Source: a virus. Taken from it: a stretch of 64,000 nt of DNA. The notes beneath the pieces are model-generated. The model saw only the letters and a list, made by a program, of their open reading frames with translations, had not been told where the DNA came from and searched no databases. Positions 1 through 64,000 of this stretch are shown here, one piece after another (position 1 is the first letter of the stretch; every line of letters starts with the position of its first letter). The stretch spans positions 19,428 to 83,427 of the IMG/VR virus record IMGVR_UViG_3300043420_001819; one strand, written 5' to 3'. A program made the translations under genes and the position numbers.

Positions 1-11
1 TAAATATCCAC

Positions 12-584
12 TTAATCCTCGATAATAGTACTAATCCCGAAAAAAGATTTTAAGTGTTCAAGACATGAAGTCAAAATCTTTTTTATTTTTACCCGGGATA
101 TTTTATATCGTTCTGAAACTTTAACAATGGAAAATTGTAATATGAAATAATCATATAAAATTCTTTGCTCAAGAGAGTTAAGAGTTTCAAGGTATTTTTT
201 AAATTCTAAGTTAGCTTCCATTACAATAAGTTGCTCTTCAACGGGAGATAAAGAGTTATCATATAACTCATCAAGCTCAATACCAGCTTCACTAAAAGTA
301 TATACTTCTCTAGTAGATTTTACAGAATTTGGGCGTACTGTTGCTCCCCCTTTAGGGCTATTTTTTCCTATATAATCTTTTATAGCACCAGAAACTCTCA
401 GGTATGCGTATCCCATAAAAAAATTATTCTTATTTACATCATATTTTTTTCTTGCCTTAAGGTATGCAATTACACCCTCTTGGATTAAATCATCTAGTTC
501 CACATAGTAACTACTTCGTAAAAAATACTTATAAGCTAACTTTTCAATAAACTCATAATCGCTAGGAGGTATCATTGAGTTCAT
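12..584 (-). CDS. Phage RNA polymerase sigma factor, sigma70 family, FliA/sigma28-like
   Basis: Region 2 motifs DDLIQEG and AYLRVSGAIKDY (FliA-type A..RIRGA..D); C-terminal region-4-like helix-turn-helix. Confidence 0.85.
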   Translation of the reverse strand: MNSMIPPSDYEFIEKLAYKYFLRSSYYVELDDLIQEGVIAYLKARKKYDVNKNNFFMGYAYLRVSGAIKDYIGKNSPKGGATVRPNSVKSTREVYTFSEAGIELDELYDNSLSPVEEQLIVMEANLEFKKYLETLNSLEQRILYDYFILQFSIVKVSERYKISRVKIKKILTSCLEHLKSFFGISTIIED

Positions 585-2260
585 AGTTTCTGTATCCCTT
601 CTAGTTTAGTTATATTTTTATCTTTTACAAACGTAATCATAGTATCAAACATCTCAATAGGAATTTCTTCATGGTGCGTAATAATATACACTGCCTTAGT
701 TTCCCTAACTATTTCTAAGAATTGCTTAACCATTTCAATACCCTCTTCATCTAGGACACCAAACATCTCATCAATAACTAAAAAATTTCCAGAAAAACCA
801 GTAACTATTTCTAGGGTTGAAATTGTTGCAATCAAGAGTACAAGGGATACTCTAGTACGTTCACCAGCAGATAAATCATTGAACCCCTTTTCTATTCCTC
901 TATCAAAAAATCTGTAAACTAATTTACCTGTTTTTACAGATACTCTAATGTTTATATTAAACTTTGTTTTTTCAGATAGGTCTTTTAGCACTGTAATAAA
1001 AACTTTAGCAAACTTATTTAAGTACTCATTTACTAGTGTACCGTTTTTAATAAGAGTTAAACACTCCTCAACAAACTGTAATTTAACATCAAGGCTATCC
1101 ATTTCTTTAAGAAGTTCGTCAATTTCTTTAGTAATTTCTTCTTTATGGCTAATAATTTGGTCATATTGACTATTTTGTTCTTTTACGACTAGTATTTTAG
1201 ACTTAACTTTATTAATCTTATCAGTTATAGCATCTCTTTCATCACTTAGCTCACCACTTATCTTTCTAATTGCTTCTTTAATAGACTTTAAAGAGTCTTT
1301 TTTCTCATTTATTACCTTCTCTAATGCAGTATACTCTTTTTTAAGTGCTGCTAGTTCCTCTTTATGGGGAGTTATATCATAACAATAATCTGACCCACAA
1401 GTAGGGCATTTTCCTTCAACGTACTCATCTACTACTTTTTTAGTAGCACTTCCTTTAATTTTAACCTCTGATAATTTATACTCTTCAGTTTTTAAAGACT
1501 CTTCACTTTTAATAACACTAGTTTCTAGTGCTTTTAGTTGTGTATACCTACTGTTTTTTTCATGCTCTAAAAGAGCTTCAGTATTTTGTTGTAGTAACTT
1601 TTCTAGTTCATCAACATCTATTTTTTGAAAAGAAGTAAGTACATCTAAACTTTTTTCAGCACTTCTTAGTTTTGTGATAAGGATTGTTCTGGTTGTTTTT
1701 AGTTCTTTCTTCTCTTCTTTCAAAAGATTATTTGCTTTATGAATTGTTTCTACATTAAAGAACTGATAAAGTATATTGTCTTTGTTGGTAGTATCTAAAA
1801 TTGCTTGAAGGGTACTTTGACTAATATAAGTTAATGCAGAAAACGTATCAAAATCTGCACCAATTATTTCTTTAACTTGTTTAAGTTGAGCAGGGATACC
1901 CTTATGCTGTATCTCTTCCCCATTATTTTCAATAATAATTTTGTTGTTACTTCTATTATTAATAATTTTATAAGAACCTGAGCCTATTTTATCAAACTCT
2001 AACTCTATTGAATAAGGTTTTCCTGTAATAGAATTATTGACATCATCAATTGTACTTTTAGGGTTTTTTACGTTCTTGTTAAACAAGCCTTGATAAATAG
2101 CTGCGAATGTTGCTGTTTTCCCAGAGCCATTAGAACTCTTATGAGGGGTATCATTGTCGTTATTCTTACCTACAATGTAGTGTAGACCCTTTTCTATTGG
2201 TAAACTTATTTCCCCAATTGAGTAGAAATTTGAAACCTTTATAGATTTAATTTTTAACAT
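581..2260 (-). CDS. Rad50/SbcC-like recombination ATPase (T4 gp46-like)
   Basis: Walker A NGSGKT, coiled coils with central CPTC zinc hook, signature LSAGE, Walker B LVIDE, ITH H-loop. Confidence 0.95.
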   Translation of the reverse strand: MLKIKSIKVSNFYSIGEISLPIEKGLHYIVGKNNDNDTPHKSSNGSGKTATFAAIYQGLFNKNVKNPKSTIDDVNNSITGKPYSIELEFDKIGSGSYKIINNRSNNKIIIENNGEEIQHKGIPAQLKQVKEIIGADFDTFSALTYISQSTLQAILDTTNKDNILYQFFNVETIHKANNLLKEEKKELKTTRTILITKLRSAEKSLDVLTSFQKIDVDELEKLLQQNTEALLEHEKNSRYTQLKALETSVIKSEESLKTEEYKLSEVKIKGSATKKVVDEYVEGKCPTCGSDYCYDITPHKEELAALKKEYTALEKVINEKKDSLKSIKEAIRKISGELSDERDAITDKINKVKSKILVVKEQNSQYDQIISHKEEITKEIDELLKEMDSLDVKLQFVEECLTLIKNGTLVNEYLNKFAKVFITVLKDLSEKTKFNINIRVSVKTGKLVYRFFDRGIEKGFNDLSAGERTRVSLVLLIATISTLEIVTGFSGNFLVIDEMFGVLDEEGIEMVKQFLEIVRETKAVYIITHHEEIPIEMFDTMITFVKDKNITKLEGIQKL

Positions 2261-3236
2261 CTATTAATATCCCCTGTAAATACTCTTCTAACTCTTTTGT
2301 TACATTAAACTCATTTGCTTTTAGTAACATTAGGAGTGTTTGGCTAATCTCTTCTTGTTTGTGGGAAGATAACTCATCTATTAATTCTTCAAACTCTTCT
2401 GTGTTTTCTTCTTGTTCTGTTTTATAATCAAATTGTGCTACATTATTCATCTTCATCAAAATGGATGAAGTCTTGGTGTCAGGAATCCCTTTTACTACTA
2501 CTTTATACAAATGGTCAGGGTCAAGTATTAAAGTAGATTCTAGACCCCTTGTAGTAGTCTCTATCAAGACCTTTGAAGGAAGATTTAATCTTACCCAATC
2601 AAAACTAGTTTTTCCATCCTCTAGTTTGATTGAGTAATACCCATAATCCCTTAAGAGTTCAAAGTGTATACCGTAAGGGCTAGAAGGGTAAAAAGTATTA
2701 CTATAAGGAGAGTACTTGTGATGAATATCACCAACAAAGCATTTAGTAAAAATATCAGAAACCTCTTTAACGTCAATTTCGCCTTTAATGAAAGTACCAT
2801 AATTAGCCCTAAAATGAGAGAATAGTATACTCTCTCTATCGTCTCTAATCATTGCTTTTGTACTTTTATAAATTTCTTTACATCTAATGTGTGATACAAA
2901 GTAACAATCAACACCCCCAATAGTACGTAATTCTTGTTCTATATAAGTAAAACCTACTTTAGGGATATAGTCAAATACTGTTTTATGCTCTGAAAGATTT
3001 TCGTGGTTTCCAGATATTACTATAACCTGTTTTTCTTTTAGTTTTTCTATACCTTCATAGAATGTGGATAGTTCTTCAAGAGTTGGTTTAGGAACATCAA
3101 AAATATCACCTCCTAAAACTACTAGGCTAGAGTCGTCTTGTGCTAATATATCAAATAGTTTTAGGAAGCGTGATTTTTCCCATTCAGAATTTTTGCGTAG
3201 ATTTAAATGAATATCAGTTACGAAGGAGAGGGTCAT
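2247..3236 (-). CDS. Mre11/SbcD-like nuclease subunit (T4 gp47-like)
   Basis: Phosphoesterase motifs DIH, GDIFD, GNHE, SH, GDIH; adjacent to Rad50-like gene. Confidence 0.93.
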   Translation of the reverse strand: MTLSFVTDIHLNLRKNSEWEKSRFLKLFDILAQDDSSLVVLGGDIFDVPKPTLEELSTFYEGIEKLKEKQVIVISGNHENLSEHKTVFDYIPKVGFTYIEQELRTIGGVDCYFVSHIRCKEIYKSTKAMIRDDRESILFSHFRANYGTFIKGEIDVKEVSDIFTKCFVGDIHHKYSPYSNTFYPSSPYGIHFELLRDYGYYSIKLEDGKTSFDWVRLNLPSKVLIETTTRGLESTLILDPDHLYKVVVKGIPDTKTSSILMKMNNVAQFDYKTEQEENTEEFEELIDELSSHKQEEISQTLLMLLKANEFNVTKELEEYLQGILIDVKN

Positions 3237-3466
3237 AGAACACCCTCTAAATATTTAATTACGTCATTACCACTTTTAATATCTGCTAAAACTGAGTCTT
3301 CAATCTTAATATTAAAAGCAATTTCTATGGACTGAACAATAGATAATAAGTCTAAACTATCCACCCCGTAACTTTTAAACGGGATGTGAATAGAAAAATC
3401 GACAGGATTAGAGTAGGTAGCTTGTGCCATTAAAGCTATAGCAGTACTTCTTTGTTCATGTGTCAT
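3233..3466 (-). CDS. Acyl carrier protein-like
   Basis: 77 aa, acidic; GVDSLD phosphopantetheine attachment motif followed by IEIAFNIKIED. Confidence 0.88.
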   Translation of the reverse strand: MTHEQRSTAIALMAQATYSNPVDFSIHIPFKSYGVDSLDLLSIVQSIEIAFNIKIEDSVLADIKSGNDVIKYLEGVL

Positions 3467-3475
3467 AACTTATTC

Positions 3476-4276
3476 CTAAAACGGAATTTCGTCTTCGTCA
3501 ACTTCTACGTCAGATTCAACTGGAGCAGAACTAGTAGAAGAAGTAGTTGAGTTTGAACCAGATGAATTATAATCCTCTACCCACTTATTAAACTTTTTAA
3601 TTGCTGGAGCAACATATTCAGTTAATCCGGCTAAGTCAGTAGGTTTCATCTCTACCATTTCCTCAATGTCAAAACACCAAGCTGGTTGGAAGTCAGTAGA
3701 CACTTTTTTACTCTTAACTTTAAACTTAAAACCAAGATTAGGAGATTTAATTCCTCTAGCATCTAATTGTACACCCCACTGGTGTAGATTTGTTCCATGC
3801 AAATAATGAGTATATGGTGTCCATTCGTTACCCTCATTAACTAACATTAGTAAAATGTTATTGAAAGTAGCTCTTCGTCCACCTGCTTTCCACTCAGAAA
3901 CAGACATACCACTTTTTTTATCAACTTGTTGTTTAGTTTCATACGGGTCGAAGAAAAAAGGTGTTTGGAACACAGTGCTTTTAGTGTTAATATCATAGTG
4001 AGATACTTGATAAACATTTCCAATAATAATAAACTCTATTGTATTTCCAAAGTCAGTACCAGTTTCTTTAACAATTAGGTTTGCTTTATCTTCTTTGTAC
4101 CCAGCTACAAAGTTACCTTTTTTAACACCACCATCATCTTGTAAAATATCACTATAGTTCATACTGATTTTTCTGAAAGGTGCACCTGCTGATGCCTCTT
4201 TATTAACTTTTGAAAGACTTTTTGCAGTCTCTGAATCGTAACCCATTGATAAATATTCTTCATATGAATATGCCAT
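3476..4276 (-). CDS. Putative single-stranded DNA-binding protein
   Basis: Ser-rich linker and acidic C-terminus ending DEDEIPF (SSB tail); context next to Mre11/Rad50. Confidence 0.6.
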   Translation of the reverse strand: MAYSYEEYLSMGYDSETAKSLSKVNKEASAGAPFRKISMNYSDILQDDGGVKKGNFVAGYKEDKANLIVKETGTDFGNTIEFIIIGNVYQVSHYDINTKSTVFQTPFFFDPYETKQQVDKKSGMSVSEWKAGGRRATFNNILLMLVNEGNEWTPYTHYLHGTNLHQWGVQLDARGIKSPNLGFKFKVKSKKVSTDFQPAWCFDIEEMVEMKPTDLAGLTEYVAPAIKKFNKWVEDYNSSGSNSTTSSTSSAPVESDVEVDEDEIPF

Positions 4277-4351
4277 TTTGTTTCCTTTATTTCCGATTTT
4301 AGTTTCGGTTATTTCTAATTTACAGACAGGTTATCCTATCTGCATGTGAAA

Positions 4352-4380
4352 ATTATATTACAAAAAATTTTATTTGTCAA
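4352..4380 (-). promoter_or_regulatory. Consensus sigma70 promoter
   Basis: TTGACA-17bp-TATAAT on minus strand upstream of SSB gene. Confidence 0.85.
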
Positions 4381-4409
4381 GTAAAATACGTAAAATAATT
4401 AAAATTTTT

Positions 4410-4979
4410 TTATTCTGCAACGATAATTGCGTCATCTTCAGTAATTTCTACTACAGGGAATTTTTCATCAATTATGACAGCAAGTTCTTTAACTTTTTGG
4501 AGTAAAGTTGTTACATCTCCATCATTTATTAAAGTATAATCAAAGCCCTCAAACGTATCTAGTTCTATCTCTGATGCATGTGAGTCCCAAGATTCTGGAA
4601 CAGAGGGTCTATGTATTCTTACTTTTAAACTATCCTCAATTGCTTCTACCTTAAATCTCCAATCTGGTATAATCAAAACACAATTCACACACAATGTTTC
4701 GCAGTATTTTTGTGCAAGTTTTAACCAAACATCATCACCAAAAATTGGTTTTAGTCCCTCAGTTCCTAATCTTTGGAGCATACTTCTATACTGTGGGAGT
4801 AAATTTTTATTTGCTTCAAGCTCTTCAACACTAATATTTAGAGTTGCTGCAAGAATTTGTTTAAGAGGGTCTGCAAAATTATAAATTTTTGCTCTTTCTC
4901 CTAACTCAATCTTTAGTAATTCTGCAACAGTAGATTTACCATGCCCTTTTTTCCCAGAAATTTGTACAATATGTGCCAT
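4410..4979 (-). CDS. Deoxynucleoside monophosphate kinase (T4 gp1-like)
   Basis: GKKGHGKST P-loop, FADPLK, R..LQRLGTE, IPDWRF..E, H.SE motifs. Confidence 0.9.
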   Translation of the reverse strand: MAHIVQISGKKGHGKSTVAELLKIELGERAKIYNFADPLKQILAATLNISVEELEANKNLLPQYRSMLQRLGTEGLKPIFGDDVWLKLAQKYCETLCVNCVLIIPDWRFKVEAIEDSLKVRIHRPSVPESWDSHASEIELDTFEGFDYTLINDGDVTTLLQKVKELAVIIDEKFPVVEITEDDAIIVAE

Positions 4980-4992
4980 AGGTATCCTTTTA

Positions 4993-5892
4993 TTATAATT
5001 TATACACAGCTCTTTGGTCAGGAGACAATAAAAGAGTTGTGCTATAGTTTAGTGATAAGTCATTTAGCATATCATCATAAGTACTTTGACTTGTTAAAAA
5101 CTTATCAGAAAAAATTACTTGTTCTTCTTCGTCTATATCATTAATTGAGATAGGGTTAAAAAGAGCGTAATTCATATCTAGTATTTCCATAAAGGAAGTA
5201 TTTTCAGGAAGTTTCATACCGTTTTGTCCATTTTCTACTGCCGTAGCAATATTTTGGGCTAATCGGTTGAACTCTTTTTCTTCCTCATAAAATTTTTTAA
5301 ATGTTTTTTCCCCTAATCTATAAATACCTTTTACATTTTCTTTATCAGAACCTGCAAATACTTGTAGATATAAAATTCCAGTAGGGTCTAAACCATATTC
5401 TTGCTCACACGAACTTCTTGTAATTAATTTTTCTCTTTTAACATGTAATAATTTAATATTATCAGAGAATAAAAATGATGCCCAGTCTTTGTCAGAAGAA
5501 ACTAATATTACATTGTACTTATCAGAATCTTTAAATCTATTTGCTACAATAGAACCAACATCATCAGCCTCTAGCCCATTAATATCAATAACAGCGCCAA
5601 AGTGGTGCAACCATTTAAGACTATTTTTATAGTCAACCTCAAAACTTTTACGTCTATCTTGTTCTGCTTTAGATTCTTGTTTATGCTTTTTTGCTCTATG
5701 AGTTTTGTACTCAGGATATATTTCTCTCCTTTTAGGAGTTCCTATATCAACAGCAAATACAATCTTCGAAGGCTTAACTCCAACTTTATTGAGGAGTTTA
5801 GCAATACCAAAGAAAGTATGCTCAAATGGCTTTTTAGCATGAAAAGAATAGGTAAAGGCACATAGACGGTAATCAATTACTACTATATTCAT
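4993..5892 (-). CDS. 5'-3' exonuclease / flap endonuclease (T5 D15 or T4 RNase H-like)
   Basis: YPEYK..R, EADD, SSDKD, G..KENVKG..GEKT helix-turn-helix motifs. Confidence 0.9.
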   Translation of the reverse strand: MNIVVIDYRLCAFTYSFHAKKPFEHTFFGIAKLLNKVGVKPSKIVFAVDIGTPKRREIYPEYKTHRAKKHKQESKAEQDRRKSFEVDYKNSLKWLHHFGAVIDINGLEADDVGSIVANRFKDSDKYNVILVSSDKDWASFLFSDNIKLLHVKREKLITRSSCEQEYGLDPTGILYLQVFAGSDKENVKGIYRLGEKTFKKFYEEEKEFNRLAQNIATAVENGQNGMKLPENTSFMEILDMNYALFNPISINDIDEEEQVIFSDKFLTSQSTYDDMLNDLSLNYSTTLLLSPDQRAVYKL

Positions 5893-5960
5893 TTACAAAC
5901 CTTTTAATTGAAATACAAAGAATTATAAAACACAATTCCTTAAATTTAGCTTAAAATATG

Positions 5961-5989
5961 GGGGTGTCCTAAGACCTATCAGTGTTTAC
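5961..5989 (+). repeat. 29-bp dispersed repeat, copy 1 (candidate Rep-binding/origin element)
   Basis: GGGGTGTCCTAAGACCTATCAGTGTTTAC; 28/29 identical to cores starting at 48598 and 48656. Confidence 0.9.
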
Positions 5990-6084
5990 CGTTTAGAGTT
6001 CTAAAATACTTTTAAATTTAAGAAATTAATAAGAATATATCGAGTATAATGCTAGTAATTTAAGCTAAGTTTTATAATTATATA

Positions 6085-6092
6085 ACGATTAT
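6085..6092 (+). promoter_or_regulatory. ACGATWAT putative phage-sigma -10 element
   Basis: ACGATTAT 24 bp upstream of rep start; same motif precedes structural genes. Confidence 0.55.
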
Positions 6093-6116
6093 TATAGTAC
6101 AGCAAAAGAGGGATAT

Positions 6117-7220
6117 ATGAACCAAAGAGAATTTTTAATAAATAAGCTAGATACTGTTTTTAAAGTACAATGTTCTGATTCTAAGACAGGAGATTATACT
6201 TATAAAAAAATTGATGAAGCACTAGAGCATAACTTTTTAAGATTTGGTAACTCATACTTTATTCCTGCAGTCAGTATTGATATTGATAACTCTCAAGATA
6301 TTTTAATCAATGACATTATTAAAACAAATAAATTACCAGACCCCACTTTTGTTGTTGAAACTTCTAGAGGATACCACATTCACTGGTTTCTATCAAATCC
6401 AATTAAAACATCAAACGTAAAACAACTTAGAAAACTAAGAGAAACTTTACTATACCTCCAAAAACTTTTTGGTGCCGATAAATTTGCTACAACAACATCT
6501 TCAGGTCGTGTTTGGAGAAATCCAATTAAGCACTCAAATGCTTTTACTGATACTACAGTTGAATTAAATGATTTATTCACTACTCCTGAACTACCTAAAA
6601 ATACTCGTGAATTCACTAAGAGTATTAATAGATACAAAAAATTTCTTAATACTGACTTCTCAAAAGTATTAGAGGGAGAAAGAAATACAACTCTTTTTGA
6701 TTATGGTAGAGCTTATGCTTATACTACTGGAGTTATTAACGTATTTGATGAATTATGTACCAAAAATGATACACTTTTAAATCCTTTACCCATTAGTGAA
6801 GTAACTAATATAGCTTCTTCAATCGAAATATTTATGTCAACTAAGTATAAGAAAGGTGCTCATACAACTTCTGAAGCTACGATAGCTTTTAATAGAAGAG
6901 TAGCAGCACAACAAGCAGATAAGAAAGTATTAGTAATCTTCGAAAAATCTTTGAAGTTACTTACAATACCTATTATAGCTGTACAAAGATTATCTGCAAG
7001 AAAAGGTGCAGAAGTATTTAAAATTTCTAAAGATACATTCTTAAAACATAAAAAAATAGTACTTAAAAAACTTGTAAGTTATTTCAAAAGTTTAGTTAAA
7101 ACGATAAATAAATGGGTAGAACTACAAACTACTAACTTTAAAGTATTGTTTGAGGATATAAATGTATTACATTGGGATAGACACTTCATCAACGAGCACA
7201 GGACTTGTGGTTCTGGATAA
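6117..7220 (+). CDS. Plasmid-type (ColE2-family-like) replication initiator: AEP primase domain plus PriCT-1
   Basis: SIDID (motif I), ETSRGYHIHW (motif II), GAD (motif III); GERNTTLF...PLPISEV..IA.SI PriCT-like; C-terminal HTH-like segment. Confidence 0.8.
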   Translation: MNQREFLINKLDTVFKVQCSDSKTGDYTYKKIDEALEHNFLRFGNSYFIPAVSIDIDNSQDILINDIIKTNKLPDPTFVVETSRGYHIHWFLSNPIKTSNVKQLRKLRETLLYLQKLFGADKFATTTSSGRVWRNPIKHSNAFTDTTVELNDLFTTPELPKNTREFTKSINRYKKFLNTDFSKVLEGERNTTLFDYGRAYAYTTGVINVFDELCTKNDTLLNPLPISEVTNIASSIEIFMSTKYKKGAHTTSEATIAFNRRVAAQQADKKVLVIFEKSLKLLTIPIIAVQRLSARKGAEVFKISKDTFLKHKKIVLKKLVSYFKSLVKTINKWVELQTTNFKVLFEDINVLHWDRHFINEHRTCGSG

Positions 7221-7629
7221 AAATAAAAAATTAATTTCATATACTTTATTAACACCGAAACACTCTGATTTAAAAGAGAGGTGTACACTAATAGTTGAAG
7301 GTACTCTACAATTTGTATCTAAGTATAAAAACAAAGAAACTTTAATAATTATTGAAACACCAGCATTTATGGCAAAAGGAAGAGTTATTGACTTAGCTAT
7401 GTTAGTTGGTGGTGTTTTTTATTCACTAAGAAGTAGAGGGTATAACTGTTTATTAGTTCCCCCAACAACACATAAAAAAACATTTACTGGTTCTGGAAAA
7501 GCTTCTAAAGAAGAAACAATAGCCTCACTCCCAGAGGGAGTTAAAGAACTATTTTTAAATGAGAGTAAGAAGATTGATGATTTAGCAGATGCGTATAGTT
7601 TAGCGTTCTATGGAATTACTTCCAATTAA
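7162..7629 (+). CDS. RuvC-like Holliday junction resolvase
   Basis: IGIDTS, IIE, TGSGKASKEE, DDLADA acidic RNase H-fold motifs. Confidence 0.9.
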   Translation: MYYIGIDTSSTSTGLVVLDKNKKLISYTLLTPKHSDLKERCTLIVEGTLQFVSKYKNKETLIIIETPAFMAKGRVIDLAMLVGGVFYSLRSRGYNCLLVPPTTHKKTFTGSGKASKEETIASLPEGVKELFLNESKKIDDLADAYSLAFYGITSN

Positions 7630-7915
7630 TTTTTACCTCATAAATTACGTCTACAAAACCAGTTGCAGTATCGCTTACTTTAATAATTAAATTATGGGCA
7701 AAACCTGCATATTCTGTAGTTGTAGAACCATCCACTCTTAGCTCAAATTGACTTCTAAGTTCATTTACACCAAGATTATATTGAGCTACAAGTCCATTTG
7801 CTCTATTTTTAAGCATAGCAACACAAGTCATTGTCTCAGGGATTTCCCCATCATCAAAAGTAAAATCATAAAACAACGCAGAACCTGCATATTTAAAAAT
7901 TGGATCGTCTTTCAT
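7616..7915 (-). CDS. Hypothetical protein (last gene of late operon)
   Basis: ORF in operon order; no recognisable motif. Confidence 0.55.
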   Translation of the reverse strand: MKDDPIFKYAGSALFYDFTFDDGEIPETMTCVAMLKNRANGLVAQYNLGVNELRSQFELRVDGSTTTEYAGFAHNLIIKVSDTATGFVDVIYEVKINWK

Positions 7916-7916
7916 T

Positions 7917-8003
7917 TTAACCTACTCTAAATCTTATTTTAATTGGTTCAGCAGTAAACCTAATAGAAATAGGAGCAGTGCTAAATCTAAATTTTTCAGT
8001 CAT
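7917..8003 (-). CDS. Unannotated 28-aa peptide MTEKFRFSTAPISIRFTAEPIKIRFRVG
   Basis: TAATG stop/start overlap with upstream gene; fills the gap exactly. Confidence 0.55.
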   Translation of the reverse strand: MTEKFRFSTAPISIRFTAEPIKIRFRVG

Positions 8004-8422
8004 TAAGAAATCCTAATGAGTCCACTTGATGCATTTGCTGCTGGAAACTCTATTACAAAATCTCCACCACTAGCAGTAAGGCTTGAACCAAAATCTAGTA
8101 CAGCTACTGCTTTATTACTTTTAGTAGCATTATAAATTAATGCACCTCTTGCTGTAATTTCACAGTTATTCCAAGTTGGGTCAGAAGTAAAATCTAAGAT
8201 TGATACCCCACCATCAATAGATGTATTAAACCCTGATAATGTTAAACCACCTGCCGTATAACCTGTACCTGTTGCTTCACCGTCAATAGTATATCCAGTT
8301 GTAGTAGCACCAAGTGTAGCTGATTCTACATAAAGAGCTATCATATACGTATCAGTATCCGTATGTACTCCTGAGTATATTTCTTGTAAGTATGAATCAC
8401 AAATTGCTGAAGTAATTGCCAT
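8003..8422 (-). CDS. Probable virion structural protein
   Basis: MAITSAIC..., GTGYTAGG, ITARGALIYN, AVAVLDFG pattern resembles a widespread small phage structural family. Confidence 0.6.
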   Translation of the reverse strand: MAITSAICDSYLQEIYSGVHTDTDTYMIALYVESATLGATTTGYTIDGEATGTGYTAGGLTLSGFNTSIDGGVSILDFTSDPTWNNCEITARGALIYNATKSNKAVAVLDFGSSLTASGGDFVIEFPAANASSGLIRIS

Positions 8423-8434
8423 TTTTAAAATCCT

Positions 8435-8836
8435 TTAATATGCCATTTGAAAGTGTCTTACATTTGGACTATTTTTCCAAAATCCACCCCATAAATTTTT
8501 TAAATCAAGACTTTCCCAATAACCACCTAAAGCAGCTAAAAGTTCGTAGTCATAAGTAATAACATACTCATTATCGTTTTCAATAAAAAAGTTAAAGTCA
8601 ACTGCTAATCTCTTATTATGTTTAGATGCTCTACTAGATTCTTTTTTATTACCTTTTACTATACTTAAATCACCATACTCATTCTCAGTTATTGTTAATC
8701 CTTTATAGTATAATAGCTGTAGTTCATAAGGTCTATATGTTTCTCCAAAACTAAGTTTTATTCCTAACTCTGAAGCTTTAGTTATTAATTTTGCAACATT
8801 CTCTGTGAATGCCCACTGACTTTTCTGTAACATCAT
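8435..8836 (-). CDS. M15 family peptidase (second endolysin-like, possibly altered active site)
   Basis: ETYR, SKH..RLAVD, WGG.W...HF. Confidence 0.8.
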   Translation of the reverse strand: MMLQKSQWAFTENVAKLITKASELGIKLSFGETYRPYELQLLYYKGLTITENEYGDLSIVKGNKKESSRASKHNKRLAVDFNFFIENDNEYVITYDYELLAALGGYWESLDLKNLWGGFWKNSPNVRHFQMAY

Positions 8837-9303
8837 GGCATCATCTCAAAATGTGGTGTGTCAATAAAAGGTCTTTTACCTTCTTTTCTGCGTATATCTA
8901 TATATGCGTTCTGTGCTTCGAGCATTGTACCATCCCATTTAGAGATGTCATTTGTAGTCCAAGCACCACCCCACCTAACAGATACTCCAAGCTCTTTAGC
9001 GGCCTGTTTAAAAGCATCCGCAATGTCATCGTAGAGATTTACTTCCCATGAAACTCTTGAACCTATATATGCTACAACATCAACTGCATGTGAATACCCA
9101 TCACTTTGGATGATGTGTTTTGAATTCATGGTTTGAGAAGCACCCTTTGCTACAAGTTGTTTCTGCTCTTCCATAGTTCTTACACTTGGTAGAACACCAA
9201 AATCTATCTTTGTTATTTCAATCGCACGTTTGACCACTTTTACTAAATCTGGATGAACTCCCTCCAGTCTTTCAAGTGACCTTTTTGATAAGCTAAAACT
9301 CAT
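8833..9303 (-). CDS. Endolysin, L-Ala-D-Glu peptidase (M15, T5-like)
   Basis: LSKRS..L.GVHPDL, SKH...HAVD, WGG.W, DTPHFE. Confidence 0.92.
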   Translation of the reverse strand: MSFSLSKRSLERLEGVHPDLVKVVKRAIEITKIDFGVLPSVRTMEEQKQLVAKGASQTMNSKHIIQSDGYSHAVDVVAYIGSRVSWEVNLYDDIADAFKQAAKELGVSVRWGGAWTTNDISKWDGTMLEAQNAYIDIRRKEGKRPFIDTPHFEMMP

Positions 9304-9312
9304 AATGTTCCT

Positions 9313-9828
9313 TTACACTGGTTTGCTATTAGCCAGTGCTACTGTCTTTTCTTTTGAACCAGCACTTGAACCAAAAAAGAAATTCATAATTTGTAGTACA
9401 CCAGCAGATAACATTCCTAGTAGATACATAGCAGGTTGCATCATAGTTTCTAGAACTGTTCCACCACTAAACACTTTAAATAAGATAACTGAAAATGCTG
9501 TTATAAATATGCTAGATAGTATTACCTGTGGGAGTAAAGTAGTTTTTATGGCTAGGTTTCTTGCAGAATCTCTGTCTGCTACGTGAATTTTTTCCAAATC
9601 AACTTCAGCAGATTTCATAGCTTTTTTAAATTCTAGGTCTGCTTCTTTAATTTTTAGAAGTATAGACGGGTCATTAGAAGCAATTACATTACTAACGGCA
9701 TCTTCTGTTGATTCAACTCCAAGAGCTTTTGCAAGTGTTGTTACTGCCATACCAGCTAATGGCCCACCAAGTGCTGTAGCAATTCCTGGTGCTACAGTTC
9801 CTACCACACTTTTCCAATCAAAACTCAT
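9313..9828 (-). CDS. Holin-like membrane protein
   Basis: N-terminal APGIATALGGPLAG, two C-terminal TM helices, FFFGSS motif; next to endolysin. Confidence 0.7.
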   Translation of the reverse strand: MSFDWKSVVGTVAPGIATALGGPLAGMAVTTLAKALGVESTEDAVSNVIASNDPSILLKIKEADLEFKKAMKSAEVDLEKIHVADRDSARNLAIKTTLLPQVILSSIFITAFSVILFKVFSGGTVLETMMQPAMYLLGMLSAGVLQIMNFFFGSSAGSKEKTVALANSKPV

Positions 9829-9858
9829 ATTAATTCTCCTAACACTTTTTAGTACTTA

Positions 9859-10182
9859 CTAGTTTTTTGTTTTGTAAACCTGCTCTATGAAGTTTAAAAT
9901 CTTTCCCTGACCCACTTCCAAACTATCAAATCTTCCATCGATATGTTTTTCAAATTGTCTGAATAATTCTTTAGATACATACTTTTCATCAACATCTTTA
10001 GATGTCATTGCTAATTCTGATTTAGTGTTTAGTTTAACAATGTCATCACCATGTGAATCAAGTCTTTTAAAAATTACTTCTTGATTTCTTTTTAGTTCAC
10101 CAACCATATACTTCATTAACGCAAATGAAGCTACAACCCCTGATGATGCTGTAAATACTGTTAATAACCACGATTCAACCAT
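9859..10182 (-). CDS. Membrane-anchored protein of the lysis module
   Basis: N-terminal hydrophobic helix then coiled coil; preceded by ACGATTAT motif. Confidence 0.55.
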   Translation of the reverse strand: MVESWLLTVFTASSGVVASFALMKYMVGELKRNQEVIFKRLDSHGDDIVKLNTKSELAMTSKDVDEKYVSKELFRQFEKHIDGRFDSLEVGQGKILNFIEQVYKTKN

Positions 10183-10213
10183 TATACTTTCCTAAGTTTT
10201 ATTTTCTAAACTT

Positions 10214-10221
10214 ATAATCGT
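10214..10221 (-). promoter_or_regulatory. ACGATWAT putative late promoter (lysis genes)
   Basis: ACGATTAT on minus strand ~30 bp upstream of 10182. Confidence 0.6.
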
Positions 10222-10246
10222 ATGTTGTTAGTTGATATGAGCGTTG

Positions 10247-10525
10247 CTAAGTGACCAGCTCACTTTTTACAAACTCGTCTACAGGTGGAATCTTTCCTGC
10301 GTGTGTAATATTCCCCCAAAAAAACGGATTAGTACTTTCTCCTATCCCTACAATTGGTATTTTTGGGTCATTCGTTGCTACTACATTCGCAACTGCTTCT
10401 TCCGTTGCTTCAACACCAAGTGCTTTTGCTAATGTTGAAACTGCCATACCTGCTAAAGGACCGCCTAATGCGGTCGCAATACCAGGTGCTACTGTACCTA
10501 CTACACTTTTCCAATCAAATAACAT
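10247..10525 (-). pseudogene. Truncated/chimeric duplicate of the holin-like gene
   Basis: First ~55 aa nearly identical to 9313..9828 protein; C-terminus unrelated, TM helices missing. Confidence 0.65.
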
Positions 10526-10584
10526 CTATTTTCCTTTACATTTATTATTTATTACATTGCTTCGGGTAATGGTACTTTTCTATT

Positions 10585-11733
10585 TTATACTTCTAAATCT
10601 AAAATATGATTTTGTTCAGGTGTTTCATAGATATACGCTGCACCCGCATAAGCACCATTACTAGCGTCACCATCATTATCTTCTTCAGGTGAACCAATAA
10701 CAATTCTTCCTGAACCTATTGATATTGATGCACCATATATTAATGCACCATATCCAGACACTGAATTTAATGTTGTTAATAGATTTCCATCTAGGTCATA
10801 TACATAAACAGATGAAATTCCATCACCTAATAATAATCTACCATCACCAACAGCAACACTACCTGTGGATAGACTGGTGCTTGGTTTTTTTAGATTTCCA
10901 TTTAAATCAAATATTGTAAACGTATTAAAACCACAAACTACAATTCTTCCTTGTCCAACTACCACTTGGTTACCGAAGTTATTATTATTTTGAAGAATAT
11001 TATTATATTTTTTAGTGATTAAATTTCCATTTAAGTCATAAATATATATTGCTCCACAATTTGTATAACCTTCTGAAATATTGTCAGATTGATATGCACC
11101 AATAACAATCCTTCCTGAACCTACTGCCACTGAATTACCATAATAACTATTATATGCTCCATCATAAGCAGTTAATTTAGTGATTAGATTACCGTCTAAA
11201 TCATATACATAAGCAGAACCTGAATCAGTACCTTTATCATTATCATTCTGTGCCCCAATGACAATTCTACCGTTACCCACTGAAACTGAATAACCATAGT
11301 AATCAAAAACATCCCTATCATAAGCAGTTAATTTGGTTAATAAATTTCCATCTAGGTCATATACATAAACAGAACCTGCAGAATCATCATCTTGATATGA
11401 TCCAACAACTATTCTACCTGAACCAACTGCTACTGAAGCACCATAAAAATCATAATATGCTCCATCATACGGTATTAATTTAGCAATTAAATTTCCATCT
11501 AGGTCATATACATAAGCAGAACCTGACCAAAGTCCATCAGAATAGTCAAAGAATGCTCCAACCACAATTCTACCTGAACCAACTGCTATGGAAGAACCAT
11601 AAAAAAAATCACCTCCAGCATCATACGCTACAATTCTATTTTCATTACTCGGTAAAGTAGTCGCATCATAAGCAGTTTGACCTATAAATTGTTTATCACC
11701 TTCTATATAAGATTTCGGTGTTATTAATGCCAT
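10585..11733 (-). CDS. FG-GAP repeat beta-propeller protein 3 (4 canonical plus 3 degenerate blades)
   Basis: Repeats YG.SV.VG.GRIV.G...D....GSAYVYDLDGNL. Confidence 0.88.
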   Translation of the reverse strand: MALITPKSYIEGDKQFIGQTAYDATTLPSNENRIVAYDAGGDFFYGSSIAVGSGRIVVGAFFDYSDGLWSGSAYVYDLDGNLIAKLIPYDGAYYDFYGASVAVGSGRIVVGSYQDDDSAGSVYVYDLDGNLLTKLTAYDRDVFDYYGYSVSVGNGRIVIGAQNDNDKGTDSGSAYVYDLDGNLITKLTAYDGAYNSYYGNSVAVGSGRIVIGAYQSDNISEGYTNCGAIYIYDLNGNLITKKYNNILQNNNNFGNQVVVGQGRIVVCGFNTFTIFDLNGNLKKPSTSLSTGSVAVGDGRLLLGDGISSVYVYDLDGNLLTTLNSVSGYGALIYGASISIGSGRIVIGSPEEDNDGDASNGAYAGAAYIYETPEQNHILDLEV

Positions 11734-11734
11734 A

Positions 11735-12331
11735 TTAAACTCCTACAGAATCAATTAAATCCCAAGTGGTATTATCCTCAAAATCAATTCCATTTAAAGC
11801 ACTTCTACTCTTCTGATACTGTCCAAGTAAAACACCATAAGCATCATCATAAGATGCTACATTTTCCATTACTTTTGTTACTAATTCTTCTATTGTAATA
11901 CCACGACCTTCTGCAATTTTAGTTAATAAAGGTGTATCAATTGTATTATCATTTGTAAAATCAATTGCTTCTTTTCTTTGTATTGCCCAAGATTTAACTT
12001 CGTCTTCCAAATAATCACTTTGAAGTTGTTTAACAGAACCTTCAAATTTATCTTTGATTTGTCTTGTTTTTACCTTCACCATATCTTTAAGAACTTTTAA
12101 AGCATCTTCATCAGAAGTAAATCTTTCTTTCACTTCAAAATTAGCAATGTAAGAACCATCAATATTATCTACCGTAGTAAAAGTCGCAATTTGTCTCCAA
12201 GTTACTGTCGGTCTATTCGATATTGTATCAACCTCAACCGCATCTTCAGGAATTTCTTGGTTTAGTCTATCATCAAATCTATAAGGAAAATTTAAAACAT
12301 TTCCCTCTGTATCTATTTGTGCATATGTCAT
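11735..12331 (-). CDS. Tail fibre assembly/chaperone-like protein
   Basis: E..SW..Q..EA, TPLL..IA..RGI...EL..KV pattern typical of phage fibre-associated proteins. Confidence 0.6.
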   Translation of the reverse strand: MTYAQIDTEGNVLNFPYRFDDRLNQEIPEDAVEVDTISNRPTVTWRQIATFTTVDNIDGSYIANFEVKERFTSDEDALKVLKDMVKVKTRQIKDKFEGSVKQLQSDYLEDEVKSWAIQRKEAIDFTNDNTIDTPLLTKIAEGRGITIEELVTKVMENVASYDDAYGVLLGQYQKSRSALNGIDFEDNTTWDLIDSVGV

Positions 12332-12351
12332 ATATTATCCTTTTTTATTAT

Positions 12352-13566
12352 TTATTTACAAATAATTCTTTCAAAATGTGTATCGTAAGTTTCAGGTAAT
12401 TCGTAGATGTATGCTGACCCTGAATTAGAACCTAAATCATCATCACTATATACCCCAATAACAATTCTACCTGAACCAACTGAAGCTGAACCACCATAAT
12501 AATCATTAAGTGCTCCATCATAAGCAGTTAGTTTAGTTATTAGATTTCCATCTAGGTCATAAACATATGTTGACCCTGAATTAGAACCTAAATCATCATC
12601 TTGATATGCTCCAATAACAATTCTGCCTGAACCTACTGATACTAAAAACCCATACCGATCATCATCTGCTCCATCAAAAGCAGTTAGTTTAGTGATTAAA
12701 TTACCATCTAAATCATAAACATAAGCAGAACCTGAATCTGTACCTTTATCATCATCACGCCATGCTCCAATAACAATTCTACCTGAACCAACTGCTACTG
12801 AAGCACCATAATAATCATCAACTGCTCCATCATAAGCAGTTAATTTGGTAATTAGATTGCCATCAAGGTCATATACATATGCTGACCCTGAATTAGAACC
12901 TAAATCATCATCTAGATATGACCCAATAACAATTCTACCTGACCCTACTGCTACTGAATAACCATAATAATCAGCAGATGCTCCATCAAAAGCAGTTAAT
13001 TTAGTTATTAGATTACCATCTAAGTCATAAACGTATGCTGAACCTGAATCAAAACCTTTATCGTCATCATAATATGATCCAATAACAATTCTACCTGAAC
13101 CCACTGCTACTGAACGACCATAATAATCAGAAGCTGCCCTATCATAAGCAGTTAATTTAGTTATTAGATTACCATCAAGGTCATAAACATATGCTGAACC
13201 TAAATAATTATCATCACGATATGCTCCAATTACAATTCTATTTGAACCCACTGCTACTGAACGACCATGATAATCATAACCAGCTCCATCATAAGCAGTT
13301 AGTTTAGTGATTAAATTACCATCAAGGTCATATACATATACTGAACCTTTAAAACCATCATCTCCGTATGCTCCAATAACAATTCTACCTGACCCTACTG
13401 CTACTGAATAACCATAATAATCAGAAGCAGCTCCATCATAAGCAGTTAATTTAGTCACACTTCCAAGAATATCCGTAACTTCATCAAAACTACTATGTAA
13501 CAACCCACCATCATTGATTATTTTAAAACCACTTGAATCTATAAATGCCATTAATGTCTCTCCCAA
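12352..13566 (-). CDS. FG-GAP repeat beta-propeller protein 2 (7 blades; likely start ~13551)
   Basis: Seven ~50-aa repeats with near-invariant scaffold. Confidence 0.9.
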   Translation of the reverse strand: MGETLMAFIDSSGFKIINDGGLLHSSFDEVTDILGSVTKLTAYDGAASDYYGYSVAVGSGRIVIGAYGDDGFKGSVYVYDLDGNLITKLTAYDGAGYDYHGRSVAVGSNRIVIGAYRDDNYLGSAYVYDLDGNLITKLTAYDRAASDYYGRSVAVGSGRIVIGSYYDDDKGFDSGSAYVYDLDGNLITKLTAFDGASADYYGYSVAVGSGRIVIGSYLDDDLGSNSGSAYVYDLDGNLITKLTAYDGAVDDYYGASVAVGSGRIVIGAWRDDDKGTDSGSAYVYDLDGNLITKLTAFDGADDDRYGFLVSVGSGRIVIGAYQDDDLGSNSGSTYVYDLDGNLITKLTAYDGALNDYYGGSASVGSGRIVIGVYSDDDLGSNSGSAYIYELPETYDTHFERIICK

Positions 13567-14753
13567 TCTTGTAAATCATACGGTGTTATACATGCTGAAG
13601 GTGTTTCGTAGACGTATGCCGAACCTCTATTATTATCTTGATATGCTCCAATAACAATTCTACCTGAACCAACTGAAACTGAACGACCATATTGGTCATT
13701 AGCTGCTCCATCTGTACCAGCAGTTAATTTGGTTATTAAATTACCATCAAGGTCATAAACATATACTGAACCTGAATTATCACCATCATCATCATCTTGA
13801 ATTGCTCCAATAACTATTCTACCTGAACCCACTGAAACTGAATAACCATAATTATCACTAGCTGCCCCATCTGTACCAGCAGTTAGTTTAGTTATTAGAT
13901 TTCCATCTAGGTCATAAACATAAGCAGAACCTGAATCAGTATTACCATTGTCATCATCTCCATATGCTCCAATAACAATTCTACCTGAACCTACTGATAC
14001 TGAAGTACCATAAAAATCATAAGCTCCTCCATCATAGGCAGTTAGTTTAGTGATTAGATTTCCATCTAAGTCATAAACATAAGCAGAACCTGAAGCATCA
14101 CCATTATCACCATCATAAGATGACCCAATAACAATTCTACCTGAACCTACTGATACTGAAGTACCATAAGCATCATTTTCTGCTCCATCATAAGCAGTTA
14201 GTTTGGTTATTAAATTACCATCTAAATCATAAACATATGCTGAACCTTTAGCAATTTCATCACTATATGCTCCAATTATAATTCTACCTGACCCCACAGA
14301 AACTGAATTACCATAAGTATCATATTCTGCTGCATCAAAAGCAGTTAGTTTAGTTATTAGATTACCATCTAAATCATAAACATAAGCAGAACCTTGATAA
14401 GGAATTCCATCATCATCATAATATGCTCCAATAACTATTCTACCTGAACCAACTGATACTGAATTGCCATACCTATCAAGAGTGTCCCTATCATAAGCAG
14501 TTAGTTTAGTGATTAAATTACCATCCAAGTCATATACATATGCTGAACCTCTACTAATATCATCTGTATATGACCCAATAACAATTCTACCTGAACCCAC
14601 TGAACCTGAATTACCATATCTATCAGCATTTGCTCCATCATAAGCAGTTAGTTTATTCACATTACTAGGTAAAGTAGTTATCTCTCCACTTCCATACAAA
14701 TAAGGAATACCATCAATAGTAGTTACTGCTTTGCCTTTACTCATAAACGACAT
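13551..14753 (-). CDS. FG-GAP repeat beta-propeller protein 1 (7 blades)
   Basis: Seven ~50-aa repeats with near-invariant scaffold. Confidence 0.9.
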   Translation of the reverse strand: MSFMSKGKAVTTIDGIPYLYGSGEITTLPSNVNKLTAYDGANADRYGNSGSVGSGRIVIGSYTDDISRGSAYVYDLDGNLITKLTAYDRDTLDRYGNSVSVGSGRIVIGAYYDDDGIPYQGSAYVYDLDGNLITKLTAFDAAEYDTYGNSVSVGSGRIIIGAYSDEIAKGSAYVYDLDGNLITKLTAYDGAENDAYGTSVSVGSGRIVIGSSYDGDNGDASGSAYVYDLDGNLITKLTAYDGGAYDFYGTSVSVGSGRIVIGAYGDDDNGNTDSGSAYVYDLDGNLITKLTAGTDGAASDNYGYSVSVGSGRIVIGAIQDDDDGDNSGSVYVYDLDGNLITKLTAGTDGAANDQYGRSVSVGSGRIVIGAYQDNNRGSAYVYETPSACITPYDLQDWERH

Positions 14754-14762
14754 AATAACTCC

Positions 14763-15146
14763 TTATTGAATTTCTTCTAAAGAAAATTTGAACTTTTTCC
14801 CATTTTTATTGTTAATGATGTAAAGATTTTCTTCACCCTCTTGAATAGTCCAATCACCTTTAGTACCGTCAATATCATTGCCTTGTTCTTTATAATCGTT
14901 ACTAAGATGTAAGTCTCCAGTATAGATGTTTTGCCAAACATAAGTTGGAGACCCAATATCGTATGTATCAGTAGTAGAAGGAATAATATCTTGAGCAACA
15001 GCAGATAAATCCACACCACCAGCACCGCCTGAAGACACTACCCAAGATGACCCATTCCAAGCATATGTTATATTGTTAGCGGTATATGTATATGAACCAT
15101 CTATAGGTGTATTTTCATCTGTTGGTAGGAAATTTAAAGCTGCCAT
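14763..15146 (-). CDS. Small fibre-associated/adapter protein
   Basis: TYDIGSP..W.NIYTGDLHLSN...G.WTIQEGEENL pattern seen in phage fibre proteins. Confidence 0.55.
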   Translation of the reverse strand: MAALNFLPTDENTPIDGSYTYTANNITYAWNGSSWVVSSGGAGGVDLSAVAQDIIPSTTDTYDIGSPTYVWQNIYTGDLHLSNDYKEQGNDIDGTKGDWTIQEGEENLYIINNKNGKKFKFSLEEIQ

Positions 15147-15147
15147 T

Positions 15148-15591
15148 TTATATTACCTCTTCTTCTATTATTTGATTTGGATTTACTGGAAATACTACAT
15201 TATAAGGAAATCCTTCTTGTTGTGGAACATCCCTTAATGCTTGTCTATAAGCTCTTAAAGCACTTGCATCTTGTCTATTATCTTCTGCTCTATTTATAAG
15301 TATATCAGCTTCATCGATGAGATAATCTCTTTCTGTCCGTACTTTATTTGCTTCTTTGTATTCCATTTGTCTATTATAGTTTTCTGTATCATCTATAATA
15401 TTCCATTGTCCATCTTGCCAAGTTATATACTCATATACTTCACAAGTTGGTTTATCTTCTACTTCTACATAACCAGCATCTAAGATTTCTTCAGCAGTAA
15501 ATGTAGTTTTATCTGTTCTTGTTGTACCATCAGAAAGTCTAATTCTATTTGGTAATTCTTTTGGGTATCTACCTTTATAACTATATAACAT
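15148..15591 (-). CDS. Phage tail fibre assembly chaperone
   Basis: C-terminal R.ERD.L...YRQALRDVPQQEGFP motif. Confidence 0.8.
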   Translation of the reverse strand: MLYSYKGRYPKELPNRIRLSDGTTRTDKTTFTAEEILDAGYVEVEDKPTCEVYEYITWQDGQWNIIDDTENYNRQMEYKEANKVRTERDYLIDEADILINRAEDNRQDASALRAYRQALRDVPQQEGFPYNVVFPVNPNQIIEEEVI

Positions 15592-15600
15592 TTTTATTCC

Positions 15601-16197
15601 TTATTCATAATTTAACGTTAGTATATACCTAACTGCATAATCTCCAGATACTCCACTACCATTTGGTCTTATTTGCAAATTAGCAGATGTATCAGATGAA
15701 GTCATATATTGAAGTACATTACCATTAAAAACCTGAGTAAAAGTACCAAACGAGCTCGTACCAGTTTGATTATTAAATAAAACATTACCGTTAAATTTAA
15801 CCTCTATGTGCTCATACCTCATAAATAGAAATGTCGAATCCTTTAGTGCTCCTGCTGCTGATGCTACCAACGTAGCAGAGACAATCGTAGCACCAGTTGG
15901 TATATTAAAATCTAAAGTATATGATGCAGTTGTTGTTCCTGTTGTGTTTACTGTATAGTCCAACACTACACTTCCTGGCTGGATACTATTAACCCATTCA
16001 CCCTTTTTATGAAATTCAGTTGTGCTTCTCAGATTCCAAATTCCAGGTGATGTTGTATAATCAAAGTCTTTTACAGTTGGTTCTTCAGTTTCATATTCTG
16101 GAAATCTTTCATACACTTTATCGGCTATTTCTGTTCTACGAAGTTCTTCTTTAACCCGTTCAAAGTTTATTTTTCTATATGAACCATATCTACTCAT
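15601..16197 (-). CDS. Hypothetical fibre-associated protein
   Basis: PGIWNL motif similar to SGIWKL in neighbour; beta-rich C-terminal domain. Confidence 0.5.
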   Translation of the reverse strand: MSRYGSYRKINFERVKEELRRTEIADKVYERFPEYETEEPTVKDFDYTTSPGIWNLRSTTEFHKKGEWVNSIQPGSVVLDYTVNTTGTTTASYTLDFNIPTGATIVSATLVASAAGALKDSTFLFMRYEHIEVKFNGNVLFNNQTGTSSFGTFTQVFNGNVLQYMTSSDTSANLQIRPNGSGVSGDYAVRYILTLNYE

Positions 16198-16206
16198 TGT
16201 TTATCC

Positions 16207-17838
16207 TTATGATACTTCAATAATAACACCAAATATCGGCTCGTCAGCAATACCTGTCCAAGTGAATGTATTAGTATTTAAAGGAGTGCTTGTAGTTGTA
16301 GCATAAGATAATGTACCACCTCCAGAACCAGGAGTTGTGCCAAAAGCTAATGTATTCTGGTTATCATTAAAATCTGTTGGATAACTACTTATACTAACAA
16401 AATCATCATCAACATAAGCAACAGCAATAAATATTTTATTACCACTTGAAGGTGTTACAGACGGAAGTGTAATACTACTTGCTAACAAAGTTAAATCTGT
16501 TGTAGCATATCCTGTTGCTTGTGTTGCATTTCTGATTATAGTGTTTAAAAATATTCCATTTGTTGTATCACTAGGGTTTACACTTATGGTGCCAGATGAT
16601 ATATCAGATTCTGTTAATATTTTATAGTAAGCAACATTCGTCCAATTACCGTCACCAATATAAGATGTTCCATAAACATCTGTAAATCCAGTTGGTGCAG
16701 GAAAGGTACTTGTATTACCGTCTGCAGAATGTTGTATTATAAGTAAATCCCCAGCGACAGCATTAGCATTTATATTAATACTTGTTGAAGAAGCTACTGA
16801 TTCAATAGATACAATGGTAGGTTTAACTATTTCAATACTATCAATAACACTTGATAATTTCCAAATGCCTGAGTTTTTATAGTTTCCGTATATTGTTGTT
16901 TCAGCTGTTGTGTCACCTAAACCATCAGCAGTGTTTGTGGATGGGAATGCTCTATTACCACCGTAGATAATACGAACAGCACCACCAGCACCAGGACCAT
17001 TTTCATTTGTGTTTTCAGCACCACCACCTCCACCACCGTAGTTACCACCGGTGGAAGGGTTTGAAGTTGAACCAGTGGATGCTGAACCAGCAGACCCCCC
17101 TGAACCTCCTCCACCAGGGCCACCGTTTGCTCCGTTATAAGAACCACCTGAACCTGATGAACCTTCACCTTGAAGACCTACACCACCACCAGCACCAGCG
17201 GCATCAGCACTTCCACCGGCACCACCACCTCCACCACCACCACCGGAACCCGATGAGCCTGATGTATTGATTGGAGCACCATTACCACCATTACCTGAAT
17301 AACCACCAGCACCACCACCACCAGTAGCATCAGTTGTACTGTTACTGTTTAATGCGTTTCCACCATTACCACCACCGTCACCTACATATGAACCTCCTGC
17401 TCTTGTAGATGTAGATCTAGTGACACCACCAGTTCCACCAAAACCAGCAACTGTAGACGTATCTATGAAATATGAATTTCCTCCATTAGGTGCGGAGAGA
17501 CCAGTAGTTGTTGAGTTTAGAACAGCACCACCTGAACCTACAACAACTGTATAAGAGTTTCCCGGTACAACTGGAATATTATTTTTCCATCCGAGACCAC
17601 CCCCGGCACCACCGTTACCACCGGAACCATTTGATGATGTACTACCACCACCTCCACCAACTGCAACAACGCATACTGAATAACAATTGGCAGGTGCGGT
17701 CCATGAGTAAGTGCCAGGTGTAGTATATTGTACTTCACCTCTTGCTACTGTACCTATACCAATATAAGAATACTGCTCTGTACTGGCAAAATCCATTGTT
17801 TGACCAATAATACCGCCATTATCAAAAACTGATTGCAT
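16207..17838 (-). CDS. Glycine-rich adhesin-like virion protein
   Basis: YTTPGTYSW.AP..V.VVAVGGGGG start, long polyglycine segments, GAVRII end; extra C-terminal beta domain. Confidence 0.75.
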   Translation of the reverse strand: MQSVFDNGGIIGQTMDFASTEQYSYIGIGTVARGEVQYTTPGTYSWTAPANCYSVCVVAVGGGGGSTSSNGSGGNGGAGGGLGWKNNIPVVPGNSYTVVVGSGGAVLNSTTTGLSAPNGGNSYFIDTSTVAGFGGTGGVTRSTSTRAGGSYVGDGGGNGGNALNSNSTTDATGGGGAGGYSGNGGNGAPINTSGSSGSGGGGGGGGAGGSADAAGAGGGVGLQGEGSSGSGGSYNGANGGPGGGGSGGSAGSASTGSTSNPSTGGNYGGGGGGAENTNENGPGAGGAVRIIYGGNRAFPSTNTADGLGDTTAETTIYGNYKNSGIWKLSSVIDSIEIVKPTIVSIESVASSTSININANAVAGDLLIIQHSADGNTSTFPAPTGFTDVYGTSYIGDGNWTNVAYYKILTESDISSGTISVNPSDTTNGIFLNTIIRNATQATGYATTDLTLLASSITLPSVTPSSGNKIFIAVAYVDDDFVSISSYPTDFNDNQNTLAFGTTPGSGGGTLSYATTTSTPLNTNTFTWTGIADEPIFGVIIEVS

Positions 17839-17846
17839 AAATTACC

Positions 17847-18209
17847 TTATGAAATTTCTTCGTATGATACAACTGCTTCTAAGTCACCATTTGCACTTGC
17901 AAGAACTCTAATACTATCATTCTCTTCAAGATATACAGAAGTATCTTTACTAATAACAACCAATGAAGCATCTGCTGGAACAGTAACTGTACTTGCAAGT
18001 CTTAATTGTGTTGATTGGTTTTTGTAAATTTCTACAGATACATCACACGTACTTGTACCATCAACATTTGCTATAATTAATGAATTAACTTTAATAATTT
18101 TTCCTGAACCTGAAGTATTTGTTAGTAATGCTGTATTTGTAGTAGTAACAGCTTGTCCTGTTACTTTACCTAAAATGTTAGTTACATTTACTATATTTGG
18201 ATTTGCCAT
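17847..18209 (-). CDS. Small virion structural protein
   Basis: MANPNIVNV..., VPADASLV...YLEEND pattern; fibre cluster context. Confidence 0.55.
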   Translation of the reverse strand: MANPNIVNVTNILGKVTGQAVTTTNTALLTNTSGSGKIIKVNSLIIANVDGTSTCDVSVEIYKNQSTQLRLASTVTVPADASLVVISKDTSVYLEENDSIRVLASANGDLEAVVSYEEIS

Positions 18210-18325
18210 TTATTATCCTTACCAGTCTTTTGTTTTATTTATATATTTATCTACTACTGTCATTATACCATTTTCATCCTGAACTTCTTCTGTTTTTTTG
18301 GTAATAATGTTGCCATTTATTCTTC

Positions 18326-18730
18326 TTATCCGAATACCATAGCCATTGCAATAGCTTTCCCTGTAGTTACAGGTGTAGCCCACTCTGTATCATAATCTGT
18401 TTCACTTGCTTTTGCAAGAACTTGACCTGTTGTTCCCCCAGCAGGTACACCAACACCATCAATTCCATCAATTCCATCTGCACCGTCTATACCGTCTGTA
18501 CCATCAACCCCATTAATAGCAACAAAAGCATCAACCCACTGAGAAGTATCACCATCATTATAATAAACTTTTAATTTACCTTCTTCACTATTCCACCATA
18601 AATCTCCTGCGGATGCAGAAGTTGGAGGGGTTGTATCAATTGTTACGGAAGCGCCGCCTGTAGCAGCAGTAGTTTGTATTGTGTTATCGGGAAATTTTAT
18701 CCCGTGCTTTACCTTAAATTCGTTTGCCAT
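18326..18730 (-). CDS. Fibre-associated protein with short collagen-like repeat
   Basis: GDLWW, (GxD)n triplets, GGTTGQVLAK. Confidence 0.65.
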   Translation of the reverse strand: MANEFKVKHGIKFPDNTIQTTAATGGASVTIDTTPPTSASAGDLWWNSEEGKLKVYYNDGDTSQWVDAFVAINGVDGTDGIDGADGIDGIDGVGVPAGGTTGQVLAKASETDYDTEWATPVTTGKAIAMAMVFG

Positions 18731-18758
18731 GTCGTTTCACTCTCCACGATTAAAATGT

Positions 18759-18775
18759 GAGGGAAGAAGTCCCTC
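18759..18775. terminator. Intergenic hairpin
   Basis: GAGGGA-AGAAG-TCCCTC. Confidence 0.4.
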
Positions 18776-18785
18776 GCTGTATTAT

Positions 18786-20519
18786 TTACACAGTAATAAG
18801 TGTTCTTTGTACCTTAATTATTGCTGAAGTGCTTGATCCCATAGTGACTACAAGCTCGGCATTGGCACCATTGATTTGAGATGTAAAATTACAAAGAGTG
18901 CCATTTGTTTCAAGAACAGCATATTCAGTCATATAAGTCGATGTTCCATTATGAATAACCATGATTTCCGATACTTGATAATTTGTACCTTGTGTTACTT
19001 GAATGACATATTTACAAGATCTATAACTTGCAATAGCAAATGTATCTATCGCCGTTTGTGATGTAGATGCAATAGTTGCATTAAGACCATCGATTCTTGC
19101 ATCAACCGCGGTAGTATCACTGAATGTAATACCAGCATCATTTTGCATATTGATTGTAGTTGAGGTTACATTACCTCTTGCAGTAACAGTTGCTAGTGTA
19201 TCAGATTCTGTAGTTGATGAACTAATTGTAATATTACCACTTGCATCTGAAGTTACAGTTGTTCCACCAGCACCGATAATTTTATGAGCACTTGTGACAG
19301 TAGAATCTTCAAGGTGATTTAAATACACATTGCCGTTTGTTGCAATCGCATTGGTAGTAGCTGTATTACTAGCACCTACAATATTTTTAGATGTTTTTTC
19401 CGTAGGTAATTGAGGAAGTGTTACTGTCTTTACATTAATCCCAGTTACGTGACCTGTTGTATTTGTCGTCACAGAATCAACCGCGGTAAATGTTCCGCCG
19501 TGTGTCGGAGATGCACTACTTGTTGCATCACTTCTTGTTGTATTATTATGAGAAATAGTTAGTATATCATCTGCGGTAAAGTTAGATGTAATATATGTAC
19601 CACTTGCAATTTGAAGTGTGTCGTGAGATGTTATTGTGTAAGAAGTCGTATCACCATCTTGAATCGTCCAATAGTCATAATTATCATATTCTGTAGGTAA
19701 AGGAATATTATAAAAATTTGTACCATTGTTTGTAAATGTCCATCTTGCAGCACTTTCATCCCATAATAAAGATACATTAGAAAGCGTTCCTCTTTCAATT
19801 TCAATACCACCATCTTCTGTTGGTGTTGAACCTGTATAATTACTGTTCAATGTGATAAGATTATCAGCAAGATTAATTGTTTCAGTATTAACTGTTGTTG
19901 ATGTCCCAGAAATAACAAGGTTTGTTACTTTAAGTGTTTCTGTCGAAGGGTTATATTTAAGATTTGAATGTGAATAACCAGTTTGTGCACCTGAAGCACT
20001 AGCAACGGTTGTGATGAATCTGTCATTGTTTGTTGCATCAGCAGATATAGATTGAAGTGTATCGGTGTTATTATCAGCTGGAAGGGTTATTGTTTTAGTA
20101 TTTACAGCCGTGATGTGACCTGTTGTACTTGTTGTAATACTATCAATCGCTGTAAAAGTTCCGCCATGCGCTGGGGCAGCAGTACTTGTATTATTTGTTC
20201 TTGTTACGTTATCGTGATTGAGTGTAATTGATACATTGTCAGAATCATTTGCTGTAAATGTTCCACTTCCAGAAATCATTGTCCCACCAGCAACTGATAA
20301 TATACCATCATTAACTATCGGTAAATCTGAAGTTAATGCAACTGTACCGTTTGCATTTGGAAATGTAATTGTTCTGTCAGCTGTAAGTGTTGTTAGTGGT
20401 AGAGATAATTTGAAATTTGAACCGTTATCATCAATTTCAAGTGTTTCAACAATTTGACCGTTATTATTGAAAATGTCTTTAGTCCCGATACGCAATCCGT
20501 CTTTAATTTTGAATGCCAT
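18786..20519 (-). CDS. Tail fibre protein
   Basis: Thr-rich; DRTITFPNA.GTVAL; internal repeats GH.T..N.KT.TLP; segments shared with 22218..23303. Confidence 0.75.
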   Translation of the reverse strand: MAFKIKDGLRIGTKDIFNNNGQIVETLEIDDNGSNFKLSLPLTTLTADRTITFPNANGTVALTSDLPIVNDGILSVAGGTMISGSGTFTANDSDNVSITLNHDNVTRTNNTSTAAPAHGGTFTAIDSITTSTTGHITAVNTKTITLPADNNTDTLQSISADATNNDRFITTVASASGAQTGYSHSNLKYNPSTETLKVTNLVISGTSTTVNTETINLADNLITLNSNYTGSTPTEDGGIEIERGTLSNVSLLWDESAARWTFTNNGTNFYNIPLPTEYDNYDYWTIQDGDTTSYTITSHDTLQIASGTYITSNFTADDILTISHNNTTRSDATSSASPTHGGTFTAVDSVTTNTTGHVTGINVKTVTLPQLPTEKTSKNIVGASNTATTNAIATNGNVYLNHLEDSTVTSAHKIIGAGGTTVTSDASGNITISSSTTESDTLATVTARGNVTSTTINMQNDAGITFSDTTAVDARIDGLNATIASTSQTAIDTFAIASYRSCKYVIQVTQGTNYQVSEIMVIHNGTSTYMTEYAVLETNGTLCNFTSQINGANAELVVTMGSSTSAIIKVQRTLITV

Positions 20520-20551
20520 TTGTTATTCCTTTATATTATTTATATTTTTAT

Positions 20552-22111
20552 TTATATGAATTTTCTAAATTTAAAAACATAATTTGAAGCTGAAGCATTG
20601 CTATAGTTCGAATATATTTGTAGTTTTAGATTATCACCATCAAGATCTGCTGTTCTATATGTTCTTAGATATAGACCAGCATCACTTGAACCTCCTGCCC
20701 TATGAAGTTGAATTTCATCAGATGGAAGTTCCTGAGAAGTGTTCGTGTCACCCGCATACCAACTCATTATTCCAGAATAGTATTCATTCATATTTGATCC
20801 TCCTGCTGAAGTATCATTTGCATATAATTGAAGGATATATGTTCCTGTTCCAAGGTCAGTATATTTTATACCAGTATCTTGCCAATCTGTTGTTAAAGTT
20901 ATTGATTTTGTAAAAGTTGTAACCGGGTCAAAATTATCAACATACTGTTTTGTTGCTGCTTGTAAATCTTCAGTTGGATCGGCTGCTAAGGTTAATGCAC
21001 CAGTCATAGTATCACCAGTGACATTTACATAATCAGCATCATGGTTATGATCATCAATAGTTTCTAAAGCATGTTGAACATTTGTATCAGCACCAGATAA
21101 AATTCCATTAAAATTTGTTGTATCTATTAAAATATCTTCTGCTAAATCTGAAGGTATCACACTAACTGGAACAGGAAGTTGTGTTCTTACCGGTGATGCT
21201 CCACCAAATTGGAAATTATATTCTGAACCCGTATTTCCAAGCATATTAGCATAATATTTTATAACAACCCTATCTGTGGATACCCAATCACCATCATTAA
21301 GTTGAGTAGATGCAGAGAATTGATAATAATTACTATCAACTGGATTTACAGCACCAGTTGTAGAACTTGTGGCAAGAAGTGTTTCAGTGCCTGTACTTTC
21401 TCTTCTATAAATTTCAAAATAAAATTCAGCATATTGTTGACTGTTACCTGCAGTTTTTGCAATATTACCAATAGTAGTAATATTAACAATTCCTGGATTT
21501 CCGGTAAATTGATTTGCATCAGAAATAAGACTTGCTATTAACTGTGCAGATGAACTAATAGTTCCAGTCCCAACATCTACAGCAGTACTATTATAATCAC
21601 TATCACCTGTACTAGAAACTTGTCTAAAATAACCTGTAACATCTGATTCTACTGTAGTTGGATATAATACAATGTTAGAAGATAGTAATGAAACATCTGC
21701 CTTGCTTAAAGATAATTCATCCAAAGCACCTTTAACATTTACAGACATTAAATCTGCATCGTTATTATCATAATTAATATTTGAAGAAGTTAGATAATAG
21801 CTAGGAAGTTCACCACCTAATTTTTGAGAATCTTCAGAATCATCTACAACCCCACTAAGATTTGTATCATAAGTGGTTTTAAGCATATCACCACCAGCAA
21901 GTGATTGTATATCAGATTCTGTAACTAGTTTATTTGATGAGGTAACAGCTGTTAGAACATTATTCTGTGTTATTACTTCTTTAACTGTATCAAAAGCTAC
22001 CCAAAGCTTTTCATCAGTTGAGTTCATACACATCTCACCTGATACTAACCCAGCATCAGCATAGCTTCTACCGGCTACTGCCGTTCTCTTTAATTTAATT
22101 GTTTGTGACAT
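20552..22111 (-). CDS. Tail fibre protein
   Basis: IKLKR N-terminal anchor, KLGG, GDTMTG.L.L..DPT...AATKQYVD fibre motifs. Confidence 0.75.
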   Translation of the reverse strand: MSQTIKLKRTAVAGRSYADAGLVSGEMCMNSTDEKLWVAFDTVKEVITQNNVLTAVTSSNKLVTESDIQSLAGGDMLKTTYDTNLSGVVDDSEDSQKLGGELPSYYLTSSNINYDNNDADLMSVNVKGALDELSLSKADVSLLSSNIVLYPTTVESDVTGYFRQVSSTGDSDYNSTAVDVGTGTISSSAQLIASLISDANQFTGNPGIVNITTIGNIAKTAGNSQQYAEFYFEIYRRESTGTETLLATSSTTGAVNPVDSNYYQFSASTQLNDGDWVSTDRVVIKYYANMLGNTGSEYNFQFGGASPVRTQLPVPVSVIPSDLAEDILIDTTNFNGILSGADTNVQHALETIDDHNHDADYVNVTGDTMTGALTLAADPTEDLQAATKQYVDNFDPVTTFTKSITLTTDWQDTGIKYTDLGTGTYILQLYANDTSAGGSNMNEYYSGIMSWYAGDTNTSQELPSDEIQLHRAGGSSDAGLYLRTYRTADLDGDNLKLQIYSNYSNASASNYVFKFRKFI

Positions 22112-22190
22112 TACTTACCCTTGTGTATATACACAGATAACTTTGTAATTCTATTAAGTAATAAAATTACAAAATTTTTTTATATAAAAA

Positions 22191-22210
22191 TTCCCCCTAT
22201 ATAGGGGGAA
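22191..22210 (-). terminator. Intrinsic terminator
   Basis: Perfect palindrome TTCCCCCTATATAGGGGGAA followed by T-run on minus strand. Confidence 0.75.
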
Positions 22211-22217
22211 AATAATC

Positions 22218-23303
22218 TTAGAACTCACCACCGTCAACTATGTTAACAGAAAGAGTATCTGAAGAAATAATAATACTTGTTCCATCAACATTAACATCAA
22301 GAATAGGAGCAGTAGCAGTTCCACTATTAGAAAGACCAGCACCAGCACCAACTGAAGTTACAACTCCACTATTAAGTTTAGTGTAAAGTGTTGGAGAAAG
22401 TAAACCAGCATTTGTACCATTTGCTAATGGAATAGTTGCATCTGTACCTGTACTAGAAGTTACAATACCATTAGTAGGAGATGCTGTATAACCTAAATCA
22501 GTAATACCATCAGTTGTACAAGTAACAGTAATAGTATCTGCATCTGTTCTTGTAATTGCCATACCTGCACCAGCAACAAAATTAACATTATCAGTACTTG
22601 CATCAGAACCAGTTAATCTAACAGCTGCACCACCGGTAGCAGTTTCAGCAGATACAGAATATGTAGTATCTGTGTTATCACTATCAGGGAGTGTTACTGT
22701 TTTTGTATTAACAGCAGTAATATGACCTTCTGCACTTGTTGTGATACTAGAAACTACATCGAAAGACCCACCAATTGCAGGATTTGATGCAGTATCAGTT
22801 CCATCATTTCTTGTTACAGAATCATGGTTAACTTGGCCTCCAGAAATAGTAATAACATTACCGCTTGAAAGAACGTCAGCAGTATCAAGAATACGTCTTG
22901 AGCTAACACCGTCATTAACTACCCAATAATCATTAGTTTCATCCCATACAAGTGAAACATTAGCTGAAGTACCTCTTTCAATTTCGATACCACCGTTTTG
23001 TGAAGGGGCTCCAGCTTCATCAGCGTTAAGTAGGATAACTGCATCACCAATATTTACTTCATTTGAATTAACAGTAGTAGTTGTACCAGAAACTGTTAAG
23101 TTACCACTAATTACAACGTTTTGTGTAGGATTGCCAGAACCGTCAACTTCATAGTGTACATAAGCAAGTTCTTGCCCACCAGCAGTGCCGTTACCAACAA
23201 ATAATCTTAAGTTATCTTTAGTATAAAAGATAACGCCTTCCGCTGGGCTTATCCCTGAACGGTCTGTTTCTAAACCTCTTAAGAGTTTAATAGTTTGTGA
23301 CAT
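22218..23303 (-). CDS. Tail fibre protein
   Basis: IKL.RG...GE-like N-terminus; GGIEIERGT.NVSL.WDE shared with 18786..20519; ends DGGEF. Confidence 0.7.
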   Translation of the reverse strand: MSQTIKLLRGLETDRSGISPAEGVIFYTKDNLRLFVGNGTAGGQELAYVHYEVDGSGNPTQNVVISGNLTVSGTTTTVNSNEVNIGDAVILLNADEAGAPSQNGGIEIERGTSANVSLVWDETNDYWVVNDGVSSRRILDTADVLSSGNVITISGGQVNHDSVTRNDGTDTASNPAIGGSFDVVSSITTSAEGHITAVNTKTVTLPDSDNTDTTYSVSAETATGGAAVRLTGSDASTDNVNFVAGAGMAITRTDADTITVTCTTDGITDLGYTASPTNGIVTSSTGTDATIPLANGTNAGLLSPTLYTKLNSGVVTSVGAGAGLSNSGTATAPILDVNVDGTSIIISSDTLSVNIVDGGEF

Positions 23304-23324
23304 AATTTACCTTTATTTTAAAAT

Positions 23325-24281
23325 TTAATAGACCCCACAGTCAATTATGAGGTTATCAATATAATTTTTTGTCACTAAAGAATGACTACTAACAATTTTG
23401 TCGTTTGATAATGCTGGAGCTAGGATAGTACCATCATAATAAACTTCAATTGCATTATACCTGTTGCTTGTATCCGAACCAATACCTACCTCAAATATTG
23501 TTCCTGTTTTATTATCGTTGTATAAACCTAAAGTAGTTTGATAATTATTGTCTGCTCTTGTTCCTAAACCTACTGAGAATGAATAATCTCCAGTAGCACC
23601 ATTAGTATTATCGTTATCAAGTGAATAACTTAAATCAATAGACTGATTTCCTATATTCCCATAATACTCAGGATTTCTTCCTCTTAGTCTCCATCCAATG
23701 TTTAAACCTTCAAGGAGTCTTTCAAGTTCTGAAGGAGATGAACCATTAGCCGCTGTAAGTCTTACGTAAATACTACCAACAGTATCATCTATTAAAAGTG
23801 CTAAACCAGCCTGTAAAAATAACCCTGAAGTTGGCTCAACATTAGTTAAAGTACCATTTGTAGTGTCAATGTATAGTTTATCCTTACTACTAAACCCAGA
23901 AGTATCTAGGTCAGTTACTTTTCCTAAAGATGCTACTTTTCCTACACCATCTGGTTCAATTTCAGTGGTAGTAAGCCCTAAAATATATGAAGGGTCAGTT
24001 GTAGTAGCTGGAGCAACTTTTATAAGTCCAGTATCTTCATCAACACCTGTTATCATTACAACGATACCATTTATAATTGTTGAAGAAGTATCATTTATAA
24101 CAGTGTGTAAAACTTCGTGCCCAAGTTGTAAGGACTCTCCTGATACTGCTAAGTTAATAGTATCTTCAATCTCGTTATATGTTAATGTTCCTTGGTCTTC
24201 AGGGCCGCCAACTATTTGTAATGAACGTACTTTGATAGGTATTATTTCTTCGCTTGCCCATGTTACTTCATTAATTACCAA
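23325..24281 (-). CDS. Fibre/virion structural protein
   Basis: GATGDYSFSVG head-repeat-like segment, VTKNYID; context. Confidence 0.55.
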   Translation of the reverse strand: MVINEVTWASEEIIPIKVRSLQIVGGPEDQGTLTYNEIEDTINLAVSGESLQLGHEVLHTVINDTSSTIINGIVVMITGVDEDTGLIKVAPATTTDPSYILGLTTTEIEPDGVGKVASLGKVTDLDTSGFSSKDKLYIDTTNGTLTNVEPTSGLFLQAGLALLIDDTVGSIYVRLTAANGSSPSELERLLEGLNIGWRLRGRNPEYYGNIGNQSIDLSYSLDNDNTNGATGDYSFSVGLGTRADNNYQTTLGLYNDNKTGTIFEVGIGSDTSNRYNAIEVYYDGTILAPALSNDKIVSSHSLVTKNYIDNLIIDCGVY

Positions 24282-24312
24282 TGTCGGCCTCCTTTCATAT
24301 ATTAATTACTTT

Positions 24313-24320
24313 ATTATCGT
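24313..24320 (-). promoter_or_regulatory. ACGATWAT putative late promoter (fibre cluster)
   Basis: ACGATAAT in intergenic gap upstream of 24281. Confidence 0.6.
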
Positions 24321-24355
24321 ATAGCCTCTCTTTTAAAAACACATCCCAATGTGTA

Positions 24356-24808
24356 TTATGATAAGGCTTCAGTACATTTTAAATATACATTAGTTCCATC
24401 ACAGAAATACTCAATCCAATATGTTCCTGCTGTATTTATTGTTGTTAAAAAATTTGAGTCTACTAAAATAGATGCACCTAATGTAATAGTACGAGGGGTT
24501 GTATTAACTAATATAACTGTACCAATTTGTCCAGATGCACTAGCAATATTTGTGAATGTTAATGCACCATTTGCTGTTGGAGTACACTTAAAATTATTTT
24601 TACTGTTTAAGTCAAAACTTAAATCATTATCTGTTAGTAATGTTCCTCTTTGGGGAGCTGAGAAAGTGTGTGCTGTAGCGATAAAATTAGTAAATAATGT
24701 ATTTATTTGAGTTTGTGTATAAACTTTACCCCAATTTGTATTAAGAATTTGTCTCCAAGCAGTAGCCCCTATTTCTAAAGTTTCTATCCCATTTGCTAAG
24801 ATTGCCAT
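24356..24808 (-). CDS. Putative tail fibre/tip protein
   Basis: TFSAPQRG motif and small C-terminal beta domain. Confidence 0.5.
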   Translation of the reverse strand: MAILANGIETLEIGATAWRQILNTNWGKVYTQTQINTLFTNFIATAHTFSAPQRGTLLTDNDLSFDLNSKNNFKCTPTANGALTFTNIASASGQIGTVILVNTTPRTITLGASILVDSNFLTTINTAGTYWIEYFCDGTNVYLKCTEALS

Positions 24809-24829
24809 TTTATTTCCTTTTAATTAATA

Positions 24830-27523
24830 TTATAATGTAACTGGGTAAGGGCCAGTCCAAGTAAGATTTGCTGTTGTAGCCGCTGCATTAGAAACAGTAT
24901 GAAGCAATGTCCAATTTACACCATCGTTAGAACCATATAAATTCCAGTCATCAGGGTTTCTACTAGTATTAGTTGCAGTATCGTTACCAGTTGCCCAGTT
25001 ATAACCATTAAAACTAACAGGTACTGACATATCCATTACTACAGACACCGTTGGAAGTTGATTAAAGTTTACTTTTGTAGTTAAACTTCCATCAACTAAT
25101 TTATCAGGAGATTCTCCTGCTATGTAAGTATTTGTTGAAGTTGCTATTGAACCTGTCATTAAAATATCATTATTATCTAATAATAATTTAAACTCTGATA
25201 TTTGACAATATACTGTTGAGTTACTTACCTTACCAGTAATTTCCCACTTTATATATCTATAAGATACAGTTACTTTTTCTTGTAAATCAGCTGGGGTAAC
25301 CACTACAGAAGTTCCTTGACTTTCATAAGAACCTAATTTAGTTTTTATTAAGTAAGTTCCTACAGAAGTAATTGGGTATGTTATAAATGTTTCATAATTA
25401 CTAGGAGTTACTGTTCCAAGCAATGTACTATTTTTATAAACATTAAATATACCCTCAACATTGCCTTCATCTTGTCCTGATAAAATAGTATCACAGTTTC
25501 TATAGTTAGCACCACTTAATCTTACACAAGGACTCCAAATCAATTCACCTGCAACACATCGTAATGAATTTACAGTATATGGTGTATCAATTTCACCATT
25601 GTATGTATAGTTTACTGTAGTTTCTTCAGATTGTGTAAATTGGTTTTCTGCATAAACATGGAAAGTAGGGGTTAATGAATAAAAAGATACTACTGGTAAC
25701 TCATTAGGTGCTATAGGACATAACCAAAATGCTTCACCAACAGTATGAGTAGTTCTATCATTCTGTATTCCTCGTACTATACCAGTTATCTCAAAAGTAT
25801 TATCGGAAACTTCAGTCATTGTTTGAAAACCTATTGCTTCATCACCCCAATAAGCTGCATATACAAGCCTTTGAAGGTCAGAGTCAGTTCCTGCAATATT
25901 ATAAAAGTCACCATCAGTATTTTCTACTGTTAGAACTACACTTCTATCTACTTCTCCATTATCAAGTGTTTCTATGTTTGTAACTGTAGCATATTTCCAC
26001 TCTTCAAATTGCATTGTGTCCTCGGTTACTTCATACCCTACCATGTTACGAACAGCAGAACTAACCCCAGGGTATGTAGCAGCTAGATGAACACCTTTAG
26101 TAGTAGTATTTTCTGGAGTACATGGAAATGCTTTTACCCTGTTAGGGACTGAATTTAACTCATATTGAGTAGACATTGTAAGTGTAACATTCGGTGTCCA
26201 TTCAATTGCTTGTGAGAATGAAAATATATCTTCAATAGCTTCAATAGTTAAGGAACTATCTCTTACAGCATCCCCAGTTATTTTAGTAACCCTAAAAACA
26301 ATCTCACTATCCCCAGTTAAATAAGTATCATTAAATAAAAACGTAGAACCGAGAGTATAATCTGGTAAATCAATAGGACTAATCTTAAAAGATATTTCTG
26401 CAAGTGGATTAGACATTTTAGTAAAATAAAGATTTGCTACTTGAGAAAAAGCCTCTTCAGTATTTATCATAGATAAATCTATCTCTTGACTTTTTATAAA
26501 CCCAGATACATCTAAAGCTGCAGGGTTTGATAAAGTAAGTGTATCAGACTTTGGTACTGATGTTGATGTAATATTTGAGTACTTAAATACAAAAGTATTA
26601 GGTAAGTCAGCTCTTGTTCCTCTAGAGAATTTAATATTAGAAGTCATATCAACAGTTACTAATGGAAGGTCATCGATAGTATAATCTGCTCTAAACAGCT
26701 TAAATACATATTTATCTGTTGTATAGTTATAGTATAAAACACCAGTAACATATCTTAAAATTTCTTGAATCCAATCTTTAATAGGCTTTGCTGAAGTTAT
26801 AAGAATATTTAACCCTAGTTTCTCATTATATAAAACTTCTGCTGCATAAGTGAAAGAGTCTTCGTCAATTTTACTTTTATTTACTCTTAATAAAGTTACT
26901 AAAATATCGTATAATATATACGCTGGATTGGCATTATGTATTTCAAGTACTTTAACATCATAATTTTCTTGAGCTTGTTCTGAAAATAAATTAATTACTG
27001 TTTGTAATAATGAAGATACAACGGCAGTGCCTGAATTATTATATGTATAGTTTATTTCTTCCCCATCCTCATTTACTGAAGTAATAACATGCTTAGTCCC
27101 AACAATGTCATAATATGAGCTATAATTAGGTAAAGATGAAGCTGACTCGATATTTATTCTTTTTACTAAAAATCCATACTGAGGGATACTTCTTACATTA
27201 TCTCCTATAAAAACCTGTGGAAATACTGTATATGCTACATTTTTATAAATTAAGTCTAACCCTGTTTTACTCTCCATATAACTATCTGGTGAAGTTTGGT
27301 CTCCAAAATAATTAATAAAAGTGGATGGCCCATTTCCAGAACCACCAACCTCAGAAGTAAGACCAGTTTGTGCTCTAATTGTTGCTCCGTTTGATGAAAC
27401 AGTCCCTGACCACATTTTAGTTTCATTTAAGTAAAAACCAATTATCTCATCTAACTCCTCACACAAAGCATAAGAAAAATCTAAAAAGTAGGCATAACCA
27501 ATTGTTTGTTTTTTACTACCCAT
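24830..27523 (-). CDS. Tail tip/central spike (host-specificity J-like) protein with C-terminal discoidin-like domain
   Basis: KKQTIGY.Y start, ANPAYI.YD, E.LG...I.EIL; C-terminal R.P.DW.LYGSNDG.NWT. Confidence 0.8.
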   Translation of the reverse strand: MGSKKQTIGYAYFLDFSYALCEELDEIIGFYLNETKMWSGTVSSNGATIRAQTGLTSEVGGSGNGPSTFINYFGDQTSPDSYMESKTGLDLIYKNVAYTVFPQVFIGDNVRSIPQYGFLVKRINIESASSLPNYSSYYDIVGTKHVITSVNEDGEEINYTYNNSGTAVVSSLLQTVINLFSEQAQENYDVKVLEIHNANPAYILYDILVTLLRVNKSKIDEDSFTYAAEVLYNEKLGLNILITSAKPIKDWIQEILRYVTGVLYYNYTTDKYVFKLFRADYTIDDLPLVTVDMTSNIKFSRGTRADLPNTFVFKYSNITSTSVPKSDTLTLSNPAALDVSGFIKSQEIDLSMINTEEAFSQVANLYFTKMSNPLAEISFKISPIDLPDYTLGSTFLFNDTYLTGDSEIVFRVTKITGDAVRDSSLTIEAIEDIFSFSQAIEWTPNVTLTMSTQYELNSVPNRVKAFPCTPENTTTKGVHLAATYPGVSSAVRNMVGYEVTEDTMQFEEWKYATVTNIETLDNGEVDRSVVLTVENTDGDFYNIAGTDSDLQRLVYAAYWGDEAIGFQTMTEVSDNTFEITGIVRGIQNDRTTHTVGEAFWLCPIAPNELPVVSFYSLTPTFHVYAENQFTQSEETTVNYTYNGEIDTPYTVNSLRCVAGELIWSPCVRLSGANYRNCDTILSGQDEGNVEGIFNVYKNSTLLGTVTPSNYETFITYPITSVGTYLIKTKLGSYESQGTSVVVTPADLQEKVTVSYRYIKWEITGKVSNSTVYCQISEFKLLLDNNDILMTGSIATSTNTYIAGESPDKLVDGSLTTKVNFNQLPTVSVVMDMSVPVSFNGYNWATGNDTATNTSRNPDDWNLYGSNDGVNWTLLHTVSNAAATTANLTWTGPYPVTL

Positions 27524-27747
27524 TACTTACCACCAGATTTAATTGCTTTTGATTTTAAATTATCATACCAAATACAATTTCCCTTTATGTAAGTTGTTCC
27601 ATATACTTTTGGAACTACTTTTGAGTTAGTGTTATCTGGTATTTGAAAATCTTCAAGAGTAGCAGGAGACATTGCCAAGTCATTAGGTACTGGCATAAAA
27701 ATATAAGCTACAATTAATAATGCAGCAGTAATATAAAATAAAGGCAT
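27523..27747 (-). CDS. Small tail tip assembly protein
   Basis: Hydrophobic N-terminus, VP.VYGT...GN.IWY motif. Confidence 0.7.
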   Translation of the reverse strand: MPLFYITAALLIVAYIFMPVPNDLAMSPATLEDFQIPDNTNSKVVPKVYGTTYIKGNCIWYDNLKSKAIKSGGK

Positions 27748-28484
27748 TATATTGACTCCAAAGAAGGATTTTTAGGCGGAACTAATGGAAATCCACCGAA
27801 ATTAGTTTTATTATTAAATTTTACTGAGCAAGTACTATATGATTTATCACAACCTTGCTTTAAAGAAATTACTGATGGTGTTTGGGTTATTCTAGTGTCA
27901 AGGTATAATACACCCCCAGAATCATGCTTTAGTATATATGCTGTTTCTGTATTATTAGTTGTAAGTACTCCTCCAGTATATAAACCAGTACTTCCCGCTA
28001 TTGATGGTACAGTTACAGCATTTTGACTTCCTGCAACAGTAAACTCAGTTATATTAGTGGTATAGGCAGAGGAGCTTAATCCGCAATTACCATCATATAA
28101 GATAAAAGGACAACTTGTACTATAAGTACGATAAGGAACTTCACTATCAAAAAACACCTCTTTCTTTTTAAATTTTAAATCAACTTCAAATCTTTCCCTA
28201 TCAAAGTCCAATTTAACTAATATTCCACTAAATATTTCTAAACCACTCGCATAATCATAAATATTTAAGAATAACTCTGCACTAGGGGCGTATAATACAA
28301 ATTTAGTAAAAGGGTCAGTATCTAGCTTAGTTGTAACTCTAACTTCAGAATCAGTTAACTCCATAGTCAACTCAGTTCTTGCAAATGATGAGGCTGAGTA
28401 AATATACCCATTATACTCTATATCATCAGCAGATGCAGCATATCTATATGTTAGTCCTTGGTAAGTTACTTTATACAATTCCAC
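27747..28484 (-). CDS. Tail tip protein, DUF2163/BR0599-like
   Basis: C...LYD..CG and GCDK...C..KFNN..NFGGFP.VP. Confidence 0.85.
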   Translation of the reverse strand: MELYKVTYQGLTYRYAASADDIEYNGYIYSASSFARTELTMELTDSEVRVTTKLDTDPFTKFVLYAPSAELFLNIYDYASGLEIFSGILVKLDFDRERFEVDLKFKKKEVFFDSEVPYRTYSTSCPFILYDGNCGLSSSAYTTNITEFTVAGSQNAVTVPSIAGSTGLYTGGVLTTNNTETAYILKHDSGGVLYLDTRITQTPSVISLKQGCDKSYSTCSVKFNNKTNFGGFPLVPPKNPSLESI

Positions 28485-28496
28485 TTTATATCCCTG

Positions 28497-29555
28497 TTAT
28501 AGCTGTATCAAACTATAATCGTTGTATAGCTCTATTATATTTAATTTAACCGATGATTTATTAATATCATCTAAGTCAAAACTAATAGTATCTGTATCTA
28601 ATCTACAAAAGTATAAAAACTGTGCATTAAGACATGAGCTAGTACTTAACCCATCTGGTAACGGAGTATCAAGTACGATAACATCACAAGTACCGTATGT
28701 TTCATTTACTTTACTTTCACAAGAAGTAATTACCCCAAAGTAGTTATAATCAGGTAAGTATAAAATCTTTGTAACCTGATTTAATGCCATTGCTGCGAAT
28801 GAATTTTTTATTACTAAAAAATTTTCTCCACCTATAGGTTGTTCAGCTATTGATAGTTCAGGAATAAAAGAAGGAAATAAAAATGATTTGTATTTACCTT
28901 TTAAGGTACTAAACCATGACTTTAAAGCTAACCTATCGTAAACGTCGTCTTGTTTTAAAGTTACTGAAAATTTCTTATAAGGGTTCTTATCAGATATTCT
29001 GTACTGCTTTTGAAATTCTTCACCAGCTACTACATACTTATGGTCTAAAACTTCACTAACACTATCAAAAATTTCAAAAGGAAACATTGTTTTTGAAAGA
29101 ATAGGCAGAACTTCAATAGGTAAATCTACATAAGCTGTGTCTGATGGAGACATCCATGTTGTATTAAGAGTTGCAGTAGTTGTAGGTCCAACCATTCTTA
29201 CTCTTATGGTATTAATGCCAATAGGAAGCGTTATTGCCCCAACTCCACTATTAAGAGAAGAAAATGCTACATATTCTCCATTTACAAAAATATCTGCCCT
29301 TACATTAGCTCCAACTATTACTTTAAAGTAATATTCCCCATGCTCTACAATATTTATGTCAGACTCTAAAACTGCAAATACTGATGAGGGTGTATTAAGA
29401 TAATCTGTTGTAACAATATTCAAAGAATCTACATAAAAATTACTTGCTAATAAACTATTACGTTGATAAGTAGTCTGTATTTCATCCATTCCGTAATAAG
29501 TATTAGGTAAGGTATATCCCGATGCATCATAGTATTTAATAAAAAATCTTTTCAT
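28497..29555 (-). CDS. Tail (distal tail-like) protein with N-terminal PA14-like domain
   Basis: GEYYF...IFVNG PA14-like; G..KSF..P, RLD.D C-terminal motif. Confidence 0.6.
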   Translation of the reverse strand: MKRFFIKYYDASGYTLPNTYYGMDEIQTTYQRNSLLASNFYVDSLNIVTTDYLNTPSSVFAVLESDINIVEHGEYYFKVIVGANVRADIFVNGEYVAFSSLNSGVGAITLPIGINTIRVRMVGPTTTATLNTTWMSPSDTAYVDLPIEVLPILSKTMFPFEIFDSVSEVLDHKYVVAGEEFQKQYRISDKNPYKKFSVTLKQDDVYDRLALKSWFSTLKGKYKSFLFPSFIPELSIAEQPIGGENFLVIKNSFAAMALNQVTKILYLPDYNYFGVITSCESKVNETYGTCDVIVLDTPLPDGLSTSSCLNAQFLYFCRLDTDTISFDLDDINKSSVKLNIIELYNDYSLIQL

Positions 29556-31498
29556 TATAATTCTTTCAAGTTCATACTAATATTTTGACCAGCACCGGTA
29601 ATATATGCTCTTGACATAGAGGTATTTGGTGTTCCTAATATAAGAGGAAGGATAAAACTATTATTATCAACTGTAACGTTTTTATTTATTACGAGGTAAT
29701 TATCTAATACATTTACAATTTTTGCTAAAATTGCTGTATACTCATCTAGATAAATACCTATAAAATCATCAACATTAAATACTCCATAATAAGTATCACA
29801 AGGTATTAGTGAGCTATTTACAACTGAGTCTGTTGTTTTTGTAGCAAATGCCCATAGTGGTTGGTACATTGCTTCATACATACCAAAATATACTGTATTT
29901 TGTACAAACATACTATCCCTAATAGACCCTGAAGTAATTGAGTATTTAACTTCTCTTTTTGGTTTATTAGAAACAAATGTTCTTTTTTCTTTACCAGTAG
30001 TAGTAGTAAATATATTAGTTTTAAAAGAGTAAGATTCTGAGTAAGTATTTTTATTTGGTTGATACGTATATATAATCGTAGGTGAACGCTCTACTTCTAC
30101 CCACCAATAAATACTTGCTACATCAAAGTTAAAATAAATATTTCCACTTACAGACTCATCTCCATCCATTAGTGATGCTGTAATATAAACAGTTACTGAC
30201 GTATTTGCTGGTATTTCATATCCTGGTGTTAGCCCAGAAACTTCTAACCCATAGGTAGAAGGAATATCAAATGAATCAAAATAAATTGACTCTAATCTTT
30301 TATTTATAATAGTTACTTCAATAACTTTGTCAGCTGTTATACTCCCGTATAATAAGTTTCTATTCCCAGGAACAGTAAAAATTTCATTTGCAGATAGATT
30401 AGTTAGAGTATCACCATTAAAAATATAACTAGTATATTCTTCTTGAGTAGACGTTGTAAATTCAAGTCCAGCTATAACTCCAGTATAATACGTTGGAGAG
30501 ATGGTTGTACCAGTACTACTAGTTATAGTACCTGCTACGCCAGCATAATAATCAATAGTAGTATTAAATACTGAAGGAGTTTCCTCCATTACATAATTAG
30601 TATTACTATCTTCTAAAATTTCTCCAGGAGTAGTAATATAAGCATTAACACCCCCAGGTTCAGATACAGAGTAAACAGAAGGATGAGTATTAACCCCAAG
30701 CGTAAACAATAGTGAGTCATTAACTTCTGAAGTTCTTACTAGCTCCCAATTATCAACTGCTATTTTAGAGGTATCTACTCCACCAGTAAGTGAAGTATAG
30801 AACTCAGTTGAAGGAATAACAGATAAAGACCCTTGGCTAGGTTTTTTCCAACCAACAGCAATACCATCTCCACCTCCTACTTCTTCCATCCTACAGCTAA
30901 TTGAGTAGTAGTTTCCAGCTTCTAAATAAATAGTACCAGTAGCAGATGCAGGCCTACTACTATTAAATCCATGGCCACCGTAGTAATAAGCTACTGCAAC
31001 CCCATTAACAATAATATCACATGCATCATCACCATCTACAGCAAAAGTATATAATCCAGTTTCATCTGCATAAATATAGCCATCTACTTTCCAAGAATAG
31101 CTCTCAGCAGGGAGGTATACTGGTTTATTTCCTGTTATACCAAGTATACTTGATTGATTAGTACTTCCCCAAAATACATTATCAGTATGTGTTCCTGTAC
31201 CACCAAACGTAACCCAAGAGTTATTATCATCATAAAAAGCATCTAACTCTGCTGTAGTAGTTGGATGAGTAGTTGATGTATGGGCATACCAAGTATATGT
31301 TAGTTGTCCATTTATAAATTTAGTATATTTACTAACTTGTACATTAGTAGATATTATTGATAAATTATCAGAAGTAGAGGATAGCTCTGAAAGTCCGTCT
31401 ACTTCAATACCTAAGGATAATGCTAGTAAACTAACTCCAGAGGAGGGTAATGAAGAAGACTCTATCCCTTCCGGAAATGCAATTACCGAGTAGGCCAT
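29555..31498 (-). CDS. Virion tail protein with PA14 domain
   Basis: GYIYADETGLYTFAVDGDD...VNG, E.GGGD. Confidence 0.7.
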   Translation of the reverse strand: MAYSVIAFPEGIESSSLPSSGVSLLALSLGIEVDGLSELSSTSDNLSIISTNVQVSKYTKFINGQLTYTWYAHTSTTHPTTTAELDAFYDDNNSWVTFGGTGTHTDNVFWGSTNQSSILGITGNKPVYLPAESYSWKVDGYIYADETGLYTFAVDGDDACDIIVNGVAVAYYYGGHGFNSSRPASATGTIYLEAGNYYSISCRMEEVGGGDGIAVGWKKPSQGSLSVIPSTEFYTSLTGGVDTSKIAVDNWELVRTSEVNDSLLFTLGVNTHPSVYSVSEPGGVNAYITTPGEILEDSNTNYVMEETPSVFNTTIDYYAGVAGTITSSTGTTISPTYYTGVIAGLEFTTSTQEEYTSYIFNGDTLTNLSANEIFTVPGNRNLLYGSITADKVIEVTIINKRLESIYFDSFDIPSTYGLEVSGLTPGYEIPANTSVTVYITASLMDGDESVSGNIYFNFDVASIYWWVEVERSPTIIYTYQPNKNTYSESYSFKTNIFTTTTGKEKRTFVSNKPKREVKYSITSGSIRDSMFVQNTVYFGMYEAMYQPLWAFATKTTDSVVNSSLIPCDTYYGVFNVDDFIGIYLDEYTAILAKIVNVLDNYLVINKNVTVDNNSFILPLILGTPNTSMSRAYITGAGQNISMNLKEL

Positions 31499-31501
31499 TT
31501 A

Positions 31502-32869
31502 TTACTCCACTGCTAAAGCGATTCTATTACTTGTATCCAAAGGAAAACTAAAATATGTTTTTGAGTTTACTGAAAGAGTTGTTGCAACTGCAGGAGTTAC
31601 TCCGTAGTGTTTGAATAAATTGTGTACTGCTCCAATAGGTTTATACTCTGAATTATCTGTAACAGTTTCATTTATACCTACAACATATTGAGTTAAGTAT
31701 AGTTCACCAGTATAATGATTATAACCAGCTGTGGTGTAATTACTAGGAGTAACTAAATCATTATACCCCTGAAGAGCATCTACAGAAGTTGTAGTATAAT
31801 TACCATACCAACTACCGTTATATTTTAAGTAGAATGGGTTTGTCCCAGTTTCCTCTGTTGCTGTAGAATCATTATACCTTCTATACTCGGACCCAGTAGC
31901 ATAAATTCCATCAGTATAGTTAAAGAACTTATCTACAACACCACTATAGAAATATCTATAAGCTTTTCCTCTATCAGTTAAGTGATTTGTATATAAACTA
32001 AAATAAAAATGATTATCATCTATAATAAATGTTAGGTATGATGGTTCTTTTTGGTGATAAAAATCTGGTACTCTCATTGTCCAAAAGTCATAAATAATAT
32101 TATCATTACTTTGAATAGTCCCAGGTTGTCTATCTACTGCTAAATTTGTATCAAATCCACCATTTACATAAAATTCTAATCTACTTTTATCAATATTCCA
32201 CTTAATTGAATAATATACAACAGTACCGTCTGACGTTGTTTTATGGACATATAACTCAGTTTTTCTATTACCACACGAAATATAATCTGCTGGGTTAGTG
32301 ATATATATTCTAACACCTGTACAAGATACATAAGTTCCCGCACCTGATAATGCAATAATTGGGTAATTAGACGGTTTTGTAAATCCAACTCCGTATGTAT
32401 ATGCATAGTTAGTTCCAGCACATGTCATTGTTGGGCTACTTGCAGATACCATATTAACATAATTCCCCTCCCAATCATAGCCCCTTACTGTAGTACTCCC
32501 AGACACAGTACCAGCACTACAACCTTCTACCCAAGAAAAATCAGCTGAAAGACTTAATCCATCGAGTGCTGGGGAAGCAACGTAAGAGTAATAAAGAGCA
32601 TAAAGGGAAGAGTTAATAGATGCATTACATCGTCTAAATCCGAAGTTTTTATCATCACTATCCCCCCCATTAAATGACCCAGTAGTATACTGTAGGTTAT
32701 AATGATAAAGTCTATAAAGTAAACCTATACCATTATCAAATACTTCTTCAGTACTTGACTTATCTATTGTCCAACCAGCGTTTGTAAATTCTGTTTCTAA
32801 AAAATCTAAAATATTTGTTGTTGATACTTTAGCAAATAAGTAAGAATCAGTTTGATGATTAACGTACAT
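31502..32869 (-). CDS. Virion structural (tail) protein
   Basis: Position after tape measure; GW.I.K motif similar to neighbour. Confidence 0.55.
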   Translation of the reverse strand: MYVNHQTDSYLFAKVSTTNILDFLETEFTNAGWTIDKSSTEEVFDNGIGLLYRLYHYNLQYTTGSFNGGDSDDKNFGFRRCNASINSSLYALYYSYVASPALDGLSLSADFSWVEGCSAGTVSGSTTVRGYDWEGNYVNMVSASSPTMTCAGTNYAYTYGVGFTKPSNYPIIALSGAGTYVSCTGVRIYITNPADYISCGNRKTELYVHKTTSDGTVVYYSIKWNIDKSRLEFYVNGGFDTNLAVDRQPGTIQSNDNIIYDFWTMRVPDFYHQKEPSYLTFIIDDNHFYFSLYTNHLTDRGKAYRYFYSGVVDKFFNYTDGIYATGSEYRRYNDSTATEETGTNPFYLKYNGSWYGNYTTTSVDALQGYNDLVTPSNYTTAGYNHYTGELYLTQYVVGINETVTDNSEYKPIGAVHNLFKHYGVTPAVATTLSVNSKTYFSFPLDTSNRIALAVE

Positions 32870-32878
32870 GTATTTTCC

Positions 32879-34381
32879 TTAACTTAATTTAATTGCAAAA
32901 TAGTGATTTCCAACAGAAACATCTCCATCAGCTAATACTACATAATCATTAGCCCCAATAGTGATAATATCTTCTACTGATGCCTGTGATGATGCTACTA
33001 CATAAACACCCGTAGCAATCCCAATAGCATGAGAATTATAAGATATATTTACTGCCGCCATATATGTTGTATTTGAAATAGAAGTGAGACCACTTAATTG
33101 AGTATTAATACTACCAACCGTTGAATTAACATACCCACTATAACCTAATCTATAACTATTATTACTACTATACATTAAGCCACTTCTAAAAGACGTATTA
33201 ATACTAGTCCAAAGGTATGTTGATGTTGTTGTAGTACCTGCAGTAAATACAGCATTACCATCATTCCCTAACGCAGTTATTTTTCCAATATACCCAGTTT
33301 GGTAAAGGGGTGTGCTCCTAATAGCAGTTTCATCATGAAGTTTATATGAAATACATACTCTATCTTGAGATACGACTAACCAATATTTTTTTAATGTAGT
33401 AGATATTGGGCTTACTCCTGCTAAATATTTTTTAGTGCTCTCTAGCCCAGCGGTAGTTGTAACATTTTCTGTCGTACCAAATACAGTAGTATCCATAGTA
33501 TAAAGTGGACTTTTAAGTTCAATATTATTACTACTATTCATACCTATGTATATAGTTATTTTAGAACCATTTGTAGTAGTATTTGAATAGTATCCACCAG
33601 GATACGCTCCAACATTATAAGTATAATGCTCAAATACATTAGCATCTGAGGGTAAAACTTTTGTAGTTTTAAGAGATAAAGCTGTAATCTCTGTTTCAGT
33701 TAGAACTTTATCCCAAACAATTATTTCGTCATATGATGTAGTTGTAGTAGACCCATGAATTTGATAAAGGATACCATAATGCGTATAAGTACTCTCTATA
33801 GAATGTGAATTTATATACGTACCATTAATATAAAACTTAACCTCAGAGTCCGTAGTAGAATATGTAAATGTTAATAATTCCCAATCCCTACCTGTTTTAT
33901 CAGCAAAATAATCATCCATACAGCGAGTAAATGTCTCAAGCCAACGTTCATTAACGGTGATAGCTGCATCTTTTCCAAAACCTAGTCTTGGCCCCATCCG
34001 TAAGGCTGCTGTATTATAAGGTCCATCAATTACTTTTGTAGGATAATATGTTGATGCTGTATCAAGCAAACAATCATCCATTTTTATCCACATAGATATT
34101 GAGAACTCAGTAGGGTATTGAGTAAAATATGCAGCGTCTAGTTCAGCTTTTGTATAATTAGTACTAGTAAAATAATTATCAGGGTTTAAACGTAACCCTA
34201 TTGTATCAGAGTATTTTCCGGGTCGTGTGCTACATGAACCAGTTAAAACAATACCTCTTGATGTAGTTAAAGACCCACATGTTCCTTCTTCAAGTTTTTC
34301 CCAACCCTCTCCGGCTAGGAGAGTGTCTAAATCTGCAAACATTTCATTGAAGTTTTTTTCAACACCTACTATATATGCCAC
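32879..34381 (-). CDS. Virion tail protein with LamG/concanavalin A-like insert
   Basis: FSISMWIK, W...TFTY, KFYING, DEIIVWDKVLT.EI. Confidence 0.7.
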   Translation of the reverse strand: MAYIVGVEKNFNEMFADLDTLLAGEGWEKLEEGTCGSLTTSRGIVLTGSCSTRPGKYSDTIGLRLNPDNYFTSTNYTKAELDAAYFTQYPTEFSISMWIKMDDCLLDTASTYYPTKVIDGPYNTAALRMGPRLGFGKDAAITVNERWLETFTRCMDDYFADKTGRDWELLTFTYSTTDSEVKFYINGTYINSHSIESTYTHYGILYQIHGSTTTTSYDEIIVWDKVLTETEITALSLKTTKVLPSDANVFEHYTYNVGAYPGGYYSNTTTNGSKITIYIGMNSSNNIELKSPLYTMDTTVFGTTENVTTTAGLESTKKYLAGVSPISTTLKKYWLVVSQDRVCISYKLHDETAIRSTPLYQTGYIGKITALGNDGNAVFTAGTTTTSTYLWTSINTSFRSGLMYSSNNSYRLGYSGYVNSTVGSINTQLSGLTSISNTTYMAAVNISYNSHAIGIATGVYVVASSQASVEDIITIGANDYVVLADGDVSVGNHYFAIKLS

Positions 34382-34391
34382 ATTTTATCCT

Positions 34392-37300
34392 TTAACGTCT
34401 GATAGCGTTGTTAATTATTTGTCTTCCAGCTCTTGAGCTAAGGTATTGCTCAATTACTGACTCATCCATTGAGTTAACGATAACAACTTCTGATGATTGA
34501 GCTGCAGGAGCTGCAGGCTGTTTTGAAGCTTGATTAATAGCTTTTAAGTCATTTCGAGAAAGTACATACTCTCCTGTTTGAAGAATAGCTGGAACTTCAT
34601 CTCTTTTCAATCCTGTTTTATTATCGTTAGTTACGTAACCCCCTGTGTGGTAAGTTTGTGCTTTAATCTGTGCAACTTGTGCCATACCTGCAGCTATTTG
34701 CCCTGCTGCAAGTACTGGACCAAGGAATGGGCCACCTTCAGCGAGTGCTTTAGTCGCACCTACATAGGTATTAACAATTGCTTGTGCAACTTGTGCTGCT
34801 TTATATACTGCAAAGGCTGCCTTACTTTTTTTGCCAGATAATAAGTAAAATGCTTCAGCTATTTGTCCCATAGCTCCGAAACCTTTTCCATATAAATCAA
34901 CAGTTCTATTAAACTCTGCTTCTTTTAGTTTATTATCTTTTTCTCTAATAGCCGCTAACTCTGCGGTATGAGCTTCTTGCATTTGTAACTCAAGAGCATT
35001 AATTTCTTTTTGCATTTCAAGTTTTTTCTGCCCTTCAGCCATAGTATCAAACTGTGCTTCATACTCTGCTTTCTGTGCTGCAAGAGTATTATAATGAATT
35101 TGGTATAATCCAATTTGTTCATTAAGTTGCTTATTTAGCTCCATAGTATATAGTGTATAATCAGTATCAGACCCAGCACCAAATCCTACAACTTCTTTTT
35201 CCATTTTAGCTTTAAAAGTTAAAGCAGATATAAGTGTTTGTTTAGCTGAAACAAGACTCATCTGTGCGAGAGCATCTGTTTTTGTATATCCTGCATCTAA
35301 TAATTTTTGAAGCTCATCTAATCTGTTAATTTCAGCAGTATTAACATTTGTATCATTTAAATAATCAAGTGCAGTTGCCTTCAATAATAACCTAGCATGA
35401 TACTGCTCATACGTTGCTGCAGTAATTTGGTTTTGAGTAGATAAAATTTGCTTATCAATATTTGCGACATCAGTATCAACTTTTTTAATTTCAGTTTGAA
35501 GGAATTGAGATTTTTCAAGTAGCTTATTCTTTTCTAGAAGGTCTTGTTTATTAGAAGAATTATGCTTAACGATATCTTTTTCTAATTGATTTTGATCAGA
35601 TAGTAACTTATTAAGGTATTGAGTAGTCTCTGCTTTACTCTTCATTAAATCATTCTGTATCCCACCTAGCTCATTTATTTTTGTAAAAGTTGTTGCATCT
35701 CCATTTTGTAGTGCAGAAAACCTAGATGCTGTTAAAAAACCTTTATTTCTTTCAACATTGTAATCTTTTTGTTGTTTTAAATGCTCCTGAGTTAAATCAA
35801 TTGCCTTTTGCTCATCAATATTTCCTAAATTACTCAACTTATTTTGTGCCGCATCTATATCAAGAATATCTTGTTTAATTTTTGCATAAGTTTTAAACGC
35901 TGCAACTAATCCTTCTAGTTGTGTTCTTTCTTTATCTGTGCTTGCTACAGTATTCTTAATAGCATCTTCTAATTCATTAAATAGTCTAGGTAAATCTTCA
36001 ATTTTTGCTTCTTTTAATTTATTAGAGAACTCAGCTGCTAAATCACCGGCTACTTTACCACCATCAATATTAAACTGCTCACTAACCCAATTAGTTAATT
36101 GTTTTTCTAAGTTAGAGTTCATTTGTATTGCTGTTTGTTTAAAATTTTCTACAGCAACATTACTTCTTTCTGTAACATTAATATTATTTTGATACAAAGT
36201 TTGTATATCAGTTGCAATCTGTTTTAAATTTTTAATATATTCATCAGATACAACCTTTATTACTTCAGTTTGTTTATCAGACAGTTGTATTGCACTAGGT
36301 TGGCTTGCTAAAGGTACTGTACTATTTGTTGATGTAAGTTCTTTAAGATTTTCAACATTTAAATCACCATTTGTATTAATAAGAACTTTTTTAAAGTCAG
36401 GTAACTTTCCTTTTCCCTCCCCTATTCTTATAACAGCTTGTTTCGTTTGCTCATTAACTTCTAAAACTACATCACCTAAACCTGCTATTTCATTTTTATA
36501 CCGTTGTAGTTCATCAACTAACCTAGTAGCTTCTTGTATAGAAGATGTGCCTATTTCAATACCAGGCCCAGATAGGGCTGTTGATGTTTTAGTAGACCCA
36601 ACAACAGTAGACTGGGAAACATTTGCAAGAGTACCACCAGTAATATTTAATGGCATACTAAGTTTTTTCTCAATGTTATCTACTAGGGTTGAAAGTTCTT
36701 TAATACTCCCTGGCTTAAGCCCTGATTTAATAGTCTCTTCGAGTACTGGAATTAGTCTTTGAGTTGCATTAGCAGCTTTTTGACTAGTAACGGCACTATT
36801 TGTGAGAGCATTTGCAGCTTCTACAGTTCTATCTGAAAGCTCTGTAGTAACAGTTGACTGCTCATTTAACCATTTTATTAAGTCAGTCATAGCAGCTTTA
36901 TTTTTTCCACTTGAAAAATCAGCATTTTTAACAATTTCTTGTTGTTTTTTAAGGATAGCAACTTCGTCAGTAATTGCATTTACTAGTAGTTTATTCTTAG
37001 GGTCTGCACCTTTTAAAGCACTATCAAGAGTATTTAACATACTTGTTATAACTTTATCAATCTCTTGTTGTGCTTTTGTTCCTGTTATTGCTGTTAATTC
37101 AGGAGTTTGTCTTACATAAGCTTGAGCATAAGCAGTAGCTGAACCTAAATTTTCTCTAGTATCTAACAAAGAATTTGTAATCTGCAAAGTAGCATTTAAC
37201 TTAGATATTTCAGATTGATTCTTATCAATCTCAAGTGCTATCTTAATTTTATTATTCCCTGTTGCAGTTCTGTATTGGCGTTGTAAATCACGAATTTTAT

Positions 37301-40300
37301 CAGATATTGCTTGAATATTTTCTTCAATACCTAAAGTTTCTATTTCATTTTTAGTCCCTCTAATTGCATCGGCTGCGTAATAAGCAGCAGTACCTATTGC
37401 TGCAATTGCAAGAATTACTGGATGGCGTAATATAGTATTAAGTGCAGCTTTTAGAAGACCAACTGCACCACTAAGTATTCCTACTCCACCTGCTGCTGAT
37501 GCAGCTGCACCACCAAATACACCTAAAGCTCCTACTCCATGTATAAGGAAAGGTGTAATTCCAATTAATACCATATTTTTTAAGGCATTAACCAAACCAA
37601 TTACTGTAGTTGTTGCTGCCCCTGCTTTTGTGATAAGTAACCCTAAACCAACAGTTCCAGCTATAATACTTATATTATTGATAAAATTATCTTTAAACTC
37701 ATCCCAGTTATCACTTACTTTTTTAATTACTAAAGATATTTCTGACATTTTTTGGGTAAGAGATTCAACACCTTTAAATACTATTGGTAAAATATTTGTA
37801 GCTAATTCATTAAATGCTATCCCTAAAGAGTTACCTAATTTTTCCCATGTAATAGCATAACTTTCTGTTACATATGCTGCTTTGTCTACTTCTCCCTTAA
37901 CTCCTGCGTTAAGTTTAGATAAATGTCTAAAAAACTCATCAGCATTGTTTCTTAATAACGTTAAAGACTGTCTTGCTAGAATATCCATTCCAGAAGTTAA
38001 CTGTGAAAAGTCAGCATCACTTAAATTCTTTAATTTATTAATTAGCTCAGTCATTGCTTTATTGGATTCCTTAGTATCCAAATTTAGTCTTGTCATAAAT
38101 GACTTTTGGTTAATACCTAATGAGCTATAGAAATAATCCATATCTGAGGAAGATTCAGATAATGTTGTTGCAAAACGTCTAATTTGAGTACCAATAGTAG
38201 ATGCATTAACCCCTGCATTAGAGAAAGCAGTAGCCATTGCTAGTACAGCATTTGCAGTTATCCCTGATGACTTAGCTGCTGCAAGAGCATAGTTAGATAA
38301 TGTTCCCAAATCTTGAGTAGATAAACGAGATTGATTAGCTGCATAAGCTAATTTATCGGCAAAATCAGTAATAGTATCTGTTGTACCTGTTACTGCGTCT
38401 TTTACATCACCAAATACCTCATTAAAAGTAATAAGAGCACTAGCAGAAGTTGCAAAAGTATCCCCAGTTAATCTTGCCATTTTAATAACGTTTTCTGTTG
38501 CTTCTGCTACGTTATTAGATGCAATACCAGCACGTCCAAGTGCTAGTGCTGCCTCATTAATATCTTTTAAGTTACCACCATAAGTAACAGATAGTTTTGA
38601 CAAATTACGCTCTAACCTATTAGCAGAATTAGCAGACATATCTAAAACAGCTGATAAGGTATGTTGCGCTTGGTCAAACTCAACGGAGTATTCAATACCT
38701 TTTTTCATAGTATTAATAACTTGATAAATACCTGCATATAAACCAGCATAAGCTAAAGCTCTATTTGCAATATTTCCTAACCATTTAACTTTAGACATTT
38801 TAGATAACTCAGCACTAACTTCTTTAGTTCTTCTTTTAGTAGCATCTAATTCTTTTTCTAATTTAATTGTTTCAGAGGTAGCGTCTTGAATAGCGTCTAT
38901 AGGTGCTGATTTAAAACTAGTATCAAATTGTTTTTTTGATTTTTCTGCTTTATCAATAGAAATTTTTAATTCATCTAATTGAGAAATTGCTTCATTAAGT
39001 GTAGAACGAGGAGCCCATTTAAGTTTAGTATTAATTAATCTTTCTAGAGCTGCCTTTTGGTCTCTGTAAGAAGCAAGAATTTTATCATAGTTTTTATCAA
39101 ATTCTATTTTTTTATTAAAAGTGCTCTTAAGAGTATTCATTTTATCTTGAAGATACCCTACTGCCTTAGAATCATTTAATATTTCTGTACCAAAAGCCCT
39201 TAAAGATTGTGTAGTTTGATTATACTCTTCAGGTTTAATAGTACCTGCTTTTAAGTTTGCGGCAGCTTCCTTCTCAAGGGCATTAGCTTGTTTTAATACT
39301 TCTATCTTTTTATAAATTGTAGCTAATTCAGCTTTAGCAAGAGCAGGGTCAGCTGTACCTTGTTGTAATTCTTTAGAAACTTCTCTTACTTTTACTTTTA
39401 ACTGTGATAAAACAGAAAGAGAATCAGGTGTAAACCCTTGTTTTATCCCGGCAATCTCTTTGTTTAATGTCTTTGCTGCCTCCCTAGCATTTACAAAACT
39501 TTTAGAAAGGTCTAATCTTGAAGATGCTTGTTGTACTTCTGTAATAACACTATTTACATTTTTTAAACCGTTTTGTAATGAAGTTACATAAGCATTAACT
39601 CCACCAGTAGATAATTTTGTTGGAGCTTTCGATAGTAGTCCCTCTACCTTTAATATTTCTGCTTGTAAAAGTTGTTTTGCAGCATTTGCTTTGTTAAGGT
39701 CCTCTGTAGCCGCTGAAGGTCCTTTTTTAACTAGTATATTGTCTAAAGATTCTTTTTGCTTTTTTAGGGCACTCAAGGTATCTTCAACTTCTTTTTTAGC
39801 TTCCTTACGAATTGATAATAGATTTTTTTCTTTAGTTGAAAGGCTAGTATATAAATTAGAAGATGATTTTAGAGCAGCTTCTACTTCTTGTACAGATATT
39901 GCATTAGCTGCTAAAGCATCTTTCATAAGGCTAAGTTTATTAACAGTAGAGTCTATTTTTTTGGAATCAATTTGTAGAGAACCAAACTTTGCAATTGCAT
40001 CATCAATTTTTAGTGTTTTATTATATGTATTAGTTAAATGTTTTTGTAAAGTAAATAAACCGCTTGTATCACCTGTTTTATCAATATTTTTACTTAGCTC
40101 AGTAAAATTACCTTTTAAACTACGGATTACTCCACTAGATATACCTAAATTTTTTAAAGAATTAATAAGATTATTAACATTATCCTTAGTACCTTCTACA
40201 GTATAGTTTAGTGCTTGACCTAAACCCTTAAATTGTAAAGTACTAGAACCTACTTGACTTGCTAAAAGTTTAAATCTATTTTCTAACTGTGGTGTTAACT

Positions 40301-40547
40301 CTCCATCTGCTTCACTAATCGCATCTTGAAAATCTTTTACTTTTGAAACAATCTTTTGTATTTGTTGGCCTAATTTATTATATTGTGCAGACATTTTATC
40401 TAATTGGGCTGGATTTGCAGAGAGTATTCTATTAGCTTTCTCTCTTTCCTGCTCTAATGCTGTACCTAACTTAGTAATTGTTCTAAATAGGTCTGGAGCA
40501 CCCTTCTGTACAAAGTCAATATTTAATTCAATAGTATTTTTAGCCAT
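34392..40547 (-). CDS. Tail tape measure protein
   Basis: 2051 aa helical; TP901-type core; hydrophobic segment; C-terminal YHTGGYV...DEVPAILQ.GEYVL. Confidence 0.93.
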   Translation of the reverse strand: MAKNTIELNIDFVQKGAPDLFRTITKLGTALEQEREKANRILSANPAQLDKMSAQYNKLGQQIQKIVSKVKDFQDAISEADGELTPQLENRFKLLASQVGSSTLQFKGLGQALNYTVEGTKDNVNNLINSLKNLGISSGVIRSLKGNFTELSKNIDKTGDTSGLFTLQKHLTNTYNKTLKIDDAIAKFGSLQIDSKKIDSTVNKLSLMKDALAANAISVQEVEAALKSSSNLYTSLSTKEKNLLSIRKEAKKEVEDTLSALKKQKESLDNILVKKGPSAATEDLNKANAAKQLLQAEILKVEGLLSKAPTKLSTGGVNAYVTSLQNGLKNVNSVITEVQQASSRLDLSKSFVNAREAAKTLNKEIAGIKQGFTPDSLSVLSQLKVKVREVSKELQQGTADPALAKAELATIYKKIEVLKQANALEKEAAANLKAGTIKPEEYNQTTQSLRAFGTEILNDSKAVGYLQDKMNTLKSTFNKKIEFDKNYDKILASYRDQKAALERLINTKLKWAPRSTLNEAISQLDELKISIDKAEKSKKQFDTSFKSAPIDAIQDATSETIKLEKELDATKRRTKEVSAELSKMSKVKWLGNIANRALAYAGLYAGIYQVINTMKKGIEYSVEFDQAQHTLSAVLDMSANSANRLERNLSKLSVTYGGNLKDINEAALALGRAGIASNNVAEATENVIKMARLTGDTFATSASALITFNEVFGDVKDAVTGTTDTITDFADKLAYAANQSRLSTQDLGTLSNYALAAAKSSGITANAVLAMATAFSNAGVNASTIGTQIRRFATTLSESSSDMDYFYSSLGINQKSFMTRLNLDTKESNKAMTELINKLKNLSDADFSQLTSGMDILARQSLTLLRNNADEFFRHLSKLNAGVKGEVDKAAYVTESYAITWEKLGNSLGIAFNELATNILPIVFKGVESLTQKMSEISLVIKKVSDNWDEFKDNFINNISIIAGTVGLGLLITKAGAATTTVIGLVNALKNMVLIGITPFLIHGVGALGVFGGAAASAAGGVGILSGAVGLLKAALNTILRHPVILAIAAIGTAAYYAADAIRGTKNEIETLGIEENIQAISDKIRDLQRQYRTATGNNKIKIALEIDKNQSEISKLNATLQITNSLLDTRENLGSATAYAQAYVRQTPELTAITGTKAQQEIDKVITSMLNTLDSALKGADPKNKLLVNAITDEVAILKKQQEIVKNADFSSGKNKAAMTDLIKWLNEQSTVTTELSDRTVEAANALTNSAVTSQKAANATQRLIPVLEETIKSGLKPGSIKELSTLVDNIEKKLSMPLNITGGTLANVSQSTVVGSTKTSTALSGPGIEIGTSSIQEATRLVDELQRYKNEIAGLGDVVLEVNEQTKQAVIRIGEGKGKLPDFKKVLINTNGDLNVENLKELTSTNSTVPLASQPSAIQLSDKQTEVIKVVSDEYIKNLKQIATDIQTLYQNNINVTERSNVAVENFKQTAIQMNSNLEKQLTNWVSEQFNIDGGKVAGDLAAEFSNKLKEAKIEDLPRLFNELEDAIKNTVASTDKERTQLEGLVAAFKTYAKIKQDILDIDAAQNKLSNLGNIDEQKAIDLTQEHLKQQKDYNVERNKGFLTASRFSALQNGDATTFTKINELGGIQNDLMKSKAETTQYLNKLLSDQNQLEKDIVKHNSSNKQDLLEKNKLLEKSQFLQTEIKKVDTDVANIDKQILSTQNQITAATYEQYHARLLLKATALDYLNDTNVNTAEINRLDELQKLLDAGYTKTDALAQMSLVSAKQTLISALTFKAKMEKEVVGFGAGSDTDYTLYTMELNKQLNEQIGLYQIHYNTLAAQKAEYEAQFDTMAEGQKKLEMQKEINALELQMQEAHTAELAAIREKDNKLKEAEFNRTVDLYGKGFGAMGQIAEAFYLLSGKKSKAAFAVYKAAQVAQAIVNTYVGATKALAEGGPFLGPVLAAGQIAAGMAQVAQIKAQTYHTGGYVTNDNKTGLKRDEVPAILQTGEYVLSRNDLKAINQASKQPAAPAAQSSEVVIVNSMDESVIEQYLSSRAGRQIINNAIRR

Positions 40548-40577
40548 AAATAACCCTTAGTGAGTAATAATTATCCT

Positions 40578-40585
40578 ATAATCGT
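40578..40585 (-). promoter_or_regulatory. ACGATWAT putative late promoter (tape measure)
   Basis: ACGATTAT ~30 bp upstream of 40547. Confidence 0.6.
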
Positions 40586-40588
40586 ATT

Positions 40589-41275
40589 TTAATGCTTCCG
40601 TCTTGATTCCTGAATTGTTTTATCCATTTGTGCTTTTTTCTGTGCTTCAACCTGGTTGTGTACTAAAGTAGAAGCAATTGTGAAAAAAGGAGTTTGGTCA
40701 TACCAACCACCTGCATCAGGTAAGAATTTAGCATTATATATATTGTAGGCATCTACTGCTGGATTTAAAACATCTATATTAATGTCATAAATTGGGCAGT
40801 GTGTGTATAGAGTATTATTTACCATAAGTTTAAAATCAGGGTTTTTATCTTTTTCCCCAATAAAACCACAATTCCTTACCCCTTGAAGTCTTTTCTGTTT
40901 ACAAATATCACACTTCCAACTATCACCTGAAAGTATTTCTGCAAAGTATAGTTCAACAGTTTCTTTTAGTGATACATACTCTTCTTCGCTAATAGAAGAT
41001 TTTTTCATAATTTCTTCAGAAATTTCTACTATTATTTCTGAAGGAAGTTCAGATAATTCTAATGTTTTATTATTAATAGTTTCAATAGTAATGATTGCTA
41101 TTTCACAAATACGGTAAGCGTATTGTTTAGTTCTATGACCGGAGTATAATTGGTCTAATGAGTTAATTTGTCCAATGGAGAGGTTTTTGTATACTACAGT
41201 GACCTCGGGAAAGGACATTTCAGAATAAACCCGAGGTGTGTAGTAATGAGTTATCTTACTATTTAGATTTCCCAT
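40589..41275 (-). CDS. Tail assembly chaperone-like protein (Cys-rich)
   Basis: Between major tail and tape measure; CDIC..C..CP, LP..GGW.DQ. Confidence 0.6.
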   Translation of the reverse strand: MGNLNSKITHYYTPRVYSEMSFPEVTVVYKNLSIGQINSLDQLYSGHRTKQYAYRICEIAIITIETINNKTLELSELPSEIIVEISEEIMKKSSISEEEYVSLKETVELYFAEILSGDSWKCDICKQKRLQGVRNCGFIGEKDKNPDFKLMVNNTLYTHCPIYDINIDVLNPAVDAYNIYNAKFLPDAGGWYDQTPFFTIASTLVHNQVEAQKKAQMDKTIQESRRKH

Positions 41276-41678
41276 CTACGGTGATTCCAAGTAGAATCTC
41301 AGTGTGTTCTGGATTTCTAGTAATAGCAGCAATGGCTGTTGCTACTTCACTTAAAACTTCTAAAGGCAATAATTCAATACATGAATCTTCCATAAGGCCA
41401 TTTGTATCTCTGATGAATTTAACAGGTTTACCTTTTTCATCATCGATATTAGACCAACCAACAACTCCTCTTTTAACAATGTTCCAGTTAAAAGAACCAG
41501 TTGCAAACATTATTGTTGAATCATCTTGATTAATTTTTGTCAGTCCATCTTCTAATTTAGCAAAAGACTTTGAATCAATTTTTTTAAGCTGGATTGTAAA
41601 AGGATTTTCATCACCCCTAAATAAAACGGGGATAAAATCATAAATTTCGTCTTTTTTTGTAGAGACTACTAGAGGCAT
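41259..41678 (-). CDS. Tail assembly chaperone
   Basis: Directly after major tail protein; VVGWSNI.D..G..V.F motif. Confidence 0.7.
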   Translation of the reverse strand: MPLVVSTKKDEIYDFIPVLFRGDENPFTIQLKKIDSKSFAKLEDGLTKINQDDSTIMFATGSFNWNIVKRGVVGWSNIDDEKGKPVKFIRDTNGLMEDSCIELLPLEVLSEVATAIAAITRNPEHTEILLGITVDGKSK

Positions 41679-41709
41679 ATATTTCTCCTAAAATTTAAAA
41701 CTAAATAGT

Positions 41710-41725
41710 GAGGGCAAAAGCCCTC
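41710..41725 (-). terminator. Hairpin after major tail gene
   Basis: GAGGGC-AAAA-GCCCTC. Confidence 0.55.
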
Positions 41726-41730
41726 TGGTA

Positions 41731-42759
41731 TTAATAGTGAGCTACTAAGATTGCTTCACCAATTGTTGCATCTTCATACGCCTCGAACTCAATTTTGTTT
41801 TCAAGGATACCATCAGCATCTTCAATAGAAACTGAAGTATATCTTACACGTGGGAAGTAGATAGCAAATTTGTGAGTACCTGATGTCATTTCAAGATAAA
41901 CAGCACCATCAGTGTTGTTTTTAAACTTGTTAAGTTCAGTGTAATCTTCAAAAGTAACTGACATTGACCCTGATACAACTTTAGCAGTTACTGCTTTATC
42001 AGAGATACCTTCTGTAGTGATAGCTTCTCTATCTGATACAGTGTTTTCAATTGTGAAAGAAAGGTCTTTCGCTTCATAAGATACACCGTCAACAGTAAAT
42101 GTAGCATTTTTACCTACATATGGGTTTTCAGTAATTGCAGTACCCACAAGAATTGTTTCACCAGAAGCAGTTGTATACCCAGCAGCACCCATATCAAAAG
42201 AGATAGTTGCAAGGTCAGCAACAGGGAAATCAAATGTTACACTTCCTGGAACAATACCAGTATATGTGATAGTTTGACTATCTGATGCATCACATCCAAG
42301 CATTTGCTTAACTGCCAATGATGGTTGGTCACCACATGGTTTAGCAAGTTTATAAAGTACAGCTGTACCTGTTTCACCACTCTGTGCTTCATAGATTTCA
42401 TAAGCAGGTGTAACACCATCATCAGAGAATCCAATAAATGCACCAGTACCAAGACCAGCATCTTCACGTACTCCAAGAGCAACTTCAAGAAGAGCAGAAC
42501 CATTAAGGTCGTCTGATGAATTTCCTAGAGGAATAAGTTCTACACCAAGAGTTCCACTTCCATAGATTTTTCCAGCAAGTTTAGGCGCACCAATGAAAGA
42601 GTTTTTAATTGCTTTTCTTTCAATAGAATCACCTTCTGGACGGAGTGCAGTGTCATTAGTTACCTCAACAACTTCGCTGTTTGTAAATGTACCGCCTGAA
42701 TTAAATGAACTCTCTTTGAGAATTGCATATACGGCACTATTTGAACGATAAATAGCCAT
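41731..42759 (-). CDS. Major tail tube protein
   Basis: Position, acidic beta-rich composition, own promoter motif and downstream hairpin. Confidence 0.8.
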   Translation of the reverse strand: MAIYRSNSAVYAILKESSFNSGGTFTNSEVVEVTNDTALRPEGDSIERKAIKNSFIGAPKLAGKIYGSGTLGVELIPLGNSSDDLNGSALLEVALGVREDAGLGTGAFIGFSDDGVTPAYEIYEAQSGETGTAVLYKLAKPCGDQPSLAVKQMLGCDASDSQTITYTGIVPGSVTFDFPVADLATISFDMGAAGYTTASGETILVGTAITENPYVGKNATFTVDGVSYEAKDLSFTIENTVSDREAITTEGISDKAVTAKVVSGSMSVTFEDYTELNKFKNNTDGAVYLEMTSGTHKFAIYFPRVRYTSVSIEDADGILENKIEFEAYEDATIGEAILVAHY

Positions 42760-42791
42760 TATAATGTCCTTTTGTAAGTTTTGTCACAATT

Positions 42792-42799
42792 ATTATCGT
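42792..42799 (-). promoter_or_regulatory. ACGATWAT putative late promoter (major tail)
   Basis: ACGATAAT ~33 bp upstream of 42759. Confidence 0.6.
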
Positions 42800-42810
42800 T
42801 ACTACTACAA

Positions 42811-43227
42811 TTATGTGTTCGATAACTTTTTAATGTACGTAACCTTTAATACTAATTGTGCTACAGAGTATGGCATAATCAAACCACCATCTCTTTTGAA
42901 ATCAGTTATAATTGACTCAATTGTATTACAACGCAAGAACTCATTATTCTCTACTACGCTCTCCACAATCTCAACTAGTTCTGATAAAGTATCTTTTGAT
43001 TCTAAATTTTTTTGTCTGTTGTAAATATAGATTGGAATTGTTGCATCCACTTTTACTTTACCATTAGACATATTCTCTCGTGACTTATTATCTTTCTCGT
43101 ATAAAACAGCAACTGCAGGAAATTGATTTACATCAGACCAAGCAGGAATAATATTATTATATAGTTTTTTAAACTGTCTAGTCTGCTGTAAATCATCAAT
43201 AAGTTTAGTAATCATCTCTATTCTCAT
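42811..43227 (-). CDS. Tail terminator/completion protein
   Basis: Synteny; QFPAV motif. Confidence 0.55.
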   Translation of the reverse strand: MRIEMITKLIDDLQQTRQFKKLYNNIIPAWSDVNQFPAVAVLYEKDNKSRENMSNGKVKVDATIPIYIYNRQKNLESKDTLSELVEIVESVVENNEFLRCNTIESIITDFKRDGGLIMPYSVAQLVLKVTYIKKLSNT

Positions 43228-43814
43228 TTAAATCCTCCATATTTTGCTATGTCCATACGCATATTAATAAAGTCATCTATAATATCGTACATTGATACCA
43301 TTTGAAACTCTCCGATATTTGTTCCTTTTATTGTAGTTGAAATATCAAAAGGGTCTGCTATCTTAAACTCATTTTTACCTTTTATTAATGGTTGCATAAT
43401 ATTATCCATCCAACCATACCACGAAGGTATTGTACCATCTTTTCTTGGTTTATACCCAGCATTAGTTCCGTAGGCAGATTTTAGGATAGAACCATTAACT
43501 TCACCAATAGATGCGTACATAGAAACTGAAAAATTATTTTTTGCTGTTGTATTAGCGTGTACATAATAATCTAAAGAAGAGCGAAGGGTTCCTGTATTGT
43601 AGTGAGGAAGTGGGTTATCATCTGGTCTTCTTCTTTTACTTTTAATAATAGAAGCTGAAACTTTTTTACTAAGAAGCTTATAGACAGTTCGTCCCCAAAT
43701 GTTAACATTTTTTTTAGCTTGGCGTGCAAAATCTTCTGCAACACCTTTAGCTATTTTATCTAAGTTAAGCCTAAATGATTTAGTTAACTTTGTATCTTCA
43801 TAAGGGGAAAACAT
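43224..43814 (-). CDS. Neck/tail completion protein
   Basis: TGTLRSS motif typical of HK97 gp10-like proteins; synteny. Confidence 0.55.
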   Translation of the reverse strand: MFSPYEDTKLTKSFRLNLDKIAKGVAEDFARQAKKNVNIWGRTVYKLLSKKVSASIIKSKRRRPDDNPLPHYNTGTLRSSLDYYVHANTTAKNNFSVSMYASIGEVNGSILKSAYGTNAGYKPRKDGTIPSWYGWMDNIMQPLIKGKNEFKIADPFDISTTIKGTNIGEFQMVSMYDIIDDFINMRMDIAKYGGFK

Positions 43815-43816
43815 AA

Positions 43817-44362
43817 TTAGAGTCTATAGATTTTATAGGCCTCTAATACAGTTACGGCCATTTGAGGAATAACATCTAAAGGTTTTATAGATTGTTTAAT
43901 ATCCGTACTTAATAATGAATAGTTATCATAATTTTTAGCAGCATCATTAAACATTTTTCTTCCGATAATAAAAAGTGCATTAACAAGTGCTGAAGGAATA
44001 ACTTCAGGGGTAGTATACCCTATTGTATATTCTACATAAACATTATCAGTGCCTGAAGTAAAAGTACTATCAGAATAATATATAAGGTTTTTATTGAACG
44101 TTAGTGTTGAAACATCAACATCTACTCCGCCTATTGTTACTACCTCAATAGTTTTTATGTTTCCTCTAGATACATAAATTCTCCCATTACCAGTACCATT
44201 TAGTACTTCAGTAATAGAACGCTCTAATATTGATACACCATAGATTTCATATATGTAGCTTTCTGCCCAACCAAGTATATCTCCAACTAAATCACGTTTT
44301 GATACATCATCCCCATCTACATCAACATAGTCAATAAATCTGGTGGTTAGTTCTGAAAACAT
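43817..44362 (-). CDS. Head-tail connector (adaptor)
   Basis: V.VEY..GY...IP..L..A and L..YK pattern; synteny. Confidence 0.75.
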   Translation of the reverse strand: MFSELTTRFIDYVDVDGDDVSKRDLVGDILGWAESYIYEIYGVSILERSITEVLNGTGNGRIYVSRGNIKTIEVVTIGGVDVDVSTLTFNKNLIYYSDSTFTSGTDNVYVEYTIGYTTPEVIPSALVNALFIIGRKMFNDAAKNYDNYSLLSTDIKQSIKPLDVIPQMAVTVLEAYKIYRL

Positions 44363-44365
44363 TTA

Positions 44366-44599
44366 TTAACCTTTTTTATTAGGGCGTTTAGCTTTAGGAG
44401 CCTCTTCCTTTACTTCCTCTGTAACTACTTCTTCTACTTTTTTCGGTTCTTCTTTTTTAGCACCAATTGAAGTAAAGTGTTTTCCAAAAGTGTCAAGAAC
44501 ATATTTAGCTTGGTCATCTGTTAGTTCATAGTCTCTACCAGAAACAAATTCAATACCAACAGAAACAAGGCCAGGGCCTGAATATTTAACTTTAGTCAT
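44366..44599 (-). CDS. Small capsid-associated hypothetical protein
   Basis: Short ORF after capsid gene with K/E-rich tail. Confidence 0.6.
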   Translation of the reverse strand: MTKVKYSGPGLVSVGIEFVSGRDYELTDDQAKYVLDTFGKHFTSIGAKKEEPKKVEEVVTEEVKEEAPKAKRPNKKG

Positions 44600-44650
44600 A
44601 GTTTTTCCTATTTTCTTAACTCAGCTGTTCAGTAACAACTCGGATAAAAA

Positions 44651-44672
44651 AGTAGGGGCCGAAGCCCTTACT
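44651..44672 (-). terminator. Intrinsic terminator after major capsid gene
   Basis: 9-bp stem with UUCG loop on minus strand followed by T6. Confidence 0.85.
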
Positions 44673-44679
44673 ACCTCTA

Positions 44680-45879
44680 TTAGAGGTTAACGATTGCAAC
44701 TACTGGAGTAGCAACAATTGAAAGTTTTTTGAAGTCAACATCACGGTAACCAACATAAAGAGTTGAGCTAGATACAGCTTTTCTCTCTTCTTCAATTCCG
44801 ATTGAACCACGGTCAGCAACACCGAAGAATCTTTTGTTAACAACAAGGACAGCAGTCTTAGTACCTGGAGTTACTGTATCAACAGCACCTGTTGCATCCA
44901 AGTTTTCTGGAACGTAAGCAGAAGCTACGATTGGCATACCATAAAGTTTACCGATTTCACCAGTAAGGATTGTTGCAGCAGTACCATACTTATCAACAGT
45001 AACAACTTCGTCAAGTCCTAGCATATCGTATGCAACTTTTACAGGAGCAATAATTGCCAAGTCAGCAAGGTTAAGACCATAAACACCAAGAGCTTTTCTA
45101 GCAGCAAGAACGTTAGCAGCAGAGATAGCACCAGTTCCATCAACAGTGTTACCAGCAGCAACAGCAGTTTTAAGAAGACCATCAAACGCTTTTCTTACAT
45201 CGTTAGCATCAGAAAGAGCAGTATCACCAGCGATAATACCTTTTTCAGAAGCACGTGCAAGTGAACTTACCAATTCTTGTTTTACAAGGTCGATAACTGC
45301 AACTACAGCTTCTTGATCAGCTTGGTCAGTTACGCTTACAAGAGTTTTAATTCTGCTTGTTGCAAAAGTAATTTTACCAGCAGTAATTGTAGACTCGATA
45401 GCATCTGCACCTGGAGCGATTAAGTAAGCCAATGCATCTGTTGCTCTACCTGGGATAGAAAATTGATTTCTATTTTGTGGCATAGTCAATTTAGCGAAAA
45501 GTGGCTCAATCATCAACTCAGCTTCAAGCTTAGTCAACATTTGGTTACTGAACTCTTCAGCCATCCAGCTAGAGATATCAGTTGGAACGATTGCTTTTTC
45601 AATGATTGCTGAAGTTTCTTTAAAACCTTCAAATGAAGCCATTGGTTTACCAGTAAGGATTGACTTAAGGTAAAGGTCAGCACCATCTTTTTTAGCTTTC
45701 GCTACTACAGAACTATCAACATCTTTCTCATTGAAAGAAGTTTTTCTTGACTCTAGTTTAGAATCAAATTCTTTTTGAAGTTCCTCAAATTGTTTTTCTT
45801 GTTCAGTTTTTTGAGACTCGAGTTGACCTTTAAGTGTTTCAACTTCTTGTTTCATTTTTTCAATTGCTTCGATAGCCAT
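44680..45879 (-). CDS. Major capsid protein, HK97 fold, with N-terminal coiled-coil delta domain
   Basis: Coiled-coil N-terminus, FDGL, G.IG.LYG.PI..S; follows protease. Confidence 0.92.
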   Translation of the reverse strand: MAIEAIEKMKQEVETLKGQLESQKTEQEKQFEELQKEFDSKLESRKTSFNEKDVDSSVVAKAKKDGADLYLKSILTGKPMASFEGFKETSAIIEKAIVPTDISSWMAEEFSNQMLTKLEAELMIEPLFAKLTMPQNRNQFSIPGRATDALAYLIAPGADAIESTITAGKITFATSRIKTLVSVTDQADQEAVVAVIDLVKQELVSSLARASEKGIIAGDTALSDANDVRKAFDGLLKTAVAAGNTVDGTGAISAANVLAARKALGVYGLNLADLAIIAPVKVAYDMLGLDEVVTVDKYGTAATILTGEIGKLYGMPIVASAYVPENLDATGAVDTVTPGTKTAVLVVNKRFFGVADRGSIGIEEERKAVSSSTLYVGYRDVDFKKLSIVATPVVAIVNL

Positions 45880-45892
45880 ATGAATGTCCTTT

Positions 45893-47110
45893 TTATATTT
45901 TTATTAAAGTATTTGCACGATTTTCAATTACGCTATGTAAACGTAATAGGCTCGTAACATCCTCATCAGTGCCTTCTAATGATTCGATGAAAGCAGTGAT
46001 ATCTTCAAATGTAACTGTGGCAGGTACAACTTCTTTCCCCTCAGCCTCTTCAGCATTTTGGTTACCAGATTCTTCACCATTTTCACGTGCATTATCAGAA
46101 TTATCAGAATTATTATCGTCAGTACTAGAATTAGCTGAATTATCATTATTTTCAGGAGCAACAGCAGATTCTTCTTCTTTTAATATATCAATAAAAGAGA
46201 ATAACCATTCAGGTGTTTCATCCATCATACCAAGTTCAACTATTTCTTCACAGTGTTTTAATAAATGCTCTGCTGCATCTAGTTGTTCTTCTTTTGAATA
46301 TTTTTCATACCCTTGGATTGACTTTAATGCTGAAAGAGCAGATATAACACCCTCTTTACTAACTACAAGTTTCCCTTCTTTAAGCTCATGGTGCGGGAAT
46401 TTCCACGTTGATTTATTTTCCATATCTCCTATAATAAGATAGGCTTCTGAAATAGCCTCTGGAATATCTTTAAAATTTTCACTAAGGTCTTTTTGTAATG
46501 TGTCCTTATCAACATCTACCCACTTCATATCAGAAACTTCTTTGTTTTTAATAGTTGAAGCACATTTATAGGTATGTTCGTTTGTAGCTTTATTAGCTAG
46601 TAAACATGTTCCTGTAGCACATGGAGACTGGGTTAATACCGTAAATATAGACTCTTGATTATCAGGAACAGCAACAATTGACACCTCCAATAGTTCAACT
46701 TTTTTGTAATAATAAATATCTGATTCTGGGTCGTAATGGGAATCAAGTGCTTTGAACCCAATAGAGAATGTTTTTAATATTCCTTGTTGTACTGCATAAA
46801 AGACTTTAGAGTTAAGTACTTCATGTACTTCTGCTGTTATTTCTAAACCATTAATTCCAACTGATAAATCAACGATTTTACCGACTGGTTCATATCTATC
46901 ATGATAAGAAAGAAGAATAGGGTTTTTCATAAAGTTAGTGAGCTCATACCCTGAAGGTAATACAGAATCACCACTCCTGTCAACAACTAAGTTGCCATTA
47001 TTGTCAAGATACCTATTAGCATATCCTTTTATATGAATGACACCGGGGGTCTCAGTGCCAAAATTTTTCTCAACCGTTAGGTCTTTCATGACCAAAACTA
47101 AATTATCCAT
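45893..47110 (-). CDS. HK97-family prohead protease with C-terminal extension
   Basis: GYA...DR.GD, NPILL..H, FSIGF, L.EVSIV.VP.N. Confidence 0.92.
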   Translation of the reverse strand: MDNLVLVMKDLTVEKNFGTETPGVIHIKGYANRYLDNNGNLVVDRSGDSVLPSGYELTNFMKNPILLSYHDRYEPVGKIVDLSVGINGLEITAEVHEVLNSKVFYAVQQGILKTFSIGFKALDSHYDPESDIYYYKKVELLEVSIVAVPDNQESIFTVLTQSPCATGTCLLANKATNEHTYKCASTIKNKEVSDMKWVDVDKDTLQKDLSENFKDIPEAISEAYLIIGDMENKSTWKFPHHELKEGKLVVSKEGVISALSALKSIQGYEKYSKEEQLDAAEHLLKHCEEIVELGMMDETPEWLFSFIDILKEEESAVAPENNDNSANSSTDDNNSDNSDNARENGEESGNQNAEEAEGKEVVPATVTFEDITAFIESLEGTDEDVTSLLRLHSVIENRANTLIKI

Positions 47111-47151
47111 TGAATTTCCTCATCATTAATATTGATAGACTTTCTAAACAC

Positions 47152-47159
47152 ATTATCGT
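47152..47159 (-). promoter_or_regulatory. ACGATWAT putative late promoter (protease/capsid)
   Basis: ACGATAAT ~42 bp upstream of 47110. Confidence 0.6.
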
Positions 47160-47171
47160 CCTTTTTAAAAT

Positions 47172-48536
47172 TTACTGTCCTGCAGTAGGTGTATCAGGAG
47201 TACCACCTTGTGGGTCAGTACTACCTGCACCACCAGTTGAAGTACTATTTCCACTAGAGCTTGTAGGAGTAGTATTAGTATCCCCTGGAACAAGAGGAGT
47301 TCCATCTTGGATATATTGAGCACCTGTACCAAACAAGTATGCAGCAAGGATATTCTTATTAGCATTTTCTGCATCTATTTGTGGTAATCCTATCATATCT
47401 CTAGCCTCATTAAGAGTACTTAGCCCAGTAGAATAACTTGTTTTAGCTGCATCTGCTTTAGAGTTAAGACTTGTTTCAAGTTCTACAATTCTATCAAGGT
47501 CAAACTCAAATCTTAAACTAGTATTTTTAAATTTATTTTGAAGGAATAAAGATATTGAATCTTCTAGCCTGTACAAGTAAGGACGAACAGCTGTATTAAA
47601 TACAGATTTCATTAAGTCTTGTGGTTTAGATGTAGAAGTATTTTCCCCACCTAGTGCAAGAGCATTAATTTTAAATACTCTTAGTACTCTTTTATCACTA
47701 ATAGCTAAGGAATCTAGTATTTTAGAGTCACTAGGGCTTGATTGTATAGGTTTATAGTTTAAACCACCAGGGAGAATAGCTGTACCACCTCTGTTACTAC
47801 CATTTGTACCATATAATGAAGCAAATTGGTCTTGTAATGCTTTTACTTGGTCAGGAGCAAGGGCATACTCAGACTCTAGTATACCTGTAAGCATTGAAGA
47901 ATTTTCATAAAACGATTTTAAGTCTGCAACTGCGTATGACTCAAGGTTTAATGTGTCTAGTAGTGGTCTTACTGCTGGAACACCATAATATAGATTATTA
48001 ATAGTAGGATTTCTAGTTATACATACTTCATCATTTTTGTACGCAATAGTATCTTTCCAGATAACACCTTCAATATAGTTAGTAGCATGAGGAACAATCT
48101 TTACACTTGAAGGTGCACCTAAAAACCAACTTTCATATTTACCTTTATTCTGCTCTAATGTCATAAATGAAGTACCTGAAAGAAGAAGTGCTTGAACTTG
48201 TAGTTCTATCATTTCTCCCCAAGTAAAGAAAGGGTTAGGGTTTTTAACCCACTCATTTAATTTATCATTAGGTTTTAAAGGAGTTAACTTGCCGTTTTTA
48301 TCGACTATTCCTATTCTTGGAACTGCTTGTGATGCTGCTTTAGCAATATAGTCAACACAACTAAAAACAAGTTCACTAGTATGAAGTGAGCCCTCTTCTG
48401 CAGAGTTGGCTAAACTACCATTACCGTCTGTATAATTTTTCATCGCCTCTTCATTATTTTTAGAAGCTTTTGTAGTTACAATTACAGCACTTCCATGAGA
48501 AGGAGGAGATTTTTTAAAAAAGTTAAATAGGCCCAT
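47172..48536 (-). CDS. Portal protein, HK97 family
   Basis: VFSCV..IA, PNP, YYG.P, L.GGL.Y, T.NEAR...GLP. Confidence 0.93.
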   Translation of the reverse strand: MGLFNFFKKSPPSHGSAVIVTTKASKNNEEAMKNYTDGNGSLANSAEEGSLHTSELVFSCVDYIAKAASQAVPRIGIVDKNGKLTPLKPNDKLNEWVKNPNPFFTWGEMIELQVQALLLSGTSFMTLEQNKGKYESWFLGAPSSVKIVPHATNYIEGVIWKDTIAYKNDEVCITRNPTINNLYYGVPAVRPLLDTLNLESYAVADLKSFYENSSMLTGILESEYALAPDQVKALQDQFASLYGTNGSNRGGTAILPGGLNYKPIQSSPSDSKILDSLAISDKRVLRVFKINALALGGENTSTSKPQDLMKSVFNTAVRPYLYRLEDSISLFLQNKFKNTSLRFEFDLDRIVELETSLNSKADAAKTSYSTGLSTLNEARDMIGLPQIDAENANKNILAAYLFGTGAQYIQDGTPLVPGDTNTTPTSSSGNSTSTGGAGSTDPQGGTPDTPTAGQ

Positions 48537-48565
48537 CTGTGCTCCATAAATTATTCGTTATTTTT

Positions 48566-48573
48566 ATAATCGT
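48566..48573 (-). promoter_or_regulatory. ACGATWAT putative late promoter (portal)
   Basis: ACGATTAT ~30 bp upstream of 48536. Confidence 0.6.
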
Positions 48574-48589
48574 TTTCAAGAGGAAAAAC

Positions 48590-48692
48590 GTAATTTAGGG
48601 GTGTCCTAAGACCAATCAGTGTTTACTCTCTTTTAGTGTTGATTAAAGTAATTTAGGGGTGTCCTAAGACCAATCAGTGTTTACTCTCTTTT
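48590..48692 (+). repeat. Two identical 45-bp direct repeats (48590-48634, 48648-48692)
   Basis: GTAATTTAGGGGTGTCCTAAGACCAATCAGTGTTTACTCTCTTTT x2, period 58. Confidence 0.95.
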
Positions 48693-48710
48693 TCAGTTTT
48701 TTGAGATAAC

Positions 48711-48718
48711 ACGATTAT
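48711..48718 (+). promoter_or_regulatory. ACGATWAT putative late promoter (terminase operon)
   Basis: ACGATTAT ~28 bp upstream of 48747. Confidence 0.6.
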
Positions 48719-48746
48719 TTAAATAAGATTACTTTAAAGTTAAGAG

Positions 48747-48998
48747 ATGCAAATACAAATCAAGAATACTCCTTTATCTTTAGAATCAGTTGATGATTCA
48801 CTTTTAACCTTCACTTGTACCTGTGGTAGAGCTTTTACTGTTACTACCTCTACATTAACACTAGATGTAAGATGCGAAGTTTGTACAGAAATATCTAGTA
48901 GTATTCCTGAACTATCTGAAAGAGAAGTAATAGACTTAAGTCAATATATTTATGATACAGTACTAACTAGTTATCAAACAAAATTTAATAGGGGATAA
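48747..48998 (+). CDS. Small zinc-ribbon protein
   Basis: CTC...CEVC. Confidence 0.55.
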   Translation: MQIQIKNTPLSLESVDDSLLTFTCTCGRAFTVTTSTLTLDVRCEVCTEISSSIPELSEREVIDLSQYIYDTVLTSYQTKFNRG

Positions 48999-48999
48999 A

Positions 49000-49497
49000 A
49001 TGGAAGATGAAATATTTGAATTAGTTTCAATTCCTGGTGAGCTAAGTGATATCACAAAAGAGAAACTATCTAAAGAAATAACATTTACTGAGGGCGTTAA
49101 TGCTGTTGAACCACTTACGTTACTTGAAAGAACTGTATGTGAACTTACAGCTGAGCGAAAAGGAAGACAAGAAATTGCTAATTACCTAGGAGTTCCTTTA
49201 AGTACTGTTAGGTGTATCTTAGCTAAACCACACATTAAATCATTTATTCAAGATATAGTGATTGCTCAGTATGAGTTAACTAAAGAATACAGATTATCAT
49301 TATTGAACAAGGTAATTGAGGCTAAAATTGGTAATATTGAGGATGAATTAGATGGTGATTTTAGTAAAGCTACCAAAAAAGATATTATTGACTTATTGAT
49401 TATTCAAGATAATATGCTAAAAGAAAGAGAGAAGAAAGAGTTAGGTACTTCTGATGATACGTATATAACACTACTCCAACAGGTTATTAAACAATGA
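49000..49497 (+). CDS. Terminase small subunit (putative)
   Basis: HTH (EIANYLGVPLSTV) then helical region; overlaps large terminase start. Confidence 0.7.
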   Translation: MEDEIFELVSIPGELSDITKEKLSKEITFTEGVNAVEPLTLLERTVCELTAERKGRQEIANYLGVPLSTVRCILAKPHIKSFIQDIVIAQYELTKEYRLSLLNKVIEAKIGNIEDELDGDFSKATKKDIIDLLIIQDNMLKEREKKELGTSDDTYITLLQQVIKQ

Positions 49498-50873
49498 GTG
49501 AACTAGTTTCAGCTGATATAAAAGTATATAGGTCTATTGTTAATAAAATAGATTATAAAGCAGCAGCACAGGCTTTTAAATTTACGCCTCATGAAGCTCA
49601 AGATATTGTAATGAAAACAGTTTCTACAAGAGAGTTTGAGGTTATTACTCTAGCTTGTGGTAGACGATTTGGTAAGTCAGAGTTAATGTCTACTATTGCT
49701 TCCACTGAATTATTAATCCCTGAGGCAAGGGTGCTACTAATTACACCTACTTTTGCTAATGCTAAAGCTATTTATGATAAAGTTGAACTAGCAATCATTA
49801 AAAAAGGGTTAAAGATTGTTAGTAAAGATAGTAAGTTGCTAACATTTACCTTAGAGTATAATCAAACTATTATTTGTGCTACCCCTAAGTCTATTGCAAA
49901 CGTACTAGGGTTTAAATACTCACTAGTAATCTTTGATGAATCTCAAGATGTTTCAGGATTAATGGATATTTGGGAAAATAAAATTCTTCCAGCACAAGCT
50001 GACTACGGTCTTCAAGATAATGGATACATGTATTCTAAAACTATGTTCATTGGAACTGTAAGGGATTTTGATAATGACTTTTATATTCCATTTGAAAGAG
50101 GATTAAATGGGTTACATGGTTATATATCATTTAACTTCCCTACCTCAGCAAATCCTTATATATCTTCAGAGTTTTTAGAGAAGAAAAAGTTAACATTACC
50201 TAAAAAGACTTTTGATATGGAGTATGGAGGAATATGGCAGAGCTTACAAGATGCTATTGTATACTATTCTTTTGACCCGGAGGTAAATGTAATACCAGCA
50301 ACAGAATATCAAAATATTTTTCAAAGAGCTGGTATGTCTTTAGTAGCTATTGACTTTGGTTTTTCAGATAATACAGGACTATTATTAGCTGTAGTAGAAA
50401 AACTATCTGGAACTATAACTATTATTGGTGAGTATGTAGAAGAACAGCTATCGCTTGAAGAACATGTAAAGAACTTTAAAGAAAAAGAGTCAATTTTATT
50501 ACCAGGAATGACTCCATTACGGTATGCTGACCCATCAGCTGCACAAACAATTCATGATATGGCTTCAACCTATCAGTATTATACTTCGCCAGCACAAAAT
50601 AAGATTTATGAGGGTATTGACAAAGTTAATGCATTATTCTATAATAAAAAATTATTTATTTTAGATAGTTGTACAGAACTAATAGGAGAGATTAAGAATC
50701 TTTCTTGGCAAAATGCAAAAACAAAAACAGTAAAACGCTCAAAAAGGTATAAACACTTTGACCTTGCCCTTTCAACACTAAGGTATTTAGTATATACTTG
50801 GGAAATGCAGAAAAACCTATCAATACTTCATATAGATAGAGAACAACCTTATAAGGACAAATATGGATTTTAA
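49494..50873 (+). CDS. Terminase large subunit
   Basis: Walker A GRRFGKS, Walker B VIFDE, nuclease AIDFG and YADPS. Confidence 0.93.
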   Translation: MSELVSADIKVYRSIVNKIDYKAAAQAFKFTPHEAQDIVMKTVSTREFEVITLACGRRFGKSELMSTIASTELLIPEARVLLITPTFANAKAIYDKVELAIIKKGLKIVSKDSKLLTFTLEYNQTIICATPKSIANVLGFKYSLVIFDESQDVSGLMDIWENKILPAQADYGLQDNGYMYSKTMFIGTVRDFDNDFYIPFERGLNGLHGYISFNFPTSANPYISSEFLEKKKLTLPKKTFDMEYGGIWQSLQDAIVYYSFDPEVNVIPATEYQNIFQRAGMSLVAIDFGFSDNTGLLLAVVEKLSGTITIIGEYVEEQLSLEEHVKNFKEKESILLPGMTPLRYADPSAAQTIHDMASTYQYYTSPAQNKIYEGIDKVNALFYNKKLFILDSCTELIGEIKNLSWQNAKTKTVKRSKRYKHFDLALSTLRYLVYTWEMQKNLSILHIDREQPYKDKYGF

Positions 50874-51315
50874 AGATTGGTATGAGATTAATCCATTTAA
50901 AGAAAAATTAGATGAATTAAACTTAACAGAAAAAGAAAAGAAGATATTAACACCAGTAATTATTAACAGTAGTTTTTTTATTACCTTTAAACCATACTAC
51001 GATGAGCATGTAATGAAAACAAAAAGACATTTTGTTCCTGAATATGCTCAGAGACAGTTTTCATTATTTTTTAAGAAACGATATTTAACTGCAATAACTT
51101 TTTATCATTTAGAAAAAGAGTTAAATTACCTTAAAGAATCTGTGCCTGCTTGTGCATCTGTACTTAATACAATTAAAGTTTATCCTGAATATATTGAACT
51201 ACTTAACCAAGAAATGAAGTTTTTTGAAAAAGACTGTAGTATTGCCTATGATGAGAAAGTTAAAATATTAAATAATGGGAAGTTAATCGGATGGAAGTTC
51301 AAAGAACAAAGGTAA
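50863..51315 (+). CDS. Hypothetical protein
   Basis: ORF with SD (AAGGA), coupled to terminase. Confidence 0.6.
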   Translation: MDFKDWYEINPFKEKLDELNLTEKEKKILTPVIINSSFFITFKPYYDEHVMKTKRHFVPEYAQRQFSLFFKKRYLTAITFYHLEKELNYLKESVPACASVLNTIKVYPEYIELLNQEMKFFEKDCSIAYDEKVKILNNGKLIGWKFKEQR

Positions 51316-51560
51316 ACTTAACGGATACTCAAAAGGCTTTTATTAGAGAAAATTACTTATACTTATCAGATAAAGCTCTTGCTGAGATACTAAACGTAAC
51401 TAATGAATCAGCTATGCGTAAAATCCGGTCTAGGATGGGTTTAAAAAGAAATAAACAAAGCGTAAAAGAGTTTATTAAAGAGGTTCCTCTTGTTATCTGG
51501 GTTCAAAGAGAGCTATACGATAAAGAAGAGTTCAATAATTTAGTAAAAATTGGAATATAA
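51291..51560 (+). CDS. Small HTH-like protein
   Basis: FIRENY..LSD..LA..L....R..R...GLKR. Confidence 0.5.
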   Translation: MEVQRTKVNLTDTQKAFIRENYLYLSDKALAEILNVTNESAMRKIRSRMGLKRNKQSVKEFIKEVPLVIWVQRELYDKEEFNNLVKIGI

Positions 51561-51562
51561 GC

Positions 51563-51591
51563 TTGACTTTTAGCTCTAATTTTAATATAAT
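51563..51591 (+). promoter_or_regulatory. sigma70 promoter
   Basis: TTGACT-17bp-TATAAT. Confidence 0.7.
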
Positions 51592-51617
51592 ATTAAATTA
51601 AACTTAAAGGAGAAATA

Positions 51618-52139
51618 ATGTTACTAAACATTTTAATGGATAATCAGCTTCTAGATGTTATTGTTCTAGAAAAATTTGTAGAAATTAGAGATTGGAATAA
51701 GCAAAGAGGTACACTAGATAAGCTAGACTGGGGTCTAGAAGCTAGAATGTTAGACGAAGAATATAAAGAATTTTTTGATTCAGACGAATTAGTAGCTAAA
51801 TTTGATGCATTGTGTGATTTTGGTTTTGTACTTGGTGGTACTTTTGCTAAATGGGTACAACATCCAGATGATTCTGATGATGCTAATACTTTTATGCGAA
51901 AACAAGCAGGTCGTTTTGTTGACTTGTATATACTTTTTTCAAAAGAACTAGGATTTGCTACTGGAAATAGAGATTATAGTCAACTTCCTGAGTATGTTAG
52001 TATGGGCTTAGATGCCGTAATTGAGGCAAATAATAAAAAAGGGTTTGAGAAAGATGCACACGGTAAAGTTATCAAACCTGATAACTTTGTTGGCCCTGAA
52101 CCTAGACTACAAGAAATTATAGAAGAGTATCGAGGTTAA
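51618..52139 (+). CDS. MazG/PRA-PH-like nucleoside triphosphate pyrophosphohydrolase
   Basis: EE..E...DALCD, V..AN..K, GKVIKP..F..PE. Confidence 0.8.
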   Translation: MLLNILMDNQLLDVIVLEKFVEIRDWNKQRGTLDKLDWGLEARMLDEEYKEFFDSDELVAKFDALCDFGFVLGGTFAKWVQHPDDSDDANTFMRKQAGRFVDLYILFSKELGFATGNRDYSQLPEYVSMGLDAVIEANNKKGFEKDAHGKVIKPDNFVGPEPRLQEIIEEYRG

Positions 52140-52140
52140 C

Positions 52141-52383
52141 ATGCAAAGAGAGCTAGAGTGTACAGAAGTAATAAGTATAATTAGAAGATACTTTGATGGA
52201 GAATCACAACTGTCTCTAGCCTCTGAATATGGTGTTAGTGAGAAAGCTATTTATAATGTTATTAGACTAGTAACGTATAAAGAATGCTCACTTTCCTTTA
52301 TTAAATCTATGTACGGCTCTACTGTTAATTATGATATTGCTATATCTGTAAGAAAAACACAAGGTAGAGGACGTAAAATATGA
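52141..52383 (+). CDS. Small HTH DNA-binding protein
   Basis: G.SQ..LA.EYGVS...IYNVI. Confidence 0.65.
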   Translation: MQRELECTEVISIIRRYFDGESQLSLASEYGVSEKAIYNVIRLVTYKECSLSFIKSMYGSTVNYDIAISVRKTQGRGRKI

Positions 52384-52676
52384 GAAGAATGCCTAATAAA
52401 GGACAACTCGCTGACTATGTTAGTGCATTATTAAGTGATAAAACACTTTTTGCTGATTTAATTGAAAAGTATGGTAAAAAAGTAGCGTATATTTCCATTG
52501 TTGATGGAAAAGGAAATCAACTTTGTATTATTTCTAAATCTTTTAAAAGCATTGAAGATGCTGTACAGTATCTTATAGACTTAAAAGACCAAAAAGTAGA
52601 TACAACAGGTGTTGATTACGGTAGGGGAGATGCCACACTAAATTATTTCAATAAAGTATTTTATAAAAATAATTAA
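52380..52676 (+). CDS. Hypothetical protein
   Basis: ORF coupled by ATGA overlap. Confidence 0.55.
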   Translation: MRRMPNKGQLADYVSALLSDKTLFADLIEKYGKKVAYISIVDGKGNQLCIISKSFKSIEDAVQYLIDLKDQKVDTTGVDYGRGDATLNYFNKVFYKNN

Positions 52677-52690
52677 TTTAAGGAAAAATA

Positions 52691-53812
52691 ATGGAAGAAA
52701 TTCTATCCCCTAAAAAACTATGGAATCCAAACGGAGATTCTGCTCTTGATGAATCACTAATTGGTGGTAATCCAACTGGAATGCTTAATTTTAATGATAG
52801 TCGTTATAAGTGGGCAGATGGTATCTTTAAACAAATGTTAGAAAATACCTGGTTTCCTGAAGAAGTTGATACTTCAAATGAAAAAAAGTCTTATGATTCT
52901 TTATTGACTGACCAAGAAAAAAGAATGTATGATAGAGTATTCTCACAACTATCTTTTAATGATAGTTTACAGGCTGAAAACCTTGTTGATAATATCAATC
53001 AATATATTACGAATAAAGTTGTTAATGCTTGTTTAACTAGACAAGCTTTCGAGGAAGTTTTACATAGTAAATCATATGCAGTACTCTTGTCTGATGCTGT
53101 AGAAGATAATACACATATTTTTAACTTATTTAAAGAAGATTTAACTCTAAGAGCAAAAAACGAAATTATTGCTTCTAACTACAGTAAGTTTTCAAGTGGT
53201 GAAATTACTAAAGAAAAACTATTTTATGCAATGGTTGCTAACCAAATACTTGAAGGAGTTTATTTCTTATCTGGGTTCTCTGCTATTTATCACTTATCTG
53301 ATAAAATGAGAGGTAGTGCTGATATGATTGCTTTCATTCATAGAGATGAGGAAACACATTTAGCTTTATTTCAAAATATGATTAAAACATTTATTAAAGA
53401 AAACCCGGATGAGCCATACTTTATATACAGAAATACAGTTAATAAAATGTTTGATGAGGCATATCATCTAGAGGTATCTTGGATGAAGTATATTTTTGAA
53501 GATGTTTTACCAGACCATATTCTTGAAGCTACAGTAGCTTACTTTATTAAAAAAAGAGCTAGAGCTATTGGTATGTATGATGAGGAAGAAGATAGATATT
53601 CTCATGGAGTTAAGACAACTCTTGTTAAAAAACTAGAGTCTTTCGGTAATTTTAATGATACTAGAACTAACTTCTTTGAAGGAAATGTTAAAAACTATTC
53701 TAAAGGAAGCCTAGTATTTGATGAAGACTGGGCAGACTATGATTTAAATACAGCCTTTGAAAGAACATACACTAAAAAAGAGCCTAAAGGTCAACTTGAA
53801 TTTGATTTTTAA
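52691..53812 (+). CDS. nrdB: Ribonucleotide reductase class I beta subunit
   Basis: Di-metal ligands D(SLQ), EE..H, radical Tyr in HSKSY, LEG..F, DE..H; NFFE...NY. Confidence 0.93.
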   Translation: MEEILSPKKLWNPNGDSALDESLIGGNPTGMLNFNDSRYKWADGIFKQMLENTWFPEEVDTSNEKKSYDSLLTDQEKRMYDRVFSQLSFNDSLQAENLVDNINQYITNKVVNACLTRQAFEEVLHSKSYAVLLSDAVEDNTHIFNLFKEDLTLRAKNEIIASNYSKFSSGEITKEKLFYAMVANQILEGVYFLSGFSAIYHLSDKMRGSADMIAFIHRDEETHLALFQNMIKTFIKENPDEPYFIYRNTVNKMFDEAYHLEVSWMKYIFEDVLPDHILEATVAYFIKKRARAIGMYDEEEDRYSHGVKTTLVKKLESFGNFNDTRTNFFEGNVKNYSKGSLVFDEDWADYDLNTAFERTYTKKEPKGQLEFDF

Positions 53813-53835
53813 GCTACACAAAATAAAAAACTACA

Positions 53836-53853
53836 ACAGCACTCTCGTGCTGT
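53836..53853 (+). terminator. Hairpin terminator after nrdB
   Basis: ACAGCAC-TCTC-GTGCTGT then T-rich. Confidence 0.6.
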
Positions 53854-53923
53854 AGTTATTTTTAAGTTTTATTTAAGCTATCTCATATTATAATCTTCTT
53901 TATATAACAAGAAAGGAAATAAT

Positions 53924-54247
53924 ATGTTAAAATTCGACCAATTCGGAATAGAAAAAATAGACTCAAGGAACTTTGGAGTTTTCACAATAAGTGACAAACT
54001 AGACGTTAATGGAAACCCAATAAAGAAAAATATATACTACTATAGTACTTTAGAAAAAGCTTTAAATAAAGTAAGAAATCTATATGCTAATAGTAAATAC
54101 TCTAATCGTGTACAATCAGTAGACTCTGCAATAACAAAAATTAAGGAGGCTGATAACGAGTTTATTACATTCTTATCAAAACTAAATGTAAAAACATTAC
54201 AAAAAGCATTTCCTGAAAAGGAAATTATTAGTAAAGATGTAGCTTGA
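53924..54247 (+). CDS. Hypothetical protein
   Basis: SD AAAGGA and TTAAG/TATAAT promoter upstream. Confidence 0.6.
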   Translation: MLKFDQFGIEKIDSRNFGVFTISDKLDVNGNPIKKNIYYYSTLEKALNKVRNLYANSKYSNRVQSVDSAITKIKEADNEFITFLSKLNVKTLQKAFPEKEIISKDVA

Positions 54248-54495
54248 TTTCAAAATTAGGTGTTATTTGTAATAATTGTTTCTCAATTGCCTTAAATGGA
54301 GCATGTGAGTGTGGTAAGGTTGCCTCAAAAGAGGACACCCTATACAATGCCCTTCGTGTCTACTCAAATAGCCCTAAAGACTGCGTACTAACTAAAGTTT
54401 GGTTAAATGATGCAGGTGTTATTTATTTTATAACAAAGTATAAAGATTTAACTATTGCAAGATTTTTACCAGTTAATATTATAAATGAGGAATAA
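54244..54495 (+). CDS. Hypothetical Cys-rich protein
   Basis: CNNC...CECG. Confidence 0.5.
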   Translation: MISKLGVICNNCFSIALNGACECGKVASKEDTLYNALRVYSNSPKDCVLTKVWLNDAGVIYFITKYKDLTIARFLPVNIINEE

Positions 54496-54497
54496 CT

Positions 54498-54767
54498 ATG
54501 GATTTTACTCCAATGAATAAATTTTTTCTGATAAAACCAGAAAAAGAAGAAAAAACTACAAGTTCAGGTATTATACTTACTGAGAATAAAAATGAGCTAC
54601 CTTCAACAGGTATTGTTATTAAATGTCCTAAAAATACTAATGAACCATCTCCTAGTGAAGGGGACTTAGTATTCTTTGGTAAGTATTCTGGTTCAATACT
54701 AGAGTATGAGGGAATTACATACAATATTATTGAAGAAAAGGACCTTTATGGATTTTCTAAAAAGTAG
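54498..54767 (+). CDS. groES: Co-chaperonin GroES-like
   Basis: P.N....P..EEKTTSSGIIL mobile loop, GD.V.FGKYSG. Confidence 0.9.
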   Translation: MDFTPMNKFFLIKPEKEEKTTSSGIILTENKNELPSTGIVIKCPKNTNEPSPSEGDLVFFGKYSGSILEYEGITYNIIEEKDLYGFSKK

Positions 54768-55191
54768 AGCAAATAAATTTCATAGTACCCATATGGAAGT
54801 AGCACACACTTATGGAAAACTTTCACGTTGTAATAGACGACAAGTAGGAGCTCTTTTAGTTTCTGCTGATAATAGACCATTATTATCTGGGTATAATGGA
54901 ACATCCCCCAATAGACCTAATGCTTGTGAGGATAAAGAAGGTAAAACTGTCCAACTAGTACACCATGCAGAGGCTAATTTAATTGGAAATGCTGCTAAAA
55001 AAGGCATTAGTACTGATAAATGTATAATGTATGTAACGACTTCTCCTTGTATAGACTGTGCAAAACTAATAGAAATTTCAGGTATATCAAAAGTTTTTTA
55101 TGAAGAAGACTATCACAATGAGGATGGTATAGCTTATTTAAAGCAAGCAGGTATTTATATAGCACAAATAAAAAGGGAAAATAATGAGTAA
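54748..55191 (+). CDS. dCMP deaminase (start probably 54748)
   Basis: C.RRQVGA, GYNG, HAE.N, PCIDC. Confidence 0.92.
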   Translation: MDFLKSRANKFHSTHMEVAHTYGKLSRCNRRQVGALLVSADNRPLLSGYNGTSPNRPNACEDKEGKTVQLVHHAEANLIGNAAKKGISTDKCIMYVTTSPCIDCAKLIEISGISKVFYEEDYHNEDGIAYLKQAGIYIAQIKRENNE

Positions 55192-56485
55192 TGCTGTAGA
55201 AGTTCTATTTAAAATTAAAAATCAGGAAGGAAATATTGAAAAAGCTAATATTTTAGCTAAGCATAAAGACGATGTAACAGTTAAGATGCTTTTAAATTTA
55301 GCTTATAACCCTTATTTTACCTATGGAATTAAAAAATTAATACGACCTCTAGTAAAATTTGCTCCTGCTGGGTCTGACCCAAAAATTATTGAGTTTATGC
55401 GTGTCTGTAATACTCTTAATACAGAAAGTACTACTAATGAGCACCTTGAGTTAGTACAAAACTTCCTTGAAAGTGTAGATTTAGTAACTCAACAGATATA
55501 TCAAGGCATTATTACTAAATCTTTGTCTATTGGAATGGCTGCAAAGAGTATTAATAAGGTTATTCCAAACTTAATACCTATATTTGAATGTATGTTAGCA
55601 GATGCTGTTGACCTTGAAACACTAGAATACCCTGTATTATTACAAGAAAAAATGGATGGTGTTAGGTGTATAATCATTAAAAAAGACGGTAATACAACTC
55701 TTTTTACTAGACAAGGTAACGAAATACCGTCTAAACGCATAAAAGAAGCAATAGATGCTCTAACATACACTGATTTTGTACTAGATGGTGAGCTTTTACT
55801 AAAAGGAAAACTTAGAAAATCAACTTCTGGAAAGATTAATAGCCTTATGAAGTCAGGATATAACAAAGAAATAGATGATAATCTAGAATATTATATTTTT
55901 GATTATCTTACCTTAGAAGAGTGGGTAGCAAATAATAGTCTTATCTCCTGTTTTAACCGTACAACAGAAGTACTTGGCTTTATAGAAGTTCTTGGAGAAC
56001 CATTTAATGCCCCTAAAACTACTTATGCTTATGCTGAGGAAGATTTATATAAATTCTATAAAGAAATTAGAGAACAAAATGGTGAGGGAATTATTATAAA
56101 AACAGACTCACCTTATGTATGGAAACGTACTAAAGCGTGGGGAAAACTAAAAGCAATATGTTCTGCTACCCTAGAAATAGTTGGTACTACTGACGGTGTT
56201 GGAAAAAACCTAGGAAAAGTAGGTTCTGTTACTTGTAAAAGTAGTGATGGACTATTAGTAGTAAATGTTAATCCAAGAAGCGATGATGACCGTAACTGGT
56301 TTACAGAAAATAGGAACAGAGTTGCTGGATTAAAGGCAGAGGTTCTCTTTAATGAGATAATTACAAATGATACTGATGATAAATTCAGTCTATTCCTACC
56401 TAGGTTTGCAGAATCATGGAGTAGATTTGATAAATCATCAGCAGACTCATTAGAAAAAATTAAAAAGGAATCAAACAATGGCTAG
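55184..56485 (+). CDS. ATP-dependent DNA ligase
   Basis: EKMDGVR, LDGEL, EGIIIK, W.KLK, LFLPRF. Confidence 0.93.
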   Translation: MSNAVEVLFKIKNQEGNIEKANILAKHKDDVTVKMLLNLAYNPYFTYGIKKLIRPLVKFAPAGSDPKIIEFMRVCNTLNTESTTNEHLELVQNFLESVDLVTQQIYQGIITKSLSIGMAAKSINKVIPNLIPIFECMLADAVDLETLEYPVLLQEKMDGVRCIIIKKDGNTTLFTRQGNEIPSKRIKEAIDALTYTDFVLDGELLLKGKLRKSTSGKINSLMKSGYNKEIDDNLEYYIFDYLTLEEWVANNSLISCFNRTTEVLGFIEVLGEPFNAPKTTYAYAEEDLYKFYKEIREQNGEGIIIKTDSPYVWKRTKAWGKLKAICSATLEIVGTTDGVGKNLGKVGSVTCKSSDGLLVVNVNPRSDDDRNWFTENRNRVAGLKAEVLFNEIITNDTDDKFSLFLPRFAESWSRFDKSSADSLEKIKKESNNG

Positions 56486-56837
56486 ACCAGTAAAAATAGA
56501 CCCAGAGTTAAAACAAAAATTAGAGCCTTTCTACGTACAACACGGAGAAAATAAAATAGAAATTAAAGAGGTAGTTCTTGAAAAATCTGAAGTACATCCT
56601 GCAATTGTATTTGCCGCTGAGTTTCTAAGAAAAAACTTAACAGCTGACGTTGTTAATTTAATTGCAGAGCGTGCAGTAACTGAAGGAGATGACAAAAAAG
56701 TATATAAATTAGCTTTAAGTACTATTACTCGTATGCAAAAACAAATGCAGGTATCTGATAAATATATTATGGGTCTTGCCCTAACTATTTATGACGTACT
56801 TTACAAACTTCAAGAAGAATTACCTAAAAATGATTGA
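56478..56837 (+). CDS. Hypothetical protein
   Basis: SD AAGGA, coupled to ligase. Confidence 0.6.
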   Translation: MARPVKIDPELKQKLEPFYVQHGENKIEIKEVVLEKSEVHPAIVFAAEFLRKNLTADVVNLIAERAVTEGDDKKVYKLALSTITRMQKQMQVSDKYIMGLALTIYDVLYKLQEELPKND

Positions 56838-56862
56838 CATTTAAGGTAAAATATTGTATAAT
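56834..56862 (+). promoter_or_regulatory. Consensus sigma70 promoter
   Basis: TTGACA-17bp-TATAAT. Confidence 0.85.
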
Positions 56863-56868
56863 ATCTTG

Positions 56869-57019
56869 TGTAAGTAATTACACCGTCTAGAGAAGCGTTA
56901 TTTTCTCTCATAATTCTTTGTTTTCACTCTTTGAAAACTTTCCTTTCTATTGTTTTGTAGGGTTTTTATTTTTGCCTTACGTCTTGTCAAGAGGTTTGTT
57001 CGTCCCTCTTGACTTTTTT
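56869..57019 (+). ncRNA. Candidate ~150-nt U-rich small RNA
   Basis: Lies between a consensus promoter and a terminator; no convincing plus-strand ORF. Confidence 0.5.
56986..57019 (+). terminator. Intrinsic terminator
   Basis: GTCAAGAGG...CCTCTTGAC 9-bp stem plus T6. Confidence 0.85.
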
Positions 57020-57065
57020 AATCATTTATGTTATTATTGTTTTTTTGTATTATAAAGGAAGAGTA

Positions 57066-57257
57066 ATGATAAGTTATAAAGATAAAATATGGTGTTCTGA
57101 CGCTGTTTACTGTAAAAACAATGATTGTGAACTAAGATTAACAGATGAAGAGCACAATTTAGCAGTAAAATGGTGGAAAAACCAGAATTATCCTGCAATA
57201 TTCTCTTCTTTTAGGGATACTTGTGAACAATTTATAGAAATAAAGGATAAAAAATGA
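57066..57257 (+). CDS. Small Cys-containing protein (start revised to 57066)
   Basis: SD AAAGGAA before ATG 57066. Confidence 0.6.
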   Translation: MISYKDKIWCSDAVYCKNNDCELRLTDEEHNLAVKWWKNQNYPAIFSSFRDTCEQFIEIKDKK

Positions 57258-57439
57258 GTTTAACTTACAAAATTATAGTACTTTTTTTAGTATTTTTACT
57301 GGCTATTTCAATTTCATTTGGGCTTACTAGTGTATTAGTTTGGCTTTTATGTTGGGCTTTTGGGTATGAATTTTCTTTTAAATTAGCAGTAGGAGCTTGG
57401 ATTATTTTTCTTTTGTTAAAATACTTATTAAAAAAGTAG
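57254..57439 (+). CDS. Small membrane protein
   Basis: Two hydrophobic helices. Confidence 0.6.
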   Translation: MSLTYKIIVLFLVFLLAISISFGLTSVLVWLLCWAFGYEFSFKLAVGAWIIFLLLKYLLKK

Positions 57440-57498
57440 TTTTTATTTTATATAAAAGATAAAATATTTTATATAATGTATTAAATAAAGGATTAACA

Positions 57499-57714
57499 AT
57501 GAAATTTAAACTTGAAGATGAAGAATCAGTGTATGAGAAGGATATTAGTGACCTTGACGCAACTGATTTCATTCTAGATATTATTAGAATTATGAGATTA
57601 ACTGGGTATCATGACGTATCAATATGGAGAGCATTGAAAAACAACACTGAACATATAGAAGAATACTTAGATTCAATAACTCAAAGTAAAGATGAATGGA
57701 GTAAAGATGAATGA
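57499..57714 (+). CDS. Hypothetical protein
   Basis: SD AAAGGA. Confidence 0.6.
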   Translation: MKFKLEDEESVYEKDISDLDATDFILDIIRIMRLTGYHDVSIWRALKNNTEHIEEYLDSITQSKDEWSKDE

Positions 57715-58027
57715 GCATGTACCTGATAGATGGGTTGTACTAAAGATAGTAAATGAGTTTGATACTTTCTATAAAGTATTTGCCACTTGGTTTGGTGGAT
57801 ACCTTGATGGTGATAGCTGGAGAGCTAACTCTGGTATCACTAAAATAGAAGAAGACGGGGATTACTGGTTATTTTATGGTAACTCTGGTAGTGTTTATAG
57901 ATGTCATAAAGAAGGTTTTGGCACAAGCGGGTATACCTATAGAATATTAACTAGTTTTATGAAACAAGCAGCAGACTCTGGCCAAAGTATCGATATAGTT
58001 GAGAATATTAGTGGAACTTTACTGTAA
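57707..58027 (+). CDS. Phage hypothetical protein (start probably 57707)
   Basis: PD.WV, W.GGYL.GDSWR.NSGI, G.SGS.Y.C.K pattern seen in large phages. Confidence 0.65.
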   Translation: MNEHVPDRWVVLKIVNEFDTFYKVFATWFGGYLDGDSWRANSGITKIEEDGDYWLFYGNSGSVYRCHKEGFGTSGYTYRILTSFMKQAADSGQSIDIVENISGTLL

Positions 58028-58053
58028 GGTTATTTTATAATAAAGGAAGTAGA

Positions 58054-58950
58054 ATGAAAGTTGATTATATATCTGACTTACACTTAGATTTTTGGATTAA
58101 GGAGTTAAACCCTACTAACCAAAAACACCATGCCAGAGTAGAAACTTTTGTCAAAGAACTCTACAATCCTTTTCATGAAGTAGGTGATGTATTAATAATT
58201 GCTGGGGATTTAGGACACTATTTTCCTATGGACTCTGAATTTTTACTAGAAATTAAAAAATTGTATAAACATATAATTTTAGTAACTGGAAATCATGATT
58301 TATATTTGATTAGTTCTAAGCAACAAAATAAATATATGTTTAATTCTAACAATAGAATTCTAGAAATGAAAAAGTTTTGTAGAGAAAACGAAGGATTCCA
58401 CTACCTTGATGGCCATATCATTAATATTGATGGGCATAATTTTGCAGGAACTGGTATGTCTTGGGATACTTCTTACTTAAATTTCTTAGAAAAAAATAAT
58501 GAAGTAAAAAGTACTAAAGATTCAGTACTACAAATGTTTAATAATACCATGAATGATTCAAGGTTAATATTTGGTGGGTATGATAATGGGTATGTTAGTA
58601 TTGGGTATAGGAGAGAATATCGTCAATCTTGGTGTCCTTTTAAATATTTTGATGAACAATACGCTAAATTACAGAATTTTGGGGAGTATGACATGATTGA
58701 TGTTATGGTAACTCATTATTCTCCAGTAGTACCCCCGAATATAGACCCTAGATGGGAAAAAGAACAAACTAGTACCTTTTATTACTTTGATGGAATAGAG
58801 GATATTAAAAGAATTAATCCAAAATACTGGATATTTGGGCATACCCATACAGAATATGAGTTTGAAGTACTTAATACTAAGTTTCTTTGTAATCCATTAG
58901 GGTATCCCGGTGAATTTAATAATATTGCCATAAAAAGTTTTATATTATAA
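58054..58950 (+). CDS. Calcineurin-like metallophosphoesterase
   Basis: SDLH, AGD, GNHD, TH, GHTH, NP.GY. Confidence 0.9.
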   Translation: MKVDYISDLHLDFWIKELNPTNQKHHARVETFVKELYNPFHEVGDVLIIAGDLGHYFPMDSEFLLEIKKLYKHIILVTGNHDLYLISSKQQNKYMFNSNNRILEMKKFCRENEGFHYLDGHIINIDGHNFAGTGMSWDTSYLNFLEKNNEVKSTKDSVLQMFNNTMNDSRLIFGGYDNGYVSIGYRREYRQSWCPFKYFDEQYAKLQNFGEYDMIDVMVTHYSPVVPPNIDPRWEKEQTSTFYYFDGIEDIKRINPKYWIFGHTHTEYEFEVLNTKFLCNPLGYPGEFNNIAIKSFIL

Positions 58951-58959
58951 GGTAAGTAG

Positions 58960-59091
58960 ATGTATAAGTACATAATTATATGTTTTTTACTATTAAATGG
59001 ATGTGGTAGACCTATTTTTAGTGTAATAGACCCAGACTGGATAGGTGGTTGTACCTGTTTAGAGCCAGTAAACCACAAAAATAAGGATTGA
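58960..59091 (+). CDS. Unannotated 43-aa lipoprotein
   Basis: MYKYIIICFLLLNG-C lipobox, mature part with CxC. Confidence 0.55.
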   Translation: MYKYIIICFLLLNGCGRPIFSVIDPDWIGGCTCLEPVNHKNKD

Positions 59092-59226
59092 AATGGATTA
59101 TTTTGATAAAATATTAGGTATTGTGTTCCTAATTGTAACATCATTTACACTTTTATCTGTTTTTATACACTACTACTATATATAATATGTTATAATAAGA
59201 TTATCTATAACAAAAAAGGAATAAAA

Positions 59227-59400
59227 ATGAAAATAACTTTTGATGAAAAAGACCTATTTAGAGAGTTTGAGTTTTACAAGGACCAAGTTGCCCCATTAGA
59301 AACAGAAATTGTTAAAATTAATTTTTTAAATGAGGGAAAAATCGTTAAAGTTACTGAATTAGAAGTAATTTTTGGAAAGAAAAAGAAAGAAAAGCAGTAA
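59227..59400 (+). CDS. Small hypothetical protein (57 aa)
   Basis: SD AAAGGA, ATG 59227. Confidence 0.55.
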   Translation: MKITFDEKDLFREFEFYKDQVAPLETEIVKINFLNEGKIVKVTELEVIFGKKKKEKQ

Positions 59401-59573
59401 TGAGTGAAATTATTACTGCAAGTTGTGTTGATATTCCTGTAAATGAGGAATTTATTAGTAAATTACTGGAGTTTTATAGGGGAGAAGAGTCATCTTTTAC
59501 TTATTTAACTAATTCAAGATGTGATTCTATTTATATCGTTGTAAATTTCATATTGGAGGGTAAAAATGACTAA
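59400..59573 (+). CDS. Small hypothetical protein (57 aa)
   Basis: TAATG overlap with previous ORF. Confidence 0.5.
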   Translation: MSEIITASCVDIPVNEEFISKLLEFYRGEESSFTYLTNSRCDSIYIVVNFILEGKND

Positions 59574-59763
59574 ATTTTATGTTATTTTTGGTATAATTAT
59601 ACCAAGTTTATGCTTTTCATTAGAAGAGTCAAAGACCTGTGGTGCTAACTATGCTTACGATTTTGATACACATAAGTGTGAAAAGATAAAGTATAGTGTA
59701 GATTATAGTTTGAGTTGGGTATGGGAAGACTTAAATGCCTCAAAATCAACACAAAAAATCTAA
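59566..59763 (+). CDS. Small exported protein
   Basis: SD GGAGG, signal-like N-terminus, two further Cys. Confidence 0.5.
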   Translation: MTKFYVIFGIIIPSLCFSLEESKTCGANYAYDFDTHKCEKIKYSVDYSLSWVWEDLNASKSTQKI

Positions 59764-59834
59764 GCATTACGATAATATAATACATAGTTATTATACTTAT
59801 AACTAAATATTATATAACAAAAGGAAAAAACAAC

Positions 59835-60143
59835 ATGAAATTTATAATTAACAAAATTATAGTAGTATCAATGGTATTAATTGCATTTATATCAAATATG
59901 TTTGCAGATTTTAATTCAACTGAAGCAGAAACACATTTTACGCAAATGGCACATGCAATTTCACAAGCTGACCATGATATGGCAGAAAGAATGTGTGGTG
60001 TATGTTTTACTAAAATTGAAAAATATAAAATAGAGATAAATGCTGAGCCTATTCCAAATGAAATGGAGATTAAAACTCTTGAGACATATGAGGGTAGACT
60101 CCAAAAGTTTTGTAATATGAAAAATCAACCAGTAGAAAAATAA
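59835..60143 (+). CDS. Secreted/periplasmic protein with CxxC
   Basis: Signal peptide ending MFA; CGVC; preceded by ACGATAAT at 59769. Confidence 0.6.
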   Translation: MKFIINKIIVVSMVLIAFISNMFADFNSTEAETHFTQMAHAISQADHDMAERMCGVCFTKIEKYKIEINAEPIPNEMEIKTLETYEGRLQKFCNMKNQPVEK

Positions 60144-60153
60144 GGAAAATACT

Positions 60154-60258
60154 ATGGCTAGAAACCCTAGAAAACATAAAAGAGTAAAATCTGAACCTTT
60201 CCAAGGTAAGAAAAGACTTAAAAGGTTAAATGCTACTAACTTGTTAATTAATAATTAA
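60154..60258 (+). CDS. Unannotated 34-aa basic peptide
   Basis: SD AAGGA; MARNPRKHKRVKSEPFQGKKRLKRL... Confidence 0.45.
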   Translation: MARNPRKHKRVKSEPFQGKKRLKRLNATNLLINN

Positions 60259-60280
60259 TTTACTTGACATTTATTATTAA

Positions 60281-60310
60281 TTAAGCATATATTGTTAACT
60301 ATGGTATAAT
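60281..60310 (+). promoter_or_regulatory. Promoter of the RNA cluster
   Basis: TTAAGC...TGGTATAAT extended -10; TTGACA also at 60264. Confidence 0.7.
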
Positions 60311-60420
60311 ATATCTACAAAAGCATCGGGGATTCTCGATGGACGGGGTGGCCACTCGTTTCTGTATCTGTATTAGGCAGTGTAAATCTGAACAAAATGA
60401 TATTATATTCCACCATTTGT

Positions 60421-60496
60421 CGCACCGTAGGGAAGAGGTCATCCCGTGAGGCTCATAACCTCAAGATCGTAGGTTCGAATCCTACCGGAGCAACCA
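60421..60496 (+). tRNA. tRNA-Met(CAT), initiator-like
   Basis: Cloverleaf, anticodon loop CTCATAA, GTTCGAATC T-loop, encoded CCA, C1:A72 mismatch. Confidence 0.92.
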
Positions 60497-60504
60497 AAAT
60501 AAGA

Positions 60505-61245
60505 TTGATACATACCATTCCAGGGCTTAGTTGGTGCCCGTACTTCAATAGAGGTAAAAATGGACTAACTAGGGAATGGTATCTACCAGTCTTCATATAA
60601 GACTGACCGCTCTCAACTGAATAACTAACTAATGAAGGTTGAGCCTTGTTGGATGGGTAGTTACATCGTGAACAAGCGTGTAGGTGGAAATCCTATCAGA
60701 TACGGTACGAAGAAAGAGATTGAGTTCTCTATACAAGCTGTATCAAATCGGTTGAAATATTACCGTTACCCAAAGTTTATCTTTGGTGTCTCCGCCGAAA
60801 GGTGAGAGGATTGGATTTTTAGTGAGTTCTTCCGTACATTGAATGAAGTCTCTAGTTAGTTATAGTATTTGCCAATACATCGTCATATAACTTTAACGAA
60901 CACTATGCAACGGTTAGTAGATGCGAGACTTCATTTAGTGTATATAATGAAGGGATTGAATAATTTTATACAAAGTATAAAATTGAAATAAATAGTATAT
61001 CGCTCGTACGGCCTCTCAACGATGCACACTGCTTCGGGCTTGTTAGGTTCTGAACAAAAACATTTGGTAGGTTATACCAGTGAACAAAAACAGAAACCTT
61101 GCGAGTAACATTCGTTAATGATAATGTAAAGTTCCTAGCCTCGAAGGTGCACCTCGACTAGGTCATTAACCGTTGGGTTAAATCGTACTACGGTATATAA
61201 AAGAACACGATGGCGTTCACTGAGTATTCGGGGGACGAGTCTCTG
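60505..61245 (+). ncRNA. Large structured non-coding RNA (one or two RNAs)
   Basis: No credible ORF; many stems incl. 18-bp 60835-60852/60925-60942 with G-U pairs on plus strand, GAAA tetraloop, T-loop-like hairpin, pseudoknot. Confidence 0.7.
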
Positions 61246-61262
61246 TATAATAAAGGATTTTT

Positions 61263-61679
61263 GTGGACGCACAACAACTTATAGATATTCACAAACAACC
61301 AAGTATCAATGAAGAGTACGTTGAAACTTGTGTAGATAATTGGGATAATATTAAAGTTGAACATAGACTTATAAATTCTAGCTTTTTATACAGTATTATA
61401 CCTGCTATTGAAAAGTATGATATGGTACAAAGAGTATGGATTGCTATGAATGGATTAGTTAGAATTAATCTAAAAGGTTTTGATGGCTATGATAGAGTAT
61501 CAGATATATCATTACATCCTAACAAAGGTTATTTCTCAATCATAAGAAGTCTTGATGAAGAAGTCAGAATATGTGAAAACGCTATTATAAGCATTATACT
61601 AGATGAGATTACACGAATTCAAAGCTATTTTCCTAGAAAGAAGTTATTTGAAGATTTTTATGATGAAGAGGAAGAGTAA
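61263..61679 (+). CDS. Hypothetical protein embedded in RNA cluster
   Basis: SD AAAGGA, GTG start, 138 aa. Confidence 0.6.
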   Translation: MDAQQLIDIHKQPSINEEYVETCVDNWDNIKVEHRLINSSFLYSIIPAIEKYDMVQRVWIAMNGLVRINLKGFDGYDRVSDISLHPNKGYFSIIRSLDEEVRICENAIISIILDEITRIQSYFPRKKLFEDFYDEEEE

Positions 61680-61689
61680 ATCTTATAAA

Positions 61690-62010
61690 TAAATCCAATA
61701 CTGTGAAGCGGGGTTACGATGCTTAGCGTTTAGTAAGCCCTCGATGGTTGAATACCGTTATCGTCTCGCTTCCACTTTATTAATACATCTCATTACAGTT
61801 CCATTCAGCATCCGAACTTTGACAAGGATGTTGATAGAGTTGTAATGTTCCGAAAAGTCAAAGATGGACAGCCTGTTGATGTTAAATCCAATTCCGTGAA
61901 GCAGGTGGTGTTCTCATTGCAAAACTCGAAGGATGACACATAATAAATTAAGGAATTGGTACTTTATCACGTAAGACTATACCATCGAAAGATAGGCTAT
62001 AGCTGTGATT
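61690..62010 (+). ncRNA. Cluster of small structured RNA elements
   Basis: Closed stems 61703-61775, 61791-61863 (pseudoknot), CCAATTCC/GGAATTGG; duplicated leader motif. Confidence 0.55.
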
Positions 62011-62027
62011 GGTTTTTATCATTGATG

Positions 62028-62112
62028 TTGATTGTAGAATGAACTAGTAGCTACTAGTCTGGACAATTCGCCTATTAAGGAGAATCAGGTTCGAATCCTG
62101 ACAGTCATCACA
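62028..62112 (+). ncRNA. Aberrant tRNA-like element
   Basis: Perfect T-arm TCAGG-TTCGAAT-CCTGA, acceptor-like and D stems, truncated anticodon arm, no CCA. Confidence 0.6.
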
Positions 62113-62146
62113 AAACACAACTTAAATAAATTCTAAAAGGAATTAA

Positions 62147-62662
62147 ATGAAAAAGTTTTTAACACTTTGTTTGGCACTTGCTACTTCAACCTTGTTTGCA
62201 GGGGGATACACAGAACAAGAACCAGAAATCACTGGTAAAACTGGATTCTACATTGGTGGTTTTGGTCAACAAAATCTATATGGTGGAACTGCTGACAACT
62301 CTCAAGGGCTTGGACTAGTAGTAGGGTATGAGTATGGGCTTTTAGGACCAATTAATGTTGGTGCAGAGGGACGTGTAAGTAAAACTAACACGTACAATGA
62401 TAACATTGTTAGTTACACAGGATTAGTAAAAGCAGGACTTGAGATTGGAAACATTGAACCTTATGCATTAGGGGGATACCAGCTTTCTGATACTTCGTTT
62501 GGCTCTGATAATAATGCTTTTGTATACGGTGGTGGTATTTCTGCTGATGTAAACTGTAGAACAAAAGTATTTGCTGATTACCTAGTGAACGCTGATTTGA
62601 AAGAAGGTGGAGATAAAATCTCTCATGATACTGTAACAATCGGTATTAAATACCTCTTCTAA
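62147..62662 (+). CDS. Outer membrane beta-barrel protein (8-strand OmpA/Ail-like)
   Basis: Signal peptide MKK...LFA, amphipathic strands, PYALGG, C-terminal IGIKYLF beta-signal. Confidence 0.85.
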   Translation: MKKFLTLCLALATSTLFAGGYTEQEPEITGKTGFYIGGFGQQNLYGGTADNSQGLGLVVGYEYGLLGPINVGAEGRVSKTNTYNDNIVSYTGLVKAGLEIGNIEPYALGGYQLSDTSFGSDNNAFVYGGGISADVNCRTKVFADYLVNADLKEGGDKISHDTVTIGIKYLF

Positions 62663-62668
62663 AACTAG

Positions 62669-62690
62669 CAAGGTTCTTTTGAGAACCTTG
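62669..62690 (+). terminator. Hairpin terminator after OMP gene
   Basis: CAAGGTTCT-TTTG-AGAACCTTG. Confidence 0.65.
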
Positions 62691-62758
62691 TGCCTCCTTT
62701 TAAGTTTCCTCTAAGCTACTTTCCTTTATAATCTACTTTCAAAAAACAAGGAAAGCAC

Positions 62759-62980
62759 ATGAAAAAACACAAAAAATATTTTACAGACCTATTAGAAATG
62801 GCAGAAACTGCCGCACTCGGATTAGTAATCATCGCAACAATCTATTCTATGGTAATCGTTGCTGGTTATTACCTACTTGGAACTCCAGAATCTATACTCA
62901 TAGAAGCTAAAATACTCGCATTACTAGGGTGGTCTTTCATACTCATGAAGATTGCTGCTTGGTTTAAAGAATTACTATGA
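62759..62980 (+). CDS. Small membrane protein (2 TM)
   Basis: SD AAGGA, hydrophobic helices. Confidence 0.6.
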   Translation: MKKHKKYFTDLLEMAETAALGLVIIATIYSMVIVAGYYLLGTPESILIEAKILALLGWSFILMKIAAWFKELL

Positions 62981-63050
62981 AAAACATAGACTTCGACTAC
63001 CTCCTCGTAGTTATTATCATAGTAACATTCATTTACCTAAAAGGATTTTA

Positions 63051-63278
63051 ATGAAACTGGCCAAAAGGAAAATAAGTTTTGATAGACTATCATTAATCTT
63101 AACAACACTGAACAAAGACTTAGTAGATAACATACAAGTAACTTCATGGTGGGGAGAAGCAACTTTAAAAATAGGAATCAGTGAGTACTCTGTAGACTAC
63201 AGCGAAGATGGCTTAGGGAAACTACAAGAGCTACTAAGTGCCTGTTCAGTTCCTGTTACTTTCTCCTTCATATCTTAA
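63051..63278 (+). CDS. Hypothetical protein (start revised to 63051)
   Basis: SD AAAGGA before ATG 63051. Confidence 0.5.
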   Translation: MKLAKRKISFDRLSLILTTLNKDLVDNIQVTSWWGEATLKIGISEYSVDYSEDGLGKLQELLSACSVPVTFSFIS

Positions 63279-63297
63279 CCTATCATAAAAGTCCCTT

Positions 63298-63449
63298 CTA
63301 AGTTCTTGTCGGGACTCCTTCACTTTCTTTTCTAAATTTATTTTCGTTTTTAGTTCTTGTAAGTTTTTGTAAGCACCTGGTAAGTTTTTGTTAATGCCTG
63401 TAAGCACCTGTAAGCACCTGTAAGCACCTGCTAAGTTCTTGTCGGGACT
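63298..63449. repeat. Decamer tandem array with 19-bp direct repeats at its ends
   Basis: TAAGCACCTG x4 plus TAAGTTYTTG-type variants at ~10-bp period; CTAAGTTCTTGTCGGGACT at 63298 and 63431. Confidence 0.9.
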
Positions 63450-63711
63450 GATATACCCTTTGAGTTCGTAAAATACACACTACGACTTCCGGAAAACTTA
63501 AAGGAAACTTAAACCTCCCCTCTTGGTGTTACTTTTTGGTACAGGTGAGTAAGTGTGTTACCTTTTGATACAATTTTATTTTTTTAATTACATAGAAGTA
63601 ATCTTTAAGTTTCTTTTAAGTTTTATTATGGTTATGCGTGTGCGTGTTCCTATAATCGCATGACAGAAAAAAAAGTTACATGTGTAACTTGTTAAAAATT
63701 AAAAAAGAAAC

Positions 63712-63740
63712 TTGACAATTAAGCAAAATTCATATAAAAT
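63712..63740 (+). promoter_or_regulatory. Strong sigma70 promoter
   Basis: TTGACA-17bp-TAAAAT with A-rich upstream element. Confidence 0.75.
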
Positions 63741-63811
63741 GCGTATTACATAACAGGACATGAGGCGACGGGCAACCGTCCAACATAAATAATATAAAAG
63801 GAAAAAAGAAG

Positions 63812-64000
63812 ATGACAGCATTACAAATCAAAAAAGAGTTTATAAGCATAGCAAAGGCAGTAAACAAAACAGAAGGACAATTAGCGAAGGCAATCAGGGA
63901 CACTCTTGAAGCGACTTTGACAGATGAACAACTAAAAGAGATTAAGGACACTATAAACGAAAATTATAGCGCATCATTTTCTAAAAGGATATTAGGAACA
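63812..64000 (+). CDS. Hypothetical protein, runs off window end
   Basis: SD AAAGGA, open frame MTALQIKKEF... to end. Confidence 0.65.
   Translation, partial: MTALQIKKEFISIAKAVNKTEGQLAKAIRDTLEATLTDEQLKEIKDTINENYSASFSKRILGT

Follow-up and report, generated by a model that had tools for sequence, protein, structure and literature searches.

Directly downstream of a tRNA-Met gene in an IMG/VR virus record, we identified a locus that is real, expressed, structured and non-coding; its sequence family is absent from Rfam 15 and its setting is of a known kind. On balance we consider it probable that the locus is a co-transcribed chain of separable structured RNA units, which form a new family and are carried on a tRNA-linked transcript. 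On the best reading, the units are a spacer, M1 (60501-60605), a segment with modules A and B (60609-60819) and a segment with modules C, D and E (60820-61198). Judging from sequence comparison, module A (about 135 nt) is an autonomous, horizontally moving RNA element with a fold kept by compensatory changes.

The window, meaning the whole 64,000-nt stretch of DNA that was analysed and whose numbering is used here, comprises bases 19428-83427 of an 83,427-base record with a CheckV completeness of 44 %. Public runs containing this DNA are freshwater metagenomes. All 570 of the 570 GenBank phage records matching the large terminase (TerL) showed less than 60 % identity and are remote relatives only. 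The best among the matches listed had 24-25 % identity and included Pectobacterium phage My1 and Salmonella phage faergetype, which we take to be T5-like. The host genome appears to be that of an uncultured A+T-rich freshwater phage with a distantly T5-like terminase, this TerL link being remote.

The genes 5′ of the locus include an ATP-dependent ligase and a metallophosphoesterase. On the 3′ side are a 138-aa ORF (ORF138, 61263-61679, plus strand) and an outer-membrane beta-barrel protein, with a second non-coding cluster located between the two. ORF138 is a neighbouring gene outside the RNA and has homologues at 99, 75 and 67 % identity. It had no Pfam or PHROG match, and queries of viral contigs with its single sequence or an alignment, as well as a query of metagenome contigs, recovered no useful relatives. 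It starts with GTG at 61263, and AAAGGA is found 6 nt before this codon, within a stretch (61199-61262, plus strand) that we annotated as the trailer of the RNA and the ribosome-binding region of ORF138. Among the Pfam/PHROG-annotated neighbours in the window, there was no nuclease gene adjoining the RNA.

The tRNA-Met (60421-60496, plus strand, anticodon CAT, ending in CCA) was recognised by ARAGORN and by the Rfam model RF00005 with 61.8 bits. Its acceptor stem has two mismatches, 1:72 and 4:69, both flagged as non-standard pairs by the Rfam model. The mismatch C1xA72 is a mark of initiator tRNA, and by its sequence the tRNA-Met looks initiator-like. The folded region had been described as lying directly behind the tRNA, and it indeed starts 1 nt after the tRNA end (60496).

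A sigma-70-like promoter candidate for the whole RNA operon is located at 60264-60293 on the plus strand (TTGACA, 18-nt spacer, TATATT; 11/12 matches), which should be read as a consensus match only, because the region contains 19 such sites against 16.7 in shuffles. We found no terminator-like site on the plus strand before 62668, the first one being at 62668-62691. Given these two sites, the tRNA, the folded stretch, ORF138, the second non-coding cluster and the barrel gene could be one transcription unit.

The initial annotation described the region as lacking a credible ORF, as richer in G+C and as densely paired in favour of the plus strand, and all three descriptions held. The longest ORF over 60497-61262 on either strand has 57 aa (60632-60805); it does not match Pfam, and the protein collection contains no homologue of it. 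In 300-nt windows, the G+C content was 0.35-0.42 over 60350-61249, compared to 0.24-0.32 over 59000-60349 and 0.29 over 61250-61699. The plus strand of 60497-61262 folded at -219.5 kcal/mol (z -7.51) and none of 20 shuffles was as good, whereas the minus strand reached -181.5 kcal/mol (z -3.67). Four coding controls of 766 nt, folded in sense, had z-scores of -0.34, -1.54, +0.31 and -1.44. The region also contains six exact complementary runs of at least 9 nt against 1.05 expected, a count reached by none of 300 shuffles. At the scale of 160-nt sliding windows the best z of the region was -4.3, but coding windows at 59300-59819 reached -3.8. The region is therefore not set apart from some coding windows at this scale, and the signal comes from the long stems and from the region taken as a whole; not every local window carries it. 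Folded alone, module E had -59.8 kcal/mol (z -3.32, with 2 of 200 shuffles as good) and A-B had a z of -2.6. The tRNA-side gaps of sister phages fold moderately (z -2.59, -1.20 and -2.28), and one of them probably holds a small ORF.

The predicted fold can be divided into modules, all on the plus strand. The spacer M1 between the tRNA and module A is a long hairpin with an outer stem 60501-21/60573-93 and an apical hairpin 60541-46/60551-56. It contains the inverted repeat I1 (21 nt, 86 % complementary), with pair probabilities of 0.83 and 0.98. The 10-bp stem 60512-21/60573-82 noticed earlier is a perfect complement, and the hairpin 60587-60605 was recovered with 7 bp as an alternative small hairpin of M1. 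The proposed pseudoknot between 60527-34 and 60565-72 stood only in part: the pairing is possible (8 pairs, 2 of them G-U), but a pseudoknot is not required, because the minimum-energy fold uses the two segments as a nested helix.

Module A (60609-60745) was delimited by its homologue in the contig L034 and by the contigs of relatives. It consists of four hairpins: P1 (60612-18/60637-43), P2 (60645-50/60671-76 plus 60652-56/60661-67), P3 with a 7-nt T-loop-like loop (60680-84/60692-96) and P4 (60699-706/60737-44), which carries P4b (60715-19/60726-30). The T-loop-like hairpin TAGG-TGGAAAT-CCTA was found as described and is also kept in another phage, L034. Module B (60746-60819) has three small hairpins, 60749-52/60762-65, 60770-75/60781-86 and 60789-96/60801-07, with pair probabilities of 0.91, 0.98 and 0.53; the last one bears the expected GAAA loop at 60797-60800. 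Module C (60834-60943) is a 19-bp stem with two G-U pairs that encloses 72 nt and corresponds to the inverted repeat I2 (pair probability 0.99). The previously noted 18-bp stem 60835-52/60925-42 is present, and its two G-U pairs would be A-C mismatches on the other strand. Module D (60961-60985) is an A+U hairpin of 10-11 bp (inverted repeat I11, pair probability 0.95), which includes the 10-bp hairpin 60962-71/60975-84 of the initial annotation and overlaps a weak promoter-like match at 60956-60983 (9/12 matches). Module E (60995-61198) is a multibranch domain, as previously suggested, with helix probabilities of 0.62-0.98. It is closed by its own 5′ and 3′ ends through the helices 60995-61002/61191-98 (pair probability 0.98) and 61006-11/61183-88 (0.94).

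We searched the locus for known RNA families. Rfam 15 returned only the tRNA in the whole window at gathering thresholds, and in 60200-62400 at E<=10 it returned the tRNA and four chance-level matches. The cmscan check thus revealed no known family besides tRNA, and the GOLLD and ROOL models gave no match. When the whole 83-kb record was searched with the conserved 3′ domain of the GOLLD model RF02032, 13 candidates were scored and none had E<=10; the same model had no match in 12 other virus records. For the ROOL model RF03087 (574 positions), three candidates were scored in the whole record and none had E<=10, but this search alone is weak because control genomes also gave no match.

Group I and group II intron families had no match at E<=10 in 60200-62400, and no split ORF flanks the region. 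We considered a group I intron with an endonuclease ORF and rejected it: the intron models did not match, and module A is not followed by an exon. Downstream of the module in L034, there is no ORF of at least 60 aa before the endolysin gene. Searches for a tRNA cloverleaf (RF00005, clan CL00001, and ARAGORN) recovered 60421-60496 and nothing else at E<=10 in 60200-62400. In module A one hairpin is T-arm-like, but no acceptor stem encloses the four. A circularly permuted or degenerate tRNA made of A and B, a reading made by eye only, was dismissed as L034 has no module B. A T-box-like double T-loop was discarded since the AGAGA tract is paired in P4b. An OMEGA guide RNA (HEARO/omega RNA) was discarded as well: there is no adjacent IscB or TnpB, and the overlapping ORF in L034 is a homing endonuclease. 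Four GenBank phage records matched in a 'distant' blastn search, all four in the tRNA part only. The literature we searched, not counting the supplementary motif lists of PMC10690425, contained no account of this RNA.

Regarding transcription, RNA from the locus is present in a freshwater metatranscriptome (run X3) that comes from another study than the likely source sample. One contig of 582 nt with a depth of 58.3 covers 60618-61142 and continues with 55 letters of variant sequence to about 61198. The X3 contigs over 59344-60348 have depths of 4.2-6.9, which makes the RNA contig about tenfold deeper than these adjacent mRNA contigs. Since each contig has a single depth value, which cannot rank genes, we take X3 as evidence of RNA presence and as a hint of abundance. 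The contigs show neither ends nor strand. The X3 depth was 36-58 over the RNA and 0 over 58000-59205 and 61216-61617, and stretches without X3 cover carry no weight alone. Two further runs, X4 (share 0.27) and X5 (share 0.09), contain little of the stretch and were used for differences only, not for habitat.

With a pattern from the stretch kept by the contigs of relatives, we found one homologue of module A in an IMG/VR contig, L034, which is the only relative that the RNA's own motifs recovered from viral contigs. Its positions 8412-8552 (minus strand) align with 60605-60750 of the window. All 36 predicted pairs of module A form in both sequences (72/72 cells), and five of these pairs, located in P1 and P2, are compensatory with both sides changed. 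When the partners were slid by 1-3 columns, 34-48 % of cells were paired and 0-2 double changes were seen, and in a shuffle control 18 of 500 reached the observed values. Several of the pairs are G-U, which fits the plus strand only. The second half of the module (60676-60744) is identical in 68 of 69 positions, and there is no likeness between the window and L034 beyond 60745. Otherwise the two phages, distant relatives at most, share only an endolysin with 33-45 % amino-acid identity. The start of module A in L034 overlaps the final codons of a homing-endonuclease gene (phrog_314, 2e-16, with a weak NUMOD-like Pfam match).

Contigs of relatives from the runs X5, X1 and X3 showed further changes. 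The G-C pair 60684:60692 of P3 is replaced by A-U with the loop one base shorter, the G-C pair 60716:60729 of P4b is replaced by A-U with both changes in one contig, and the G-U pair 60704:60739 by A-U. A 16-nt deletion takes out P4b. The X3 variant of module E lacks 22 nt at 61062, which corresponds to the predicted hairpin 61061-82, and has two compensatory pairs in the hairpin 61141-57 together with one broken pair, 61138:61158; the apical UGCA of this hairpin is kept while the stem covaries. In total, the relatives contributed four further compensatory pairs (two in A and two in E) and two hairpin-sized deletions. The search for homologues and covariation thus yielded compensatory pairs in module A (five, plus two from relatives) and in one hairpin of E (two), all based on one full homologue, L034, and fragments.

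For modules C and D and the larger part of E, there is not a single independent homologue, and 60820-61198 was seen only in near-identical strains. The RNA motifs had no match when used as queries against metagenome contigs and genome contigs. Apart from the two seeds of A, models of A and E had no match in 12 further virus records, namely 8 terminase relatives, 3 phosphoesterase relatives and L034's own record, the last for model E. In the eight terminase relatives, BLAST matches had at most 28 nt and a best E of 0.006. The phosphoesterase relatives L002-L004 have neither the tRNA nor the RNA. A sister phage (G005) shows the order phosphoesterase, tRNA, 140-aa ORF and non-coding stretch without the RNA, and its 140-aa ORF has no detectable likeness to ORF138.

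These comparisons bear on the possibility that the locus is functionless structured debris, that is, decayed tRNA genes and remains of homing endonucleases or introns in a recombination-prone tRNA island, transcribed behind the tRNA promoter. Some observations would suit such an origin: one hairpin is T-arm-like, a homing-endonuclease gene adjoins module A in L034, and 68/69 identical positions between distantly related phages are more like recent gene conversion than long-term constraint. The family is also rare: its own motifs recovered L034 as a single relative from the viral collection and none from the metagenome and genome collections. However, the diverged half of module A keeps all its pairs by means of five compensatory changes, which decay would not achieve. 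Moreover, the Rfam tRNA model finds only the true tRNA at E<=10, there is neither an intron-model match nor a split host gene, and the depth of the RNA contig, read as the hint that it is, lies well above that of neighbouring mRNA contigs. We consider debris an improbable explanation.

The initial annotation regarded the locus as a single RNA of ~740 nt, and one conserved molecule of this size we could not uphold, as its parts recombine separately and the RNA contig has ~580 nt (60618 to about 61198). Behind the tRNA, 60501-60605 forms a hairpin spacer of its own, and at 60609 there is a sharp module boundary, with three joints or contig starts at 60609-60610. The parts found in other phages are only 60609-60745 or 60609-60819, and they occur in other contexts. 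An X5 contig carries A and B (60610-60819) with 14 differences, one X5 contig connects the end of module A to a module at 61803, and an X1 contig joins 60819 to 61794. In relatives, the joint 61663>60609 places the 3′ end of an ORF138-like gene before module A, and the joint 61226>60609 consists of an E-like trailer, then 32 letters, then 60609. Each joint alone is weak, because the joints were read at 80 % likeness and are often spurious, coming from other organisms or repeats, and one of them is a single contig with a depth of 4.5. The contigs also delimit a leader upstream of the tRNA, M0 (60295-60397, plus strand), as a module of its own: an X5 contig spans it with 12 differences, and the X3 and X1 contigs diverge at 60397. 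The X3 depth over M0 was 14-29.

The order of modules in relatives is also relevant to a very long cis-acting 5′ leader that would regulate ORF138 (61263-61679) at the level of translation or stability. In favour of such a leader, 64 nt separate the end of the RNA from the start codon, and no terminator lies between the RNA and ORF138. Nevertheless, the joint 61663>60609 puts an ORF138-like gene upstream of module A, L034 has module A without an ORF138-like gene, and the X3 depth of 36-58 over the RNA is set against 0 over 61216-61617, a gap that carries no weight alone. We regard a role as ORF138 leader as highly improbable.

Two observations speak against separable units. One X3 contig spans A to E, which means that the units are joined at the transcript level. 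In addition, the P1 loop 60621-31 is an exact 11-nt complement of 60853-63 in module C, and 60908-16 (module C) and 61167-75 (module E) form an exact 9-nt complement, and these would fit one compact fold. The locus may accordingly be read as a single large ornate RNA of ~590 nt that starts at 60609 or 60618, ends at 61198 and represents a new class comparable to ROOL and GOLLD, with an exchangeable 5′ part A-B and the 3′ multibranch domain E, in which loop-loop pairings hold a compact fold or multimers. The right end of the contig that starts at 60618 falls at ~61198, within ~2 nt of the end of the closing helix of E, and with a z of -7.5 the whole region has a stronger signal than E (-3.3) or A-B (-2.6) folded alone. 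The excess of long-range exact complements and the kept UGCA apex of the hairpin 61141-57 point in the same direction. The size and the tRNA-Met setting resemble those of ROOL and GOLLD env-38, and the 5′ region of GOLLD is variable too (10.1101/2024.12.08.627333).

On the other hand, module A follows an E-like end or an ORF138-like gene in relatives, A-B is joined to the 61794 module without C-E, and in L034 module A stands alone. The 9-nt complement between C and E would form at the expense of helices within E, the 11-nt complement consists of motifs rich in TAA and TAG stop codons and could recur for that reason alone, and the long-range contacts show no covariation. A single RNA is thus possible, but we are doubtful about it. 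A bolder version appears rather unlikely: a third kind of large ornate tRNA-linked phage RNA, ~590 nt, in freshwater T5-like phages, whose exchangeable 5′ module is spread by homing endonucleases and docks on the 3′ body through an 11-bp loop-loop helix, the whole acting as one particle, perhaps self-assembling like ROOL and GOLLD.

Returning to the chain of separable units, transcription from 60264-60293 would probably proceed through the leader, the initiator-like tRNA-Met and ~770 nt of folded RNA into ORF138. We infer that the units may be freed from the tRNA precursor by host tRNA-end enzymes, and double-strand-specific cleavage in the long M1 and C stems may release them as well, with M1 as a putative cleavage site. 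The units would then persist as stable RNAs and act in trans during infection. As to their role, our first guess is that they are decoys or binders of host factors recognising the tRNA shape, e.g. tRNA-directed defence nucleases. This guess derives from the setting, i.e. the tRNA island, the T-loop hairpin in module A and the homing endonuclease. An assembly similar to ROOL or GOLLD, suggested by analogy, is our second guess.

Several known systems can be compared to this locus. In phage T4, the tRNA cluster gives rise to stable non-tRNA RNAs of unknown function that are co-transcribed with tRNAs. Both loci have small structured non-tRNA RNAs beside phage tRNAs, but we expect no sequence relation between them, and the units described here add up to ~700 nt and include one that moves from phage to phage across a distant relationship. 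A GIY-YIG-type homing endonuclease, SegB, sits in the T4 tRNA cluster (PMC2330249; PMC13096335). Endonucleases of the SegB type co-localise with phage tRNA genes, and the latter source ties them and phage tRNA islands to the escape from tRNA-cutting defences (PMC13096335).

ROOL (RF03087) is phage-encoded, found near tRNA genes, abundant, ~580 nt long and rich in stems, with no known protein partner (10.1101/2024.12.08.627333). In these traits it is similar to our locus, which differs in that it has no covariance-model match at E<=10 and that its parts recombine independently. GOLLD (RF02032) occurs downstream of tRNA-Met in an aquatic phage (GOLLD env-38), has a variable 5′ part and includes the tRNA in the same transcript (10.1101/2024.12.08.627333). 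The locus described here differs in that its record does not match the model of GOLLD's conserved 3′ domain and in that it is shorter than 800 nt. The phage location near tRNA genes that characterises GOLLD is also found here, in an IMG/VR virus record. ROOL and GOLLD are presented there as RNA-only multimeric cages (10.1101/2024.12.08.627333), an assembly that is hypothetical for our locus. From the IMG/VR intergenic regions, 8,495 candidate structured RNAs of 29-151 nt have been mined (PMC10690425). That set has the same source as module A and a similar size range, but its pipeline needs at least three distinct regions, and module A was found in two in IMG/VR.

Phage tRNA islands are emerging as counter-defence loci, and their large RNAs (GOLLD, ROOL) have no known function. 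To this setting the locus contributes a sequence family unrelated to these two, for whose transcription environmental RNA gives evidence. It is also a tangible example of an RNA module that passes from one phage to a distant relative in the vicinity of a homing endonuclease. Should tRNA islands in general prove to be strings of exchangeable RNA cassettes, research would have to focus on modules of 100-200 nt and not on a 'giant RNA'. The small size of module A would permit direct structure probing and pull-downs.

We also noticed a neighbouring RNA at 61817-61931. An 18-mer from it matched two viral contigs, and we consider these matches to be due to chance, as both lie in coding DNA of an unrelated phage with only 19 nt in common. 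A 134-nt X3 contig at this position has a depth of 348.7, a figure for that contig that cannot rank genes. Illumina adapter sequence, on which we do not rely since contigs show neither ends nor strand, adjoins the X3 contigs at both 60618 and 61817, which could reflect discrete 5′ ends and plus-sense RNA.

The stretch at 61817-61931 is probably a small RNA of very high abundance. It has the deepest metatranscriptome cover, with contig depths of 348.7 and 77, and its first position, 61817, is abutted by a sequencing adapter in three contigs. Several variant forms of this stretch were recovered from the public runs X1 and X5, and in one relative it is located immediately after module A, the four-hairpin RNA unit found at 60609-60745 (+) in the window. 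The region 62028-62112 gave no match to the Rfam tRNA model at E ≤ 10. Close to the contig end, the non-coding stretch 63397-63633 shares 62% identity across 255 nt with positions 4404-4656 of L032, a stretch behind the tRNA locus of the sister phage G005. Given this likeness, the block running from the tRNA to 63397 is much longer in the window phage.

The leader upstream of the tRNA (60295-60397) is a separate module. It is present with about 88% identity in a contig from X5. Beyond 60397, contigs from X1 and from the metatranscriptome X3 carry different sequence after the leader, which suggests that the downstream tRNA may be exchangeable. The tRNA-Met in the window (60421-60496) ends with CCA at its 3′ end and has two acceptor mismatches, C against A at 1:72 and A against A at 4:69; the mismatch at 1:72 is the mark of bacterial initiator tRNAs.

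Two sister phages, G007 and G002, have in common a hairpin upstream of the tRNA, which adjoins it in G002 and lies about 80 nt off in G007. The 13-nt loop motif of this hairpin (L030 2953-2965 (+) in G007 and L031 4960-4972 (-) in G002) is identical in both, and the stems differ with the pairing kept. This loop motif was not found in the window.

Motifs of TAA or TAG with 4-nt spacing, which place stop codons in two or three reading frames, occur repeatedly: at 60564-60572 in the stem of M1, the hairpin spacer after the tRNA; at 60619-60636 in the loop of P1, the first hairpin of module A; and at 60852-60865 in the long-stem module C. Two of the long-range complements are explained by these motifs. 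The P1 loop holds a stop codon in L034, a contig of a distantly related phage with a module A homologue at 8412-8552 (-). There it terminates a partial homing-endonuclease ORF located beside module A (8530-9015 (-); phrog_314, 2e-16), and the contig end falls within this ORF.
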